Assembly (NCBI GenBank): GCA_965284455.1
Contig: OZ260086.1
Coordinates: 1,728,686-1,792,685 of the forward strand
Source: Sphingobacteriaceae bacterium
Lineage (GTDB): Bacteria > Bacteroidota > Bacteroidia > Sphingobacteriales > Sphingobacteriaceae
Direction: 5' to 3'
DNA: 64,000 nt
Shown: one piece after another, positions 1 to 64,000 of the stretch
Position numbering within the stretch: the first letter of the stretch is position 1
How the letters are laid out: every line of letters begins with the position of its first letter
Program-made: the position numbers and the translations under genes
Notes under the pieces: generated by a model
Databases searched by the model: none
What the model was told of the DNA's origin: nothing
What the model saw: the letters and a program-made list of their open reading frames with translations, nothing else

Positions 1-712
1 CCTATCGCAGGATATACGCGGCTGGCAAGAAATGCATCCGCTAAACAGCGTGGGCTGGTCGTTGTTTTTCGAATACATTGCCAATATCCTGTACGCTATC
101 GGTGTCAGAAAGTTCTCTAAAACAGCACTGAGCATTTTGGTATTAATTGCAGCGGTAGCACTGGCTCATTTGGCCATTACCAGCCCTAATGGCGATGTTA
201 GCGGAGGGTGGACACTAAACGTAGAGCAGGTTCGTGTAGGTATAACGCGCACCATGTTTCCTTTCTTTGCGGGTTTGCTACTCTCACGGATAGCGAAACC
301 CACGCACATTAAACAAGCGTTTTTATGGTGTAGCCTGCTGGTTGCCATTGTTTTATATATGCCACGCATAGGTGGTTCCGAACATCTTTGGATGAACGGA
401 ATATATGAATCCGTATGTATCATCCTTATTTTTCCGCTCATCGTTTACCTGGGGGCCAGTGGCGTAATACATAGTCAGATGGAAAGCCGGATATGCAAAT
501 TTCTAGGTGATATTTCCTACCCGCTTTACCTGGTGCATTATCCGCTGGTGTATTTTTATGTCGCCTGGATCAGTAACAATAAGGGTACTACCATAGTTCA
601 GGCCTGGCCTTATGCCTTGTTGATTTTAACCGGCAGCATTATTTTGGCTTACATCACTTTGAAATGGTATCATGAACCCGTACGAAAATGGCTAAGAAAA
701 AAACTGGGTTAA
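1..712 (+). CDS. Acyltransferase family 3 (OafA-like) membrane protein, 5'-truncated by window edge
   Basis: Frame is open from position 2 (LSQDIRGWQEMHPLN..). Contains WSLFFEY and LGDISYPLYLVH motifs and multiple hydrophobic segments. Confidence 0.85.
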   Translation, partial: LSQDIRGWQEMHPLNSVGWSLFFEYIANILYAIGVRKFSKTALSILVLIAAVALAHLAITSPNGDVSGGWTLNVEQVRVGITRTMFPFFAGLLLSRIAKPTHIKQAFLWCSLLVAIVLYMPRIGGSEHLWMNGIYESVCIILIFPLIVYLGASGVIHSQMESRICKFLGDISYPLYLVHYPLVYFYVAWISNNKGTTIVQAWPYALLILTGSIILAYITLKWYHEPVRKWLRKKLG

Positions 713-758
713 TTTGAGTTTTACCCTATTCATATTTTCAATTCTGACAAAATAATAT

Positions 759-790
759 CACCAAAGGCATCCAACGGGATGCCTTTGGTG
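759..790 (+). terminator. Perfect 14-bp hairpin, probable intrinsic terminator
   Basis: CACCAAAGGCATCC-AACG-GGATGCCTTTGGTG, about 45 nt after the acyltransferase stop. Confidence 0.7.
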
Positions 791-985
791 TAGATCAATA
801 ATCCTGCGTTTACAAGCCAGCTACCCCAATTACTGGTCTTTGTACCAAAATTACCGATCGGCAAACTTTTACAGTTCAAAATTGTAAATTAGAACATTAA
901 ACAAAGTTTAACTGTTGTTAGCTCATCCCGACGCAGTTAAGCAGTGCAGCAGCTGCAGTAATTAACAAAACATAAAACGAGTCTT

Positions 986-1459
986 ATGATTTCATTAAAC
1001 GTTAATGACCAGAATTTCGACATTGATGCCGATCCTGATATGCCCTTACTTTGGGCCATACGCGATTTGGTTGGCTTAACCGGTACCAAATATGGTTGCG
1101 GGGTAGCGCAATGCGGAGCCTGTGTGGTACACCTCAATGGCGAGGCTGTGAGATCGTGCATTACCAAGGTGAGCCGTGCCCAGGGGCAAAAAATCAGAAC
1201 GATTGAAGGCTTATCTAAAAATAACGATCATCCTTTACAGCTGGCCTGGAATGAGGTAAATGTTCCGCAGTGTGGCTATTGCCATTCAGGTCAGCTCATG
1301 TCGGCGGCGGTATTGTTGCGCGAGAACCCCAGCCCCAGCGATGCCGACATTGATCAGGCCATGGCCGGTAACATTTGCAGGTGCGGCACTTACCTCCGGA
1401 TCCGTAAAGCGATTCACCTGGCCGCCGAGCTGCAAAAGAAAGGAGAAAGTAAAGGATGA
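986..1459 (+). CDS. (2Fe-2S)-binding small subunit of a xanthine/aldehyde/isoquinoline oxidoreductase (IorA-like)
   Basis: [19 protein letters not shown] and GNICRC Cys motifs of CoxS/IorA. Confidence 0.93.
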
Positions 1460-2094
1460 GGATAAAGTTTTCAAATTTTACCAAAGGGCATGCGAGTGCC
1501 CTGCGCATAGCAACCGTAATGGGGATAATCCTCTCGTTGGTAACCCTTATGGCTTTTACGCTTCATCACGATGTTAAACCCATTACTACACCTGCTATGG
1601 TTAAAGATAGTGTGGCCTCGGTTGCAGCTTTCAAAAAGGTATACCGCGTACTCAAGAGTCCGCGGTGTATGAACTGCCATCCCAGTGGCGATATTCCTTT
1701 GCAGGGCGATGACAGTCACCTGCATACCATGAGTCCGCGCCGCGGTGTAGATGGCAAGGGTGTGTATGCCATGAAATGTACCAACTGCCACCAACCCAGC
1801 AATACAGCCGGAAAACATACGCCACCAGGCAATCCGGACTGGCATTTACCGCCTGCAAACATGAAAATGATTTTTCAGGGCCGCTCGGCCAATCAGCTGG
1901 CCAAACAATTGGTAGATCCAAAACAAAATGGCCATAAAGACCTGAAAAAGTTGCTCGAACATGCCGATGATGGTCTGGTTTTATCGGGTTGGAACCCTGG
2001 CGAAGGTCGTACATTACCGCCTTTGAGTCATGCCGAATTTAAAAAGCAATGGACCATCTGGCTTAAAACCGGAGCCTATGCACCTGCTAAATAG
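1456..2094 (+). CDS. Exported/membrane-anchored di-haem c-type cytochrome-like protein of the Mo-hydroxylase cluster
   Basis: Two CxxCH motifs (CMNCH, CTNCH), N-terminal hydrophobic segment, 4-nt overlap with the 2Fe-2S gene. Confidence 0.75.
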
Positions 2095-2145
2095 CAACAA
2101 ATAAATATTAGCCCTGGCTATCAAACCGATAAACTTTGAGCAGAT

Positions 2146-3252
2146 ATGAACGAAATTACTGAGATTCTGAAAGCCTACCAAAAAGCCAGCAAAGCGAATA
2201 TCAGAACAGCGCTGGCTACAGTAGTAAAGGTGGAGGGGTCCTCTTACCGCCGGCCTGGTGCCAGAATGCTGGTTACAGAAACTGGTCAGCTCACCGGGGC
2301 CATTAGTGGCGGATGCCTGGAAGGAGATGCACTCCGCAAGGCGCTGGCAGCGATACACCTGCAGGAAAACCGGCTGGTTACTTATGATACCAGCGATGAG
2401 GATGATGCCAAGCTTGGTGTACAACTGGGCTGCAACGGCATTGTATATATTCTTTTTGAGCCCTTAACTACAGATGCGAAGATCAACCCGATAGCTATAC
2501 TTAACGAAGTGGCCGGCAAGCGCGAGGATGCGGCTATTGCGGTTCTGTTTTCATTAGAACGCCAGCAACATGCCGGTACACAATTACTTTTAAAGGCCGA
2601 TGCCGGCTTCAGAAATATCCAGGGTCTAATAAACAGTAGTATTGAAGACGATCTTCAGGAGGTGCTGCTAAGCAAAACCTCAGTATTTAAGGATTATACT
2701 TTCGATAATCAGCAGGTTACCGCATTTCTCGAATTTATCAGTACCCCGATTGCCCTGGTTATTGCAGGTGCTGGCAACGATGCTCAACCACTTGCTCAAA
2801 TGTGCCATTTACTGGGCTGGCAGGTTACCGTCATCGATGGCAGGCCTGCCCAGGCAACCAAAGATCGTTTCCCAACGGCCGATTGTGTACTGGTTGCCAA
2901 AGCAAGCGAAGTTGATGTAACCAATGGCGATGCACGTACAGCATTTGTACTGATGACCCACAATTACAATTACGATATAGAACTGCTTGGCAGGTTACTG
3001 GCCACCAATACACCTTACATTGGTTCGCTTGGGCCTAAAAAGAAACTCCTGAAAATGCTGGATGAGCTGGGCTTAGATACCGAACCAAACAGGCTCAGGG
3101 TGCATGGCCCTGTTGGCCTTGATATTGGTGCCGAAACTGCAGCTGAAATTGCCGTTTCTATTGTTGCCGAGATTAAGGCCTTCTTTTCTGGTGCAGCGAA
3201 AGAACCATTGAAAAACAAAATCCTGCCCATCCATCAACATGTTGGCTTATGA
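2146..3252 (+). CDS. xdhC: XdhC/CoxI family molybdenum-cofactor insertion chaperone
   Basis: EGSSYRRPGARM, GAISGGCLE, GAGNDA, MTHNY and PVGLDIGAET motifs. Confidence 0.92.
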   Translation: MNEITEILKAYQKASKANIRTALATVVKVEGSSYRRPGARMLVTETGQLTGAISGGCLEGDALRKALAAIHLQENRLVTYDTSDEDDAKLGVQLGCNGIVYILFEPLTTDAKINPIAILNEVAGKREDAAIAVLFSLERQQHAGTQLLLKADAGFRNIQGLINSSIEDDLQEVLLSKTSVFKDYTFDNQQVTAFLEFISTPIALVIAGAGNDAQPLAQMCHLLGWQVTVIDGRPAQATKDRFPTADCVLVAKASEVDVTNGDARTAFVLMTHNYNYDIELLGRLLATNTPYIGSLGPKKKLLKMLDELGLDTEPNRLRVHGPVGLDIGAETAAEIAVSIVAEIKAFFSGAAKEPLKNKILPIHQHVGL

Positions 3253-3833
3253 GAACAGGAATCATTATTCTGGCAGGTGGCAATTCGAGCCGGTTGGGTC
3301 AACCTAAACAGTTGCTTACCTTTAATAGGAAACAGCTGATGGATATTGTAACGGAAGCCGCCATTGAAAGTGGTTTTTCACCTGTGCTGGCCGTATTGGG
3401 CGGACATGCAAAACAACTTGCAGAAAAACTGAAAATAGATTTCATCATCAATCAACAATGGGAAGCAGGAATATCAACCAGTATTGTAGCCGGTCTTAGT
3501 GTGGTGCTGCAAAGGGATCCAGATTTGGATCGCGTCATCTTATCCGTTTCCGACCAGCCTTTCATCAGTGCTGCGATATTTAAAGCACTTTTTGAAAAGC
3601 AGCAAATAAGCGGAAAGGGAATTGTTGCCAGCCAGTATGCCGGCACCATGGGTACACCGGTATTATTTACCAAAAAATATTTTGCACAACTTTTAGCTTT
3701 AATCGGCAACAGCGGTGCAAAGGCCATTATTGCTGAAAACCTAAATGATGTAGCTACAATAGCTTTCGGAATGGGCCATATAGATATAGATACGATGGCA
3801 GATTATACCAATTTAACTCAACAACACACCTGA
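3249..3833 (+). CDS. Molybdenum cofactor nucleotidyltransferase (MocA/MobA family)
   Basis: ILAGGNSSRLGQPKQLL, DQPF and DIDT motifs; cluster context suggests the MCD-forming type. Confidence 0.88.
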   Translation: MRTGIIILAGGNSSRLGQPKQLLTFNRKQLMDIVTEAAIESGFSPVLAVLGGHAKQLAEKLKIDFIINQQWEAGISTSIVAGLSVVLQRDPDLDRVILSVSDQPFISAAIFKALFEKQQISGKGIVASQYAGTMGTPVLFTKKYFAQLLALIGNSGAKAIIAENLNDVATIAFGMGHIDIDTMADYTNLTQQHT

Positions 3834-3859
3834 AAAGGGCAAAATTAAAACATACAACT

Positions 3860-6011
3860 ATGGAAGAAATTTCGAGACGCCATTTCATTAAAAGTGCAGG
3901 TACTGCAGGCTTTGCGATTTGGTTAGGTTTGTCGGCAAAAGGAAATCCATTAATGGCGATGGATATTGCTTCCGCCAATTTTAGTCCTTATATCTTAATC
4001 GAATCCAGCGGACAGATTACCATTTTCAATACCAAACCGGAAATGGGCCAGGGAACGCTGCAATCCTTTCCGGCATTAATTGCCGAAGAGCTTGAAGTTT
4101 CCATGGATCAGATCATCATCAAACAATCGAATGGTGAAAAAGCGCTTGGCGGTGGGCAAAGTGCCGGCGGTAGTGCCTCAATCCGGACCAATTATCTCCC
4201 CATGCGTAAAGTAGGTGCTGCAGCAAAAGAGGTTTTAATTATCGCTGCCAGCAGAATTTGGGGAGTTGATGCTGCCGAATGTAATGCCGAAAACGGAACA
4301 GTAATCCATAAAACCAGTAAAAAAACACTTCCATACGGCAAACTGATTGAGGAAGCCTCAAAAATAGAATTACCCAAAAACCCTAAGCTAAAAGACCCCA
4401 AAGACTTTAAAATTTTAGGAAAAGCAACCAAAAGGCAGGATATCCCGCTTAAGACCAATGGAAAGGCTGGTTTCGGAATCGATGTAAAACTGCCCGACAT
4501 GTTGTATGCTGTTGTTGAGAGAAGTCCGGTGTTTGGGGCCACTTTAAAAAGTTACGATGCTACAGCAGTGATGAAAATTGCGGGTATTAAAAAAGTTGGA
4601 CTGATAGAGCGCATTATCGGAAAATATAGATATACAGGCATTGCTATTATTGGAAACAGCTATTGGACCGTTAGCCAGGCGCGTAAAAAGTTGAAAGTAG
4701 TTTGGGAAAACAATGGTCACGAAACCTTTAACACCGTTGATTATGAAAACCACTTGCGTAAACTAGCTGCTGAACCTGGAGTAACCGGTAAAAACATCGG
4801 CTCGGTTGAAGCGGTACAGATTTCACCCGAAAACACCTTTGAGGCTTTTTACGAAACCCCTATGGTGGCACATCATACCCTCGAACCCATGAATTGTACC
4901 GCCCATGTACAAGGCGATAAGCTGGAAATCTGGACATCGACCCAAGTGGCCAGCGCAATGACCGGAAGCGGAGCCAATGACTTACCAAAACAAGTGGGCT
5001 TTACCCCCGAAAATGTGAAGCTGAACAACCAGTTTATTGGTGGTGGTTTTGGCCGGAGGTTATATTTCGATTACATTGTTGAAGCTGTAAATGTGGCCAA
5101 ACTGGTTGATGTGCCTGTAAAGCTAATCTGGTCGAGAGAAGATACCACCACGCAGGGACCATTTAGGCCGATGACTTTTTCGAAACTTTCGGCAGGCTTT
5201 GGGGCAGATGGAAAACTGAGCACCTTTCAGCACAAGGTCATCAGCCCATCCTATTTCGAATCGATGCAAGCCAATTTCGACCGTACAAAAGTGGATAGCA
5301 TTATGATGGAGGGCATTGCCGAACAGGCTTACGAAATTCCCAATCTAAAAACTACCTACGTTAGGGCCGATCTCCATATCCCGGTGGCTGCCTGGCGTTC
5401 GGTTACCAGCTCTACGCTCGCTTTTGCCCACGAGGGCTTTATTGATGAACTGGCCTATAAAGCCAAAAAAGACCCGATGGATTTTAGGCTGGAAATGCTC
5501 ACTAAACCTTCTGACACCAAAAAAGTGCTCCTTAAATTAAAAGAAGTATCCAACTGGGAACAAAAGCTACCAAAGGGTAAAGGTCGTGGTGTAGCGGTGT
5601 GGGATTTTTGCTGGCCTCGCCGGACAGGTGGTAGAAGTAACGCAGCACCCAGATAAGACCATTAGCATTGATAAAGTGATTGCTGTTATTGATCTTGGAG
5701 CCGTGGTGAATGCAGATAATGTCAAAAACCAGGTAGAGGGTGCCATCATCATGGCATTAGGCGCAGCAATAAAACCCGGCATTACCTTTAAAGAGGGAAA
5801 AACGGTAGAGCAAAACTTTTACGATAATCCGATGGTGCGCATTAATGAAGCGCCTGCTGTTGAAGTGCATATACTGGCCGATGGCGGAAAAGTGAAAGGC
5901 GTTGGCGAACCCGGCTTACCTCCTTTTGCCCCTGCCCTTGCCAATGCTATTTTCGCTGCCAGCGGAACCCGGTTTAGAAGAATGCCTTTTGAGTTAAAAA
6001 ACGGGGGATAA
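3860..6011 (+). pseudogene. Molybdopterin-binding large subunit (IorB-like), split into 3860..5656 and 5628..6011 by a frameshift near 5605-5609
   Basis: Tat motif SRRHFIK; EMGQG, GGGFGRR, WRSV motifs in ORF1; GVGEPGLPP and ALANAI in ORF2. The frame changes at a T5 run. It could be a real lesion or a sequencing error. Confidence 0.85.
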
Positions 6012-6015
6012 ATGT

Positions 6016-6084
6016 GAAATAGTTTACCGGTTGGTGTCTACGCCAACCGGTAAACTATTTCGGTCGGTGGGGACACCACCGACC
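6016..6084. repeat. Two tandem REP-like palindromes that probably also act as a bidirectional terminator
   Basis: 19-bp perfect IR at 6016-6034/6043-6061, then 9-bp IR GGTCGGTGG-GGACA-CCACCGACC at 6062-6084, between convergent genes. Confidence 0.75.
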
Positions 6085-6269
6085 AGCTTTACATCATCTC
6101 CTTGCGCTACTGGTTGTCGTCTGCATTAACCATCCTACACCATTTCGATCGCTGAGGATATAACAGGGGGGTAAGTAAAAATTGAATGAGGGGTTGGGTT
6201 GATAATCTTGTTCTTTAGTTCATCCGCTATAAATGACCTGATGCCTGTTTAGTTTTTTTCTTTCTTTAT

Positions 6270-6848
6270 CTAACGTTTACGGAGGAACCGAAATCTACGT
6301 ATTATGATACCTGTAATTTTGTTGTATAACGATTTCTCGCTGTTTTGCGAAGAATTGGGATCTTTCTTATCTAATAAGTGTGGTAAAATATCTTTAGGTA
6401 TTCTCCAGAAATCAGGAGGAGGATTTTCTTTAAAAATAAGCAGATAAAGCTTTAGTGTTTCCAAATACCAATCCTGATGTTTATTATATTCCACAATACC
6501 GCCCACATTGGGATAGTGATGTAAGTCCCGCCCCAAAACCAAGGGGCAGAATTTTCCCCAGTACTCTACTGTATATAACAGGTGCATATGCCATACCTTA
6601 TCCACCACAACAGAAGGCGATGCGCCGTTCTGCGATATGCAGCAGAGATACACAAAACGCTTATACTCTGCTATCGCCAGTAAAGTAAACCGCCTTGTCC
6701 AGTTTTCGGTAATGGCTAATTTCCGGGAAAAGGGGATTGCAAAATCTTCGTTATCTGTCGAATAGGCATAAATGCGTTGCCACAAAGGGTCGTCTGCATA
6801 ATTTTTATATCTTTCGTTAGGTGATATCGTTATATATTCAGGTTTCAT
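6270..6848 (-). CDS. Glycine-rich-domain-containing/DUF1399-like protein (N-terminal domain only)
   Basis: AIAEYKRFVYL, SPSVVVDKVWHMHLLYT and LHHYP motifs resemble that family. Confidence 0.7.
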   Translation of the reverse strand: MKPEYITISPNERYKNYADDPLWQRIYAYSTDNEDFAIPFSRKLAITENWTRRFTLLAIAEYKRFVYLCCISQNGASPSVVVDKVWHMHLLYTVEYWGKFCPLVLGRDLHHYPNVGGIVEYNKHQDWYLETLKLYLLIFKENPPPDFWRIPKDILPHLLDKKDPNSSQNSEKSLYNKITGIIIRRFRFLRKR

Positions 6849-6858
6849 TATGAATTAT

Positions 6859-7344
6859 TTAACAGCCACAAGAAAATGAAGATTCATACAGATAAATAGT
6901 CCTGGGATAATAATATCTGTTAAGCAACTGGCAAAAATCGTCGAACGTTTCCTGTAAGTCGGTGTCCAATAAATTCAATGTAAAATCCAATGCAGGTGAT
7001 GTGCCAACAGAAACCGAAAGCTTGCGGTCAATAATCTGTATATCGGTTATATCTTTCCAGTGGATAAGGGCAGTATGCTCATAGTAGTGAAGTCCCTCTT
7101 CGCATACCCTTAATAGCGCTGTTTTTTCTTCGCGCTTAGCCAGATAACCTATTGCTCTTACGGTTACTAATAAAAAAGTTAGTATGGCCGTAGCATACAG
7201 AGAGATAGATAAGGCCTCTTTCCCTTCCGAAAAACAGGAAACAATGACCATGATAATAAATGAAAACAAAAACAGGCCGGCCATACAGGAACAATTGCCA
7301 GGGTCCCAAGCTTTTTTGTACAAAGTCATTTCATCTTTTGCCAT
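6859..7344 (-). CDS. Hypothetical membrane protein (2 TM + small soluble domain, Cys motifs at both ends)
   Basis: 161-aa ORF with two hydrophobic stretches, GNCSC near the N-terminus and SCGC at the C-terminus; 10 nt from the next gene. Confidence 0.6.
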   Translation of the reverse strand: MAKDEMTLYKKAWDPGNCSCMAGLFLFSFIIMVIVSCFSEGKEALSISLYATAILTFLLVTVRAIGYLAKREEKTALLRVCEEGLHYYEHTALIHWKDITDIQIIDRKLSVSVGTSPALDFTLNLLDTDLQETFDDFCQLLNRYYYPRTIYLYESSFSCGC

Positions 7345-7468
7345 AAACCTTAAAATCTGAAGGTAAGAAAAAATATAGCAGATGGCAAAGTATGTAACCC
7401 GCTAAAAAAAAGCGAATAATAACCTATCCTTTTAGCTAATACATACACTTAATTACCATTGACATTCG

Positions 7469-9280
7469 CTAATTTTTAATTGGGATTTCGAACTTAATAT
7501 CTGATTTAATATCTCCTTTAACCATATCTTTCAATTGTATTGCTGGTTTTTCATAGCCAAACTGGTTTCCCTTAATTTGTACGCCGGTACAGCCTAAAAA
7601 ATTAAAAGCCGGATGCGCTTTTCCTGCTGGCATAAAATCAGATTTTTCTATCCTGTTATTGATAAAACGGAGTCCTTTTGTACTTTTTGCCGATAAAACC
7701 GGATAATCGTACTGCCTGAAAATATTATTTTCTATCCGGATGTTGCGGTGCACATAATAATCTTTAACCCACTCACTGTTTTCGGGATTGATCTTAATGG
7801 CGTAATTATCCGACCCGCTGTTAAAACCACATTCAATAAACTGGTTATTGCGGATGGTTACATCAGTTACCGGTCCTGATTCGTACCAGCCCATGGCATC
7901 ATTTTCGATCAGGATGGCCTGCATACCCGTGCGGTAATATACATTGTTTTCGATGAGTACCTTACGTCGCGTAGTAATTAAGGTTCCGCGCGAAATGGTA
8001 CCTTCGAACCTGCAATTGGTAATTTTTACGGCTGGTGTCCAGGTTACATTTTCCAAAGCATCGCCTGCTTTTAATGCTGCAGGAAAAGGTTTTTCAAGTT
8101 CTACCAGCATTTCCCGCTCCGAAATTAGTTTAGCGGTTTTAATTACTCCCTGGGCAAAAATCTGAAGGGCGGCACTGTGTACATAAGCCACGGTATCGCC
8201 AGGTATAAAAGCATTAAAGCCATAAGTCTGGTGGTGCATAAATTTTAGTTTTAAGATATTGGGCGATACCATTTCACTTACCTTTAAATGTGTTCCATGC
8301 ACATTAACCGGGTCGTCGTGCATGCCGTTGTACCGGCAATTATTAAGTGTAATCTGTCCTTTGCAACCCGAAAAGTGCATGCCATCAGCCGATGAAGCAA
8401 TTACGCGACCACTCCCCGGCTCAGGTGCCACGGCAACATTATCGTAATGCAGGTTTTCGCAAAATTGCGATACGATACCTAAGCCATGCATCGAGTACAT
8501 ATTCACGTTTTGTAAACTGATATTTTTAGACCGGTTATTAAATGCCCCTACATAATCGCGGTAACGGTCTCTAATAGTCAGCACGTCGCCCGGTTGGGCT
8601 TTAAACCTCGAAAAATTGCCGGTAAACTTCACTGTGAAAGGCGAAATCTGTTCGGCCTTGCTTTTAGTAAAAACATCCCAGTTGCTGTAGAATAAAGTAC
8701 CTGCAGTTGGCCGAACCAATACCGCATGGTGGTTTCTGGTAATCCACTTCTCGCCATACCACTCCAATTGGCCGTTAATAATGGCGAATTTACTATCTGG
8801 ATGTACTTTGGCCGTAACCGAGGTTGGGGTAATTTCCTGCAAAGTCATTTCCGACATGCCTGGCCGTTCGTAATTAACCGAAAGATTTTGAATCCTGATG
8901 TTTTCGCTCCCGTCAATTACCCAGGTAATCATTTTGCCGTGAAATACAAAAACAGAACCATTGCCTTCTAAAGTAACATTTTTTAAATCTTTAAGGTACA
9001 AACCCACCCTTTGCTTTTTAACCGGAAATTCTACTTCTGACGAGCTGTTCGAAATATAATAATGGGTTTGTATAGCACTATCGGGCCAGAAATCGTACCT
9101 CCCCTTTGGGAAATTCAATACCGTATTGGCTTGCCCTTTTGCTTTTTCGATTGCTTTTTGGACACTGGCAGTAGCATCGGCAAAACTGTTGGGCCTGGCA
9201 CCAAATTGGGTAACATCAATGGTTTGGGCGTAAAGCTGGTAGCCCATGCACCATAATAAGAGGGTAATATATTTTTTCAT
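7469..9280 (-). CDS. GH110 alpha-1,3-galactosidase-like right-handed beta-helix protein (start likely 9280, MKKYIT)
   Basis: Signal peptide; SADGMHFSGCKG, GMHDDPVNVHGT, TWTP and RGTLITTRRKVLIENN motifs of GH110. Confidence 0.85.
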   Translation of the reverse strand: MKKYITLLLWCMGYQLYAQTIDVTQFGARPNSFADATASVQKAIEKAKGQANTVLNFPKGRYDFWPDSAIQTHYYISNSSSEVEFPVKKQRVGLYLKDLKNVTLEGNGSVFVFHGKMITWVIDGSENIRIQNLSVNYERPGMSEMTLQEITPTSVTAKVHPDSKFAIINGQLEWYGEKWITRNHHAVLVRPTAGTLFYSNWDVFTKSKAEQISPFTVKFTGNFSRFKAQPGDVLTIRDRYRDYVGAFNNRSKNISLQNVNMYSMHGLGIVSQFCENLHYDNVAVAPEPGSGRVIASSADGMHFSGCKGQITLNNCRYNGMHDDPVNVHGTHLKVSEMVSPNILKLKFMHHQTYGFNAFIPGDTVAYVHSAALQIFAQGVIKTAKLISEREMLVELEKPFPAALKAGDALENVTWTPAVKITNCRFEGTISRGTLITTRRKVLIENNVYYRTGMQAILIENDAMGWYESGPVTDVTIRNNQFIECGFNSGSDNYAIKINPENSEWVKDYYVHRNIRIENNIFRQYDYPVLSAKSTKGLRFINNRIEKSDFMPAGKAHPAFNFLGCTGVQIKGNQFGYEKPAIQLKDMVKGDIKSDIKFEIPIKN

Positions 9281-9368
9281 TGTATGTGTGGTTATAAATA
9301 TAGCTTTAACCAATTATTAAAGCAGCTTTATTTATCTTTTTATCGTTTAAAAACAGCGATATATTGGG

Positions 9369-11618
9369 TTAATTTTTCAAATTAATAATAGTTTGATATT
9401 GTGGAACAGCTTTAACTGAAATAAAACTTGCTCCTTTGGTTTTAATTTCCTGCACCAGACCGGCTGGTACACCTGTAGTTTTATCGTCCCAATCTTTTAA
9501 ATTAAGGCTAAAGTTACCTTCTTTCCAAAACCTATTGAGACTAATTTGCCAGGTTTGGCCATTAAACAAGTTATCGGTTTTGATCGTCCCTTGCTGAATC
9601 AGGTCGCAGGCATTCCCCAGGTAATTTACATTTAAGATCACATCGTTTACATTTTTAGGCAGTGCAGGGTTCAAAGTAACTTCAGCTGTTTTATCGGTTG
9701 GATATTTTATAACAACCTGTGGTTTGTAAGCCGACGACTGCCATTTATAGGTATCGAAAAGCTTACTGCCCGACTTTATAGCATCTGTATTCAAAGCCTG
9801 CAGGCCTTTGGGATAAACCATCATATCGAACACAGGTTGGTTTAACTGTTGCAGGTTAAGCTGGTCTTTTTGCATTACAACATCGGCCTGGGTAATTAAA
9901 AGCGCCTCTTGTCCTTTCAATTGGGTTCGCCAGGCGTTTTCAGCCTGCATGGTGGTAATAAATACTATTTTGATGTGGTTTCCGCCTACATCGGTAAAGT
10001 TGCAATCGGTACGGCTACCGGCAGCCAACACTAAGTGATTACCGGTTTGCGTAACTCTCCAGCCGGCAATATCTTTACTTTTTAGCGTACAGCTATCGAG
10101 TGCCAACTGAGGGTTTACGCTATTCAAACACTTAAAAAACAAGGTAATATTTTTACCATTTACGAGTTTAGCGAAAGGCTGTGCAGTAGCATATTTAATT
10201 AAAGCCGAACCCACTTTTAAATTGAAAGGTAAAATCGCGGTGGTTTCTCCCTTAAGCAGTAGTGAAGGAAAATGAATGGTTTCATCGGGCAGATTAACCT
10301 GCATCGAAACCGTTTTGTCGGGCATACCGATACGTACCTGTGTATTACCTAAAAACAAAAAGCCGCTGTTGCCCTTAGCCCTGGCCACATATCTTAAATC
10401 GTTGGTATTTTTTTCGTCGCGTACCAGCTTTTCGGGCTCGTAAACCTGCATGGGTGCCAGTTCGGCACCAAAATCGTTAACAAAAGTATGCAGTACTTTT
10501 AATTGCTTGTACGAAGGTCTAAGTAAACCAAATTCATCAACCGGAGCCTGAAAATCGTAACTTTCAGGATGACCAGGTTCTTTTAAACCAGGTGTTTGTG
10601 TACCACCATGAAACATGTAATAGCCCACAAGATTCATCCCGCGGCCAATCTGGTTCTGCAAATGTGCTGCTATTACTTCTGGCGCTACTACAAAGCGGTT
10701 GCGGTAAGTCATTTGGCTGCCGGCACCCTGTTCGCATAATCCCCTGGGAAACTTATTTACATCGTAAAAAACTTTACCCAGTGCATCGGTCATAATCCAC
10801 TGATCGTTACCATAAAGAAAGTCTTTTGTGGCCATTCCGCCAGCCCTTTCCCATCCCCTGTACGCATAAGAGCCCTGTAAAGGAATTACCTCCATTTTGC
10901 TATCATCGAATACGGTATTGGCAGTTACACTCCAGTAAACCGGGTTAATTTGTGCTTTTTGGGCCATTGCTTTCAAGGTGCTAATGTGTGCAGCCTGCCC
11001 GCTGGCATATTCATTTTCCAGCTGAACCCCGATAACTGGTCCACCATCGGTAAAAAACAAGCCTTTGGTTTGCTGTGCAATTTGATTAAACAAAATGGCT
11101 GATGCTTTCAGGTATTCAGGATCGTTACTGCGGTGCCCTTTCAGGCATTGTATCCAATCGGGGAAACCGCCGTTTAACTGTTCCCCATGACTCCAGGGCC
11201 CGATCCGCAGCCACACATATAAGCCATGTTTCTGGCAAAGCTGAATAAATTGATGAAGATCGCGGTTTCCTGTCCAGTCCCATACCCCTTTCTCCTTCTC
11301 GTGCTCGTTCCAGAAAACGTAGGTAGCCACAATAGATAAGGCTGCGCTTTTCAGCTTTAAAATTTCTGTTTCCCAGTCTGCGGGCCTTACACGGTTATAG
11401 TGTAGTTCGCCCATCACCGGAAACCAGGGTTGATTGTTTTTAGTGAAGTATTGACTGTTTACACCTAGCTGGGTGCCTGCGGGGTTTATTCCCGACATTT
11501 GAATAGGGTTCCGTTCTGGTACAGGTTTGTTTTTAATATCAATCTGATAAACCTGGGCATGTAAAACCGATATTAAAAATACCAGCAGGCCCAATAAAAG
11601 TATTTTTACCTTAATCAT
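9369..11618 (-). CDS. GH35 beta-galactosidase
   Basis: Signal peptide; GELHYNR, TYVFWNEHE, LRIGPW, VQLENEY, YYMFHGG and YDFQAP motifs. Confidence 0.9.
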   Translation of the reverse strand: MIKVKILLLGLLVFLISVLHAQVYQIDIKNKPVPERNPIQMSGINPAGTQLGVNSQYFTKNNQPWFPVMGELHYNRVRPADWETEILKLKSAALSIVATYVFWNEHEKEKGVWDWTGNRDLHQFIQLCQKHGLYVWLRIGPWSHGEQLNGGFPDWIQCLKGHRSNDPEYLKASAILFNQIAQQTKGLFFTDGGPVIGVQLENEYASGQAAHISTLKAMAQKAQINPVYWSVTANTVFDDSKMEVIPLQGSYAYRGWERAGGMATKDFLYGNDQWIMTDALGKVFYDVNKFPRGLCEQGAGSQMTYRNRFVVAPEVIAAHLQNQIGRGMNLVGYYMFHGGTQTPGLKEPGHPESYDFQAPVDEFGLLRPSYKQLKVLHTFVNDFGAELAPMQVYEPEKLVRDEKNTNDLRYVARAKGNSGFLFLGNTQVRIGMPDKTVSMQVNLPDETIHFPSLLLKGETTAILPFNLKVGSALIKYATAQPFAKLVNGKNITLFFKCLNSVNPQLALDSCTLKSKDIAGWRVTQTGNHLVLAAGSRTDCNFTDVGGNHIKIVFITTMQAENAWRTQLKGQEALLITQADVVMQKDQLNLQQLNQPVFDMMVYPKGLQALNTDAIKSGSKLFDTYKWQSSAYKPQVVIKYPTDKTAEVTLNPALPKNVNDVILNVNYLGNACDLIQQGTIKTDNLFNGQTWQISLNRFWKEGNFSLNLKDWDDKTTGVPAGLVQEIKTKGASFISVKAVPQYQTIINLKN

Positions 11619-11649
11619 CTTAATTCATTTCAAATGTGTGTGTGAAAAA

Positions 11650-11676
11650 AGAGCCGTTAAAATTTTTAACGGCTCT
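11650..11676 (-). terminator. Intra-PUL hairpin, probable terminator/attenuator between lipoprotein and GH35
   Basis: AGAGCCGTTAAAA-T-TTTTAACGGCTCT followed by a U-run on the minus strand. Confidence 0.65.
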
Positions 11677-11692
11677 AAACTAACTTAACTAA

Positions 11693-12172
11693 CTAATTAT
11701 TTGTAAACGAGGTTATATTAATGGTCCACACCCTGTTTGCGCCATTTGCTGCAGTTACCACATATTTAAGTGGCTTTGTTGCATCTGTAGGGTCGCCAAG
11801 CGTTGGTGTTCCTCCTGTTGGAGAAATGCTTGCTGCTGTTGAGATATTCATGTAAAACCACAGTTTACTTTGCAGTACTTTGGCTTTCTCGGCAGCAGTA
11901 AACTGGCCACTGGCAGCAGGCACAGTTATCTGTACATTTATTGTCGAATTTGCCTGATCTACCTGTTGCGCCAGTCCCAGTTTTTGATAAGCTACAATGG
12001 GTTGTCCGTTCATCGTTTGTGTACCATTAAAACGGTGTTCAACATTTACCAGTGTAATTTCATTGGTATCAAATACAGGGTAATCAGTTAGTCCCTTTTT
12101 TAAACAAGAAGACAATAAACCCAATGATAAGATCATCATCAGTAAGGATATATGTTTTATTTTTAGTTTCAT
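11693..12172 (-). CDS. PUL surface lipoprotein (DUF5018-like), start likely 12172
   Basis: Lipobox LLSSC; C-terminal YVVTAANGANRVWTI Ig-like motif; directly downstream of SusD. Confidence 0.75.
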   Translation of the reverse strand: MKLKIKHISLLMMILSLGLLSSCLKKGLTDYPVFDTNEITLVNVEHRFNGTQTMNGQPIVAYQKLGLAQQVDQANSTINVQITVPAASGQFTAAEKAKVLQSKLWFYMNISTAASISPTGGTPTLGDPTDATKPLKYVVTAANGANRVWTINITSFTNN

Positions 12173-12188
12173 GATTTTTACTTTAAGG

Positions 12189-14081
12189 TTACCATCCTGG
12201 ATTTTGGGGACCGAACTTGGCATTATTATCTATGTAGCCTTGTGCAATCGGGAAAAGGTATCTTCTGGAAGCGTCGAATTTTCTATTATTATATTGATTG
12301 TTAAATGGTCCGGTTACTACTGAGAAAGATTTACCGTCTTTAGACAGGTCCATTACACGAATGGGTTCGGTTAACTCGCTAATCGACTGTCCGGAAGCCA
12401 GGCCATTGTTTGCATCGCCGCCAAACCTGCCCCAGCGTAACAGACTATAGTAATGATCGTTTTCTTCTGCAAGTTCTACCCTTCTTTCTATCTTATAATC
12501 TTTCCAGGCAAGAGTTGTTGTACCTGCTGCTGAAGCCGGAAGCTTACCATGTAAAACTCTGGTTTTGTTTAAGTTTAGAAGAGCATTGGCTATGTCTCCT
12601 TTAAGTAAATACGCTTCGGCAAGGTTTAAGTATATTCTGCCTAACCGCATACAAATCCAATGGTAATCTGTATTAACACTATTCAGGTAACTTGGTGCGA
12701 TATTGGTATATAATCCTTTACGCCAGTACATGTTACTTAAGCTGGTTTCGTATCCACCACCATTAATAGTACCCAAAAACCTGCCCGAATTACCTTTTAA
12801 GCTCGTAGTAAATAATTCTCCGTAAAATGTATTTTGGTCGCTAATGATAGAAGCTTTCCAGCGTGCATCCCTATTCTCATTGGTTAAGGTTAACATGGTT
12901 TCGGTACTTCCGGGTTTAATGCGTCCCATTTTTACCAGCACATCATTATTCAGTTTAGCGGTTTTATCATCAGGAAATCCGGATTTAGCGAAAGGCGCAA
13001 TTACATTCACGCTTTCATCAACAGCATTAAGATATTGTGATGTTTGGTTCCAGGGAACAACTTTTGTTGGGTCGGCCTTATCAACTGTTAAATAATCGTC
13101 GGTAAAGTTTTGCGTAGGAAAGTTCTCAGGCCAAACTTCAAAAGGCACTGGTTTGTTAAACAAAGGTGAGCCGCCAAATTGCGTAATTGTTTCTGGTTTA
13201 ATATTGGGCAGTTGATGTTGCATTGGCGTACTACTCAAAGAAGTATTAATCGCTTTTCTGTATACAGCGAAAATAATTTCGTTTGATGTACTTTTGGTTT
13301 CGTTAAACATGCCTTCGTAATCCGTATCCAGTGCATAGCCGCCACTAATTACCAATTGGGCATTGGTTATAACTTTATCAAGCAATGGATCGCTGGCAGC
13401 AACATTTGGTGCTGCCGGGTAATTCTTGTATGCCAAAGCCTGTAAACAAACCTCAGTTAAAAACGCTGCTGCTACATATTTATTGGTCCTTCCTGATACT
13501 TTGGTGGCTGGTAAATCAGCAACTGCATCTTCGAGATCTTTAATGATATAGCTGTAACTTTCGGTAGGGTTTGCCGTACTTGGTAATTTAAGCTCATCAT
13601 TTTCGGTTAAAACCTTATCTATCCAAACAATGCGGCCTGTTTTTCTGGCAATACTGAAGTAAGACATGGCCCTTAGAAATTTGGCTTCCGCAATTAGTGT
13701 TTTTTTATCTGCATCTGCAATACCTACCGATTCGGTTACATTTTTAATAATTACATTGCATCGGCGAACAGATGCCCAGTTATTGAAACCATAATCGCTC
13801 CTATTGGTTAAAGTTTCAGTAAAAACCGGGAGTGCATCGCTTGCACCACCATAAGCACCGATAATATTTGCAGTATAAGTATCTTCAGCACCTTTAAGGC
13901 CGCATGTGTAAGCGTTCATAATACCATAAGTGCCATAAATAAAAGTTTCGGCATTGGCCTTGCTACTCCACACCACATCCGGGCTGATTAAACTTAAAGG
14001 TTCTGCATCCAACACTTTTTTACATGAGCCTAATACCAGCAAACCAGTAAAAACTCCAATTATTGTTATAATTTTTTTCAT
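12189..14081 (-). CDS. SusD/RagB family nutrient-binding lipoprotein
   Basis: Lipobox LGSC; AEAKFLRAMSYF, ERRVELAEE, LLRWG and C-terminal QNPGW motifs. Confidence 0.93.
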   Translation of the reverse strand: MKKIITIIGVFTGLLVLGSCKKVLDAEPLSLISPDVVWSSKANAETFIYGTYGIMNAYTCGLKGAEDTYTANIIGAYGGASDALPVFTETLTNRSDYGFNNWASVRRCNVIIKNVTESVGIADADKKTLIAEAKFLRAMSYFSIARKTGRIVWIDKVLTENDELKLPSTANPTESYSYIIKDLEDAVADLPATKVSGRTNKYVAAAFLTEVCLQALAYKNYPAAPNVAASDPLLDKVITNAQLVISGGYALDTDYEGMFNETKSTSNEIIFAVYRKAINTSLSSTPMQHQLPNIKPETITQFGGSPLFNKPVPFEVWPENFPTQNFTDDYLTVDKADPTKVVPWNQTSQYLNAVDESVNVIAPFAKSGFPDDKTAKLNNDVLVKMGRIKPGSTETMLTLTNENRDARWKASIISDQNTFYGELFTTSLKGNSGRFLGTINGGGYETSLSNMYWRKGLYTNIAPSYLNSVNTDYHWICMRLGRIYLNLAEAYLLKGDIANALLNLNKTRVLHGKLPASAAGTTTLAWKDYKIERRVELAEENDHYYSLLRWGRFGGDANNGLASGQSISELTEPIRVMDLSKDGKSFSVVTGPFNNQYNNRKFDASRRYLFPIAQGYIDNNAKFGPQNPGW

Positions 14082-14098
14082 GATTTTTAATAGTTTAA

Positions 14099-17000
14099 TT
14101 AGAAACCTACACTTAAACCCAATGCAATTGTGCGCTGAACAGGATAATTGTAATTATTGGTATCTGATTCCGGATCAATAAAATATTTCTGGCTTTTTGC
14201 CGAGGTTAATAAATTCGTACCCGACGCAAATAACCTCAGACTTTGAAATGGCGATTTTTTTAATAGGCCTTGTTTAAAATCATAACCCAACTGCACATAT
14301 TTTAGCCGTACATATTTAGATTGAATTAACCAAAAATCACTTCCCCTCGAACTGTTACTTCCATTAACCGCATCGCCACTAATTGCCCTTGGAAAAATAG
14401 CATCGGTGTTGTCTGGTCGCCAATAATCATTTTGAAAATCATAAACGAGTAGATTTTGCCCGCTTACACCCTGAATTACATCTCCGATATAGCGATCTCT
14501 GTTACCTGCTCCCTGTACAACGGCATTTAAAGAGAATCCTTTGTAAGCCAGATCGACCGTAATACCATAATTGGTTCGCGGGGTTGTATTGCTACCTATT
14601 CTTCTAAAATCATCACCATTAAGTTGCCCATCTCCATTTAAATCAAGATATCTTAAATCGCCGGCCCCTACATTAATGGAAGTGATGCGACGAGCGCCGG
14701 TTAACAACTGGCTGTTATCGGTATAAAATCCATCATTTAAATAGCCAGTTTGTAGAAAACTACCCGTTGTATTGGTTGTTCTGGTATATGGGTTTTTCAA
14801 TGTAGCATCATCATCTGCTGCCGAGCGTTCTGTTAGCGAATTAAATCGGGTAAAATTGACACCGATTTTATAAGTCAGATCGCCGATGTTACTAGCCCAG
14901 TTTACATTAAAATCAAAGCCTTCGGTGCGGGTCGCACCTTCGGTAAAGTTTATTTGTGGCAAACCAATACCTAGTGTTTGTGCAAAACGTGGATCGCTGG
15001 TTACAAATCCCGTTCTACGGGTATAAAAATAATCGAAGGTGGCATTTAACCTATTATTCAGGGTTCCAAATTCCAAGGCTAAATCTCTGTTACCAATAGT
15101 TTGCCATGAATAAGTGTTACTTGGCAAACTACCAGGTTCTGATGTACCCTGAACCATATTTCCGTTAACTACATAAGCCTGTGCATTAATACCGTAAGCA
15201 GGTACATATCCGAATGCGCCAACGCCCGTTTTATCGCCCAATACGCCATAAGACCCTCTTAGTTTTAAAAAGTCTAAAATGTGCTTTTCTTTTAACGATT
15301 TCATAAATGGTTCATCAGAAATGATATAATTTCCTGATACAGCGTAAAAAGTACCCCATTGCTTGCCTGGCACAAAAAGATAGTCGCCATCTCTTCTAAC
15401 AGATCCTTCTACTGAATACCTCGATTTGTAGGTGTAGGTTAGCCTACCCAATAATGCTGCCCTTGCTGCTTCGCTTTCTCCACCACCTACAGTTTGGTTT
15501 AGCGCGGGCCCGGCTACTAACTGATCAAAAATGATTTGATAACCTACCCTACTTCCATTAACCGACGAGGCTTCGTCTCGCTGACGTTCTGCTACCCCGG
15601 TAAAATCAATACTATGATCGCCAAATGTTTTATTGTAAAGCACATAACCTTGCAACGTTAATGTACTTCCCTGTCCTTGCGATACGCTTAAACCTGGTGC
15701 ATTACCAAATATTGGCGTTGTGCTGTTTAAATTATAGGCCGGTGCAAGATAATTCCAGCTTTTACCAACGTTATTGTATGTAGTATAAGCACCATTAAAT
15801 TTAAATCTCAAACCATCTAAAAAGTGAGCTGCATATTCTAAACCCAAATTGGTATTTAAAATTTTAGCAAAACCTTTATTATATCCTGATTTCGCATCCA
15901 ACTCCCTTACCGGATTATCTGACTGAGTGGTGGGCAGGCCAAATTCATTAACCGCCAATTGCTCTGGTGTTCTATTTTGAATGTGGCTATATATATTTCC
16001 ATAACCTGCGCCAGGCTGAGTATTGCTTTCTATAAAACCATCTAAACCCGCTGTAACCTTTAGATTTATATTTTCAAACTCGCTGGTTGTATTTAAACGG
16101 TAAGTAGTACGTTTGTTGTAGTTGTTGTCGGTTTTTAAAATACTTCCCTGATCGTAATAAGAAAGTCCGGCATAATAGGTTAACTTCTTAGTACCCGATG
16201 TAACTGCTAAATCGTGGCGCATCTCTGGTGCAAAATTTTTCATGGTTAATTCCTGCCAATCGGTATTGGGGAAATTAAAAGGATCGGAACCAGTACGCAA
16301 TTTTTCTAACTCAGCATCCGTCCTAAACGGTGTTCTACCCTCTGCTGCATACACCTTGTTTTTTGCAAGCGCTTGTTCGTAAGAACTAAGTTTTTCGGGA
16401 AATAAGGTAGGCTGGGAAAATATTTGATTATAGGCATAATTAATTTTAATTACCCCTTCTCTACCTCTTTTCGTTGTAACAAGTACTACTCCATTTGCAC
16501 CCTGGTTACCGTATAAAGCAGTAGCACCGGCATCTTTTAAAATCGAATAACTTTCAATATCGTTGGGGTTAAGATTAGAAAAATCGTTAGCCGAACGTAC
16601 AATATTATCAATTACAAAAATTGGACTCTGCCCCCGAATTAAAATACCACTTTTAGTACCTGGTGCCCCGTTACTTGTTGTCACGATTATGCCCGGTACC
16701 CTACCTGCCACCGCATCATTAATAGATTGTACCGGCAAAGGCGCTACATTGGTCATATCTAAAGTACTGATGGCACTTGTAGTTTTACGCTTGGTTGTTG
16801 TGCCATAAGCTTGCACCACCACTTCGTCCAGACTATTATCGTCAGGCATTAAAGTAACTACCATCGAAGTTTTAGCAGATACCTCCAGGGTTTTATATCC
16901 TATCATCGAAAATATGATAGTTGCATTATCCGGTACTTTTAGGGTAAAACCGCCGTTACCATCGGTAGAAGTGCCTATTCCTTTTATACCTTTCACCGAT

Positions 17001-17440
17001 ACAGAAACACCTGGAAGCGCTACACCTGTAGAATCCCGTACTGTTCCCTTAATAACGATATCCTGATTAGCTTGTCCGGCTTGTAAAATAGTAATGAGGT
17101 TGTTCTGTTGAACATTAAAATTGAGTGATGTGCCTGACAGTAAAACACGCATCACCTCTTCCAGTGAGGCTTGCTTAGTTTTGATATTGATTAATTTATT
17201 AAACGGCCCCTCTGTTGGGCTATACACAAAACGATAACCACTTTGTTTTTCAATAGTTTGTAAGGCCTTTTCGAGCTTGATATTTTTAAGATCCAGCGTA
17301 AGTTTTTCTTGCGAAAAGACCTTTGCAGAAACATTCAGGCATGTAATAAAGACTAGTAAAAATGCAATCTTCATTTGAATAATGATTTTAGAAAGCAGCC
17401 TGAGCCATGGCGAGGCTTGACTAATGTAAATTTTAATCAT
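14099..17440 (-). CDS. SusC/RagA TonB-dependent transporter with N-terminal STN signalling extension
   Basis: STN domain (KALQTIEKQSGYRF), LKDAGATALYG and NGVVLVTTKRG plug motifs, C-terminal F. Confidence 0.95.
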   Translation of the reverse strand: MIKIYISQASPWLRLLSKIIIQMKIAFLLVFITCLNVSAKVFSQEKLTLDLKNIKLEKALQTIEKQSGYRFVYSPTEGPFNKLINIKTKQASLEEVMRVLLSGTSLNFNVQQNNLITILQAGQANQDIVIKGTVRDSTGVALPGVSVSVKGIKGIGTSTDGNGGFTLKVPDNATIIFSMIGYKTLEVSAKTSMVVTLMPDDNSLDEVVVQAYGTTTKRKTTSAISTLDMTNVAPLPVQSINDAVAGRVPGIIVTTSNGAPGTKSGILIRGQSPIFVIDNIVRSANDFSNLNPNDIESYSILKDAGATALYGNQGANGVVLVTTKRGREGVIKINYAYNQIFSQPTLFPEKLSSYEQALAKNKVYAAEGRTPFRTDAELEKLRTGSDPFNFPNTDWQELTMKNFAPEMRHDLAVTSGTKKLTYYAGLSYYDQGSILKTDNNYNKRTTYRLNTTSEFENINLKVTAGLDGFIESNTQPGAGYGNIYSHIQNRTPEQLAVNEFGLPTTQSDNPVRELDAKSGYNKGFAKILNTNLGLEYAAHFLDGLRFKFNGAYTTYNNVGKSWNYLAPAYNLNSTTPIFGNAPGLSVSQGQGSTLTLQGYVLYNKTFGDHSIDFTGVAERQRDEASSVNGSRVGYQIIFDQLVAGPALNQTVGGGESEAARAALLGRLTYTYKSRYSVEGSVRRDGDYLFVPGKQWGTFYAVSGNYIISDEPFMKSLKEKHILDFLKLRGSYGVLGDKTGVGAFGYVPAYGINAQAYVVNGNMVQGTSEPGSLPSNTYSWQTIGNRDLALEFGTLNNRLNATFDYFYTRRTGFVTSDPRFAQTLGIGLPQINFTEGATRTEGFDFNVNWASNIGDLTYKIGVNFTRFNSLTERSAADDDATLKNPYTRTTNTTGSFLQTGYLNDGFYTDNSQLLTGARRITSINVGAGDLRYLDLNGDGQLNGDDFRRIGSNTTPRTNYGITVDLAYKGFSLNAVVQGAGNRDRYIGDVIQGVSGQNLLVYDFQNDYWRPDNTDAIFPRAISGDAVNGSNSSRGSDFWLIQSKYVRLKYVQLGYDFKQGLLKKSPFQSLRLFASGTNLLTSAKSQKYFIDPESDTNNYNYPVQRTIALGLSVGF

Positions 17441-17588
17441 ATTTTTGTTTTTTGATTGGTTTATTTGGGGCTACGCATTTCCAGTGAGGAACCCCAGATT
17501 AGAAAAAAGATCAAAAAAATTCATTGGGGAATGTGTTCGAGCACTTCCCCTTTTTCTTTTTGATACAGGTTTATTTTGGTTAGTTTGT

Positions 17589-18641
17589 TTATTTGGTTAT
17601 CGTAATGTGCTCTCCTTTCTGTTTAAAATTAAAATGTTTAACCTGTTGCAAATTGTGCAGTACTGTTAGGATGTCTTCGTTTTTGAAGTTTGCGGTGTAA
17701 ACATATTCCGCTACTTCGTTATCTTTAAATTCGATAGTTACATTAAACCAGCGCTCGAGCCGTTCTTTAATCTCTTCAAAATTGTTGTTTACAAAAATGA
17801 TATCATTATTGGTCCATGCCGATTCTACCACCTGCTTGTTCATTAAAGTAAGGTTATTGACTTCAATTTTAGGTAGCCTGTCCTGATGCTCTTTAGTTAA
17901 TTGACCCGGATCAATCTGTGCCATTAACATGTGATAGGTTATTTTTTGACCAGCTTTAAGGATAATGGTATTTTTGTTTAAACCGGTATTGTCTTCAAGC
18001 TTAATGGTACCGCGTACCAGGGTTGCCGCCGATTCGTTCTCATTGGCATAACTTTTCACATTAAAAGCAGTACCCAATACGGTAATCTTAAAATCTTTGG
18101 TATGCACCAAGAAGGGTTTGGCCGCATCGTGTTTTACATCAAAATAAGCTTCGCCGCTTAGCTTAACGTTTCTGTCTTTTTGATCGAAATTATCTCCAAG
18201 TTCAATTTTACTATCGGCATTAAGGTATACTAAAGTACCATCAGGCAAGGTAATTTTCTTCTTCTCTCCTTTTTTAGCTGTAAAATTTTCGGCATAATGC
18301 AAATTGTTATTGGGTTGCTTATAAACGATGTACATTAAGCCTAAAAACAATACGACCAAAACAGAAGCAGCAATAGCATAATGTACAGGCCTGAATCTTT
18401 TAACTTTAGTTACAGGTGTTATCTGGTTAGTGAGGTAATCTAGCTGTTTATTAACTGGTTTTAAATTACCACTTAAAAGCTGGTATAATTTTTTGGCTGC
18501 GTATACTGTTTTATGTTTTTCGGGATGTTTGTCCATCCATGTTTCCCAAAAAACCACGCATTTTTCATTGCTACCTTCACAATATTGCTTAAAGGTATCA
18601 TCCATTAAAAAATCTTCAGGATACTTATATTCATCAACCAT
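17589..18641 (-). CDS. FecR family anti-sigma factor
   Basis: LPDGTLVYLNADS, GEAYFDV, VLGTAFNV and LERWFNV motifs; one TM segment. Confidence 0.93.
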   Translation of the reverse strand: MVDEYKYPEDFLMDDTFKQYCEGSNEKCVVFWETWMDKHPEKHKTVYAAKKLYQLLSGNLKPVNKQLDYLTNQITPVTKVKRFRPVHYAIAASVLVVLFLGLMYIVYKQPNNNLHYAENFTAKKGEKKKITLPDGTLVYLNADSKIELGDNFDQKDRNVKLSGEAYFDVKHDAAKPFLVHTKDFKITVLGTAFNVKSYANENESAATLVRGTIKLEDNTGLNKNTIILKAGQKITYHMLMAQIDPGQLTKEHQDRLPKIEVNNLTLMNKQVVESAWTNNDIIFVNNNFEEIKERLERWFNVTIEFKDNEVAEYVYTANFKNEDILTVLHNLQQVKHFNFKQKGEHITITK

Positions 18642-18803
18642 GGAACGGGCTTTTTAATACCAGTGCACGAAAGGTGATTTTTTTACCAAGGATTTTTTAC
18701 TTTTTTTTAATTTATTTTATAAATATGCCTGAACAGGCTAGTATTGATGTTTTTGAAGGAGAAAGTGAGTGCGAAAATGAATGAATGAGTGAGTGAATTT
18801 CGG

Positions 18804-19382
18804 CTAAAATTTAAGCTGGGTTCTCAAAAATTTTAATGCACAATAAATGGTATTATAGGCTGTTCTAACGGTTAATTGTGTTCTTTTGGCCACATCTTCA
18901 TAGCTCAAACCATCGTAAAACCGCAATTGAATTAATTTCCGCTGCTGAGGGGTTAGTTTTTCGAGTGCAGCAAGTAAACTGTTTTTTACCAGCTCATCGG
19001 ATTGGATTTTTACGATTAACTCTTCATAGGGCATTTCAAGCAATGCCTCATCTTCAGTCACAATTACTGAAATGGCTTTATTCAAACGTTGCTCATGTGC
19101 AATCCGTTTTAAAATTTTCCGTTTTAAAATAGTACGGAGATAGGATTCAACCTGCTCTACCCTTGGAAGATTATCGTGTTTCTCCCAAAGTTCGAGAAAC
19201 ACCTGGTTCAATGTATCGGTAACCATTTCAGAATCGCCGTAAACACGCAGACCGAATCCGGCTAAATTCCTGTAAAGCCCCTTGTACAGATTTAGAAAGG
19301 CATCTTTCTCTCCCATGCACATGGCCTCCCACCACAGCGTATGGAGGGTGCTCTTATCGTCAGGGAAATTATGCTTGCTCAT
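18804..19382 (-). CDS. ECF sigma-70 factor
   Basis: Region 2 (DTLNQVFLELWE) and region 4 (LTPQQRKLIQLRFYDGLSYEDVA); upstream of fecR. Confidence 0.92.
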   Translation of the reverse strand: MSKHNFPDDKSTLHTLWWEAMCMGEKDAFLNLYKGLYRNLAGFGLRVYGDSEMVTDTLNQVFLELWEKHDNLPRVEQVESYLRTILKRKILKRIAHEQRLNKAISVIVTEDEALLEMPYEELIVKIQSDELVKNSLLAALEKLTPQQRKLIQLRFYDGLSYEDVAKRTQLTVRTAYNTIYCALKFLRTQLKF

Positions 19383-19678
19383 GATAAATTTTACACCAGT
19401 TCTTTCCCTTTACCGGACTTGAAATTCTTGTATTAGGATACTTTTGAAAAAATATAATCATTAAATCATTTAAGCAGCACACGATTTCAGGGGTATGGTA
19501 TCGTATTGCATTTATTTGGTTTAGGGTGAATTAGTTGGCACCAAGTTACAGGTTAATATCGAAATACCATTATTTTTTCTGAAGTTCCAATCTGGACAAG
19601 TAGTTTTCAGGAAAGCAGAAATGTATGGAAAGTGATTTGAGGATGCCAATAGTAAACAGCTGGAATATCATAAAAAGC

Positions 19679-19718
19679 AAAACGGGGACTTTCTTCTTTC
19701 GATTAAGTTCCCCGTTTT
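19679..19718 (-). terminator. Intrinsic terminator-like hairpin with no annotated gene upstream on its strand
   Basis: AAAACGGGGA...TCCCCGTTTT 10-bp arms; on the minus strand followed by TTTTGCTTTTT. Confidence 0.65.
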
Positions 19719-20347
19719 TAACTTTAAAAACAACCATAGCTGTATTTTAAAGCATCTAATCCTTGTTACCTTGATTTTTCCGTTATCGTTAGGTTTTGCA
19801 ACTTTTACGATTCGTGAAAATTTATTTCCAGCTCTTCTGTCCGTAAACTTCTTAGCTTTCAATAATCTCTGTTTAGGCCTGTGCGATTTTCATATCGGCC
19901 AATCTCTCGATGGCAATATATATTCTTACTCGGTTTAACCCTTTCTGAAACTAACCGTTATCCTTGTAAACTATCCGAAATCTGTCACCTCTCGGTTCTT
20001 TATTTCTTTTGGATCGTTTTATCAGAATTCAAAGTACTTCGTATTTGATATCATCTAATTTAGGTGTAAAACCGTTATCTGTCAAGAAAAAACAATGTTT
20101 TTTACAAACAAAGTTTTCAACTTAAATTAACTGGTTATCAACAATTTAAAACATTAAAAACCTCATCTCAAACCCTAAAAATGCACTTATTTTGGTTTTA
20201 TTAACATTGGCTCCTTTTTCACTTATACACAAAACGTATCGAACTCACTACCAGCAATTTGTTCTTTTTCTGCGTAAAATGCTGAAAAAACAAAAAACTT
20301 AATTTCAATCTCAGCAAAAAGAATGGCTATTATGTTATTTTTGTAAT

Positions 20348-22507
20348 ATGCAGATCAGGCAACCCATCCGAAACATACAAGACTTTTTACTGAGTACGTA
20401 TTTTGCCGACGGCCTGCGCATTACCATTGGTGTACTGCTTCCTTCCTTAATATTTGCCCAGTTTGGTATGCTAAAATATGGCATGACCTTATCTTTAGGA
20501 GCCTTGTGTGTAAGCGTAGTTGATAGTCCGGGGCCAATGGTACACAGAAGAAATGCTATGCTTATTACCACGGCACTTATTTTCACCTTTTCTATTATTA
20601 CGGGTCTCACCAACAAAAACCATTACTTTATTGGCTTTTTACTGGCTGTATCGAGTTTTATATTTTCGATGTTCTACATCTATGGCCTCAGGGCCGCCTC
20701 TGTTGGGACCGCGGTGTTATTGATCATGGTGCTTAGTATCGACGATATCAGGCCCTGGCAGGAAGTATTGCTCCACTCAGCACTGGTTTTGGCAGGTAGC
20801 TTATGGTATACTGGTTTAAGCTATTTTGTTTATCGTCTGCGTCCCTTCCGGCTGGTGCAACAATCGTTAAGCGATTCGATTTTAGAAGTAGCCGAATTTT
20901 TAAGGGAAAAAGCCAAATTTTACCACCAAAACAACAATTACGAAAAAACCTATGCCGATTTGCTACAGCTCCAGGTATCGGTGCATGAAAAACAGGATGC
21001 CGTTAGGGAATTACTTTTCAGAACGCGCGAGATTGTTCGCGATTCGACGCCTGAAGGTCGCTTTCTGTTATTGGTATTTGTAGATATGGTCGATCTGTTT
21101 GAGCAGGTAATGTCTACCTATTATAACTATCAGCAGCTGCATGATCAGTTTGATAAAGCAGGAATTTTACCTGATTATGAAATGGCCATTAAACGAATTT
21201 CTTACGCTTTAGATGACATTGCTTTTGCACTAAAAAGCGGTGGTACACCCGTTGTTTCCAAACGGTTGCTCATCGAAATAGAACGTTTAAAAATTAAAAT
21301 CAACAACCTGGAAAAAAATAACCAAAACCAGGAATACAATACATTAGGAATTATTGCGCTGAAAAACATTGAGGTGAACATTGAGAATATCCTTTCGCGT
21401 GTTAAAACCATTTTCAGTTATTTTAAAATCAGGAATAGTAAAGATATCCGTCAGGCAGAGGTGGATACGGAAAAATTTATTACCCGCCAGAAGTTCGATC
21501 TTAAACTCTTTACCGAAAACTTAACCTACAGTTCTTCCACTTTCAGGCATTCGCTACGTGTTACCGTAGTGATGTTACTGGGCTTTGTGGTATCGCTGGT
21601 TCTGGATTTCTCGCACAGTTACTGGATTTTACTCACCATTCTCGTGATCTCAAAACCTGGATTTAGCCTAACCAAAGAACGCAATTACCAACGCCTTATC
21701 GGTACAACCGTTGGTGCCTTTGTGGGGATGGGTGTACTTACCTATATCCACGATAGAAATACCCTATTTGTAATTTTGCTGATTTGCATGATTGGCTGCT
21801 ACAGTTTTCAGCGTAAAAATTACGTAGTAAGTGTACTTTTCATGACGCCCTATATCCTCATTCTCTTCGATTTTTTAGGTATGGGATCTATTGCGCTGGC
21901 CAGAGAAAGGATATACGATACGTTTATAGGCTCGGGCATTGCGCTGCTAGCCAGTTATTCGCTCTTCCCTACCTGGGAGTACGAAAACCTGAAAGAGGCC
22001 ATGATCGACATTTTAAAAGCCAATAAGGATTATTACGATCAGGTTATTAAATTGTACTTTGAAAAGAGTTATAACCGAACGGAATATAAACTGGCACGTA
22101 AAGAAGTATATGTAAGCACAGCAAATCTGGCCTCATTGTTTCAAAGAATGTTCTCTGAACCCAAAAGCAAGCAACTGTTTATTAAAGAAGTACACCAATT
22201 CACTTCTTTAAGCCATCTTTTATCTTCTTACGTGGCCACGCTCTCGCTTTATAACAAGGAACATGAGTTTGTTTTCGAAAGTTTTGACAACTTAAAACCC
22301 ATGGCCAATAACACCAACTACCTGCTTGATGCTGCTATTGAAAATCTTTTACAAGGCACCAGTACCATCGATAATGTACCTTTAATCAGATTAAACGATA
22401 ATGGTTTAAGCGCTAAAAAAGGCGAAGACCTTGTACCTGAACAGTTCGATCTGATCCAGAAAGTGGCTTATGATATTTATAAACTCTCGGTTAAAATAAA
22501 GCTGTAA
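20348..22507 (+). CDS. FUSC family (YccS/YhfK-like) membrane protein
   Basis: N-terminal TM block; FRHSLRV, HSYWILLT and RLIGTTVGA motifs. Confidence 0.88.
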   Translation: MQIRQPIRNIQDFLLSTYFADGLRITIGVLLPSLIFAQFGMLKYGMTLSLGALCVSVVDSPGPMVHRRNAMLITTALIFTFSIITGLTNKNHYFIGFLLAVSSFIFSMFYIYGLRAASVGTAVLLIMVLSIDDIRPWQEVLLHSALVLAGSLWYTGLSYFVYRLRPFRLVQQSLSDSILEVAEFLREKAKFYHQNNNYEKTYADLLQLQVSVHEKQDAVRELLFRTREIVRDSTPEGRFLLLVFVDMVDLFEQVMSTYYNYQQLHDQFDKAGILPDYEMAIKRISYALDDIAFALKSGGTPVVSKRLLIEIERLKIKINNLEKNNQNQEYNTLGIIALKNIEVNIENILSRVKTIFSYFKIRNSKDIRQAEVDTEKFITRQKFDLKLFTENLTYSSSTFRHSLRVTVVMLLGFVVSLVLDFSHSYWILLTILVISKPGFSLTKERNYQRLIGTTVGAFVGMGVLTYIHDRNTLFVILLICMIGCYSFQRKNYVVSVLFMTPYILILFDFLGMGSIALARERIYDTFIGSGIALLASYSLFPTWEYENLKEAMIDILKANKDYYDQVIKLYFEKSYNRTEYKLARKEVYVSTANLASLFQRMFSEPKSKQLFIKEVHQFTSLSHLLSSYVATLSLYNKEHEFVFESFDNLKPMANNTNYLLDAAIENLLQGTSTIDNVPLIRLNDNGLSAKKGEDLVPEQFDLIQKVAYDIYKLSVKIKL

Positions 22508-22510
22508 CCT

Positions 22511-22930
22511 TTATTTAATCAGGCAGGCATTAAAGGGTAAAGTGTACGATTCTCCGTTATCGAATTTAAAAGTAATCTGTCCGTCGCAGTCGAGGTGCTT
22601 ATCTACAATATCTTTTGCATTAAAAACGATTGGATAAAATTTCTGTTCTGCATTGTCAGATTGGATTGAATCGGCCCTGGGTTTAAATTTCAGTTTTACT
22701 TCTATCCCGCCGGCTTTAATCAAAATCTTTTCTATTTTGCCAAATCTGGCTTTGGTGGTAAAATCCAGTAGCAGTTCGTCAGCCTGTGCTTTAGTAGCAT
22801 CGCTAAAAAGGCTAAAAGCATAGTAAGTTTTACCCTCGCGGAAATACTGGTAATCGATATTCTTTTTCTGACCATAAGCGGTGGTTGCCAGAGCGAAGCT
22901 CAGCAATAAACCTATTAAGACTTTCATCAT
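22511..22930 (-). CDS. Hypothetical secreted protein (start likely 22930, MMKVLIG)
   Basis: Signal peptide ending AYG-Q; start lies 1 nt after the PorP stop. Confidence 0.65.
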   Translation of the reverse strand: MMKVLIGLLLSFALATTAYGQKKNIDYQYFREGKTYYAFSLFSDATKAQADELLLDFTTKARFGKIEKILIKAGGIEVKLKFKPRADSIQSDNAEQKFYPIVFNAKDIVDKHLDCDGQITFKFDNGESYTLPFNACLIK

Positions 22931-22931
22931 A

Positions 22932-23930
22932 TTAAAATCTGGGGCAAGGCACTTTAAACCCTTTAAAATTATTGTGCCTGTAAATAAAAGATAGTTCGTA
23001 GGTACGAGGCGTAGCACTTAATAATTTACTGCCATATACTGTGTAATTTATACCGGCACTAATATTGCCAACAGCCGCGCCTACATAAGGAAAAAAGGAA
23101 GCTTCGTTAAATTTATACCAAATGCCGAGATTAAGCTTTACCTTGGTTTCTTCGCCAGGTTTTAAGCCTAAAACGGTACCCAAAATGGCATCTTTGTTTT
23201 TATTTTGGGCATTGTAAACCCCGGTAACATTTAAATCTGCATAATCATTTAACAGGTAAACCATGCCCAGGTTAACGGTTCGGCGTGCTGCTACAAATTC
23301 GCGACTACTGTTTAAAAGAGCATCCTTAGGTCGTGTTAAATGGTATTGTGCATAACCTCCGGCAATGCTTAGCCTATCGAAATTTGCAGCAAAATTAACC
23401 CCGATATTTACGTCTAAATAAGCTGTTTTATCGTTTTTTAAATCGAGGTAATTGGGCATCGAAGTATCAAAACCACCACCATTATACTGCGAAGCAAAGG
23501 TAAGTTTATTGTAATCGAGATATTTAGCTACGTAGGCTATTTGTGGAGCCAGCCCGAATTTAAAACGGTGTTCTTCATCAAAATACTGATAGTAAGAAAC
23601 ACTGGCGCTGAGATATTGCGATTTTAAGGCTTTATTTAGTGATTCATCAAACAAGCCGCTTAAACCTATGCTAAAGTAGTTATTGGTAAAATTTTCATCT
23701 TCGACCAATTTAACATCACCCGAAACGCTGTAGGTATTGTAAGGATCGCCGAGATTACCCCACTGTTGCCTTGTATTGACTGCAATACGGTACTCGCCAT
23801 CAAAGAAGCCCGTAAAAGCCGGATTTAGTGAGAGTGGTGCCGCAAAGTACTGCGAAAATTTGGGGTCTTGTGCCGAACAACATACAGTAGCCAGGCACAA
23901 AAAGAATATCATCAGGGCTTTGTACATCAT
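22932..23930 (-). CDS. PorP/SprF family type IX secretion membrane protein
   Basis: QDPKFSQYFAAPLSLNPAFTG and RQQW motifs; adjacent to a type-B CTD protein. Confidence 0.92.
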   Translation of the reverse strand: MMYKALMIFFLCLATVCCSAQDPKFSQYFAAPLSLNPAFTGFFDGEYRIAVNTRQQWGNLGDPYNTYSVSGDVKLVEDENFTNNYFSIGLSGLFDESLNKALKSQYLSASVSYYQYFDEEHRFKFGLAPQIAYVAKYLDYNKLTFASQYNGGGFDTSMPNYLDLKNDKTAYLDVNIGVNFAANFDRLSIAGGYAQYHLTRPKDALLNSSREFVAARRTVNLGMVYLLNDYADLNVTGVYNAQNKNKDAILGTVLGLKPGEETKVKLNLGIWYKFNEASFFPYVGAAVGNISAGINYTVYGSKLLSATPRTYELSFIYRHNNFKGFKVPCPRF

Positions 23931-26344
23931 AATATCAGAATAGTTTTTCCTTTTGATTGAATTTTCCCTCCAAACAGGTCAATCCCCTCTGCAAACCACG
24001 AAAATGTTTCAAGGGGTTGCATTTTGCTTTTAAACTGGCCATCCCAACCGCCATTAACAAGAGCTTCACTTTCGTATACCAAAATGCCCCATTTGTTGTA
24101 AACCCTGAAACTGGTTAGTTTCTTAACACTTACCAAAAAAGGATACAAGCGGTTATTCGTTTCCTTTTGTGGCGTAAAAGCGGTTGGTACTATAATTTTG
24201 GGTTGTGGTAAAACCGTTAAGGTAATTGGGGCACTACTTATACAGCCATTTGCGCTTTGTATGGCCACATAATAAACTCCTGCCCTGTTCATTTTTGTGG
24301 GGTTCTGCACCGGGCGTTTCAGGTCCTGATCTTCAAAATAGGTAGCTTTAACAAATGCGCTGCTTCCCTTGGTAATTTCAGGCGCAGTTAAGTCGATAAA
24401 TTCATTATCAAAAATAGTTCTTGGCTGACTTAAAACAAGTTTTGGCGGTTCATTGTAGTTGACTACAATTTTAGCGGCGCTAAAACAACCGCTTTCGTTG
24501 GTTGCTTTTACATAATAAGTACCTGGTTTTACAATCGCTTTAGGATAAGCAAGTGGATTTGTAAGGGCCTCGTCGCTAAAAAAGGTATAGGTAAAATGAC
24601 CATTGGCCTCGGTATACAATGCCGGATTGGTTAAATCTACCTTGTCGGGATAACAGGCTGTTGCAGGCTGATTTATCGTAAAAACAGGTGGATTGGTTAT
24701 GCTGGCAACTATTTTATCGCTTACCATACAACCTGCGGCACTAACTGCTTTTATATAATAAACTCCGGATTTATCAATACGTGAAGGATCACTTAAAACT
24801 TTACTCAGCGCCTCGTCCTCATAAAAACTATATTTGAATGTAACATCGCTGCCGGCAAAATTTTTCAAAGCAGTAAGATCTACCAGATTGCCAAGGCAAA
24901 GGGGTTTTGGATTGGTAATTTTGAGCAGTGGCTTCTCCTGAATCGTTACTTCAACCGGAACCATTTTGCTACAACCAAATTCGTTTGCGAATTTAATAAA
25001 ATACCTGCCGGAAGCTTTAATGTGTTGTGGATGGGTCAAAATTTGTGTTGCAGCCTCATCAGCATAATAGGTTTTGCTTATACCGATCAGTTCACCCACA
25101 CATAATTCGTTTTTCGTAATATCAACGCTTTCAGAATAGCAAACCGCAGCGGGATTATTGACCGTAATATTGGCCACTTTATATACCGCAATATCAATTG
25201 GCACTACACTCTCGCAACCTTTGTTGTTGGTGGCTTTAATGTAAAAGGTTTTGTCGCCCAATATTTTAACTACAGAACCTATCTGGCTGGTTAAATCTTT
25301 ATCTTCATAAACCAGATAATCAAAATCGGCCGTACGGTTTAAGATGTACTTTTCGCTTAGCAGATCTATTTCACTGTTCTGGCAAACCACATCTTTATTT
25401 AAAACCTTTAATTCATAATCAACACCTTTTATTACGGTACTGATTGTACTTGGACAACCAAAACCTGCATAAGGAACCACATCTAAAATAATCTTCGATC
25501 CATCGGCTGGTTTAGGCTTAATACTAATGAACTGGCCTGTGCCGTATTTAACCGAACGATCGGCATTATACCAGCTGTAGTACTGAAAGCCACTTGGCCC
25601 CGACATATTTAGGGCATCGGCACTTTTGCAATAAGTATTTCCAGCTATCGGACCGCCGCAAACATTATTTATATCTACATAAGCATAACCAAAATGGCCT
25701 CCCCTGGCGCAATCGGTACTGATAAACTCAATCAGCAATTGCTTGCCCTGGTAACCCGATAAATTTACAGTAACCGCCGACCAGTCTTTGTAAATTACGC
25801 CTTCATATTCAGCAGATTTTTTAAAGCCAGGTAACGATGAAGTAGCTACATACTCAAAAGAAGCACAAGGGATGTACTCGTTTTTTTCTACATCTTTTAC
25901 ACGTGCAAGAAAACGTGGTTGTTCATAAGGTTCGTGATCAGGGTCTTCTAAAACTACCGCATACTGGTAGGTTAAGGTAAAGTCCGGCAGGTCTGCAGGT
26001 ACGGTCATCTGGTACGAAATACCATCAACCTGGCTTCCGGTTCCGTTATCACCTATTTTAGCTACAAAATTGCCTCCTGATGGCGGGATCAAACTAAAGC
26101 CTCCATAAGGATCAACAAGGTTTTTCTTACTGATGATGGTATGCCTTCCAGTTGCAGGTTTAGCAACTTCGTTTAAGGTAAGGGTGGTTTGATTGTTTTC
26201 AATACTAACCAGGCCGGTAAATATTTTCCAGTTCTGAAAATTTCCATTTTCAAAACCAATATTCTCCGGGCAGGATTGCGCATAAGATCTTGTTGGCATA
26301 GCAAAACATGCTATGAGCAACATCAAAAACAATCTATTGATCAA
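23927..26344 (-). CDS. T9SS type-B CTD cargo protein (lectin-like N-domain + about 5 Ig-like repeats)
   Basis: C-terminal VPTAFTP..FRVYNKWG..WDG gliding-motility CTD; about 81-aa repeats ending GxYYxKA...GC. Confidence 0.9.
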   Translation of the reverse strand: MINRLFLMLLIACFAMPTRSYAQSCPENIGFENGNFQNWKIFTGLVSIENNQTTLTLNEVAKPATGRHTIISKKNLVDPYGGFSLIPPSGGNFVAKIGDNGTGSQVDGISYQMTVPADLPDFTLTYQYAVVLEDPDHEPYEQPRFLARVKDVEKNEYIPCASFEYVATSSLPGFKKSAEYEGVIYKDWSAVTVNLSGYQGKQLLIEFISTDCARGGHFGYAYVDINNVCGGPIAGNTYCKSADALNMSGPSGFQYYSWYNADRSVKYGTGQFISIKPKPADGSKIILDVVPYAGFGCPSTISTVIKGVDYELKVLNKDVVCQNSEIDLLSEKYILNRTADFDYLVYEDKDLTSQIGSVVKILGDKTFYIKATNNKGCESVVPIDIAVYKVANITVNNPAAVCYSESVDITKNELCVGELIGISKTYYADEAATQILTHPQHIKASGRYFIKFANEFGCSKMVPVEVTIQEKPLLKITNPKPLCLGNLVDLTALKNFAGSDVTFKYSFYEDEALSKVLSDPSRIDKSGVYYIKAVSAAGCMVSDKIVASITNPPVFTINQPATACYPDKVDLTNPALYTEANGHFTYTFFSDEALTNPLAYPKAIVKPGTYYVKATNESGCFSAAKIVVNYNEPPKLVLSQPRTIFDNEFIDLTAPEITKGSSAFVKATYFEDQDLKRPVQNPTKMNRAGVYYVAIQSANGCISSAPITLTVLPQPKIIVPTAFTPQKETNNRLYPFLVSVKKLTSFRVYNKWGILVYESEALVNGGWDGQFKSKMQPLETFSWFAEGIDLFGGKIQSKGKTILIL

Positions 26345-26737
26345 CGGGATGATTTAAATAGTTATGATATAAAAATATCGTTTTAGTGTGTGCAGAGATT
26401 TTGTGTCAAGATAAAGTCATGCTTTTTTACACGAAACCCGATACTGATAAATGAGTACAGCTAAATGTTACAGGTACTCAACCTTAACACAAAAAACCAC
26501 AACAAACTGATTTTAAGCAAAATAAAAAACAAAAAAATTTACCCCGTAATTTTAAAATTCATTTTTATTCTCAGTTTTAATGATAAAAGAGCGGATATAA
26601 CTCCTGTTTTTTTACATGAAATGATTATAAAATATTTCAACTATCATCAATTATGCGCTTAGCAGTATTTTTAAGCAGTCTAACCACAGCTAAAAACAAA
26701 GACAACTGTAATTTGTTAAACTAAATCAATTAAGAAA

Positions 26738-27154
26738 ATGATTATGGAAAAGCTATATACAGCTGAAGTTACAGCTACTGGAGGAAGAGACGGACACATT
26801 AAATCAAGCGATGGTATTTTGGATTTCGACTTAAGAAAACCAAAAGAATTAGGCGGTCAAGGTGGAGCCACTAACCCTGAAGAGTTATTTGCGGCAGCAT
26901 GGGGGCCGTGCTATTTAGGAGCTTTAGGTTCTATAGCCGAGCGCGAAGGAATAGATGTAAGCGAAGCAAATGTAAAAGTTTTGGTTTCGTTTAATAAAGA
27001 CGGAAATTCATTTGTGCTTTCGGCTGATCTGGATGTACATATCCCGGGTATCTCTCATGAAGAAGCACAGTTACTGGCCGAAAAGGCACATCGAACCTGC
27101 CCTTATTCAAAAGCTGTTAAAGGGAATATTGAAGTGAGGGTTACTGCGGTGTAG
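26738..27154 (+). CDS. ohr: Organic hydroperoxide resistance protein
   Basis: ATGGRDG, TNPEELFAAAWGPC and AHRTCPYS (two catalytic Cys). Confidence 0.93.
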   Translation: MIMEKLYTAEVTATGGRDGHIKSSDGILDFDLRKPKELGGQGGATNPEELFAAAWGPCYLGALGSIAEREGIDVSEANVKVLVSFNKDGNSFVLSADLDVHIPGISHEEAQLLAEKAHRTCPYSKAVKGNIEVRVTAV

Positions 27155-27177
27155 GTTTTTATACAAACCTATATGAC

Positions 27178-27277
27178 AGTCCGCCTCGACTGGAGCGCAG
27201 CGAAATGCCTACCCGTACAGGCGGGGAGAGATCTTAAATTAGATTTCTCGACTACGTTTCACTTCGCTCGAAATGAC
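27178..27277. repeat. Composite REP-like element
   Basis: GTCCGCCTCGACTGGAGCGCAGCGAAAT...GAGAGATC and AGATTTCTCGACT...CGCTCGAAATGAC; the last 13-mer recurs in both arms of the IR at 58041-58090. Confidence 0.7.
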
Positions 27278-27331
27278 GATCTACAATAAGTATATATTTC
27301 TTCGAGAAAAATTTCCTTTAAACAAAAAAGA

Positions 27332-27350
27332 TCCCGGTTTTTAACCGGGA
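27332..27350. terminator. Hairpin between convergent ohr and bioB
   Basis: TCCCGGTT-TTT-AACCGGGA flanked by A and T runs. Confidence 0.6.
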
Positions 27351-27392
27351 CCTTTCTCATTTATATCAAAGTCAGCCACTTGCTGACTTAAA

Positions 27393-28394
27393 TTATATCG
27401 CTTCTTCTTTAACCAAAGTATTCGCCGGACGGCCGTTTTTAAAAGCCTCGCGGGTTTTTAATCCCAATAATTCGAACATGGCCATATCATCAACAAAAGC
27501 CGGGTTTGGCGTAGTTAGCAATTTATCGCCAGCAAAAATAGAACTTGCACCAGCCATAAAACAGAAAGCCTGCTCTAATGTGCTCATTTCGTTTCTTCCG
27601 GCCGATAAGCGTACCACTGAATTTGGCATTACAATACGTGCTGTGGCAATCATCCTTACCATATCCCAGATCGGTACACGAGGTTGATTTTCTAATGGCG
27701 TTCCTTTAACCGGTACCAAAGCATTAACCGGAACCGACTCCGGATGTGTTTCCATGTTTGATAAAGTTTGTAGCATCGACACGCGGTCTTCTACTGTTTC
27801 GCCTAGGCCAATAATACCACCGCTACATACGGTTAATTTAGCTTTACGTACATTATGAATGGTATTTAAACGATCATCGTAAGTCCTGGTAGAGATAATA
27901 CGTTTATAATCATCTTCAGAAGTATCCAGATTATGGTTATAAGCATATAAACCGGCATCAGCTAAACGTTGTGCCTGATCTTCGGTAAGCATACCCAGGG
28001 TACAGCAAACCTCCATATCCATATCGTTAACAGCTTTAACCATATCAATAACACGGTCAAAATCGCGGTTATCGCGTACTTCGCGCCATGCTGCACCCAT
28101 ACATAAACGTGATGCACCACCCTCTTTTGCCTTTACAGCAGCGCTCACCACCTGGCTAACCTGCATCATTGGCTGTACTTCTACATCGGTATGGTAACGG
28201 GCAGCCTGCGGGCAGTAAGAACAGTCTTCCTTGCAGCCACCTGTTTTGATAGAAATCAATGAGCTTACCTGAACTTCGTTGTAATCTTTATTGGCTCTGT
28301 GTATGCTTGCAGCCTCGTAAACCAGATCCAAAAAAGGTCTGTTATAAATTTCGTATATTTCTTCTTTTGTCCAATCGTGTCTTGTCGTTTGCAT
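27393..28394 (-). CDS. bioB: Biotin synthase
   Basis: Radical SAM motif CKEDCSYC plus YNHNLDT, CSGGIIG and VRLSAGR. Confidence 0.97.
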
Positions 28395-28415
28395 TCTGAT
28401 CAGGATTTGTTTAAG

Positions 28416-29765
28416 CTATAGTAAAAGTTTGCTGGCTAAACCTAAAATTAGCAGGAAGCCAAAAACATCGGTAAAAGTAGTAATAATTATAGATGATGCA
28501 ATGGCAGGATCGATGCCTACCCTTTTCAAAATTAGCGGAATACCTGCCCCGGTTATGCCTGCAATAATCAGATTCCCTGTCATTGCCAGGAAGATAACTA
28601 AACCCAGCATCGGATTTCCATCAAAAAAGAAAGCAAAAATAAAAACAATCAAACCGTTCGATGCACCGTTAATCAATCCTACGGTAAATTCTTTCAAAAC
28701 AGTGCGGTAAGCTTGTTTATCGGTCAAATCATAAAGCGAAATACGCCTTACCGTTACCGCGAGGGCCTGTGTGGCCGCATTTCCGCCCATGCCCGCAATA
28801 ATGGTCATGTACGCCGCCAGTGAAGGAATTAATTTAATGGTTGGATCGAAATACCGCACTACAGATGAGGCTAAAAAAGCTGTACCTAAATTGATAATTA
28901 ACCAGGGTAAACGCGATTTTACCGCTTCTACCCAGTTACCACTCAGTTCCTCATCTTCTGATACCCCCGAAATTTTAAGGATATCTTCGGTACTCTCAGC
29001 CTCCATTACATCGATCACATCATCGAAAGTTACTCTTCCAAGCAATTTCTGGTGATCGTCTATAACCGGGATACTGGTTAAATTATATTGCGAAATTAAA
29101 TTGGCTACTTCTTCCTGGTCGGTATCGGGATGTACATAAACAGCATCAACCTTTACCAGTTCGGTTATTTTAGCATTGTGCTTGGCTTTGATAATATCTT
29201 TAAGTGATACAATGCCTTTAAAAATCTCCTCATCATCCACCACATAAATGGTGTAAAACTCTTCCATTTCCTCACTCTGACGGATGATTTCGTCGATAGC
29301 GTCTTTTTTGGTGAGGTTAATGTTTACACAGATCAGCTCTGTGTTCATCAATCCACCCGCAGTCTTCTCGTCGTAGGTTAACAGGTTCCTGATCTCGGAA
29401 GCATGGTCATCTTCCAGGTCTTCGAGAATTTCTTTCTGCTCGTGGTCTTCGAGTTGAGAAATAATGTCGGTCGCATCATCGTAATCGAGTTCCTCAACAA
29501 TTTCGGTACGTTTATCGGGATGCAGTTGAAAAAGCAGGTCTTCGGGATGGGATTCTTCATCCATTTCCGAAATAATCTCGGATGCAATTTCGGCTGGCAG
29601 CAAATTAATGATATGCTGCTGCTCTGATTTATCTAAACGCTCAAATAAAATCGCAATTTCTGAGGCATGGTATTCTGCCAAAACCTCTACCAAAATTTCA
29701 TCACCGGCTAAAATTGCATTTTTAACCTTCAGTACGTCGCTTTTATCTATTTCGAATGACTGCAT
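28416..29765 (-). CDS. mgtE: Magnesium transporter MgtE
   Basis: TAGGLM, CBS pair, GMGGNA, DPAIAS and TDVFG motifs. Confidence 0.95.
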   Translation of the reverse strand: MQSFEIDKSDVLKVKNAILAGDEILVEVLAEYHASEIAILFERLDKSEQQHIINLLPAEIASEIISEMDEESHPEDLLFQLHPDKRTEIVEELDYDDATDIISQLEDHEQKEILEDLEDDHASEIRNLLTYDEKTAGGLMNTELICVNINLTKKDAIDEIIRQSEEMEEFYTIYVVDDEEIFKGIVSLKDIIKAKHNAKITELVKVDAVYVHPDTDQEEVANLISQYNLTSIPVIDDHQKLLGRVTFDDVIDVMEAESTEDILKISGVSEDEELSGNWVEAVKSRLPWLIINLGTAFLASSVVRYFDPTIKLIPSLAAYMTIIAGMGGNAATQALAVTVRRISLYDLTDKQAYRTVLKEFTVGLINGASNGLIVFIFAFFFDGNPMLGLVIFLAMTGNLIIAGITGAGIPLILKRVGIDPAIASSIIITTFTDVFGFLLILGLASKLLL

Positions 29766-29914
29766 TTATCTCTTCAGCTGGATGTTTCAAAAGTAAAGGT
29801 TATTTTCAATAATCAGGGCTAGACTACACTCAATTAATTTAATGATTTATCCAGCCTTTTGGAAATTAAAGTTTCAAAAACTGGGAAATGTGAAATTATC
29901 TCTATACAAAATCA

Positions 29915-31036
29915 TTATTTAAACCAACCCTTACGCCAGAAGTAGATAACCTGCAATACCGCAATTATACCCATTACAATCCATGTCCACGTGTATCCGT
30001 GCGGGCTGTAAAGCTCAGGCATATTAGCGGGCATTACTTTACCCGTTACCGGATCTTCACGACTAAAATTCATGCCGTAAATACCTGCAATAAAGGTTAG
30101 CGGAATAAAAATAGAAGAAATAATGGTCAGCACCTTCATAATTTCATTCATCCGGTTACTGATGATTGACAGGTTCATATCAATATTGGCCGAGGCAATC
30201 TCCTTTAGCGATTCGATAAAATCAATAATCTGGATGCAGTGATCGTAAGCATCCTTCATATAGGTTTTGGTCAGGTCAGAAATTAACGGACTGTCTGTTC
30301 TGATAATGTCGTTCAGTTTATCGCGCTCTGGCCAGGCTATTTTCCTGATCGTTATCAATGAGCGTTTAATGCCTTGTGTGTCGTACATGATGCGCTTATC
30401 GGGATTATCGAACAAGCGGTCTTCAATCGCATCCAGTTCTTCGCCCCAAAAGTTTAACAACGCAAAGTAATTATCTACAATCACATCCATAATGGCATAC
30501 ATCAAATAACTGCTCCCACCTATCCTGATATTCCCCTTGCCTATTTCCAGTCGTTTTCTAACTGGTTCGAAACAATCGGCATAGGTTTCCTGAAAAGTAA
30601 TTAACGTACGTTCGGAAAGAATAAAAGAGATCTGATCGTTATTTAAAATCCCCTCATCGTTTAAATAAAGGTGGCGGCTTACCGAAAAAATGTATTTATC
30701 GTTATCGTACTCATCTAATTTTGGCCGCTGGTAAGAACTGGTAATATCTTCCAGTACCAGCCTGCTGATATCGTATTTGGAATATAAGGTTTCGAATATG
30801 GCCGGATCGCCCAACCCCTTAATATCAAACCAGTAATTAAAATCTTTGCTTTCAATCAGTTTATCAATGTTATTGATATTTTCCAATTCTACTTTCTTAT
30901 AACTTTTATCGTTATAAGTATGCAACACAATAATCGGTTTTAAAGCTTCTTCATCAATAGCATACAAGCCCGGACTTGTGCCTGGTGCCGGCATTTTGTA
31001 GTGCTTATGCCTGTTACGTGGTTTGTTTTTACCCAT
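29915..31036 (-). CDS. corA: Magnesium/cobalt transporter CorA
   Basis: GIYGMNF signature, QRPK, MPELY and two C-terminal TMs. Confidence 0.95.
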   Translation of the reverse strand: MGKNKPRNRHKHYKMPAPGTSPGLYAIDEEALKPIIVLHTYNDKSYKKVELENINNIDKLIESKDFNYWFDIKGLGDPAIFETLYSKYDISRLVLEDITSSYQRPKLDEYDNDKYIFSVSRHLYLNDEGILNNDQISFILSERTLITFQETYADCFEPVRKRLEIGKGNIRIGGSSYLMYAIMDVIVDNYFALLNFWGEELDAIEDRLFDNPDKRIMYDTQGIKRSLITIRKIAWPERDKLNDIIRTDSPLISDLTKTYMKDAYDHCIQIIDFIESLKEIASANIDMNLSIISNRMNEIMKVLTIISSIFIPLTFIAGIYGMNFSREDPVTGKVMPANMPELYSPHGYTWTWIVMGIIAVLQVIYFWRKGWFK

Positions 31037-31038
31037 AA

Positions 31039-31650
31039 TTATAAATATAACCGAGCCTGTGGCCCCTGATTGAATAACAAATCAACAATGCTTAAGTTGG
31101 GCAAAAATTGATACCGGTCTTCAAATACCTGATAATATGGCTTATTATTTACCGTATCTTCTTCCTTTTTAGGGCTCATCATTCCCCTGAAATCTAAGGC
31201 TGATGATACTGTATCCTCATATTCATGGGTAGTATTCATTACAATCGGGAGTTTAAGCTTTTTATTTAACCATTCCACCAATTCGAGGTTATAATCGAAC
31301 AAAAACTCGAATTTCTCATTATAAAAACGCGAAAGTTCATCTTCATAAAATTCAAAATACGCCGAACTTCTATAACAACTCTCTAAACTTAGCCAATGTA
31401 ACCGCTGCCATTTAAAATCGTTGCTAATGCGTACGTCTTTCATTTTGGTATGCGTTTTCGAACCCTTAACCACCGGCACGGTAAGATCGAGCTTTCCGTT
31501 TGGCGAATAAATACTGGCCCGGTTCCGGTACGTTTGTTTAGTTAAATGTTCGTGTTTTTCAATTAAAAAATCCGTTCCCAGTTTTTGCAATAAACTAAAA
31601 TAACCAACTGGTGGAAGATAAAATAATGGAAGTATAGCTGTATTCTGCAT
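31039..31650 (-). CDS. WbqC family protein
   Basis: KQTYRNR, LTVPV, YRSSAYFE and NLSIVDLLFNQG motifs. Confidence 0.88.
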   Translation of the reverse strand: MQNTAILPLFYLPPVGYFSLLQKLGTDFLIEKHEHLTKQTYRNRASIYSPNGKLDLTVPVVKGSKTHTKMKDVRISNDFKWQRLHWLSLESCYRSSAYFEFYEDELSRFYNEKFEFLFDYNLELVEWLNKKLKLPIVMNTTHEYEDTVSSALDFRGMMSPKKEEDTVNNKPYYQVFEDRYQFLPNLSIVDLLFNQGPQARLYL

Positions 31651-31908
31651 TTGAAAATTTATGTTTGTAGCCGAAACGTTTTAAAAATAATGATTTAAAG
31701 AAGGATTTCGCAGCTTCGCGTAATTTTATGCTTGTTGTAGCCCTTTCTGCTTCTGCTGCTATTTTTTTGCAAGATTACTATATTATCTGCTTTATTGCAC
31801 AATGAGACTCAGAAAAAAGTATAGCAATCACCCTTATTTTTAAATTTATTAAAAGATGATTTGGCCTTGTAGCCATAAACAAGCGGAAATTTAACCCGAA
31901 ATAAAAGA

Positions 31909-32922
31909 ATGAGTCCCTCAGTAGCCATTGTAATTTTAAACTGGAATGGAAAAGCATATTTAGAACAGTTTTTGCCCGGAATTTTACTTTCCAGATACGA
32001 CAACTTGCAAATTGTTGTGGGAGATAATGCATCAACTGATGATTCGGTTCTATTTGTGCAGGAAAATTTTCCTGGTGTTAAAATCATTCAAAACGAGGTT
32101 AATTATGGCTTTGCTGGAGGTTACAATAAGGTATTAGAACGTGTTGAGGCTGATTATTTTATCCTGCTCAACTCAGATGTTGAGGTTACCCCCAACTGGA
32201 TACAGCCAGTTATCGATTTAATGGAAAGTGATGCGCAAATTGCAGCTGCACAGCCTAAAATAAAATGGTACAGCGATAAAAACCAGTTCGAATATGCCGG
32301 TGCTGCAGGGGGCTATCTGGATATTTATGCTTTCCCATTTTGCCGTGGAAGATTGTTTAATGTTTACGAACAGGACAAAGGCCAATACAACGATACCAAG
32401 GAAGTTTTCTGGGCCAGTGGCGCTGCCTTTTTCATTAAAAGCAAATGCTGGAAGGAAGCTGGCGGACTGGATGCCGATCTTTTTGCGCACATGGAAGAAA
32501 TTGACCTCTGCTGGCGCTTAAAAAACCTAAATTATAAAATCATGTACTGCCCTGATGCCGAAGTATACCATGTTGGCGGCGGTACTTTGCAGACAGAGAA
32601 TCCCTTTAAAACTTACCTTAATTTCAGGAACAACCTCATCATCATGCAAAAAAACCTGCCTGCAAGCGATGCCGTTTTCAGGATTTTTATCAGGATGTGT
32701 ATCGATTTTGTAGCCTGGTGGCACTTCCTGCTTAGCGGAAAACCTAAATTTACCATGGCGGTAAGCAAAGGTCACTGGCATTTCTTAAAATCGCTAACTA
32801 AAACGAATAAGAAACGGAAAGCTTTTCAAAAGCCTTATGCTACACATCAGGGCGTATTTAACAACAGCGTTGTTTGGGCATTTTTTATCCGGAAGATCAA
32901 ATACTTCTCCGCTTTAAAGTAA
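31909..32922 (+). CDS. GT2 family glycosyltransferase
   Basis: IVILNWNG, DNASTD, LLNSD and HMEEIDLCWR motifs. Confidence 0.92.
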   Translation: MSPSVAIVILNWNGKAYLEQFLPGILLSRYDNLQIVVGDNASTDDSVLFVQENFPGVKIIQNEVNYGFAGGYNKVLERVEADYFILLNSDVEVTPNWIQPVIDLMESDAQIAAAQPKIKWYSDKNQFEYAGAAGGYLDIYAFPFCRGRLFNVYEQDKGQYNDTKEVFWASGAAFFIKSKCWKEAGGLDADLFAHMEEIDLCWRLKNLNYKIMYCPDAEVYHVGGGTLQTENPFKTYLNFRNNLIIMQKNLPASDAVFRIFIRMCIDFVAWWHFLLSGKPKFTMAVSKGHWHFLKSLTKTNKKRKAFQKPYATHQGVFNNSVVWAFFIRKIKYFSALK

Positions 32923-33044
32923 TTTAACCGCAAAATGCGCTAAGCAGGGCGCAAAGCGTGCAAATTTGGAAGTATAATTACCCTGGTAAGATTCGTTTTT
33001 CTCTGTGCAAGCTCCGTGACCTCTGTGGCAAAAAACCAATGGCG

Positions 33045-33761
33045 CTATTTCAAAGATTCTTCAATCGATTTTTCAACCCAGTTTACCGTATTCGACCCTA
33101 AACCCAGCGTACTGAATTTAATGTACCCCTTTTTATCAATCACCACATGCGTTGGATAGCCTTTTACATCATATTTACTGGCAATAGAGCGCCCGCCACT
33201 GATAATGTGATAATCAAATGGTATTGTCTTTAAAAAAGATTTAAGATCATACTTTTCATCCAGGGCAATCCCCAGGAACACAACATCTTTATTGTCTTTA
33301 TATTTCGCAACAATTTCGTTCAGGTGCGGAATTTCGGCCTTGCAGGGTGGACAATTGATAAACCAGAAATTTATCACATACACCTTTCCGGTACTATCTT
33401 TCAGGTTGTATTTATTGCCCTCTATGTCGCTGGCCTTAAAACCATTAAATAATTCGCCTTCTTTAAAAGATTCGCTTTCGCGTGGCCTCGGCATTTTATT
33501 CACATAAGCTGCTTTCTGATCGGCAGAGAGCTCATAAATCAGGTATTCTTTTTCACCACTATCGGTAAAGGTTTTCCGGTCTTTTATCCCGTATTTACCC
33601 GATTGCATTAATTTTTTCCAGGTATTGTAAGGATAAACCATCCCATCTTCGCCTCGTATAACCGATTGTTCGTTAAGGATGGTTCTTTTGGGTGTAGTTT
33701 CCTGGGCCTGTCCAAGCAGACAGGTAAAGAGTAGAGCAGTTAATATTAGATATTTGAACAT
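33045..33761 (-). CDS. TlpA family thiol-disulfide oxidoreductase
   Basis: Signal peptide; NFWFINCPPC and YPTHVVID motifs. Confidence 0.88.
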   Translation of the reverse strand: MFKYLILTALLFTCLLGQAQETTPKRTILNEQSVIRGEDGMVYPYNTWKKLMQSGKYGIKDRKTFTDSGEKEYLIYELSADQKAAYVNKMPRPRESESFKEGELFNGFKASDIEGNKYNLKDSTGKVYVINFWFINCPPCKAEIPHLNEIVAKYKDNKDVVFLGIALDEKYDLKSFLKTIPFDYHIISGGRSIASKYDVKGYPTHVVIDKKGYIKFSTLGLGSNTVNWVEKSIEESLK

Positions 33762-33773
33762 ATAATTAGAAAT

Positions 33774-34190
33774 TTAGATCAGCAGACTTTCAATAGCCAG
33801 GCGGTAACCATTTATACCAAAACCAGTTAAAACACCCTGGCAGTTCTTACCCGTTAAAGAAACATGGCGATATTCTTCACGCGCATAAATATTTGAAATG
33901 TGCACCTCAACAACCGGGGTTTTAATGGCTGCTATGGCATCGGCCAGCGCAACCGATGTGTGGGTATAGCCACCTGCATTCAAAATAATTCCATCATAAA
34001 TGAAACCAATTTCATGCAATTTATTAATCAGTTCGCCTTCTACATTGCTTTGGTAGTAATCGATTTCGATAGCCGGATATACTGTTTTCAGTTCTTTTAT
34101 GTAGTCTTCAATACTGGTATTACCGTAAATAGAAGGTTCGCGTACGCCTAAAAGATTTAAGTTGGGGCCGTTAATAATTTGTATTTTCAT
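33774..34190 (-). CDS. aroQ: Type II 3-dehydroquinate dehydratase
   Basis: NGPNLNLLGVREP, QSNVEG, YTHTS and EVHISN motifs. Confidence 0.96.
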   Translation of the reverse strand: MKIQIINGPNLNLLGVREPSIYGNTSIEDYIKELKTVYPAIEIDYYQSNVEGELINKLHEIGFIYDGIILNAGGYTHTSVALADAIAAIKTPVVEVHISNIYAREEYRHVSLTGKNCQGVLTGFGINGYRLAIESLLI

Positions 34191-34336
34191 CTGTTTATAA
34201 TCTTGTTTTAAGGTGATGAAGCTACCATGATTTCCATAATCTGTTCGATTTTCGAAAAAATCATGATGGTTTCATGATCACTTGTAACGTTAAATGTTGT
34301 AACGTTGCAATGTTATAAAAAATCTCAAATAAAAGC

Positions 34337-35236
34337 ATGCTTTGGCAATCATATATTAAAGGTTTTAGATCTTATTTAAAGCTCGAGCGATCGTTAGCTG
34401 CCCATTCAGTCGAGGCTTACCTGGGCGATATCGAAAAACTGGTGCAGTATTATCATTCATTAAATGAAACTCCACAGCTTACCGATATCCATACAAGCGA
34501 TATAAAATCTTTTATTTCGTGGTTAAATGAGTTGGGCATGCAGGCCAGTACCCAGGCCAGGGTAATTTCGGGTTTGAAAGCTTTCTTTGCTTATTTAATG
34601 ATTGAAGAGGTGATTACCAACGATCCGACAGCATTAATTGAAGCTCCTAAACTTAGCAGGAAGCTACCGGATACCCTGAATATTTATGAGATTAATGCTT
34701 TAATTGCTGCTATTGATGCCTCTAAGCCAGAAGGCATGCGTAATAAAGCAATAATTGAGGTATTGTACGCTTGTGGACTACGTGTTAGTGAGTTAACTGA
34801 TTTAAAATTATCGAATGTTTTCCCTCAAATTGAATTTATTAAAGTAATTGGTAAAGGGAACAAAGAACGTCTGATCCCGATTGGAAGTGAAGCGCTGAAA
34901 TTGATGGAAATTTACATTAACGAAGTCCGTGTGCATGCCAATATTAAAAAAGGCCATGAAGATTTTATCTTTTTAAACCGCTTTGGAGCCAGGCTTTCCA
35001 GAATTTCGATATTCAACCTAATCAAAAGCCTGGCCATAGGTACAGGCTTAAAGAAAACCATTAGTCCGCATACCTTGAGGCATTCTTTTGCCACGCATTT
35101 AATTGAAGGTGGTGCTGATTTACGGGCAGTACAGGAAATGCTGGGGCACTCGAGCATTACAACTACCGAGATTTATACCCATATTGACCGCGATTATTTA
35201 AGAGAGGTAATTACGCAGTTTCATCCACGTGCCTAA
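34337..35236 (+). CDS. xerD: Site-specific tyrosine recombinase XerD
   Basis: GLRVSEL, GKGNKER, SPHTLRHSFATHL, LGH and TEIY motifs; housekeeping context. Confidence 0.88.
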   Translation: MLWQSYIKGFRSYLKLERSLAAHSVEAYLGDIEKLVQYYHSLNETPQLTDIHTSDIKSFISWLNELGMQASTQARVISGLKAFFAYLMIEEVITNDPTALIEAPKLSRKLPDTLNIYEINALIAAIDASKPEGMRNKAIIEVLYACGLRVSELTDLKLSNVFPQIEFIKVIGKGNKERLIPIGSEALKLMEIYINEVRVHANIKKGHEDFIFLNRFGARLSRISIFNLIKSLAIGTGLKKTISPHTLRHSFATHLIEGGADLRAVQEMLGHSSITTTEIYTHIDRDYLREVITQFHPRA

Positions 35237-36093
35237 CCGGCAGCCAAACGGCAACAAATCATCCTATCTTTTCCCTGCATATCTTTTCGTAACTCAATGT
35301 TTTCAAACCCTTTACCAATCAACATATCAACGGTTTCCTGACCTAAATACTCGTTGATTTCGAAGTAAAGTGCACCTTTGGGATTTAGGTTTGTTAGCGC
35401 AAAATCAGCAATAGCTTTGTAGAAAATTAAAGGGTTTTCATTACTTACAAAAAGTGCTAAATGTGGTTCATGCGCTAAAACATTATCGTGCATTTCAGAT
35501 TTCTCTAAATACCTGATATATGGCGGATTACTAGCAATTACATCAAATTTTAATTCACTTGAAAAAGTTAATATATCAGCCGAAATAAAACGCACTTCCA
35601 CACCAATTTGCGTAGCATTTAACTTTGCAACAGCTATAGCCTCTTCTGAAACATCTAAAGCAGATACTTCAGCCTGTTGCAAATGTTTTTTAAGCGTAAC
35701 CGGAATACAACCCGAACCTGTTCCAATATCTAAAATTTTAAGACCGTCAGCTGTAAACCGGGAATTGCTATCTGAAATAATCCAGTCTACCAACTCCTCT
35801 GTTTCTGGCCTTGGAATGAGCACATTTTCATTTACCTTAAACACCAATCCGTAAAAATGCGCTTCGCCCAAAATATGTTGAATGGGTTTTCCCAGCTTCA
35901 AATCGCTAAGCATGCTTAACAATTGCTGTTCGTTAATCAAATCAATAGCTGTATCGCGCAACATCCTTAATTGAGTGAAAGGCAGCCCTAAAACATGTTC
36001 TGCAGCAAGTCTAAACAAGGCACTGGCTTCCTCACCATCATACAACGCCTCAAGTTTGAACTGATAAAGTGTTTCTAATTCTCCAATTTTCAT
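35233..36093 (-). CDS. prmC: Release factor glutamine methyltransferase (start likely 36093, MKIGEL)
   Basis: PIQHILG, VLIPRPETEEL, DIGTGSG and SNPPY motifs. Confidence 0.95.
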   Translation of the reverse strand: MKIGELETLYQFKLEALYDGEEASALFRLAAEHVLGLPFTQLRMLRDTAIDLINEQQLLSMLSDLKLGKPIQHILGEAHFYGLVFKVNENVLIPRPETEELVDWIISDSNSRFTADGLKILDIGTGSGCIPVTLKKHLQQAEVSALDVSEEAIAVAKLNATQIGVEVRFISADILTFSSELKFDVIASNPPYIRYLEKSEMHDNVLAHEPHLALFVSNENPLIFYKAIADFALTNLNPKGALYFEINEYLGQETVDMLIGKGFENIELRKDMQGKDRMICCRLAAG

Positions 36094-36259
36094 TAATAAC
36101 AGTTTTGTTTTAGCAGTTGGTTCGGTTAATGCATGCAGTTCACAGCTACCATAACACTTTTCCTCCTGACGTTTCAATGGCCGCAAAATTACTTATTTAG
36201 GATGATATCAATTCTGTTTTGGGCATTCCATGACTCATTTTTTTACTACTTTTGCCTCC

Positions 36260-37315
36260 ATGAGCGACGAATTTTACATAAAACGCTGTTTGGAATTGGC
36301 CGCTTTAGGTATTGGTCGGGTTAGTCCAAATCCTATGGTTGGTTGCGTAATTGTAGCTAACAATCAAATTATTGGCGAAGGCTATCACCAGCAATACGGT
36401 CAGGCACATGCAGAACCCAATGCAGTAAAGGCAGTGTTTGATAAATATGGCAACCAGGCCGAAAGTTTATTAAAACAGGCTACCGCTTATGTAAATTTAG
36501 AGCCTTGTGCGCACTTTGGCAAAACCCCTCCTTGTGCCGATTTACTGGTAAAACATCAGCTTAAAAAAGTAGTAATCGGAAACCGGGATCCATTTTCGGG
36601 TGTAGATGGTAAAGGAATAGAAAAACTTAAAAATGCAGGAATTGAAGTTATAAGTGGTATTGCCGATGCCGAATGCCGCTATTTCAACCGCAGGTTTTTT
36701 ACCCGAATACAACAACAAAGGCCTTATGTTATTTTAAAGTGGGCCGAAACAGCCAATGGCTATTTTGCCGCAAGTGATGGTCAGCAGAAATGGATTAGCG
36801 GTGCCCTGACTAAACGCCTTGCACACCAATGGCGAACCGAAGAAGATGCCATCCTGATTGGCAAGCAAACGGCTCTAATCGATAATCCACAGTTAACCGC
36901 AAGGGAGTGGCCAGGTAGAAATCCGATACGCCTGGTAATTGATAAAAATCTACAGGTTCCTCAATCCAATCACATTTATAACGAAGAGGCTAAAACCATT
37001 ATTTTTAATGAGGTTAAAACCGACGTGGTTGGCAACATTCATTACATACAGATGGAAGACATGCAATTCTATCTGCCACAAAAGATTGCTTTCCAACTTT
37101 ATTTAATGGATATACAATCGGTAATAATCGAAGGTGGCGCGCTCATTTTAACACAATTTCTGGATGCTGGCCTTTGGGACGAAGCGCGGATTTTCACATC
37201 ATCAAGCAGCTGGAACGAAGGCATACCATCACCTCCAATCAATGGTAACCTGCAAGAGCAGGTTCAAATCGGAAAAGATAAACTATCTATCTATATAAAC
37301 AACCTGAATAAATGA
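36260..37315 (+). CDS. ribD: Riboflavin biosynthesis deaminase/reductase RibD (start likely 36260)
   Basis: PNPMVG, HAE, LEPCAHFGKTPPC and IEGG motifs. Confidence 0.95.
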   Translation: MSDEFYIKRCLELAALGIGRVSPNPMVGCVIVANNQIIGEGYHQQYGQAHAEPNAVKAVFDKYGNQAESLLKQATAYVNLEPCAHFGKTPPCADLLVKHQLKKVVIGNRDPFSGVDGKGIEKLKNAGIEVISGIADAECRYFNRRFFTRIQQQRPYVILKWAETANGYFAASDGQQKWISGALTKRLAHQWRTEEDAILIGKQTALIDNPQLTAREWPGRNPIRLVIDKNLQVPQSNHIYNEEAKTIIFNEVKTDVVGNIHYIQMEDMQFYLPQKIAFQLYLMDIQSVIIEGGALILTQFLDAGLWDEARIFTSSSSWNEGIPSPPINGNLQEQVQIGKDKLSIYINNLNK

Positions 37316-38178
37316 TATACATTATTTTAAGTATCTGCTGCAGTGTTACCGTAGCCGTGTTGTTGAAGCTGGCCAAACGTTATCAAATCAGCATTATCCA
37401 AGCAGTTACTGTAAACTATTTTGCCGCCTTAACACTTTGTTTTTTCTTTTTCAAACCCGATATAAAATTAGTAAGCAGCGCAGCGCCATGGCCCATTTAC
37501 ACCGCCCTGGCTATACTCTTACCCACTATATTTCTGTTCCTTGCTGCGTCTGTTAAAAGCCTTGGCATTGTTAAAACCGATATCGCTCAGCGTTTGTCGC
37601 TATTTATCCCCATACTGGCTGCTTACTCTATCTTTAAAGAAGATTTTAACAATCTAAAAGTAGTTGGCCTGGCCATTGGTTTTGCAGCCATTTTCTTAAC
37701 TTTTTTACGCAAGAGCAATCCTGATCAAAAAACAGGAAACCTCATCTATCCGGTAATGGTATTTATTGGCTTTGGAACAATTGACGTACTGTTTAAACAA
37801 ATTGCCTTATACAAAGAATTACCCTATACTACCTCACTTTTCACCGTTTTCTGCATGGCATTTGCGGTTTCGCTGGTTATCGTTACCATAATGACGATTT
37901 CCGGGAAGATCAAATTACAACTGGTTAATCTGGCTTGCGGACTGATTTTAGGTTTCTTTAACTTCGGAAACATCCTTTTTTACCTGAAAGCACATAAAGC
38001 ACTTTCACAAAACCCTTCTACCGTATTTGCAGCAATGAACCTCGGCGTTATTATAGCCGGCACTTTAATAGGCGTTGTGGTGTTTAAAGAAAAATTAACA
38101 AAAATAAATTACATTGGAATAATCCTGGCCATTGCCGCGGTTATTTGCATTACCCTTTCGCAAAATGTTGTTCGATGA
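37312..38178 (+). CDS. EamA/DMT family transporter
   Basis: About 10 TM segments in two repeats; overlaps the ribD stop. Confidence 0.8.
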   Translation: MIYIILSICCSVTVAVLLKLAKRYQISIIQAVTVNYFAALTLCFFFFKPDIKLVSSAAPWPIYTALAILLPTIFLFLAASVKSLGIVKTDIAQRLSLFIPILAAYSIFKEDFNNLKVVGLAIGFAAIFLTFLRKSNPDQKTGNLIYPVMVFIGFGTIDVLFKQIALYKELPYTTSLFTVFCMAFAVSLVIVTIMTISGKIKLQLVNLACGLILGFFNFGNILFYLKAHKALSQNPSTVFAAMNLGVIIAGTLIGVVVFKEKLTKINYIGIILAIAAVICITLSQNVVR

Positions 38179-38779
38179 TTCGTATAAAACAATCGAGAGT
38201 GCATCAGAAGGCATATTTCGAGATAAAGGGAGCAAATTTATTGCTTATGCCTATCCCATCCGTTCGGAAGAGGAAGTTAAACCACTTATTACCGTTTTAA
38301 GGGCTGAACATGCTAAGGCCAGGCATTTTTGCTATGCTTACCGCTTAACACCCGATCGGTCGGTATTCCGGATTAACGATGATGGAGAACCATCTGGCAC
38401 CGCTGGCAGACCTATACTCAACTGCCTGTTATCAGAAGATGTGACCAATATCTTAATAGTAGTAGTTCGTTATTTCGGCGGAACTTTATTGGGCGTTCCG
38501 GGTTTAATTAACGCATACAAAACTGCTAGTATAGAAGCGATTAAAGCATCAACTATTATAAACAAAACTGTAAATGATGTTTATGAAGTTAATTTTGATT
38601 ATCTTCAAATGAATGATGTTATGAAGCTGGTGAAGGAAGAAAACATAGAAGTTTTGGCGCAGCAATTTGATACACAATGCGCATTGAAATTCGAAATCAG
38701 AAAAAACCAATTAAACCAGGTTTTAGGTAAATTTGATAAAATAACAGGCGTTAAATTAAAATACCTGCAAACCATTTAA
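38165..38779 (+). CDS. YigZ/IMPACT family protein (start likely 38165)
   Basis: KGSKFIA, ARHFCYAY, DDGEPSGTAG and RYFGGTLLG motifs. Confidence 0.92.
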   Translation: MLFDDSYKTIESASEGIFRDKGSKFIAYAYPIRSEEEVKPLITVLRAEHAKARHFCYAYRLTPDRSVFRINDDGEPSGTAGRPILNCLLSEDVTNILIVVVRYFGGTLLGVPGLINAYKTASIEAIKASTIINKTVNDVYEVNFDYLQMNDVMKLVKEENIEVLAQQFDTQCALKFEIRKNQLNQVLGKFDKITGVKLKYLQTI

Positions 38780-38823
38780 ACCTACCCGGTAGTTTATGCT
38801 ATCAACAAAATAACAATAATCAG

Positions 38824-39684
38824 ATGAAAATAGCTGAGAGCGACTTAATTATCAACCCGGATGGCAGCATTTATCACTTAAATTTGTTGCCCGGTGATAT
38901 TGCAGATCATGTAATTACCGTGGGCGATCCCGACCGGGTTAGCGAAGTGAGTAAATACTTCGATAAAATTGAGTTTACGAAAGGTAAACGCGAATTTATA
39001 ACACATACTGGCTACGTTGGTAAAAAACGGATTACTGTGCTTTCAACTGGCATTGGCACCGATAACATTGATATTGTTTTTAACGAACTTGATGCCCTGG
39101 TAAACATTGATTTCGAAACCAGGGAAATTAAAAAGCATCTCACATCTTTAAATATCATCCGTATAGGCACTTCTGGTGCAGTACAGCCTGATATCCCGAT
39201 AGGCACTATCCTGGCTTCATCTTATGGATTGGGAATGGATGCCCTGATGAATTACTATTACCATGAGTTAACGGGCGATGAACGTAGCTTAATGGATGAC
39301 CTGAAATCACATTTTGGCCATCTAAAAAACATAAACCCTTATTTAACTGCCGCTAATGATAATTTATTAAATACCATAGGTAAAAATATGTACCATGGTA
39401 TTACTATTACGGCACCAGGCTTTTATGCGCCGCAGGGTAGAATTGTACGTGCCAAAAATGCTATCCCGGATTTTATCGGTTTAATTAACAGCTTTAGTAG
39501 CAACCAGCACCGCATAACCAATTTAGAAATGGAAACCGCAGGTATTTATGCTTTGGCTAAAGTTCTAGGACACAAAGCACTATCGGTTAACGCAATTTTA
39601 GCCAGCAGGGTAAAACTCGAGTTTAGCAGCAATCCCAATAAAATTGTAGATGATGCCATTAAAATGGTTCTGGAGAGAATTTAA
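38824..39684 (+). CDS. Nucleoside (uridine-type) phosphorylase
   Basis: GSIYHL, VGDPDRV, RIGTSG and NLEMETA motifs. Confidence 0.9.
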   Translation: MKIAESDLIINPDGSIYHLNLLPGDIADHVITVGDPDRVSEVSKYFDKIEFTKGKREFITHTGYVGKKRITVLSTGIGTDNIDIVFNELDALVNIDFETREIKKHLTSLNIIRIGTSGAVQPDIPIGTILASSYGLGMDALMNYYYHELTGDERSLMDDLKSHFGHLKNINPYLTAANDNLLNTIGKNMYHGITITAPGFYAPQGRIVRAKNAIPDFIGLINSFSSNQHRITNLEMETAGIYALAKVLGHKALSVNAILASRVKLEFSSNPNKIVDDAIKMVLERI

Positions 39685-39781
39685 TTGGCAAATGATTGAG
39701 TTTTGAATGACTAAATCGGTGAATTTTGATGGCTCAGACACAGCTTTAACTCACTCATTCAAAATTCAAGCATTCAAATGT

Positions 39782-40189
39782 TTAAACAAAGACTTTAACC
39801 TCAGGTATTTCTTCTTTCACCAGCTCATTACCAGCGCTGTCTAAATAGGTACAGGTCATTTCTTCTGTATCAATAATCCATTTTTCTACACCAGCATCGG
39901 CAGCCTGCTTACAGAAGGTAAAAAAATCGGTTTCACCCTGTTGGTGTACTTTTAAAGCATGCTCCAGTTTTTCTACAGAAGATACTTCGTTAATAATTAA
40001 AGCAGGATAATCCTCCGGACTCTCCTGCTGTGCATTATCTTCATCATCAAAGTAAATAGATAAACCATTGTTTACATAAACATCATTTCGCTTAACCCCC
40101 ATTGCCTTAATTTCTTTAATAAATTGAGGAAAATCTGCGCCGGTTTTAATCTTTGCCGCTGCTGCCTGGATATTCGAAATGGTAAACAT
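39782..40189 (-). CDS. DUF1398-like protein
   Basis: GADFPQFI, HQQGETDF and AGVEKW motifs. Confidence 0.75.
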   Translation of the reverse strand: MFTISNIQAAAAKIKTGADFPQFIKEIKAMGVKRNDVYVNNGLSIYFDDEDNAQQESPEDYPALIINEVSSVEKLEHALKVHQQGETDFFTFCKQAADAGVEKWIIDTEEMTCTYLDSAGNELVKEEIPEVKVFV

Positions 40190-40192
40190 ACT

Positions 40193-41242
40193 TTATCTGT
40201 TTAATGAAACTTTGTAAACTGTTGTTTGTGTATACAAATCATCTGGCCTTAACACTGTACTCGGAAATTCCGGAATATTAATTCCGTTCGGATGATGCTG
40301 TGTTTCAACGCAAAAAGCGCTGTAACTCTCATAATCACGTCCGTTTTTGCCATTTTTCACATCTAAATATTTAGCTGTATACAAATGGGCTACCGGCTCA
40401 GTAGTATATACACTTAAAGTTAAACCGCTTTCTGATTCAATTGTTTTGCTGGCCAGTGATAAATCGCCGTAAATTTTATCAAGTACAAAAGTCTGATCGT
40501 ATCCTTCATCTTCATTCCAGTCGCGGCCAATTTCTTTTAGTTCTGTAAAATCATGTGGGGTATCTTTAACCGGAATCAACTTACCAGTAACCGAGTAATT
40601 ATCATCCTGTTCAAGGTAATTAGCGCCAAAAATCTGCAGTTTATGGTTTTTAATATTGCCACCTTCTGGTGCCAGGTTAAAGTAACCATGGTGGGTTAAG
40701 TTAATGGCAGTAGCCTGATCGGTTTCAGCCTCAAAGGTTAAAATCAATTCATCATTTTCGGTCAGTTCGAAGGTTAAATCAACGATAAGGTTTCCCGGAA
40801 AGTTTTCTTCACCATCAACACTCTCATATTGCAAGGTAACAGCCGATTGTGGTCCGTCTACCAAATCAATTACATCCCAAACTTTTTTATCGAAACCGGT
40901 AACGCCCCCATGCAGTGTATCGGTACCGGCATTTTGTGCCAGCTGATAGGTCTCACCGTCAATAGTAAAACGGCCATTTTTTATGCGGTTGGCATAACGA
41001 CCAACAACAGCTCCAAAATAAGGGTAATTTGCCAGATATGCGGGATCAAGATATCCCTCAATGTTATCGAAGCCCAATACAATATCCTGCATTTCTCCGT
41101 TAGCATTTTTAACTACAAACTTACTGATGATTGCACCGTAATTAAATATTTTAACATAAGTGCCTTTACTATTGGTTAGTTCGATTGCGATAACTTCTTC
41201 GCCATCAATAATTTTTCCGGTGGGTATTTGCTGAACGCTCAT
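40193..41242 (-). CDS. galM: Aldose 1-epimerase (galactose mutarotase)
   Basis: GRYANRI, LHGG, NLTHHGYFNL and FCVETQ motifs. Confidence 0.93.
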   Translation of the reverse strand: MSVQQIPTGKIIDGEEVIAIELTNSKGTYVKIFNYGAIISKFVVKNANGEMQDIVLGFDNIEGYLDPAYLANYPYFGAVVGRYANRIKNGRFTIDGETYQLAQNAGTDTLHGGVTGFDKKVWDVIDLVDGPQSAVTLQYESVDGEENFPGNLIVDLTFELTENDELILTFEAETDQATAINLTHHGYFNLAPEGGNIKNHKLQIFGANYLEQDDNYSVTGKLIPVKDTPHDFTELKEIGRDWNEDEGYDQTFVLDKIYGDLSLASKTIESESGLTLSVYTTEPVAHLYTAKYLDVKNGKNGRDYESYSAFCVETQHHPNGINIPEFPSTVLRPDDLYTQTTVYKVSLNR

Positions 41243-41318
41243 AAATTGTAACTTAGGGCTTTTGTTTTATAAACAAACATACTATTATTACTCGCTTTTT
41301 ATAAATATTTTTAGTCAA

Positions 41319-42467
41319 ATGAACATTAATCTTGAGGAAAAATTTGCCGGGCATTACCATAAAAAAGCCGATGCACTTTATTTTACACCTGGCCGGGTTA
41401 ATCTGATTGGCGAGCATATCGATTACAACGGTGGTTTGGTTATGCCCTGCGCCATTACCTTAGGCACATGGGTAGCCATAGCGAGAAATAACGACAATAA
41501 ATTCAGGTTTAAAAGCCTGAACTTCGACATTGAAACAGAAGTTGATAACCAGTTAAACACTAAAAACGGAGGTGTGTGGGCAAATTATCCAATTGGCATT
41601 ATTAACGAATTGATAAAAGATGGCAAAGAGATTAACGGACTAGATTTCTTGTTTTACGGCAATATCCCCATTGGTTCCGGACTTTCCTCTTCGGCCTCAA
41701 TAGAAATTGCTACAGCATATGCCTTGAACAACTTTTTTAACCTGGGCTACCAGCAACTCGAACTGGTAAAAATGGCTAAACGGGTAGAAAACGATTTCAT
41801 AGGACTTAATTCGGGCATCATGGATCAGTTTGCCGTTGCTTTTGGAGAGAAAGATAAGGCCATTGTTTTGGATTGCGAAACCTTAAAGTATAAACTCGTG
41901 GATGTTAATCTGGGCAACTATGTATTGGCCATTATTAACACCAATAAACCACGTGAACTGGCCGATTCTAAATACAACGAACGCGTAGCAGAATGTCAGG
42001 AAGCTTTGAAACTTTTAAATGAGGAAATTACCCTACACAACCTTTGCGAACTAACAGCCGAAAAACTGGCTTTACACAGTCATTTGATTAACAATGAAAT
42101 AATTTTAAACCGCGCAACACATGTGGTTAAAGAAAACGACCGTGTACATTTAGCGGCAAAAGCTTTAAATGGAGGTAACCTCGAAGAATTTGGCCGTTTA
42201 ATGTACGCTTCGCACCAATCTTTGAAAACCTTGTACGAGGTAAGTGGCAAAGAGCTGGATGCAGTAGCTGATTTCTGTACAGGTTATGAGCATGTAATTG
42301 GTGCCAGGATGACGGGAGCTGGCTTTGGTGGCTGTGCAATTGCCTTATTGGAAAAAGGTTATGAAGAAGACTTTGCAAAACACTTAACGGATTATTACGT
42401 AGCCCAAATAGGTTACCCGGCCGCCATTTATATCAGCGAAATTGGCGGTGGACCAGCCAAAATTTAA
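41319..42467 (+). CDS. galK: Galactokinase (start likely 41319)
   Basis: PGRVNLIGEHIDYNGG, GSGLSSSAS and GARMTGAGFGG motifs. Confidence 0.96.
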   Translation: MNINLEEKFAGHYHKKADALYFTPGRVNLIGEHIDYNGGLVMPCAITLGTWVAIARNNDNKFRFKSLNFDIETEVDNQLNTKNGGVWANYPIGIINELIKDGKEINGLDFLFYGNIPIGSGLSSSASIEIATAYALNNFFNLGYQQLELVKMAKRVENDFIGLNSGIMDQFAVAFGEKDKAIVLDCETLKYKLVDVNLGNYVLAIINTNKPRELADSKYNERVAECQEALKLLNEEITLHNLCELTAEKLALHSHLINNEIILNRATHVVKENDRVHLAAKALNGGNLEEFGRLMYASHQSLKTLYEVSGKELDAVADFCTGYEHVIGARMTGAGFGGCAIALLEKGYEEDFAKHLTDYYVAQIGYPAAIYISEIGGGPAKI

Positions 42468-42546
42468 AACATTTAACCAGATTTTAGCTAAAGATTCTAA
42501 ACACCTTTATCGCTGTAATCCATAAATTTGTGGAATCAATTTAAAA

Positions 42547-43077
42547 ATGAGAAAATTAAAATTAGACGAATTAAATCGTCCGGATATTGAAGAGTTTAAA
42601 GCACAGGAAAAATTACCTGTTGTAGTGGTTTTGGATAATGTGCGCAGCATGCACAATGTGGGTTCGATATTCCGCACAGCTGATGGTTTCGCACTCGAAA
42701 AAGTAATACTTTGTGGCATTACCGCCCAACCACCACACCGGGAAATTGAAAAAACAGCTTTGGGGGCCACTCAATCGGTTGATTGGATTCATTATGCAGG
42801 TACTGTGCAAGCAGTTGATGCCTTGCGCAAATTGGGTTATGAAATAGTAGCCATTGAGCAAGCCGAAAACAGCACCATGCTGAATACTTTTAAACCAGAT
42901 CCCAACAAAAAATATGCTTTAATATTCGGTAACGAGGTTGATGGTGTTAGCGATGAGGTAATGGCGAAAATTGATGAGTGCATCGAAATCCCACAATTCG
43001 GCACTAAACATTCGTTTAATATTGTGATTTCGGCAGGAATTGTTTTCTGGGATTTCTTTGCTAAATTGAGATTATAA
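42547..43077 (+). CDS. SpoU/TrmH family RNA methyltransferase
   Basis: LDNVRSMHNVGSIFRTAD, FGNEVDG and KHSFN motifs. Confidence 0.9.
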   Translation: MRKLKLDELNRPDIEEFKAQEKLPVVVVLDNVRSMHNVGSIFRTADGFALEKVILCGITAQPPHREIEKTALGATQSVDWIHYAGTVQAVDALRKLGYEIVAIEQAENSTMLNTFKPDPNKKYALIFGNEVDGVSDEVMAKIDECIEIPQFGTKHSFNIVISAGIVFWDFFAKLRL

Positions 43078-43086
43078 GCCATTAAA

Positions 43087-43749
43087 ATGGAAAACCTGTT
43101 TTTAAAAAAACTTCAGATCAAACCGAACTATAAAGTTAAAATAGTTGATGCTCCTGAAAACGCAGCCGCAATATTCGGGGATATTCCAGTTGAAATTATG
43201 ATGCAATACCAGCATACAGCTGAATTTGATGCACTCATTACTTTCACAACCAGCAAAACGCAGTTAAATGCCCAGATTAAAAATAACATCGGGTATATGG
43301 GTACGAAAACGATATGCTGGGTGTTTTACCCTAAAAAAACTTCAAAAATACCATCCGACCTGGAGTTAATGAAAAGTTGGGAAGAACTGAGTAATTTTGA
43401 CTTAACACCCTGCGCTTCTGCAGCGGTAAACGAAACCTGGACCGCCCTTCGTTTAAAATTTATTACTGAAGTAAAGCCTTCGGGCATGCGGAACGATCAC
43501 ATCAAAACCAACGAATTTGGCGAATACATCGATCCGGTAAACAAAACGGTGAAACTACCCGATGATTTACAAACGCTTCTGGCAGCCCATACAGCGGCCT
43601 ATACTTACTTCAATAGCCTGGCCTATTCTCATAAAAAGGAATATGTGCTTTGGATTTTAACCGCAAAACAGGAAAAAACTCGCCACAGCAGACTTGAAAA
43701 AACGATAGAAATGCTGTTAAACCGGAAGAAAAATCCATCAGATAAATAA
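43087..43749 (+). CDS. YdeI/OmpD-associated family protein
   Basis: C-terminal LAYSHKKEYVLWILTAKQEKTR motif. Confidence 0.8.
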   Translation: MENLFLKKLQIKPNYKVKIVDAPENAAAIFGDIPVEIMMQYQHTAEFDALITFTTSKTQLNAQIKNNIGYMGTKTICWVFYPKKTSKIPSDLELMKSWEELSNFDLTPCASAAVNETWTALRLKFITEVKPSGMRNDHIKTNEFGEYIDPVNKTVKLPDDLQTLLAAHTAAYTYFNSLAYSHKKEYVLWILTAKQEKTRHSRLEKTIEMLLNRKKNPSDK

Positions 43750-43986
43750 AATCCCTCAAATAATATCCCCACCCCAAACTTCTTTTTGTATAGAATACTA
43801 TACAAAAAAGAAGGCAATCCCTTTTATTGCGTAACATTTTCGTGAAATGTTTTTTAGCCTATAATCTTCTGATAAATAGGCTATTTATATAAAAAAAGTG
43901 TCTTTTGGCAAGATTTTTTCTTAGTCACAGCCAAACAGTATGAGATAAAAACTGTTAAGACACTAATCTTTACAAAATAGAAAAAC

Positions 43987-45303
43987 ATGAATACGAGAAT
44001 TACTAAATCAACAATGTTGATTGCCTTATTAGGATTATCATCACAATTATTTGCACAAGAAACCCCTGCGGCTACCGGCCGTTTCTCTCCTACCAAGTTC
44101 CGCACCTGGTCGGTAGGTGTAAATGGTGGTTTATTAACCCCTAGAACCATTTTTGGAAATTCTAATCATCAGTTTGAAACTCCTGTTGAGCATATCGGTT
44201 ACGGCGGTTATGTAAAAAAACAAATTTTACCACAATTGGGTATCCAGGCTGATTTCCTTGCAGGTAAAGTAGAAGAACTGCGGGCTGCAACAGGTACAGG
44301 TAGCTTTATCCCGAATACAGGCTACAAAACCAATATCCAATGGTCGGGTGCATTATCTGCCGTGTGGAATGTAGCCAACATCAGCATTAACCAGGAAAAC
44401 GCAATTTTAATCCCATACTTAAAAGCCGGTGCCGGTTATATGTCGTCGGGTGCAACAACAGCCCCAAACACAACAGATGCAGGTTACTACAGAGAGGGTT
44501 GGTTTGTACCAGTGGGCGCAGGTTTAAAATTAGGCGTAGCTAAGGGTATCAATGTAGATTTAGGTTATGATGTTAACTTTGTTAAGTCGGCTAAATTTGA
44601 TGGTTTCAATGGCCCTACAAACGATCGCTTTGCTTATGCCCATGCTGGTTTGGAATTTGCCATCGGCGACAAATCGAAACCTCAGTTACAAAACTATAGC
44701 TCATTGGCTAACTTAAACAAGCAAACTGCCGAAGAAAGTGCCGAATTAAGAAGAGCATTATCAACTGCTGAGCAAAATGCACAACGCGATAGAGAACAAT
44801 ATGCTAAAGATATGGGAGATGATGATAACGACGGTGTAGCGAACAAGTTCGATAAATGCCCTGGAACTGCTTCAGGAACTGTAGTTGATGGTTCAGGTTG
44901 TCCAATTAAAGTGCAACGCGAAGTAGTTAAAGAAACCAAAGTAGTGGTAACAGAGGCTGACCGTAAAGTGGTTAAAGATGCCATTTCTAACTTAGAGTTC
45001 GATTTAGGTAAATCAACCATCCGCTCTAAATCTTTTGCAACTTTAAACCGTGTGGCTGTCTTATTGGTAGAGAAAAACTTCAGTTTAAAATTAGCCGGCC
45101 ATACCGATAACACTGGTAGCAGAGAGTTAAACTTACGTTTATCAAAAGAAAGAGCCGAATCAGTAAAAGCTTATTTAGTTTCACAAGGAGCAAATGCTTC
45201 AAGAATCGAAGCTACAGGTTACGGACCTGACCAACCAATTGCAACTAATAAAACTGCAACTGGCCGTCAACAAAACCGTCGTGTAGAGTTTACATTATAC
45301 TAG
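43987..45303 (+). CDS. OmpA family outer-membrane protein
   Basis: Signal peptide, beta-barrel region, DDDNDGVANKFDKCP Ca-binding motif, GHTDNTG and NRRVEF. Confidence 0.93.
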   Translation: MNTRITKSTMLIALLGLSSQLFAQETPAATGRFSPTKFRTWSVGVNGGLLTPRTIFGNSNHQFETPVEHIGYGGYVKKQILPQLGIQADFLAGKVEELRAATGTGSFIPNTGYKTNIQWSGALSAVWNVANISINQENAILIPYLKAGAGYMSSGATTAPNTTDAGYYREGWFVPVGAGLKLGVAKGINVDLGYDVNFVKSAKFDGFNGPTNDRFAYAHAGLEFAIGDKSKPQLQNYSSLANLNKQTAEESAELRRALSTAEQNAQRDREQYAKDMGDDDNDGVANKFDKCPGTASGTVVDGSGCPIKVQREVVKETKVVVTEADRKVVKDAISNLEFDLGKSTIRSKSFATLNRVAVLLVEKNFSLKLAGHTDNTGSRELNLRLSKERAESVKAYLVSQGANASRIEATGYGPDQPIATNKTATGRQQNRRVEFTLY

Positions 45304-45323
45304 TCATAAATGATAATGGCAAC

Positions 45324-45363
45324 AAAAAAGCTCCCTGGATTAAAATTTCCGGGGAGCTTTTTT
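45324..45363 (+). terminator. Intrinsic (bidirectional) terminator
   Basis: AAAAAAGCTCCCTGGA...TCCGGGGAGCTTTTTT between convergent genes. Confidence 0.8.
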
Positions 45364-45431
45364 GTTTTAAATATTAACGTTTATAATATCCTGAATCAGG
45401 AGTTGCTGAAGCAAGTTCAGCATAACGATAT

Positions 45432-46730
45432 TTACGACAATCCTTTTTTGTTTTTATAAGTCATTTTGGCTTTGGTACCTGCGCTGTAGTTGTAGTTCTT
45501 CAGGTTACTGGCTTTCTTTTCGTGAAAAGCTGCTCCACGTTCATTGTTGTCCGCTTCCTCCTCACCTTTCTTTTTCTTGGCTTTGCTGGTCGCATCAACA
45601 ATTTTTAAATCTTCAGGCAATTCCATTATTTCTAATTTCTGTCCAATGGCCAGCTCTATCTTTCTTACTTCTATAAGTTCGATATCTGTTGAAAAAGTAA
45701 TCGCTACAACCTCTTCATCGCCATGCTTAACAATACGCTGAATTAAGGTTTCTTTTTGCTCGGGCAATTCTAAATGTATAATAAAAGGAATGCCCTGAAT
45801 ATCCAGCTCGCCCAGGTTTTCATTGGCAACAATCAAAACCCTGGCCGCAGCATTTTCCTTAAAATCCTCAATGTTATCATAGCCCTTATCATCAAAAAAT
45901 AAAGAGCGATAGATCGAAATTTCACCTTCCTTACTATGGTTAAAGTTTTTATAAACCGTTTGTGCAGTTAAACGCGTATTCACAAAAACTACTACTTTAT
46001 CAAAAACCTCTTCATCATTTAAGAGCAAGGTTAACAAATTAAGTTTTGTTCTGAAATTAGGTACCTGATATAACATCTGCTGGTAAACCTCAGCCTGCTT
46101 TTCGCCTATTTCATCCACCTCAATAGTTGCTGCCGAATCTTTCATAAAAGGAGCAATCATGTGGTTTAGTTTTTCGTGCAATACCTCTGTAAACACCACG
46201 TGCTGAGATTTGTAAGCACTGTTGGCCAGTTCGACAACCGGTAATTGCAAGCCTCTTTTAACAATGAGCTCGGCATTATCTACAATGAATAATTGTATTT
46301 TATTGGTATTTAGCGCCAGTTTTAAATACAATGCACGGGCGCGGTCAGGAACAGCCACAATGATATCGCAACCATCCGTAATTTCGTTCATCTGTGTTTC
46401 TACAGCACCACGGCTATCAATTCCCAAAATCCTGAAAGTACTGTTGCGGTTCAATAATTTAAACTGCTCCAGAACATGATCTACATGCTCAATATCCGGC
46501 ACTAAAATCAATGCTCTTGGCGCTTCTTCAAAGGCATATTTCAATTTCATTAGTGTAGCTAAAACATAGGTAGTTGTTTTTCCCGAACCTTCCGGTCCTA
46601 CTGCTATAACATCCTGGCCACCTAAAATTCTCGACATTGTTCTGGCCTGGATTTCTTTTGGAGTTAAGAATCCTGCATCAGTCATGGCCGCTACAAGTGG
46701 TTTGCTAAGTTTTAATTTATCTAAAGACAC
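45432..46730 (-). CDS. DEAD-box helicase-like protein with degenerate catalytic motifs
   Basis: Q-motif GFLTPKEIQ, GSGKT and VFVNT are retained. DEAD is replaced by DNAE, SAT by TEV, and HRIGR by QRIVK. GTG start. Confidence 0.85.
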   Translation of the reverse strand: MSLDKLKLSKPLVAAMTDAGFLTPKEIQARTMSRILGGQDVIAVGPEGSGKTTTYVLATLMKLKYAFEEAPRALILVPDIEHVDHVLEQFKLLNRNSTFRILGIDSRGAVETQMNEITDGCDIIVAVPDRARALYLKLALNTNKIQLFIVDNAELIVKRGLQLPVVELANSAYKSQHVVFTEVLHEKLNHMIAPFMKDSAATIEVDEIGEKQAEVYQQMLYQVPNFRTKLNLLTLLLNDEEVFDKVVVFVNTRLTAQTVYKNFNHSKEGEISIYRSLFFDDKGYDNIEDFKENAAARVLIVANENLGELDIQGIPFIIHLELPEQKETLIQRIVKHGDEEVVAITFSTDIELIEVRKIELAIGQKLEIMELPEDLKIVDATSKAKKKKGEEEADNNERGAAFHEKKASNLKNYNYSAGTKAKMTYKNKKGLS

Positions 46731-47007
46731 AATTACTATTTTAATGATTTGAAATGCAAATATCCTTAAAATAATTAGCTTTTAGAGAAAAGCTTTGCAA
46801 ATCAATGCTACACATAGGGGTACAACTGTATTGTGAGGGCTTAATTCCGGATTAGCATAAGTATTATTTTATGCCTTTTCATTGTATTAAGTAATTTCAG
46901 ACAGTGTAAGCGGGATTAACTAAAAAATTAATTAACTAATTATCAATAGATTAAAAATTAATTCAAAATAAACACTACTAAATCTATAGATATTATATAC
47001 TTATTTC

Positions 47008-47015
47008 TATATTTG
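47008..47015 (+). promoter_or_regulatory. Bacteroidota -7 promoter box upstream of the small ORF/tRNA-like element
   Basis: TATATTTG matches TAnnTTTG, 54 nt before the ATG at 47070. Confidence 0.5.
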
Positions 47016-47069
47016 CTGAACATTAATCATTAACTAAAATACGGTGTTAAACAATTAAACGCAAAAACA

Positions 47070-47231
47070 ATGTCAATCTATTTTCAGTTTCCGGCCATTG
47101 ATGAGTATCCAAATTTAGCCCATCCGCTAAAAACAGAACCTAAACATGCACAGCAAAACATGGATGAAGATAGTTTTTCACAGGAACAGCATACTGAGCT
47201 AAAAGATTTTTTAGCCTTAAAACCTGTTTAA
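47070..47231 (+). CDS. Small hypothetical protein, 53 aa (below the ORF-track cutoff)
   Basis: ATG at 47070 after an A-rich tract: MSIYFQFPAIDEYPNLAHPLKTEPKHAQQNMDEDSFSQEQHTELKDFLALKPV*. Confidence 0.45.
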   Translation: MSIYFQFPAIDEYPNLAHPLKTEPKHAQQNMDEDSFSQEQHTELKDFLALKPV

Positions 47232-47241
47232 CTTATTACAT

Positions 47242-47311
47242 GGCCAGTTGACCGATTGGAAGGTTAGAGTTTCATAAACTTTTTACGATGGTTCGAATCC
47301 ATTACTAGGCC
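47242..47311 (+). ncRNA. tRNA-like element (pseudo-tRNA, CAU anticodon)
   Basis: Cloverleaf: GGCCAGT-TG-ACC GATTGGAA GGT-T-AGAGT TTCATAA ACTTT-TTAC-GATGG TTCGAAT CCATT-ACTAGGC-C. Canonical T-loop and anticodon loop, defective acceptor stem, no CCA. Confidence 0.7.
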
Positions 47312-47396
47312 GCTAAGTGTATTTCATAGCACTTTATACTGATCCTGCTCAGGTCAGTTAAGATTTGGTTATCTTATATTTGTTTTGTTGTTAGCA

Positions 47397-47421
47397 AAGG
47401 CTACCCGCGATGGGTAGCCTT
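47397..47421. terminator. Perfect 10-bp hairpin
   Basis: AAGGCTACCC-GCGAT-GGGTAGCCTT followed by AACTTTTT. Confidence 0.6.
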
Positions 47422-47598
47422 AACTTTTTAAGGCTACTATGGCACAAGCAGATCGAAGAATCTCCTGTTCGTTAAAAAACCTTGTTTGCTGGTACAAATT
47501 CCTAATTTTCATTTTTCTAAAAACTTTTTATTCCGTTTGTGGTTATTTATATAATTCACATTATACTAATCTTTTACAGATTAATTTGTTTGGTTTAA

Positions 47599-47628
47599 AA
47601 AAGGGATTTATGGATATAAATCCCTTTT
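47599..47628. terminator. Perfect 12-bp hairpin upstream of the S66 peptidase gene
   Basis: AAAAGGGATTTA-TGGATA-TAAATCCCTTTT followed by CTTTT. Confidence 0.55.
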
Positions 47629-47689
47629 CTTTTATGCCAGAATTTTAAATCCTATATTTAGCCATATCAATTTCACTACCCTATTTTAG

Positions 47690-48712
47690 ATGAACAGAAA
47701 ATATTTCCTTTCTTCATTTATTGCAGCCACCACCGTAATTCCGGCATTTAAAACTTTAGCTAATACTATCGAAAGTGAAAGTTCATCGTTTAAAATACCA
47801 CCTTATTTAAAAGCTGGGGATACCATCGGGATCACCAGCCCTGCCGGATACATTACTTTGGAGCAAATCCAACCATCGGTTTTACAAATGCAAAGTTGGG
47901 GCTTTACCATCAAAGTGGGCGATACGATTGGTAAGCGCGATTTTACTTACGGTGGCACAGACGAAGAAAGGTTAGCTGATTTTCAGCAGATGTTGAACGA
48001 CCCCAATATTAAGGCTATTATGTGTGCCCGCGGTGGTTACGGCTTTGTACGGATTATCGATCAGCTCGATTTTTCGGCCTTTAAAAGAACCCCAAAATGG
48101 ATTATTGGCTTTAGCGACATAACCGTTATTCATTGTCATCTGGCCAAAAATTTTGGCATTGCCTCTATTCATTCAAAAATGTGCAATAGTTTCCCCGATG
48201 ATTGGGCCAAAGCAGAACCGATACAGATTGAAACCATTTTATCGATCAAGAATGCTTTAACCGGCGAACAAATGGGCTACACCTCCCCTTTAAATAGCAA
48301 TAACCGTTTTGGAAAAACCGATGGGATTTTAATCGGCGGAAACCTGAGCATTATTGAAACACTGGCAGGTAGCAACTCTGATTTAGACACCAAAAATAAA
48401 ATACTATTTATTGAAGATACCGGCGAATACCTCTACAGTATCGACAGAATGTTATGGAATTTAAAACGCAGCGGCAAGCTTAAAAACCTGAAAGGTCTTA
48501 TTGTAGGTGGTTTTAAGGTTAAACCCGATGATGCAGGCGAAGAATTTGGCAAAACCATTTACGATATTGTTCTCGAAAAGGTAAAGGAATACGCCTACCC
48601 TGTTGTCTTCGATTTCCCGGTTGGACACCAACGCAATAATTTTGCGTTAAAATGCGGTGCTAACCATACCTTTATCGTTAATGAAAGTGGTGCAACGCTG
48701 AGAAGCATTTAA
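47690..48712 (+). CDS. S66 family LD-carboxypeptidase (muramoyltetrapeptide)
   Basis: ARGGYG, GFSDIT (Ser), IEDTGE (Glu) and PVGH (His); Tat-like leader NRKYFL. Confidence 0.9.
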   Translation: MNRKYFLSSFIAATTVIPAFKTLANTIESESSSFKIPPYLKAGDTIGITSPAGYITLEQIQPSVLQMQSWGFTIKVGDTIGKRDFTYGGTDEERLADFQQMLNDPNIKAIMCARGGYGFVRIIDQLDFSAFKRTPKWIIGFSDITVIHCHLAKNFGIASIHSKMCNSFPDDWAKAEPIQIETILSIKNALTGEQMGYTSPLNSNNRFGKTDGILIGGNLSIIETLAGSNSDLDTKNKILFIEDTGEYLYSIDRMLWNLKRSGKLKNLKGLIVGGFKVKPDDAGEEFGKTIYDIVLEKVKEYAYPVVFDFPVGHQRNNFALKCGANHTFIVNESGATLRSI

Positions 48713-48897
48713 AAATGTGATTACATCATTAACCATTAGAGCCCCTAAAACTTTGGTGACCTAATATCTCTCAGGTGGTAAATACATTTCTTTTAAATAT
48801 TTAAGTGTGTACTTAAATAAAAATCTAAACACTTTGGCACCTAAACTGGTCAAAAAAAACAGGCAAGGCAACATCATAATGATATGTGCTACTTTGG

Positions 48898-48947
48898 GTG
48901 ATCTCAAAGTTCGCCCTTTTCATCTCTACATTTCCCGCATTGGTCTC
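48898..48947 (+). promoter_or_regulatory. Three direct repeats at 21-bp period, candidate LytTR operator
   Basis: GTGATCTC (48898), TTCATCTC (48919) and TTGGTCTC (48940); -7 box TATTTTTG at 48977-48984. Confidence 0.5.
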
Positions 48948-49022
48948 AATTAAAGAATTACTGGCATAAGCGGATATATTTTTGTGTTTAACAGTTAGCA
49001 AACAACACAAAATTTATTCGCC

Positions 49023-50318
49023 ATGAGCAGATACATCCAATATATTATCATAACCATTTTATCGGTTTCAGCTTTTTTGGCAAAGGCGCAGGAAGTTCCA
49101 AAAGTATGGGATCTGAAAACGGCCATTGAATATGCCAAAGAAAAGAACATCAACATCAATACCCTTAAATTGAGCAGCCAAACTGCCCAGCAGGATCTAA
49201 TTGCTTCAAAATCGGCTGTACTTCCTAATTTAACGGGCAATGTATCGCAGGCACTTACCAATTATAAATCGGGTCTGCAAAACACCAGTGGCTTCGGTTT
49301 AAACTCAGATATAACCCTGTATAACGGAGGTTATTTAAAAAACGATATCAAAGCAAAAGAGCTCAGCCTGCAAACTGCAAACCTTTCTGTAGAGGCAGCA
49401 AAAAATGATATTACCATTTCTATAACACAGGCCTACCTTAATATTTTGCTGGCAAGAGAAAACATTACCTACTTAAAAGATTTGTTATCCACCAGCGAAG
49501 CACAAGTTAAACAGGCCGAACAGCAACTAAAATTTGGTACCATAGCTAAAAAAGATCTGTTGCAACTTCAGGCTACTTATGCTAACGACAAATACACTTT
49601 AGTTACTGCACATAACACACTACAGCAGAATATTTTAACGCTAAAACAACTCTTACAGATTCCAACCACAGATGCTTTCGAAGTTAGTACAACCGATACT
49701 GTTCAAAGAGCCCCGGTTCTTGATAATCTGGCATCGGCACAGGATAAAGCCTTGCGTACACGCCCGGAAATAAAAAGTGGCGAATTAAATATTCAGCTTC
49801 AAACCACCAATCTTGAAAAAGCAAAATCGACCTTACGTCCTACTTTAAGTTTAGGCGGCTCACTTTACACAGGCTACAACAATAACAATATTGGTGGCTA
49901 CGGTTATCAGCTAAATAATAGCTTCTATCAGAATTTAGGCTTGACCTTATCTATCCCCATATTCGACAGAAAGGTGACCAAAACCAATGTAGCGAAGGCT
50001 AATATCAGTATTGAACAGGCCCGTTTATCACTTTTAGATACCAAAACTACTTTAACACAAAATATAGAACGTGCCTACATTAATGTTCAAAATGCTAACA
50101 GCCAGTATGCAGCTGCGCAAGAACAGTTTAACTATACCGGTGAAGCCCTGAGGATTTCCAATGCCGCGCTAAAAGAAGGCACCAATAATATCGTAGAAAA
50201 CCTGCAGCAAAAGAATTTGTATGTACAGGCTTTGCAGGCTTTTGTTCAGGCTAAATACACAGCTAACCTTTATACCCGAATCTACAACTTTTATACAGGT
50301 GTACCGATAACTAACTAA
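49023..50318 (+). CDS. TolC family outer-membrane efflux protein
   Basis: Signal peptide, two OEP repeats, LSIPIFD motif; first gene of the efflux operon. Confidence 0.92.
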   Translation: MSRYIQYIIITILSVSAFLAKAQEVPKVWDLKTAIEYAKEKNININTLKLSSQTAQQDLIASKSAVLPNLTGNVSQALTNYKSGLQNTSGFGLNSDITLYNGGYLKNDIKAKELSLQTANLSVEAAKNDITISITQAYLNILLARENITYLKDLLSTSEAQVKQAEQQLKFGTIAKKDLLQLQATYANDKYTLVTAHNTLQQNILTLKQLLQIPTTDAFEVSTTDTVQRAPVLDNLASAQDKALRTRPEIKSGELNIQLQTTNLEKAKSTLRPTLSLGGSLYTGYNNNNIGGYGYQLNNSFYQNLGLTLSIPIFDRKVTKTNVAKANISIEQARLSLLDTKTTLTQNIERAYINVQNANSQYAAAQEQFNYTGEALRISNAALKEGTNNIVENLQQKNLYVQALQAFVQAKYTANLYTRIYNFYTGVPITN

Positions 50319-50363
50319 AAAATAATAAGATGACTACTACTTAGTCAATTAAATATTTAAATC

Positions 50364-51557
50364 ATGAAGAAGAAAACAATATTCATAATCGCTGGCTTAG
50401 CTCTGACTATATTGGCCATCTGGTATTTTGCTTTACGTAAAAAAGAAGATGTAATTGTACTGCAAACAGAAAAACCCACTGTTGGTTACATATCAGAAAA
50501 TGTAACTGCTACTGGTAAAGTTCAGCCGGTTGATACCGTTGCAGTTGGTACGCAGGTTTCGGGAACCATCAAAACCTTGTATGCCGATTTTAACTCGAAG
50601 GTAAAGAAAGGACAATTATTGGCCGAGTTAGACAAAACCTTATTTGAAGCCACAGTAAACCAGTATCAGGCCAACCTGGTGAGCGCGCAAAGTGCATTAA
50701 CCTATCAGCAGGGAAATTTTGGCCGTCAGAATAACTTATATAAAGTTGGGGCAGTAAGCAAAGCTGATTACGACAATGCGCTTTACACTTACAACGCAGC
50801 AAAAGCATCTGTAAATAGCATAAAGGCTCAGCTGGCTTCTGCCCAGAAGAACCTTTCGCTGGCCAGCATTTACTCGCCTATTGATGGAACTGTACTTTCG
50901 AGAAGCGTAAGTGAAGGTACCACTGTTGCAGCAAGTTTCAGTACGCCAACTATTTTCAGCATTGCTAAAGACTTAACCAAAATGCAGGTAGAAGCATCTG
51001 TTGATGAAGCAGATGTAGGCAATATCAGCAAAGGCGAGCGCGCAACTTTTACGGTTGATGCTTATTTGAACGATACTTTCAACGGTGCTATCCAGGACAT
51101 CAGGTTAAGCCCATCCATTTCATCGAATGTGGTAACCTATAAAACCATTATTAAAACCGCAAATGATGACAACAAGTTAAAACCGGGCATGACAGCTAAT
51201 ATAACTATCTTCACCAAAGAAGTTAATAATGCAATGCTGATATCGGCAAAAGCAATTAAATATACTCCCGATTCGACATTGGCAGGCAAATACCAAATGA
51301 CCTGGATTAATCCTGACAGAAAACCAGCTGGTGCTAACGAAGCGTATGTTTGGGTTGAAAAAGGGCCGAAAGAACTTGTTCAGAAAAAAATAAAAACCGG
51401 TATTAACGATAATACCCATGTAGAGGTCTTATCGGGATTAGCGGCAAACGATAGCGTGATTAATGGAGCACAAACCGTGGGCAAAGCAGCAGCAGCCGGC
51501 CAAAGTCAGGCCAGTCCTTTTATGCCAAAACGCCCGGGAAGAAACAACAGGAAATAA
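50364..51557 (+). CDS. Efflux periplasmic adaptor (MacA-like MFP)
   Basis: ATGKVQP, VGTQVSG, SPIDG, VDEADVG and LKPGMTA motifs. Confidence 0.92.
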   Translation: MKKKTIFIIAGLALTILAIWYFALRKKEDVIVLQTEKPTVGYISENVTATGKVQPVDTVAVGTQVSGTIKTLYADFNSKVKKGQLLAELDKTLFEATVNQYQANLVSAQSALTYQQGNFGRQNNLYKVGAVSKADYDNALYTYNAAKASVNSIKAQLASAQKNLSLASIYSPIDGTVLSRSVSEGTTVAASFSTPTIFSIAKDLTKMQVEASVDEADVGNISKGERATFTVDAYLNDTFNGAIQDIRLSPSISSNVVTYKTIIKTANDDNKLKPGMTANITIFTKEVNNAMLISAKAIKYTPDSTLAGKYQMTWINPDRKPAGANEAYVWVEKGPKELVQKKIKTGINDNTHVEVLSGLAANDSVINGAQTVGKAAAAGQSQASPFMPKRPGRNNRK

Positions 51558-52303
51558 TGGAAAAGAAGATATTAGATATACACGATCTGAAACGCGAGTT
51601 TGTAATGGGCGATCAAACGGTACGGGCACTGAAAGGAATTACTTTCGATATTAAAGCCGGTGAATTTGTAACCATTATGGGGAGTAGCGGTTCTGGCAAA
51701 ACCACACTTTTAAATATTTTAGGTTGTTTGGATAAACCTAGTGATGGCATTTATCATCTGGATGGTGTTGATGTGAAGAGTCTGGACAAGGATAAACTGG
51801 CCGGATTAAGAAACACCAAAATCGGTTTTGTTTTTCAGGCTTACAATCTTTTACCCAGAACATCAGCTCTGGAAAATGTAGAGCTACCCCTGTTTTACAA
51901 CAAAACAATTACGGCAGAAGAACGGAAAGAAAGGGCCATAAAATCGCTCGAATCGGTAAAGCTGGCCGAACGTTTTGATCATACACCAAGTCAGCTTTCG
52001 GGTGGACAGCAACAGCGCGTAGCCATTGCCAGGGCATTGGTAAACCATCCGGTAATGATTTTAGCTGATGAGGCGACAGGAAATTTAGATACCAGAACTT
52101 CGTATGAAATTATGGCCCTGATGCAGGAGCTAAATGCGGAAGGAAAAACAATCGTTTTTGTAACCCACGAGCCCGATATCGCGGCTTTTAGTACCCGTAC
52201 CATTATGCTGCGCGATGGAAAAATTCAGAAAGACAGCATTAACACCAATCAGCGTTCGGCAAAAGAGGCTTTGGCCAGTTTGCCCGAAACAGACGATTAC
52301 TAA
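51557..52303 (+). CDS. ABC transporter ATP-binding protein (MacB/LolD-like)
   Basis: GSSGSGKT, LSGGQQQRV, ADEATGNLD and VTH motifs. Confidence 0.95.
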   Translation: MEKKILDIHDLKREFVMGDQTVRALKGITFDIKAGEFVTIMGSSGSGKTTLLNILGCLDKPSDGIYHLDGVDVKSLDKDKLAGLRNTKIGFVFQAYNLLPRTSALENVELPLFYNKTITAEERKERAIKSLESVKLAERFDHTPSQLSGGQQQRVAIARALVNHPVMILADEATGNLDTRTSYEIMALMQELNAEGKTIVFVTHEPDIAAFSTRTIMLRDGKIQKDSINTNQRSAKEALASLPETDDY

Positions 52304-52314
52304 TTAAAAAAGAC

Positions 52315-53538
52315 ATGGGCATTTTAAATTTATTGAAAATAGCTTTCAAGGCACTAAAAAGAAATAAACTGCGTGCATTTTTAACCATGCTAGGTATTAT
52401 TATCGGTGTTGCAGCGGTTATAGCCATGATGGCTATTGGCGAGGGCTCGAAACAGAGTATCAGATCTTCATTGTCGGGTATGGGATCGAACATGATTACC
52501 ATTATGCCACAAAGCAACGAACCTGGAGGTGTAAGATTACAGGGAAGCAGTATTCAAACACTTAAACTGGAAGATGTTACAGCCATTCAAAAACTAAGGT
52601 CGAATAATATTAATGGTTTATCGCCAGTAGTTTCTACGAGCGGACAGGCCATTAAAGGCTCGTACAACTGGCCTACAAGTATACAGGGCGTTAGTCCCGA
52701 CTACCTGAACATCCGCCAGCTAAAATTAAAGGACGGCATTCTTTTCTCAGAAAATGATGTAAAAAGTTTTGCCAAGGTTTGTTTGTTAGGGCAAACCGTT
52801 ATCAGTAACTTATTTCCGGATGGCAGCAACCCAATTGGCCAGATTATCCGTTTTAAGAACATCCCTTTTCAGGTAATTGGCATTTTGGAACCAAAAGGAC
52901 AGAGTAATTTTGGCCAGGATCAGGATGATATTATTTTGGCTCCATATACCACCGTTCAAAAAAGAATTACAGCTACCAATTACCTGCAAAGCATTTACGC
53001 ATCTGCAACAACCGAAGCCAGCAGCGATGCAGCCACTACCGAAATCAGTAACGCCATCCGCGAAAGTCACCGCCTAACCGCTGCAGAAAGCGATGATTTT
53101 CAAGTACGTACCCAAGCCGAACTCATTAGTACTATTAGCTCAACCAGCAGTATGTTAACAGTACTACTAACAGCAATTGCCGGCATTTCACTTTTTATAG
53201 GTGGTATTGGGATCATGAATATCATGTATGTTTCGGTAACCGAACGCACAAGGGAAATTGGCTTGCGCATGTCGATAGGTGCACGTGGACGCGATGTTTT
53301 GATGCAATTTTTAATTGAGGCAGTTTTAATCAGCATTACAGGCGGAATTATCGGGGTGTTTTTAGGCGTAAGCTCAGCTTACCTTATCTCCTATTTCTTA
53401 AACTGGCCCATTTTAATTTCTGAGTCATCCATTGTTATTTCTTTTGTGGTTTGCGCAGTAACAGGCGTATTTTTTGGCTATTATCCGGCTAAAAAAGCAT
53501 CCAGTCTCGATCCAATAGATGCCTTAAGATATGAGTAA
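52315..53538 (+). CDS. ABC transporter permease (MacB/FtsX-like)
   Basis: LTMLGIIIGV, GGIGIMNIM, ERTREIGLR and DPIDALRYE motifs. Confidence 0.95.
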   Translation: MGILNLLKIAFKALKRNKLRAFLTMLGIIIGVAAVIAMMAIGEGSKQSIRSSLSGMGSNMITIMPQSNEPGGVRLQGSSIQTLKLEDVTAIQKLRSNNINGLSPVVSTSGQAIKGSYNWPTSIQGVSPDYLNIRQLKLKDGILFSENDVKSFAKVCLLGQTVISNLFPDGSNPIGQIIRFKNIPFQVIGILEPKGQSNFGQDQDDIILAPYTTVQKRITATNYLQSIYASATTEASSDAATTEISNAIRESHRLTAAESDDFQVRTQAELISTISSTSSMLTVLLTAIAGISLFIGGIGIMNIMYVSVTERTREIGLRMSIGARGRDVLMQFLIEAVLISITGGIIGVFLGVSSAYLISYFLNWPILISESSIVISFVVCAVTGVFFGYYPAKKASSLDPIDALRYE

Positions 53539-53652
53539 GTATCCAGTATCTGGAAATTTTCAAGTACTAAAACTCTTATAGATATCATTACCCGTACTGA
53601 AATTAATTGAGCGCCACAAAGCAGGAAAAACGGAATAAATAATAACTTAGCT

Positions 53653-54720
53653 ATGCAAAGTGCGAAACAAAAAATAATGACGATCAATTTTTCGAAAAAG
53701 TGGATAAAAGTAACCCTGCATATTTTGGTATGGGTAGTTTTAATTACCCTCCCTTACATCATCAATTTAAACAGGAGCCGCCCGCCTCATCAGTTGACCA
53801 GATTTCAGGAACTCCAGCTTTTAAGGCTCAATTTTATCAGCTATTTTTACTGGATCGCTATTTTTTACCTCAACAGCTTTGTGCTGATCCCAAAATTCTT
53901 CTACCCCAAAAAATACATTCTTTATGCTTTAGGTTTTATTTGTAGCCTGCTTCTGGCTATTGTTATCCATGCCATCCTCTTTAAAATCCTCCTGCCCGAT
54001 TTCAGTTTCAACCTTGGCCGAACCCTGTGGTTTAATACACCTACTTTTTTATTAACCATGGCAGCAAGTACAGCTTTTACCATGATTGCCGACCGGATTT
54101 TGGAAGAGAAAAGAACTTTACAGCGCGAGCAGGAAAACATGAAAACAGAGCTTTCCTTTTTACGTTCGCAGATTAGTCCGCATTTTATTTTCAATGTTTT
54201 AAATAATATTGTAGCACTCGTACGTCTAAAAAGCGATGAGCTTGAGCCTACAGTAATTAAGCTATCGGGTTTAATGCAATATATGCTGTACGAAACTGAC
54301 GAGGAAAAAGTATCGCTCAAAACAGAAACTGAATACCTGCAGGCTTACATCGACCTGCAAAAACAGCGTTTTGGCAAAAAAGTAGATATCGAAACCCATA
54401 TCGATATTGAAAGTGATTTTGATGAGATTGAACCCATGCTTCTTATTCCCTTTATCGAAAATGCCTTTAAACATGGGGTTGGCATGATTGAAAACCCACA
54501 GATTTTAATCAATTTAAAAACAGAAGATGATATTTTAACGTTTGAGGTTAAAAACAAGTTTAATCCGGAGAAAAATGAAATTAAAGACCCGTCATCAGGA
54601 ATTGGCCTGCCAAATGTAACCCGAAGATTAAATTTGTTGTACAAGAACCAGCACCAGCTAAACATTGATAAAACAAATAACTGGTATAATGTAAGTTTAA
54701 CGCTAAAATTAACCACATGA
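53653..54720 (+). CDS. LytS/YehU-like sensor histidine kinase
   Basis: 4 TM; LRSQISPHFIFNVLNNI, ENAFKHG and GIGL motifs. Confidence 0.93.
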   Translation: MQSAKQKIMTINFSKKWIKVTLHILVWVVLITLPYIINLNRSRPPHQLTRFQELQLLRLNFISYFYWIAIFYLNSFVLIPKFFYPKKYILYALGFICSLLLAIVIHAILFKILLPDFSFNLGRTLWFNTPTFLLTMAASTAFTMIADRILEEKRTLQREQENMKTELSFLRSQISPHFIFNVLNNIVALVRLKSDELEPTVIKLSGLMQYMLYETDEEKVSLKTETEYLQAYIDLQKQRFGKKVDIETHIDIESDFDEIEPMLLIPFIENAFKHGVGMIENPQILINLKTEDDILTFEVKNKFNPEKNEIKDPSSGIGLPNVTRRLNLLYKNQHQLNIDKTNNWYNVSLTLKLTT

Positions 54721-55415
54721 TAAAGTGTTTAGCCATTGATGATGAGCCTTTAGCCCTGCAATTACTGGCTGATAACATTAGCCGGATACCATTTTTACAA
54801 CTGGTGGCCAGTTGCGATGATGCTTTTGCTGCCAACAAAATTATGCAGGAACAAGCTATCGATCTTATTTTTATCGATATCCAAATGCCAGGGATAACCG
54901 GCTTACAGTTTATTCAAAGCCTGGTTAAAAAGCCCATGGTGATTATTGTTACCGCTTACAAACAGTATGCACTTGATGGTTTTGCTTTGGATGTGGTAGA
55001 TTACCTGATGAAACCGGTTTCGCTTGACCGTTTTATGAAAGCCTGCAATAAAGCCAAAGACCTCTTCGGATTAATGCAGGCAGCCGGGCAAAACAACCAG
55101 GCCAGGCAAGATTATATGTTTGTAAATGTTGGCTACAGTCTGATAAAGATTAACTTTAGTGAGATTACTTACATCGAGGGCCTTAAAGATTACATCCAGA
55201 TTCATTTAGATACCAATCCCAGAGCGGCTGTTGTACGCATGAGTATGAAAAGCATGGAAGAACAATTGCCACAAAACTTTGAAAGGATACACAAATCTTT
55301 TGTTATAAATACTGATAAGGTTACCTCAATCCGTAAAAATGCAGTATTTATCGGCGAAAAAGAAATACCTGTAAGTGAAAGCTATAAGCAGGTTATCGAA
55401 AAGCTGCTTAAATAA
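54717..55415 (+). CDS. LytTR family response regulator
   Basis: IDDE, FIDIQMP and DYLMKP receiver motifs; FERIHKSF LytTR domain. Confidence 0.94.
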   Translation: MIKCLAIDDEPLALQLLADNISRIPFLQLVASCDDAFAANKIMQEQAIDLIFIDIQMPGITGLQFIQSLVKKPMVIIVTAYKQYALDGFALDVVDYLMKPVSLDRFMKACNKAKDLFGLMQAAGQNNQARQDYMFVNVGYSLIKINFSEITYIEGLKDYIQIHLDTNPRAAVVRMSMKSMEEQLPQNFERIHKSFVINTDKVTSIRKNAVFIGEKEIPVSESYKQVIEKLLK

Positions 55416-55543
55416 TTGAGTGTTCCCGGTTATTAAAAAATCTGACAATCACAATCACGCATCCAAAAAATAAAAAGCACCAATTAAGGCTCTTGTTACG
55501 CTTTAATTGATGCTTCTGCAAAAGTTAAATCTTATTGATCTTG

Positions 55544-56860
55544 CTAAACGGTTTTCACTTCGTTCTCTGCATAATCTTCTATATCAGTAATATAACCATT
55601 AACCAGCAAGAAATCAAACAAAGGTTTGGCATCTGGTGTAACCGGCATATTGGTGGTATTAATTACCTGATTGGTCTTTTTATCTAAGAACGGGTAAGCA
55701 AATAAGCGTACATTGGTATTAAACATATCATTTACGTAGCTTAATAATTGGCCTGAGTAATTATCGCCTTTAAAATTCGACGAGTTAAATACAAATTTTA
55801 AGTTATTGATGTTGGTGGCCAAACCTACACTCTTCGGTTTACAACGTGCCAGATACTTGGCCAAACGGTTATGGCGGGTAAAGTTAGATACGATAACAAT
55901 GTTTCCGGTATCGCACATTTCCTGTGTACGTTTAGCTACGGCAACCAGGTCAATATCATCGGGTGTTTCGTGTGCATCGGTTAATACATTGGTTAATAAA
56001 ACCTCAATCATTACCGCAAGATTACCTTCTTCAACTTTATTGGTACGCTTAAACTGATCGGTTGCTTTGTTGAACAAACTAAAGTTAGGCAAAGATTTCT
56101 GACCGTATTTGGTCCTTAAAATCATGATATCTTTCTTGTACAAGAGATCTTTTGCCTGGCGTGGGTGTGCATCCGCATCAAAAATTGCTGCCGCCGAGAA
56201 ATCTTTCATAATCATGTACAGATTAAGCAAAATATTGTCGACACCTTCAAATGCAGGTCCTTTAACGGAAATTAAATCGATTTCTACCGAATCAATTGTT
56301 AAGTTATCAGCCAGCGATTCGACCATTAACTTAGGGTCCTGATAATGATAAAAGGCGGCATAAACCAGATTCACCCCGATAATACCCAAAACACGCTGTT
56401 GCATGTTTACATCAGTATCGAGTAAACGAACGTGGAAAAAAATCTCGTTCGGCAAACCTCCGGGCTCATTCTGGAAACAAATACCAACCCAGCCATGCGG
56501 CTCGTTAGTACGTTTATAATTTAAGGTTGTTACCGTGTCGGCAAAAGCAAAAAAAGTACGGCTTTCGTATTTTTCGCCCGATAAACGTTCGGTTAACAAA
56601 CCAAATTCGTGATCGAGCATTTGCAAAAGCCTGTTCTGACTAACATAACGGCCATTTGCCTCGGCTCCGTAAATGGCATCACTAAAGGTCATATCGTAAG
56701 CCGACATGGTTTTAGCCACCGTTCCAGATGCTGCACCGGCATTAAAAAAGTTCCGCGAAACTTCCTGTCCTGCACCTATCTCGGCAAAAGTGCCATAAAT
56801 ACGGGGGTCAAGGTTTATTTTAAGTGCTTTACGCTTCGTATCCAGAATTTCTCTCTCCAT
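55544..56860 (-). CDS. Conserved Bacteroidota protein with degenerate nucleotidyltransferase-like fold (start likely 56860)
   Basis: YGTFAEIGAGQEV, AGAASGTVAKTMSAYDM, MLDHE and FAFADTV motifs. The ORF-track start includes the promoter sequence. Confidence 0.7.
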   Translation of the reverse strand: MEREILDTKRKALKINLDPRIYGTFAEIGAGQEVSRNFFNAGAASGTVAKTMSAYDMTFSDAIYGAEANGRYVSQNRLLQMLDHEFGLLTERLSGEKYESRTFFAFADTVTTLNYKRTNEPHGWVGICFQNEPGGLPNEIFFHVRLLDTDVNMQQRVLGIIGVNLVYAAFYHYQDPKLMVESLADNLTIDSVEIDLISVKGPAFEGVDNILLNLYMIMKDFSAAAIFDADAHPRQAKDLLYKKDIMILRTKYGQKSLPNFSLFNKATDQFKRTNKVEEGNLAVMIEVLLTNVLTDAHETPDDIDLVAVAKRTQEMCDTGNIVIVSNFTRHNRLAKYLARCKPKSVGLATNINNLKFVFNSSNFKGDNYSGQLLSYVNDMFNTNVRLFAYPFLDKKTNQVINTTNMPVTPDAKPLFDFLLVNGYITDIEDYAENEVKTV

Positions 56861-56965
56861 GCCGCAAAAGTACAAAATTTTGAGATTAAGCTAATTTTAA
56901 GTCTGTAACTTAAAATCAATCTAAATACCGAAATTCTCAGATGGGCTCCCAATAGTGCTAAAAAA

Positions 56966-56997
56966 ATAAGGTTAATGCCATCCAGCATTAACCTTAT
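56966..56997 (-). terminator. Terminator of the Hsp20 gene
   Basis: ATAAGGTTAATGC-CATCCA-GCATTAACCTTAT with a U-run on the minus strand. Confidence 0.75.
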
Positions 56998-57048
56998 AAA
57001 ACCTAAACTTAAACTATTATGAAAAACCCTCTTTCGAGAATATTTTGA

Positions 57049-57483
57049 TTACGATACTACAATTTCTTTATGTTGTAATTTAGCATCGTCTTTTTTGCTG
57101 ATGTTGATACTTAAAATACCATCTTTATATTCGGCAGTAATTTTATCGCCATCGGCAGTATCTGGTAAATTGAATGATCTTGCAAATGAGCTGTAATCAA
57201 ACTCTTTACGGGTAAAATCTTTAGCTACCTGGGTTTCGTCTTTTTTAACTTCTGCCCAAACAGAAAGCGTATCTTTTTTTAAATTGATTTGAAAATCTTC
57301 TTTCTTTAAACCTGGTGCAGCCAATTCAATCACGTAAGCAGTTTCACTTTCATGAATATTTACATTTGGCGATTTATCAACCGCTTTGTTTTTAGTTATC
57401 GCATCGCTAAACAATGAATCAAAAACATTGTTAAAGTAAGGAGCTGTGTTACGGGTTCTGTTGTTAAAATTTACAAGTGTCAT
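57049..57483 (-). CDS. Hsp20/alpha-crystallin small heat-shock protein
   Basis: PNVNI, APGLKKED, FARSFNLP and AEYKDGIL motifs. Confidence 0.95.
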   Translation of the reverse strand: MTLVNFNNRTRNTAPYFNNVFDSLFSDAITKNKAVDKSPNVNIHESETAYVIELAAPGLKKEDFQINLKKDTLSVWAEVKKDETQVAKDFTRKEFDYSSFARSFNLPDTADGDKITAEYKDGILSINISKKDDAKLQHKEIVVS

Positions 57484-57552
57484 ATCTCTAATTTTTTTAT
57501 TTTTTAATTTGATAATACACCTTATTCAACTTACATACCAAACCATTTTTTT

Positions 57553-58041
57553 ATGATTTTTAAGACATTTTGGCAAAAACAAAGCAAAACAAAAGACAAA
57601 ACGTCAGTTTTAAGCGGTTTTTCAGACAAATTCAACTATAAAACTGATGTACCTTTGCGCTTTATCGACTTCGATATGATGGGACACGTGAATAATTCCG
57701 TGTATTTCACCTATCTCGAAATTGCCAGAAGCCAGTATTGGGAAGAAATTATTAAATGGGACTGGAAACAAACCGGGATTGTAATTGCCCATGCCGAACT
57801 GGATTACATTTTACCCATTTTACAGCACGATAAAATAGCCATTCATGTTAAAACATCAAGAATTGGTGATACCAGTTTCGATCTCGAATACCAGATCGTA
57901 AAATTGAAAGGAAATGAAGAGATTATTTGCAGCAGGGGAAAAACTGTTTGTATTGCAATCGATTATGCCACCAAACGGCCAACAGCAATACCAGATGCAG
58001 AAAAACAGAAAATGCTGAGTTTTGAGCAATTAACCTCCTGA
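57553..58041 (+). CDS. Acyl-CoA thioesterase (4HBT/hotdog fold)
   Basis: RFIDFDMMGHVNNSVYFTYLEIAR motif. Confidence 0.9.
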   Translation: MIFKTFWQKQSKTKDKTSVLSGFSDKFNYKTDVPLRFIDFDMMGHVNNSVYFTYLEIARSQYWEEIIKWDWKQTGIVIAHAELDYILPILQHDKIAIHVKTSRIGDTSFDLEYQIVKLKGNEEIICSRGKTVCIAIDYATKRPTAIPDAEKQKMLSFEQLTS

Positions 58042-58090
58042 AAGAGTTGTCATTTCGAGCGCTGTACTGCGCTCGAAATGACAACTCTTT
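58041..58090. repeat. Perfect 22-bp inverted repeat (REP-like, bidirectional terminator)
   Basis: AAAGAGTTGTCATTTCGAGCGC-TGTACT-GCGCTCGAAATGACAACTCTTT between convergent genes. Confidence 0.85.
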
Positions 58091-58104
58091 TTTTTGTATA
58101 GTCG

Positions 58105-59520
58105 CTAAAGATTAGACACATCCGGCATTATTTTACCAGGATTTAAAATTCCTTTGGGATCGAAAACCTGCTTAATTCCACGCATTAAATTCAAATGGAT
58201 TTCGGAATACTTGATTGGCATAAATTCTTTCTGTACCAATCCAATTCCATGTTCACCAGATAAGGTACCACCAAGAGCTGTAGTGAGTTCAAAAATTTCG
58301 GCAATACCAGATTTGAGTTTGGTTTTCCAATCTTCGTCGCTCATTCCGGCTTTTATAATGTTTACGTGCAGGTTACCATCGCCGGCATGCCCATAGCAAA
58401 CGCTTTCAAAACCATACCGGCCACCAATTTCCTTAATACCGTTTACCAGTTTAGGTAAAGCAGCGCGGGGCACAACAGTATCTTCTTCCTTATAAACCGA
58501 ATTCGATTTTACCGATTCGGCCATGGTTCTGCGCATACGCCAAAGCTCTTCTTTCTGGCTGGCAGTATCGGCAAATAAAACCTCCGTACATTTATGTTCT
58601 TCTAAAACGATATTGGTTTTTTCGCAGTTTTTAAAAATATCATCTAAATCATCGCCATCGAATTCAATCATCAGCAGAGCTGCAACATCATCTTTTAAAT
58701 CAAACTTAATATCATCGAATTTAATTACCCACTCCACTCCTTTTCGTTCCATAAACTCTAAGGCCGAGGGCGTTACTCCTGCCCTAAAAATAGCCGAAAC
58801 AGCTGCACAGGCATCTTCGTTGGTACTAAAAGAACCCATCATCAACACCGATTGTGAGGGTTTAGGTAATAGCTTGGTTACAATTTTGGTTACCACGCCC
58901 AAAGTGCCTTCCGAGCCGATCATTAACTGGGTTAAATTATAACCCGAAGCATATTTTAAGGTATTGGCCCCTGTCCAGATGATATCGCCGTTAGGTAAAA
59001 CTACCTCCAGGTTTAAAATATATTCGCGAATGGTACCGTATTTTACTACACGCGGTCCGCCCGAACCATGCGCTACATTACCACCAATAAAGCAAGAACC
59101 CTTGCTGCTCGGATCAACCGGATACAACAAGCCTTTTTCGGCAACAGCATTAATAAATTCTTCGGTAATTACACCTGGCTCAACAGTAGCCTGCAGGTTT
59201 TCGGTATCAATATCTAAAATGGCTTTAAATTTTTCCATCGATAAAGAAACGCCACCGTAAATGGGCAGAGCGGCACCACTTAAGCCTGTACCACCACCAC
59301 GGGGCGTTACCGGCACATGATGGGCATTACAGATTTTTAAGAGGGCCGAAATTTCTTCGGGCGTAGTGGGTTTTACCACAACCTCAGGCTGGTAGCGCAA
59401 ATCTTCGGTTTCGTCGTGACTATAGTTTTCTAAACTTTCTGTGTCGGTAAAAACCTTATCTGCACCAATTGCTGAGGTGATTTCTGCTAAAATTTCTGTA
59501 TTTATTTTGGTAAAATTCAT
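58105..59520 (-). CDS. FAD-linked oxidase, GlcD/D-2-hydroxyacid dehydrogenase-like (start likely 59520)
   Basis: PRGGGTGLSG, DPSS, GSEGTLG, GHAGDGNLH, SGEHGIG and LNPGK motifs. Confidence 0.92.
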   Translation of the reverse strand: MNFTKINTEILAEITSAIGADKVFTDTESLENYSHDETEDLRYQPEVVVKPTTPEEISALLKICNAHHVPVTPRGGGTGLSGAALPIYGGVSLSMEKFKAILDIDTENLQATVEPGVITEEFINAVAEKGLLYPVDPSSKGSCFIGGNVAHGSGGPRVVKYGTIREYILNLEVVLPNGDIIWTGANTLKYASGYNLTQLMIGSEGTLGVVTKIVTKLLPKPSQSVLMMGSFSTNEDACAAVSAIFRAGVTPSALEFMERKGVEWVIKFDDIKFDLKDDVAALLMIEFDGDDLDDIFKNCEKTNIVLEEHKCTEVLFADTASQKEELWRMRRTMAESVKSNSVYKEEDTVVPRAALPKLVNGIKEIGGRYGFESVCYGHAGDGNLHVNIIKAGMSDEDWKTKLKSGIAEIFELTTALGGTLSGEHGIGLVQKEFMPIKYSEIHLNLMRGIKQVFDPKGILNPGKIMPDVSNL

Positions 59521-59521
59521 T

Positions 59522-59890
59522 TTAATTGGCTGCTGAGTAACTAAGTTTAACAAAAGAATGGCCTATCTGTCCGGGCATTGGCGGATTAAGCTTTTTCATG
59601 CTTACCTCGATCTTTTCTACAAAAGGATAAATTTCGATCACTTTAGAGATGATATTATTCAAAACGGTTTCCAATAGCTTTTGGGTATTTTTCATTTCCG
59701 CCCTAATAATGCTGTTCAGATCTTCGTAATTAACGGTTTGCGCCAGTTCATCATCAAATCCAACTGGAGTAAATTCGGTTGTTAAATCTATAATAAAATG
59801 ATTTCCAGTCAATTGTTCTTCCGGATAATAGCCGTGCAAGGCAAAGCATTTTACATCTTTTAAAGCTACGGTTTGTTTTATGTGGCCCAT
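59522..59890 (-). CDS. folB: Dihydroneopterin aldolase
   Basis: HGYYPEE, TVNYE, LLET and KLNPP motifs. Confidence 0.9.
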   Translation of the reverse strand: MGHIKQTVALKDVKCFALHGYYPEEQLTGNHFIIDLTTEFTPVGFDDELAQTVNYEDLNSIIRAEMKNTQKLLETVLNNIISKVIEIYPFVEKIEVSMKKLNPPMPGQIGHSFVKLSYSAAN

Positions 59891-60002
59891 CTATGTTTTG
59901 TATGTTGCAAAATTAAATTTTTATTCACGAATATAATGCCCATTGCCGTAAATTGTTACCTTTGAAATGAACCCAATTGCTTAACCAGATTAGTATACAA
60001 CC

Positions 60003-61193
60003 ATGAGCAAATCAGCAAAAAAAGACTTATATGAAGCGCCAGACTATTATTTATTGGACGAATTGTTAACCGATGAGCATAAACTGATCCGTGCAACCGC
60101 GCGCGAATGGGTAAAAAAAGAAGTAAGCCCCATTATTGAAGATTATGCCCAAAGAGCCGAATTTCCCAAACATTTAATAAAAGGATTGGCTGATATAGGT
60201 GCTTTTGGTCCGACTATCCCGGTCGAATATGGTGGTGCGGGTTTAGATTATACCGCTTACGGCATTTTAATGCAGGAAATAGAGCGCGGCGATTCGGGCA
60301 TTCGCTCTACCGCATCTGTTCAGGGTTCGTTGGTCATGTACCCTATTTATGCTTACGGCACTGAAGAACAGCGTAAAAAATACCTGCCTAAGCTGGCCAG
60401 TGGCGAAACGATGGGTTGCTTTGGCCTAACCGAACCCGATCATGGTTCGAATCCGGGTGGCATGGTAACCAACATTAAAGATGCAGGGAGCCATTATATT
60501 TTAAATGGTGCTAAAATGTGGATCAGCAATGCCCCATTTGCAGATATTGCAGTAGTTTGGGCGAAAGATGAGGCAGGAAAAATCAGGGGAATGGTTGTTG
60601 AGCGTGGCATGGAAGGATTTTCTACTCCCGAAACGCACAATAAATGGAGCTTAAGGGCTTCGGCCACAGGCGAACTGGTATTTGATAACGTGCAAATCCC
60701 GAAAGAAAATGTTTTCCCCGAAATAAGCGGACTCAAAGGGCCTTTGGGCTGCTTAAACCAGGCACGTTACGGCATTGCCTGGGGTGCATTAGGCGCAGCG
60801 ATGGATTGTTACGATACTGCGCTACGTTATTCGAAAGAACGCGTACAGTTTGGTAAGCCTATTGGTGGTTTCCAGCTTCAGCAAAAAAAACTGGCCGAAA
60901 TGGTTACCGAAATTACCAAAGGACAGCTTTTGGTTTGGCGTTTGGGTACACTGAAAAGCGAAAACCGTGCAACTGCCGAACAGATATCGATGGCCAAAAG
61001 AAACAGTGTAGAAATTGCTCTGGATATTGCGCGTAACGCCCGCCAGATGCTTGGTGGAATGGGCATTACAGGCGAATACTCTATTATGCGCCACATGATG
61101 AATTTAGAATCTGTTGTAACCTACGAAGGCACTCATGATATACATTTACTGATTACCGGAATGGATGTAACCGGATTAAATGCTTTTAAATAA
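60003..61193 (+). CDS. Acyl-CoA dehydrogenase (glutaryl-CoA dehydrogenase-like)
   Basis: CFGLTEPDHGSNP, GAKMWI, LGGMGI and TYEGTHDIH motifs. Confidence 0.92.
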   Translation: MSKSAKKDLYEAPDYYLLDELLTDEHKLIRATAREWVKKEVSPIIEDYAQRAEFPKHLIKGLADIGAFGPTIPVEYGGAGLDYTAYGILMQEIERGDSGIRSTASVQGSLVMYPIYAYGTEEQRKKYLPKLASGETMGCFGLTEPDHGSNPGGMVTNIKDAGSHYILNGAKMWISNAPFADIAVVWAKDEAGKIRGMVVERGMEGFSTPETHNKWSLRASATGELVFDNVQIPKENVFPEISGLKGPLGCLNQARYGIAWGALGAAMDCYDTALRYSKERVQFGKPIGGFQLQQKKLAEMVTEITKGQLLVWRLGTLKSENRATAEQISMAKRNSVEIALDIARNARQMLGGMGITGEYSIMRHMMNLESVVTYEGTHDIHLLITGMDVTGLNAFK

Positions 61194-61216
61194 TCAAACC
61201 ACACGGTAAATAAATA

Positions 61217-61246
61217 GAGCCTTCGATTATTCAGGATCGAGGGCTT
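61217..61246 (+). terminator. Intrinsic terminator
   Basis: GCCTTCGAT...ATCGAGGGC followed by T8. Confidence 0.75.
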
Positions 61247-61379
61247 TTTTTTGCCAAATCCTTAAAATAACTTTAATATAAAATTTAGTCGAACACAACT
61301 TCGCTTTACTATCTTTGCACAATCTGAGGAGTCCGTTGAGTTTAATCTAAAACGGACCCCAAATAAATCATTAAACGAT

Positions 61380-61757
61380 ATGGACTTTAAAAAATACACC
61401 TACATACCTGCCCCACCCGAAGAAGTTTATTTAGCCCTTACCAAAGAAACCAGTATTAAATTATGGACTGGTGCCGAAGTTGAATTTCAAGAAGCACCAG
61501 AAACTGAATTTTCTTTTTGGGATGGAGATATTACTGGAAAGAACATCGAATTTGTTTACGGTAAACAAATTGTACAGCAATGGTATTTTGGAGAAGAAAA
61601 CGATCCTTCTATTGTAACCATAAAATTGCACGAAGATAAAAAAGGAACCTCATTAGAATTTAAACAAACCAATATCCCCGACGAAGACTACGCCGATTTT
61701 ACCGAAGGAATACAAGAATATTTCCTGGGTGGATTGGTAGATTTCTTTGACGAATAA
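61380..61757 (+). CDS. SRPBCC/Aha1-like domain protein
   Basis: PEEVYLALT, FSFWDGDITG and IVQQW motifs; promoter box TATCTTTG at 61310-61317. Confidence 0.85.
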   Translation: MDFKKYTYIPAPPEEVYLALTKETSIKLWTGAEVEFQEAPETEFSFWDGDITGKNIEFVYGKQIVQQWYFGEENDPSIVTIKLHEDKKGTSLEFKQTNIPDEDYADFTEGIQEYFLGGLVDFFDE

Positions 61758-61771
61758 ACGCAGATACAAAA

Positions 61772-62590
61772 ATGAAAACTAAAATTAACGCGCTCATTGT
61801 TTCCTTATTTTTCCTGGCTACCCTCAGTTCCTGTACTACATACCTTACACCGGCAATTCTGGGCAATAACATGGGCTATTTACCAAAAGCCATGGGTGCC
61901 GATAGTATTAAAACGCTAACACATGTATCTGCAAGCCTGGCTGGTTCTATTTCTCCAGATGCGGATGTGAATTTCACTTTAGGAATGGCAAATTTAAGTC
62001 GTTCGCATACCTTCAAAACAGCAAACATTTCTTATGGCATTTTCGGTTACGCCGGAACATCAACTTACAAGCGCGCTAATGATAATACAGCAAACCAGTC
62101 AAACGACTATCTGCCCTCTTTTAGAAAATCAATCAGTGGTGTTGGATTCAGGCTTTCAACAGGGCTTCACCATACCTCTGCCAACGGTAATACAGATTTC
62201 AGGTTTATTAATTTTGAAAATGCATTAAGTTTTGAAGGTGGTGCATACACTAAATTCAGGCAAGAAGTTTACGACAGTAAATTACCAGATTACGTAGCCG
62301 TTACCAACAGAAAGGTACTTTGGACAACTGGCTTATCAACTGAGGTCATCTGGAGGAGCAGTAACGACCACGATATCAGGCATGCTTTTAGACTTTTTAT
62401 AGGTGGCACGCCCAATTTTGTAGATAGTTTTAGATCAGGCACTAATGCTGCCAACGACATTTATGGCAGAAATTCGGCAGGTTGGGTTTTCAGTTATTTC
62501 CTGAATATCAATCGGTTTTCGCTTTCCTATGAGCTGGCCGATAATGTAAATTATGCGCAAAAAATAAGCTTCGGTTATTCGTTCCGTTAA
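61772..62590 (+). CDS. Hypothetical lipoprotein, possibly beta-barrel
   Basis: Lipobox LSSC; alternating aromatic strands; C-terminus ISFGYSFR. Confidence 0.65.
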   Translation: MKTKINALIVSLFFLATLSSCTTYLTPAILGNNMGYLPKAMGADSIKTLTHVSASLAGSISPDADVNFTLGMANLSRSHTFKTANISYGIFGYAGTSTYKRANDNTANQSNDYLPSFRKSISGVGFRLSTGLHHTSANGNTDFRFINFENALSFEGGAYTKFRQEVYDSKLPDYVAVTNRKVLWTTGLSTEVIWRSSNDHDIRHAFRLFIGGTPNFVDSFRSGTNAANDIYGRNSAGWVFSYFLNINRFSLSYELADNVNYAQKISFGYSFR

Positions 62591-62633
62591 AACATAATTG
62601 ATTTGATGCTGTTCTGTTGTAAACTTAATCGTT

Positions 62634-62846
62634 ATGAACAGAACCGTAGGACTTGTATTAATCGTTGTTGGTATCGCCATGCTCATTTGGACAGGTTTTA
62701 CCTACACCAAAAAAGAAAAATTGGTAGATGCTGGCCCAATCCAGATCTCTGCTGATAAAGAAAAATCAGTTAACTGGCCGCCCTATTTTGGCGGAATTAT
62801 TTTGGTAGCCGGGGTATTTGTGCTGGTGGCTTCCAGAAAAAAATAA
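62634..62846 (+). CDS. Small 2-TM membrane protein
   Basis: TM-YTKKEKLVDAGPIQISADKEK-TM architecture, 70 aa. Confidence 0.75.
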   Translation: MNRTVGLVLIVVGIAMLIWTGFTYTKKEKLVDAGPIQISADKEKSVNWPPYFGGIILVAGVFVLVASRKK

Positions 62847-62856
62847 TTTGTCTTGC

Positions 62857-62895
62857 TGGGCTTGTCGATAATATTAAGGTATTTCGACAAGCCCA
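62857..62895. terminator. 12-bp inverted repeat between convergent genes
   Basis: TGGGCTTGTCGA-N15-TCGACAAGCCCA. Confidence 0.65.
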
Positions 62896-62909
62896 AACCG
62901 ACATGTTTT

Positions 62910-64000
62910 TTATAATTCAGTGCTATAAACTGATCTTATAGCATCTCTTAAGTTGTATTTTGAAGCCATTACTTCACCATAAGCGCCCGCACTACGGATA
63001 GCAAAAATATCACCTCTGAACGATTCAGGTTGTTCTACCTCTTTACCAAAACAATCTGTGCTTTCGCAAATAGGTCCAACGATATCGTATTTAAATAAGC
63101 CTGGAGTTTGGAGCCTGGGGCTTGGAGTTTGAGATAAGTTCTCAATTTTATGATAAGCCTGATATAAAGCTGGGCGCATCAATTCAGTCATACCAGCATC
63201 TAAAACCACAAAATTCTTTTTCTTACCTTTTTTAATGTATAACGCCCGTGTAATTAACGAAGCCGATTGGCCAACCAATGCCCTGCCCAGTTCGAAATGT
63301 ACTTCCTGGCCGGCTTTAACGTCTAAAAATTCATTAAAAATTTTAAAGTAAGCTTCAAAATCAGGAATCTGGTTATCAGGATTGTGATAATCGATTCCTA
63401 AACCACCACCAACGTTTAAAACTTTTAAAGTAAAGCCTTTATCTTCAAACCAGGTCGCAAATTCGTTTACACGTACGCAAAGGTTTTTATAAACATCTAA
63501 ATTGGTAATTTGCGAACCAATATGGAAGTGGATTCCGATGAATTTTAAGTTAGCAGAAGCTTTTAGAGTATCGGCACACTCTGGTAAATCCCATGAGTTG
63601 ATACCGAATTTATTTTCATCCAAACCGGTTGTAATGTTGTGGTGCGTATGTGCATCTACATTTGGGTTGATACGGATAGCTACCTGAGCCGTTTTACCCT
63701 TTTTAGCAGCCAGTTCATTTAACACTTCCAGTTCCTGGATCGACTCTACATTGAAGCAAAAAATATCAAGATCAAGTGCTTCATTTATTTCCTTATCTGA
63801 TTTACCCACTCCGGCAAAAACAATTTTACCGGCTTCAAAGCCTACTTCAACGGCCCTTCTCACTTCGCCTGCACTCACACAATCGGCACCGAAACCAATA
63901 CCTTTAATCTGCTCAAGCAAAACAGCATTGAAGTTAGCCTTCAACGCGTAATGGATATGAAACTTGTATGGAGCAGCAGCATCTGCGCAGGTGCGCAAAG
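62910..64000 (-). CDS. lysA: Diaminopimelate decarboxylase, 5'-truncated by window edge
   Basis: YALKAN (PLP Lys), HIGSQ, NVGGG, GPICES and GAYG motifs. Confidence 0.96.
   Translation of the reverse strand, partial: LRTCADAAAPYKFHIHYALKANFNAVLLEQIKGIGFGADCVSAGEVRRAVEVGFEAGKIVFAGVGKSDKEINEALDLDIFCFNVESIQELEVLNELAAKKGKTAQVAIRINPNVDAHTHHNITTGLDENKFGINSWDLPECADTLKASANLKFIGIHFHIGSQITNLDVYKNLCVRVNEFATWFEDKGFTLKVLNVGGGLGIDYHNPDNQIPDFEAYFKIFNEFLDVKAGQEVHFELGRALVGQSASLITRALYIKKGKKKNFVVLDAGMTELMRPALYQAYHKIENLSQTPSPRLQTPGLFKYDIVGPICESTDCFGKEVEQPESFRGDIFAIRSAGAYGEVMASKYNLRDAIRSVYSTEL

Follow-up and report, generated by a model that had tools for sequence, protein, structure and literature searches.

A tRNA mimic with a CAU anticodon loop lies in the stretch of DNA analysed here (64,000 nt, genome positions 1728686–1792685, hereafter the window), which belongs to a complete genome of a single 6.18-Mb contig; the mimic starts at genome position 1775927. 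Comparison of its homologues indicates that it is not a functioning decoder tRNA, nor the decayed remains of one. Its cloverleaf, with a one-base bulge in the 3′ strand of the acceptor stem, is maintained by compensatory evolution, and genome searches point to its restriction to the genus Pedobacter. There it is physically fused to a small open reading frame (sORF) upstream and to an independently functional, terminator-ended RNA module downstream. The mechanistic role is predicted only; the explanation that we favour, and hold tentatively, is that the mimic acts as RNase P/RNase Z punctuation between the sORF mRNA and a GU-rich riboregulator.

Structure of the mimic and layout of the unit

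The mimic carries the canonical marks of a tRNA (U8, A14, G18G19, a standard T loop and U33). The parts described in the initial annotation, that is, U8, a D arm with GG, a 5-bp anticodon stem, a TT-CAT-AA loop, a 4-nt variable loop and the T arm, were all recovered, at the positions given in Table 1. The Rfam tRNA model (RF00005) scores the mimic at 40.0 bits (gathering score 29). The E-value is 8.6e-7 in a local search and 5.5e-5 when the full 64 kb of the window is searched, well outside what chance would give, and the window has no other Rfam match. The score lies under that of every genuine tRNA of the genome (46.9–75.7 bits), and ARAGORN, run on the 64-kb window, called no tRNA, the mimic included; a low score had been anticipated at the outset. 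The acceptor is followed by GCT, and no CCA is encoded.

The 3′ acceptor strand is 8 nt long and the 5′ strand 7 nt, leaving no uninterrupted 7-bp stem. This stem had been read as having either two mismatches or a bulge, and only the bulge holds: in a register test on 70 distinct homologues, 98.2% of cells were paired in the bulged register (a 7-bp stem with A47307 looped out) and 71.5% in the unbulged one. Unaided, minimum free energy (MFE) folding of the window sequence by itself yields the bulged acceptor, along with the T arm, the three downstream hairpins and the terminator (z = -3.55). The 5′ flank of the mimic is coding, and its 3′ flank forms its own local hairpins (H1–H3) and a terminator. 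This context, an sORF upstream and a more strongly conserved RNA downstream, went beyond the initial account of the mimic.

Table 1. Features of the unit (window positions; R1, covariance model and A2, alignment, both described in the following section)
Feature	Position	Strand	Remarks and basis
Promoter-like motif TATATTTG	47008..47015	+	putative; ~55 nt 5′ of sORF start; matches the Bacteroidota -7 consensus TAnnTTTG
53-aa sORF	47070..47231	+	acidic product; MSIYFQ[YF]P.I.EYP ... L.DYL.LK..; intact in ~100 loci
tRNA-shaped module (mimic)	47242..47312	+	Rfam tRNA score, covariation, bulged register, MFE fold, model R1
Acceptor stem, GGCCAGT / ACTAGGCC	47242-48 / 47304-11	+	bulged A47307
U8	47249	+	from sequence
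D arm	47251-64	+	GG at 47258-59
Anticodon arm	47266-82	+	stem AGAGT/ACTTT, 5 bp
Anticodon loop TTCATAA	47271-77	+	CAT at 47273-75
Variable loop TTAC	47283-86	+	4 nt
T arm GATGG-TTCGAAT-CCATT	47287-47303	+	
Discriminator-like G	47312	+	3′ end of mimic
Hairpin H1, AAGTG/CACTT	47315..47334	+	loop with a second conserved CAU (UUUCAUAG; consensus UCUCAUAG); A2, pair counts, MFE
Hairpin H2, conserved loop CUGCUCA	47338..47358	+	4/6 pairs change on both sides; MFE
Hairpin H3, AAGAU-UUGGUU-AUCUU	47360..47375	+	one compensatory pair, A-U to U-A in 3 sequences; MFE
Single-stranded GU-rich stretch UAUAUUUGUUUUGUUGUUAGC	47375..47395	+	columns invariant in 70 distinct sequences
Intrinsic terminator	47396..47429	+	10–11-bp G+C-rich stem, then AACTTTTT; terminator scan

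Conservation and compensatory change

The mimic is carried by ~100 Pedobacter loci and is present in dozens of species, in which the flanking proteins are 5–20% different; its order and position are constant in many Pedobacter genomes. P. agri and P. ginsenosidimutans are among the carriers. BLAST detected it in 15 of the 36 genus members searched, whereas 24 other genera of the class gave no match. A covariance model (R1) built from the mimic and its orthologues scores the copy in the window at 93.5 bits. Across the family, R1 scores of 80–95 bits are confined to Pedobacter (6 of 8 genomes sampled, including that of the window), and are separated by a gap from the matches of ~60–66 bits in other genera, which we take to be ordinary tRNA-Cys.

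An alignment of 70 distinct sequences running from the mimic through the terminator (A2) was used to count pairs on an explicit structure. Pairing was found in 95.8% of cells, and two-sided changes in 20 of the 46 pairs tested. None of 500 shuffled controls matched the observed values by any measure, and sliding the 3′ partners reduced pairing to 28–51%. Covariation is present in all four tRNA arms. The bulge is kept in acceptor variants as different as GGCCAGU/ACU-A-GGCC, GGUAGGU/GCC-U-UACC and AGCAGGU/ACCU-G-GCU, and persists even where five of the seven acceptor pairs differ; in the deep-branching acceptor GGUUGGG/CCC-A-AACC it is again present, with no non-standard pair flagged by the model. 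The T loop is identical in 69 of the 70 sequences, the GG of the D loop and U8 are invariant, and the discriminator position is G, A or U among orthologues.

These patterns show that both the cloverleaf and its one-base acceptor bulge have been maintained by compensatory evolution, and that constraint within the mimic is strongest on the acceptor and the elbow (D-loop GG, T loop UUCGAAU). The initial annotation had interpreted the element as a functional structured mimic rather than debris; the compensatory pairs, unmatched in any shuffle, and the conservation in Pedobacter bear this out, and the alternative of an unconserved, randomly decaying sequence fails on the same conservation.

Decoding capacity and ancestry

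The anticodon loop is UUCAUAA in 57 of the 70 distinct sequences. The remaining 13 have UAU, AAA, UUA or CGU, or loops of 4, 5 or 9 nt. CAU is retained in two deep-branching units (those of genomes G004 and G082), and the divergent unit of G135 has a GAU anticodon. A CAU loop that stays fixed while the stem and variable loop turn over is not neutral. The mimic is not a decoder, because its anticodon changes among orthologues. The genome has 55 tRNA genes (ARAGORN) plus a tmRNA, and its other CAU tRNAs comprise two for fMet, one for elongator Met and one of the Ile2 type. Each of the three CAU classes is thus covered elsewhere, and a decoding need for the mimic is absent.

The lack of an encoded CCA is uninformative, because 41 of the 55 ARAGORN tRNA genes of the genome likewise do not encode it; the earlier argument that the mimic is non-chargeable for want of CCA was unsound for this reason. 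An RNase Z homologue is encoded at genome positions 1604602-1605489; its score of 283.5 bits falls slightly short of the curated cut-off, 292.95.

After the mimic itself, the next-best matches to R1 in the genome are two tRNA-Cys genes (56.7 and 45.9 bits, at 2774680 and 760644), and by plain alignment tRNA-Cys also ranks first, with ~70% identity. The mimic therefore most likely derives from a tRNA-Cys-like gene, and not from tRNA-Met or tRNA-Ile2. Descent from the latter two had been suggested as an alternative; the tRNA-Cys matches, and the presence of all three CAU classes elsewhere, speak against it. Because ARAGORN labels the mimic as tRNA-Met in more than 20 orthologous loci, spurious tRNA-Met entries for it may exist in genome annotations, and such calls need care.

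The upstream reading frame

The sORF is annotated as a hypothetical protein, and its named matches are all from Pedobacter or Sphingobacteriaceae; a Pfam search of the protein found no family. Both the N terminus (MSIYFQYPAIDEYP) and the C terminus are strongly conserved. Over the 14 N-terminal codons, the entropies at the three codon positions are 0.13, 0.17 and 1.02, a pattern that shows selection on the protein; the sORF is a protein-coding gene. The distance from its stop codon to the mimic is 0–10 nt in the 36 loci measured, and 10 nt in the window.

The motif TATATTTG occupies an equal relative position in divergent units (L124, L011 and L063/L064), and TAnnTTTG is the -7 consensus of Bacteroidota promoters. 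Such a promoter-like motif is found only 5′ of the sORF, and the space between the sORF and the mimic is too short for a promoter. From this layout we infer that the sORF, mimic and tail are co-transcribed.

The downstream tail

The part of the unit downstream of the mimic is better conserved than the mimic, being found by BLAST in 45 of 121 genomes of the genus. An invariant stretch, AUAUUUGUUUUGUUGUUA, lies between the three hairpins and the terminator, and the stem of the terminator covaries, with 99.7% of its cells paired. Within the genus, the GU-rich core, ATATTTGTTTTGTTR, greatly outnumbers a control of reversed pattern, and two further copies occur in the genome of the window, each with a terminator directly 3′ of it. 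One, which closes a cluster with cysH, cysD and cysN, lies 23 nt 3′ of cobA (uroporphyrin-III methyltransferase), and the other lies 26 nt 3′ of hom, at the end of metY-metX-hom, an operon that starts with a SAM-I riboswitch (72.9 bits). The copy just 3′ of cobA was seen in 19 of 20 other Pedobacter genomes sampled; in these cobA-linked copies the GU-rich core is unchanged, and the spacer and terminator sequences vary. In two further genomes (G102 and G128), the tail module is directly 3′ of a Cys-type tRNA gene.

The GU-rich tail is a reusable module that also ends the sulfate-assimilation and methionine-biosynthesis operons. Its positions near cobA and hom, and behind the tRNA genes of G102 and G128, therefore tie it to sulfur amino-acid genes and to tRNA shapes with Cys or Met anticodons. 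A riboregulator role for the GU-rich stretch is a prediction; when the GU-rich seed was compared with 5,485 start regions (RNAduplex), the predicted energies were no better than those of five shuffled seeds. The same stretch begins with TATATTTG and was also considered as a DNA promoter, which is unlikely: a -33 element is missing at the spacing usual for such promoters, the stretch runs into a terminator, and there is no consistent downstream gene at its three genomic sites.

Farther along, a 69-codon ORF at 47439-47648 was judged not to be coding: in relatives its matches fall in more than one frame, and conservation is confined to the 3′ part. The segment resembles a further conserved non-coding element, one that has a terminator of its own.

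Genomic neighbourhood and co-inheritance

In the window, the unit is flanked by a DEAD-box-like helicase gene on the other strand and by an LD-carboxypeptidase gene, both ordinary chromosomal neighbours. Within ~10 kb of the mimic no integrase or mobile genes were found, the neighbours being housekeeping genes, and the 22-nt 3′ half of the mimic has a single occurrence in the window with 3 mismatches allowed. The initial annotation had offered an old integration site as an alternative, which is rejected on these two results. No metG, tilS or related gene adjoins the mimic.

The helicase gene is present in all 14 of the unit-less Pedobacter genomes tested, with 55–86% identity, and no tRNA, T-arm motif or sORF was found within 1.5 kb of it in those 14 genomes. 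With no canonical tRNA in that range, the mimic does not appear to be a local tRNA that has decayed, in agreement with its first interpretation. A functional module made up of the unit and the DEAD-box-like gene was also considered and set aside, given the helicase in all 14 unit-less genomes and the unit of G004, which lies elsewhere.

The G004 unit occupies a different neighbourhood and consists of an sORF (MPIYLEFP...), a bulged mimic with the loop CUCAUAA, a GU-rich stretch and a Cys-type tRNA. In G135 and G082, an sORF beginning MSVYFEYP... precedes the mimic with the GGUUGGG/CCC-A-AACC acceptor, and in G082 the sORF frame enters the mimic and stops at the UAA of the anticodon loop. Loss also affects both parts: G009 and G005 have lost the sORF and the mimic and keep the hairpins, GU-rich stretch and terminator intact, and in P. 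mendelii the sORF is frameshifted, the mimic is without bulge, G53 and CAU, and the tail is altered.

A possible role in transcript punctuation

The order of the unit is promoter, 53-aa sORF, a gap of 0–10 nt, mimic, three hairpins, GU-rich stretch and terminator. We propose that the mimic is recognised by the enzymes that process tRNA ends, with RNase P predicted to cut at 47241/47242 and RNase Z after ~47312. Such processing would detach a ~120-nt GU-rich riboregulator, with a defined 5′ end, from the sORF mRNA. The bulge and the variable discriminator probably bar the excised mimic from translation, and the mostly conserved CAU loop suggests an extra contact with a reader of the methionine anticodon. 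A terminating ribosome covers ~10 nt past the stop codon; given the gap of 0–10 nt, the 5′ acceptor strand must therefore be opened when the sORF is terminated, and for this reason translation and the folding or processing of the mimic are probably coupled.

Of the three functions suggested initially (a decoy for anticodon nucleases, a substrate for RNase P/Z processing, or a ligand of an RNA-repair or quality-control protein), the RNase P/Z substrate fits the context best. Punctuation is a plausible explanation, somewhat short of a probable one. It fits the constraint seen on the elbow and acceptor alongside the tolerance of anticodon loops of 4, 5 and 9 nt. It is also consistent with a tail that persists without the mimic (G009, G005), that occurs as a 3′UTR after cobA and hom, and that recurs behind other tRNA shapes (G102, G128). 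In G004 a GU-rich stretch has the mimic on one side and the Cys-type tRNA on the other, an arrangement in which cuts of the tRNA type could release it at both ends. The enzymatic setting is present as well, with an RNase Z homologue and 41 of 55 tRNA genes without encoded CCA. Three points weigh against punctuation. The anticodon arm and the CAU loop would both be superfluous in a pure processing handle, whereas 57 of the 70 sequences keep UUCAUAA; the bulge in the 3′ strand could equally block cleavage; and an sORF mRNA cut by RNase P 0–10 nt past its stop codon would have hardly any 3′UTR, which looks costly unless it is regulatory.

The conserved loop gives weight to another explanation, possible though rather less than likely, in which the mimic, alone or as the 5′ domain of a ~190-nt RNA, is a tRNA-Met-like ligand or sensor for a CAU reader, and is perhaps charged. 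Candidate readers would be MetRS, TilS and the t6A enzymes, and methionine or sulfur status would be linked to the amount or activity of the GU-rich tail. MetRS identity depends mainly on the CAU anticodon; CAU stays in most sequences despite stem turnover, including the deep-branching units with five of seven acceptor pairs different, a second conserved CAU loop occurs in H1, and the tail is common to the cysH-cysD-cysN-cobA and SAM-I-riboswitch metY-metX-hom operons. However, CAU is gone in 13 of the 70 sequences with the rest of the element kept, the discriminator varies between G, A and U, metG, tilS or a related gene is not adjacent, and the tail survives without the mimic in G009 and G005. 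The close tie with the sORF, which also fits punctuation, suggests a further explanation, a cis element for the sORF mRNA, either a 3′ cap against exonucleases, like a viral tRNA-like structure, or a translation-gated switch of sORF output; the bulge would then keep RNase P from cutting. Mimic and sORF are adjacent (0–10 nt), are co-inherited in new genomic contexts, and decay or vanish together, and in G082 the reading frame ends inside the mimic at the anticodon-loop UAA. We nonetheless consider this cis role unlikely: it leaves unexplained both the sORF-less tRNA shapes before the same tail (G102, G128) and the conserved CAU, and a simple hairpin would suffice to protect a 3′ end. A combined scheme, which we also regard as improbable, would have sORF termination gate the bulged fold, after which a CAU reader (e.g., MetRS) and RNase P/Z would set the output of the riboregulator, the seed also being released from the 3′ ends of metY-metX-hom and cysHDN-cobA.

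It is very doubtful that the mimic is a non-canonical tRNA that can be charged, serving, as a fourth CAU tRNA with CCA added post-transcriptionally, either translation or a non-ribosomal reaction that needs an aminoacyl donor. The full cloverleaf with U8, A14, G18G19, a canonical T loop and U33, the ARAGORN tRNA-Met calls in more than 20 orthologues, and the absence of encoded CCA from most real tRNA genes here would all agree with it, but orthologues differ in their anticodons and not all have a 7-nt loop, the acceptor bulge is conserved, the discriminator varies, fMet, Met and Ile2 tRNAs are found elsewhere in the genome, and the mimic is embedded 0–10 nt past a coding sequence. A functionless decayed tRNA or attachment-site remnant is scarcely credible. 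ARAGORN does reject the mimic in this genome, and the 40-bit Rfam score is below that of all genuine tRNAs of the genome (46.9–75.7 bits), but compensatory changes occur in all arms at a level reached in 0 of 500 shuffles, the element is conserved across dozens of species with flanking proteins 5–20% different, no integrase is found and the 3′ half is unrepeated, and relatives without the mimic have no canonical tRNA beside the helicase.

Several features make the unit unusual: the acceptor bulge is kept through a near-complete turnover of stem sequence, the mimic has a fixed site between a translated sORF and a highly conserved GU-rich RNA, and the GU-rich module is common to the 3′ ends of methionine and sulfate-assimilation operons. 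The unit is also a possible entry to the post-transcriptional control of sulfur amino-acid metabolism in Bacteroidota. If a translation-gated, methionine-linked switch were true, it would be a previously undescribed coupling, in that phylum, of tRNA-like sensing to sulfur amino-acid metabolism.

Comparison with known systems

To our knowledge, tRNA mimics that do not decode are rare in bacteria, the main examples being tmRNA, YrlA and viral-type tRNA-like structures. A search of the literature found no report of a tRNA-like element in Pedobacter, and none on the mimic. Like YrlA (RF02553), the mimic is a bacterial non-decoder RNA with a tRNA-like domain, and the genome also encodes Rsr and RtcB. 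In contrast to YrlA, it is not beside rsr, its ends form no Ro-binding stem, and it is joined to an sORF. The genes rsr (TROVE; 3904856-3906373) and rtcB (3907483-3908907) are 2.1 Mb from the mimic and have between them a ~1.1-kb array of YrlA-like repeats. An RF02553 search of 46800-47800 at E<=1 gave no match, and with the same setting the rsr-rtcB spacer gave matches of 42.3, 38.1 and 24.6 bits, all sub-threshold. The mimic was rejected as a YrlA RNA because the rsr-YrlA-rtcB locus lies elsewhere, and with no RF02553 match; a YrlA-type role, YrlA being among the mimics named in the initial annotation, is not supported on the same two results.

tmRNA is likewise a tRNA mimic fused to a functional RNA segment, and its 5′ end is matured by RNase P. 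The mimic differs in being contiguous, in having an anticodon arm, and in having no G3-U70, tag reading frame or encoded CCA; the tmRNA of this genome is elsewhere, at 2333515-2333879. With tRNA-Cys of the same genome the mimic shares a GNCCGAGUGG-type D arm, a GAGGU/ACCUU-type anticodon stem, a 4-nt variable loop and the T loop, whereas its anticodon loop is UUCAUAA rather than CUGCAAA, its acceptor is unrelated and bulged, and global identity is ~70%.

The tail resembles enterobacterial 3′UTR small RNAs such as DapZ, CpxQ and SdhX in having a conserved single-stranded stretch just 5′ of an operon terminator. It departs from them in that no targets were found for the GU-rich tail, and in that one of its copies is fed by the mimic and not by an mRNA 3′ end. 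We know of no Hfq-type partner or small RNA chaperone in Bacteroidota, nor of T-boxes there.

The nearest kinds of element are the t-elements of plant mitochondria, MALAT1-mascRNA, the tRNA-miRNA transcripts of MHV68, plant tRNA-snoRNA dicistrons, and 3′ETS-leuZ of E. coli. The last is the nearest bacterial case, and it follows genuine functional tRNAs. The mimic stands apart from these punctuation elements in being bacterial and of one genus, in its placement between a translated sORF, 0–10 nt away, and a terminator-ended GU-rich RNA, and in its conserved bulge and mostly conserved CAU, and its cleavage is a prediction. It resembles them in being a non-decoding tRNA fold inside a longer transcript, beside an mRNA or a small RNA, in having a conserved elbow and acceptor, and in that the end of the flanking RNA would come from RNase P or RNase Z. 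The unit offers a concrete bacterial example in which tRNA-type punctuation of an mRNA-sRNA transcript can be put to the test.

The GU-Rich Stretch beyond the sORF-Mimic Unit

The invariant, single-stranded GU-rich stretch that precedes the terminator of the sORF-mimic unit is also found elsewhere in the genome: followed by a terminator, it closes both the cluster cysH-cysD-cysN-...-cobA and the operon metY-metX-hom. A SAM-I riboswitch (about 1385566-1385676, minus strand) stands at the head of metY-metX-hom. The copy after cobA was kept in 19 of the 20 other Pedobacter genomes sampled. The copies after cobA and hom are candidate 3′UTR-derived small RNAs of sulfur amino-acid metabolism.

Within the window, the stretch opens with UAUAUUUG (47375-47382, plus strand), the same sequence as the -7-like box preceding the sORF (47008-47015), and identical to TAnnTTTG, the Bacteroidota -7 promoter consensus. 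The identity may be fortuitous, may mimic a promoter or may act as a signal at the level of DNA.

Features in the window, elsewhere in the genome and in relatives
Feature	Location	Strand	Remarks
sORF frame extending into tRNA mimic	L064 (G082) 1218-1493; L124 (P. jejuensis) 1501-1760		
GU-rich stretch + terminator, extra copies	C1:397394-397450; C1:1381475-1381420	+; -	Outside window; loci L143-L162
DEAD-box-like gene	window 45432-46730	-	GSGKT present; DNAE replaces DEAD (read from translation)
rsr/repeat array/RtcB locus	C1:3904856-3908907		Outside window; L142 = 3906300-3907500
Second, odd tRNA-Cys type	C1:760644-760715	+	Outside window; also L056, L057, L011:1673-1744, L016
Second conserved non-coding stretch	window 47517-47635	+	Own terminator-like hairpin 47599-47628, then CTTTT

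Surroundings of the tRNA Mimic

Two species have an sORF whose reading frame extends into the tRNA mimic. The extended frame of G082 stops at the UAA of the mimic's anticodon loop, and in P. jejuensis the usual sORF stop is missing, giving a frame of 85 codons. The neighbouring DEAD-box-like gene is a core Pedobacter gene (55-96% identity) that is found both with and without the adjoining unit. Downstream, the second conserved non-coding stretch may represent a further small RNA or serve as leader to the LD-carboxypeptidase gene (47690-48712); a 69-codon ORF overlapping it is spurious, its reading frame being broken in relatives.

Other tRNA and tRNA-Like Elements

Pedobacter carries a second, odd kind of tRNA-Cys (AGTCATG...CATGACG-T), with A at position 1 and G at position 72, an arrangement equally compatible with a bulged G plus an A1-U73 pair. 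In G017 this scaffold bears a CAU loop, and the GU-rich module lies behind it in G102 and G128.

After the rsr (TROVE/Ro60) gene lies a repeat array of about 1.1 kb, the repeats of which carry the T-arm-like GCAGGTTCGAATCCTGC, and then a gene for an RtcB ligase. The array contains a tRNA-like element (46.5 bits) missed by ARAGORN, and three matches to the bacterial Y RNA YrlA (42, 38 and 25 bits), all below the cut-off of 69. The rsr-array-RtcB region looks like a multi-copy Y-RNA locus.
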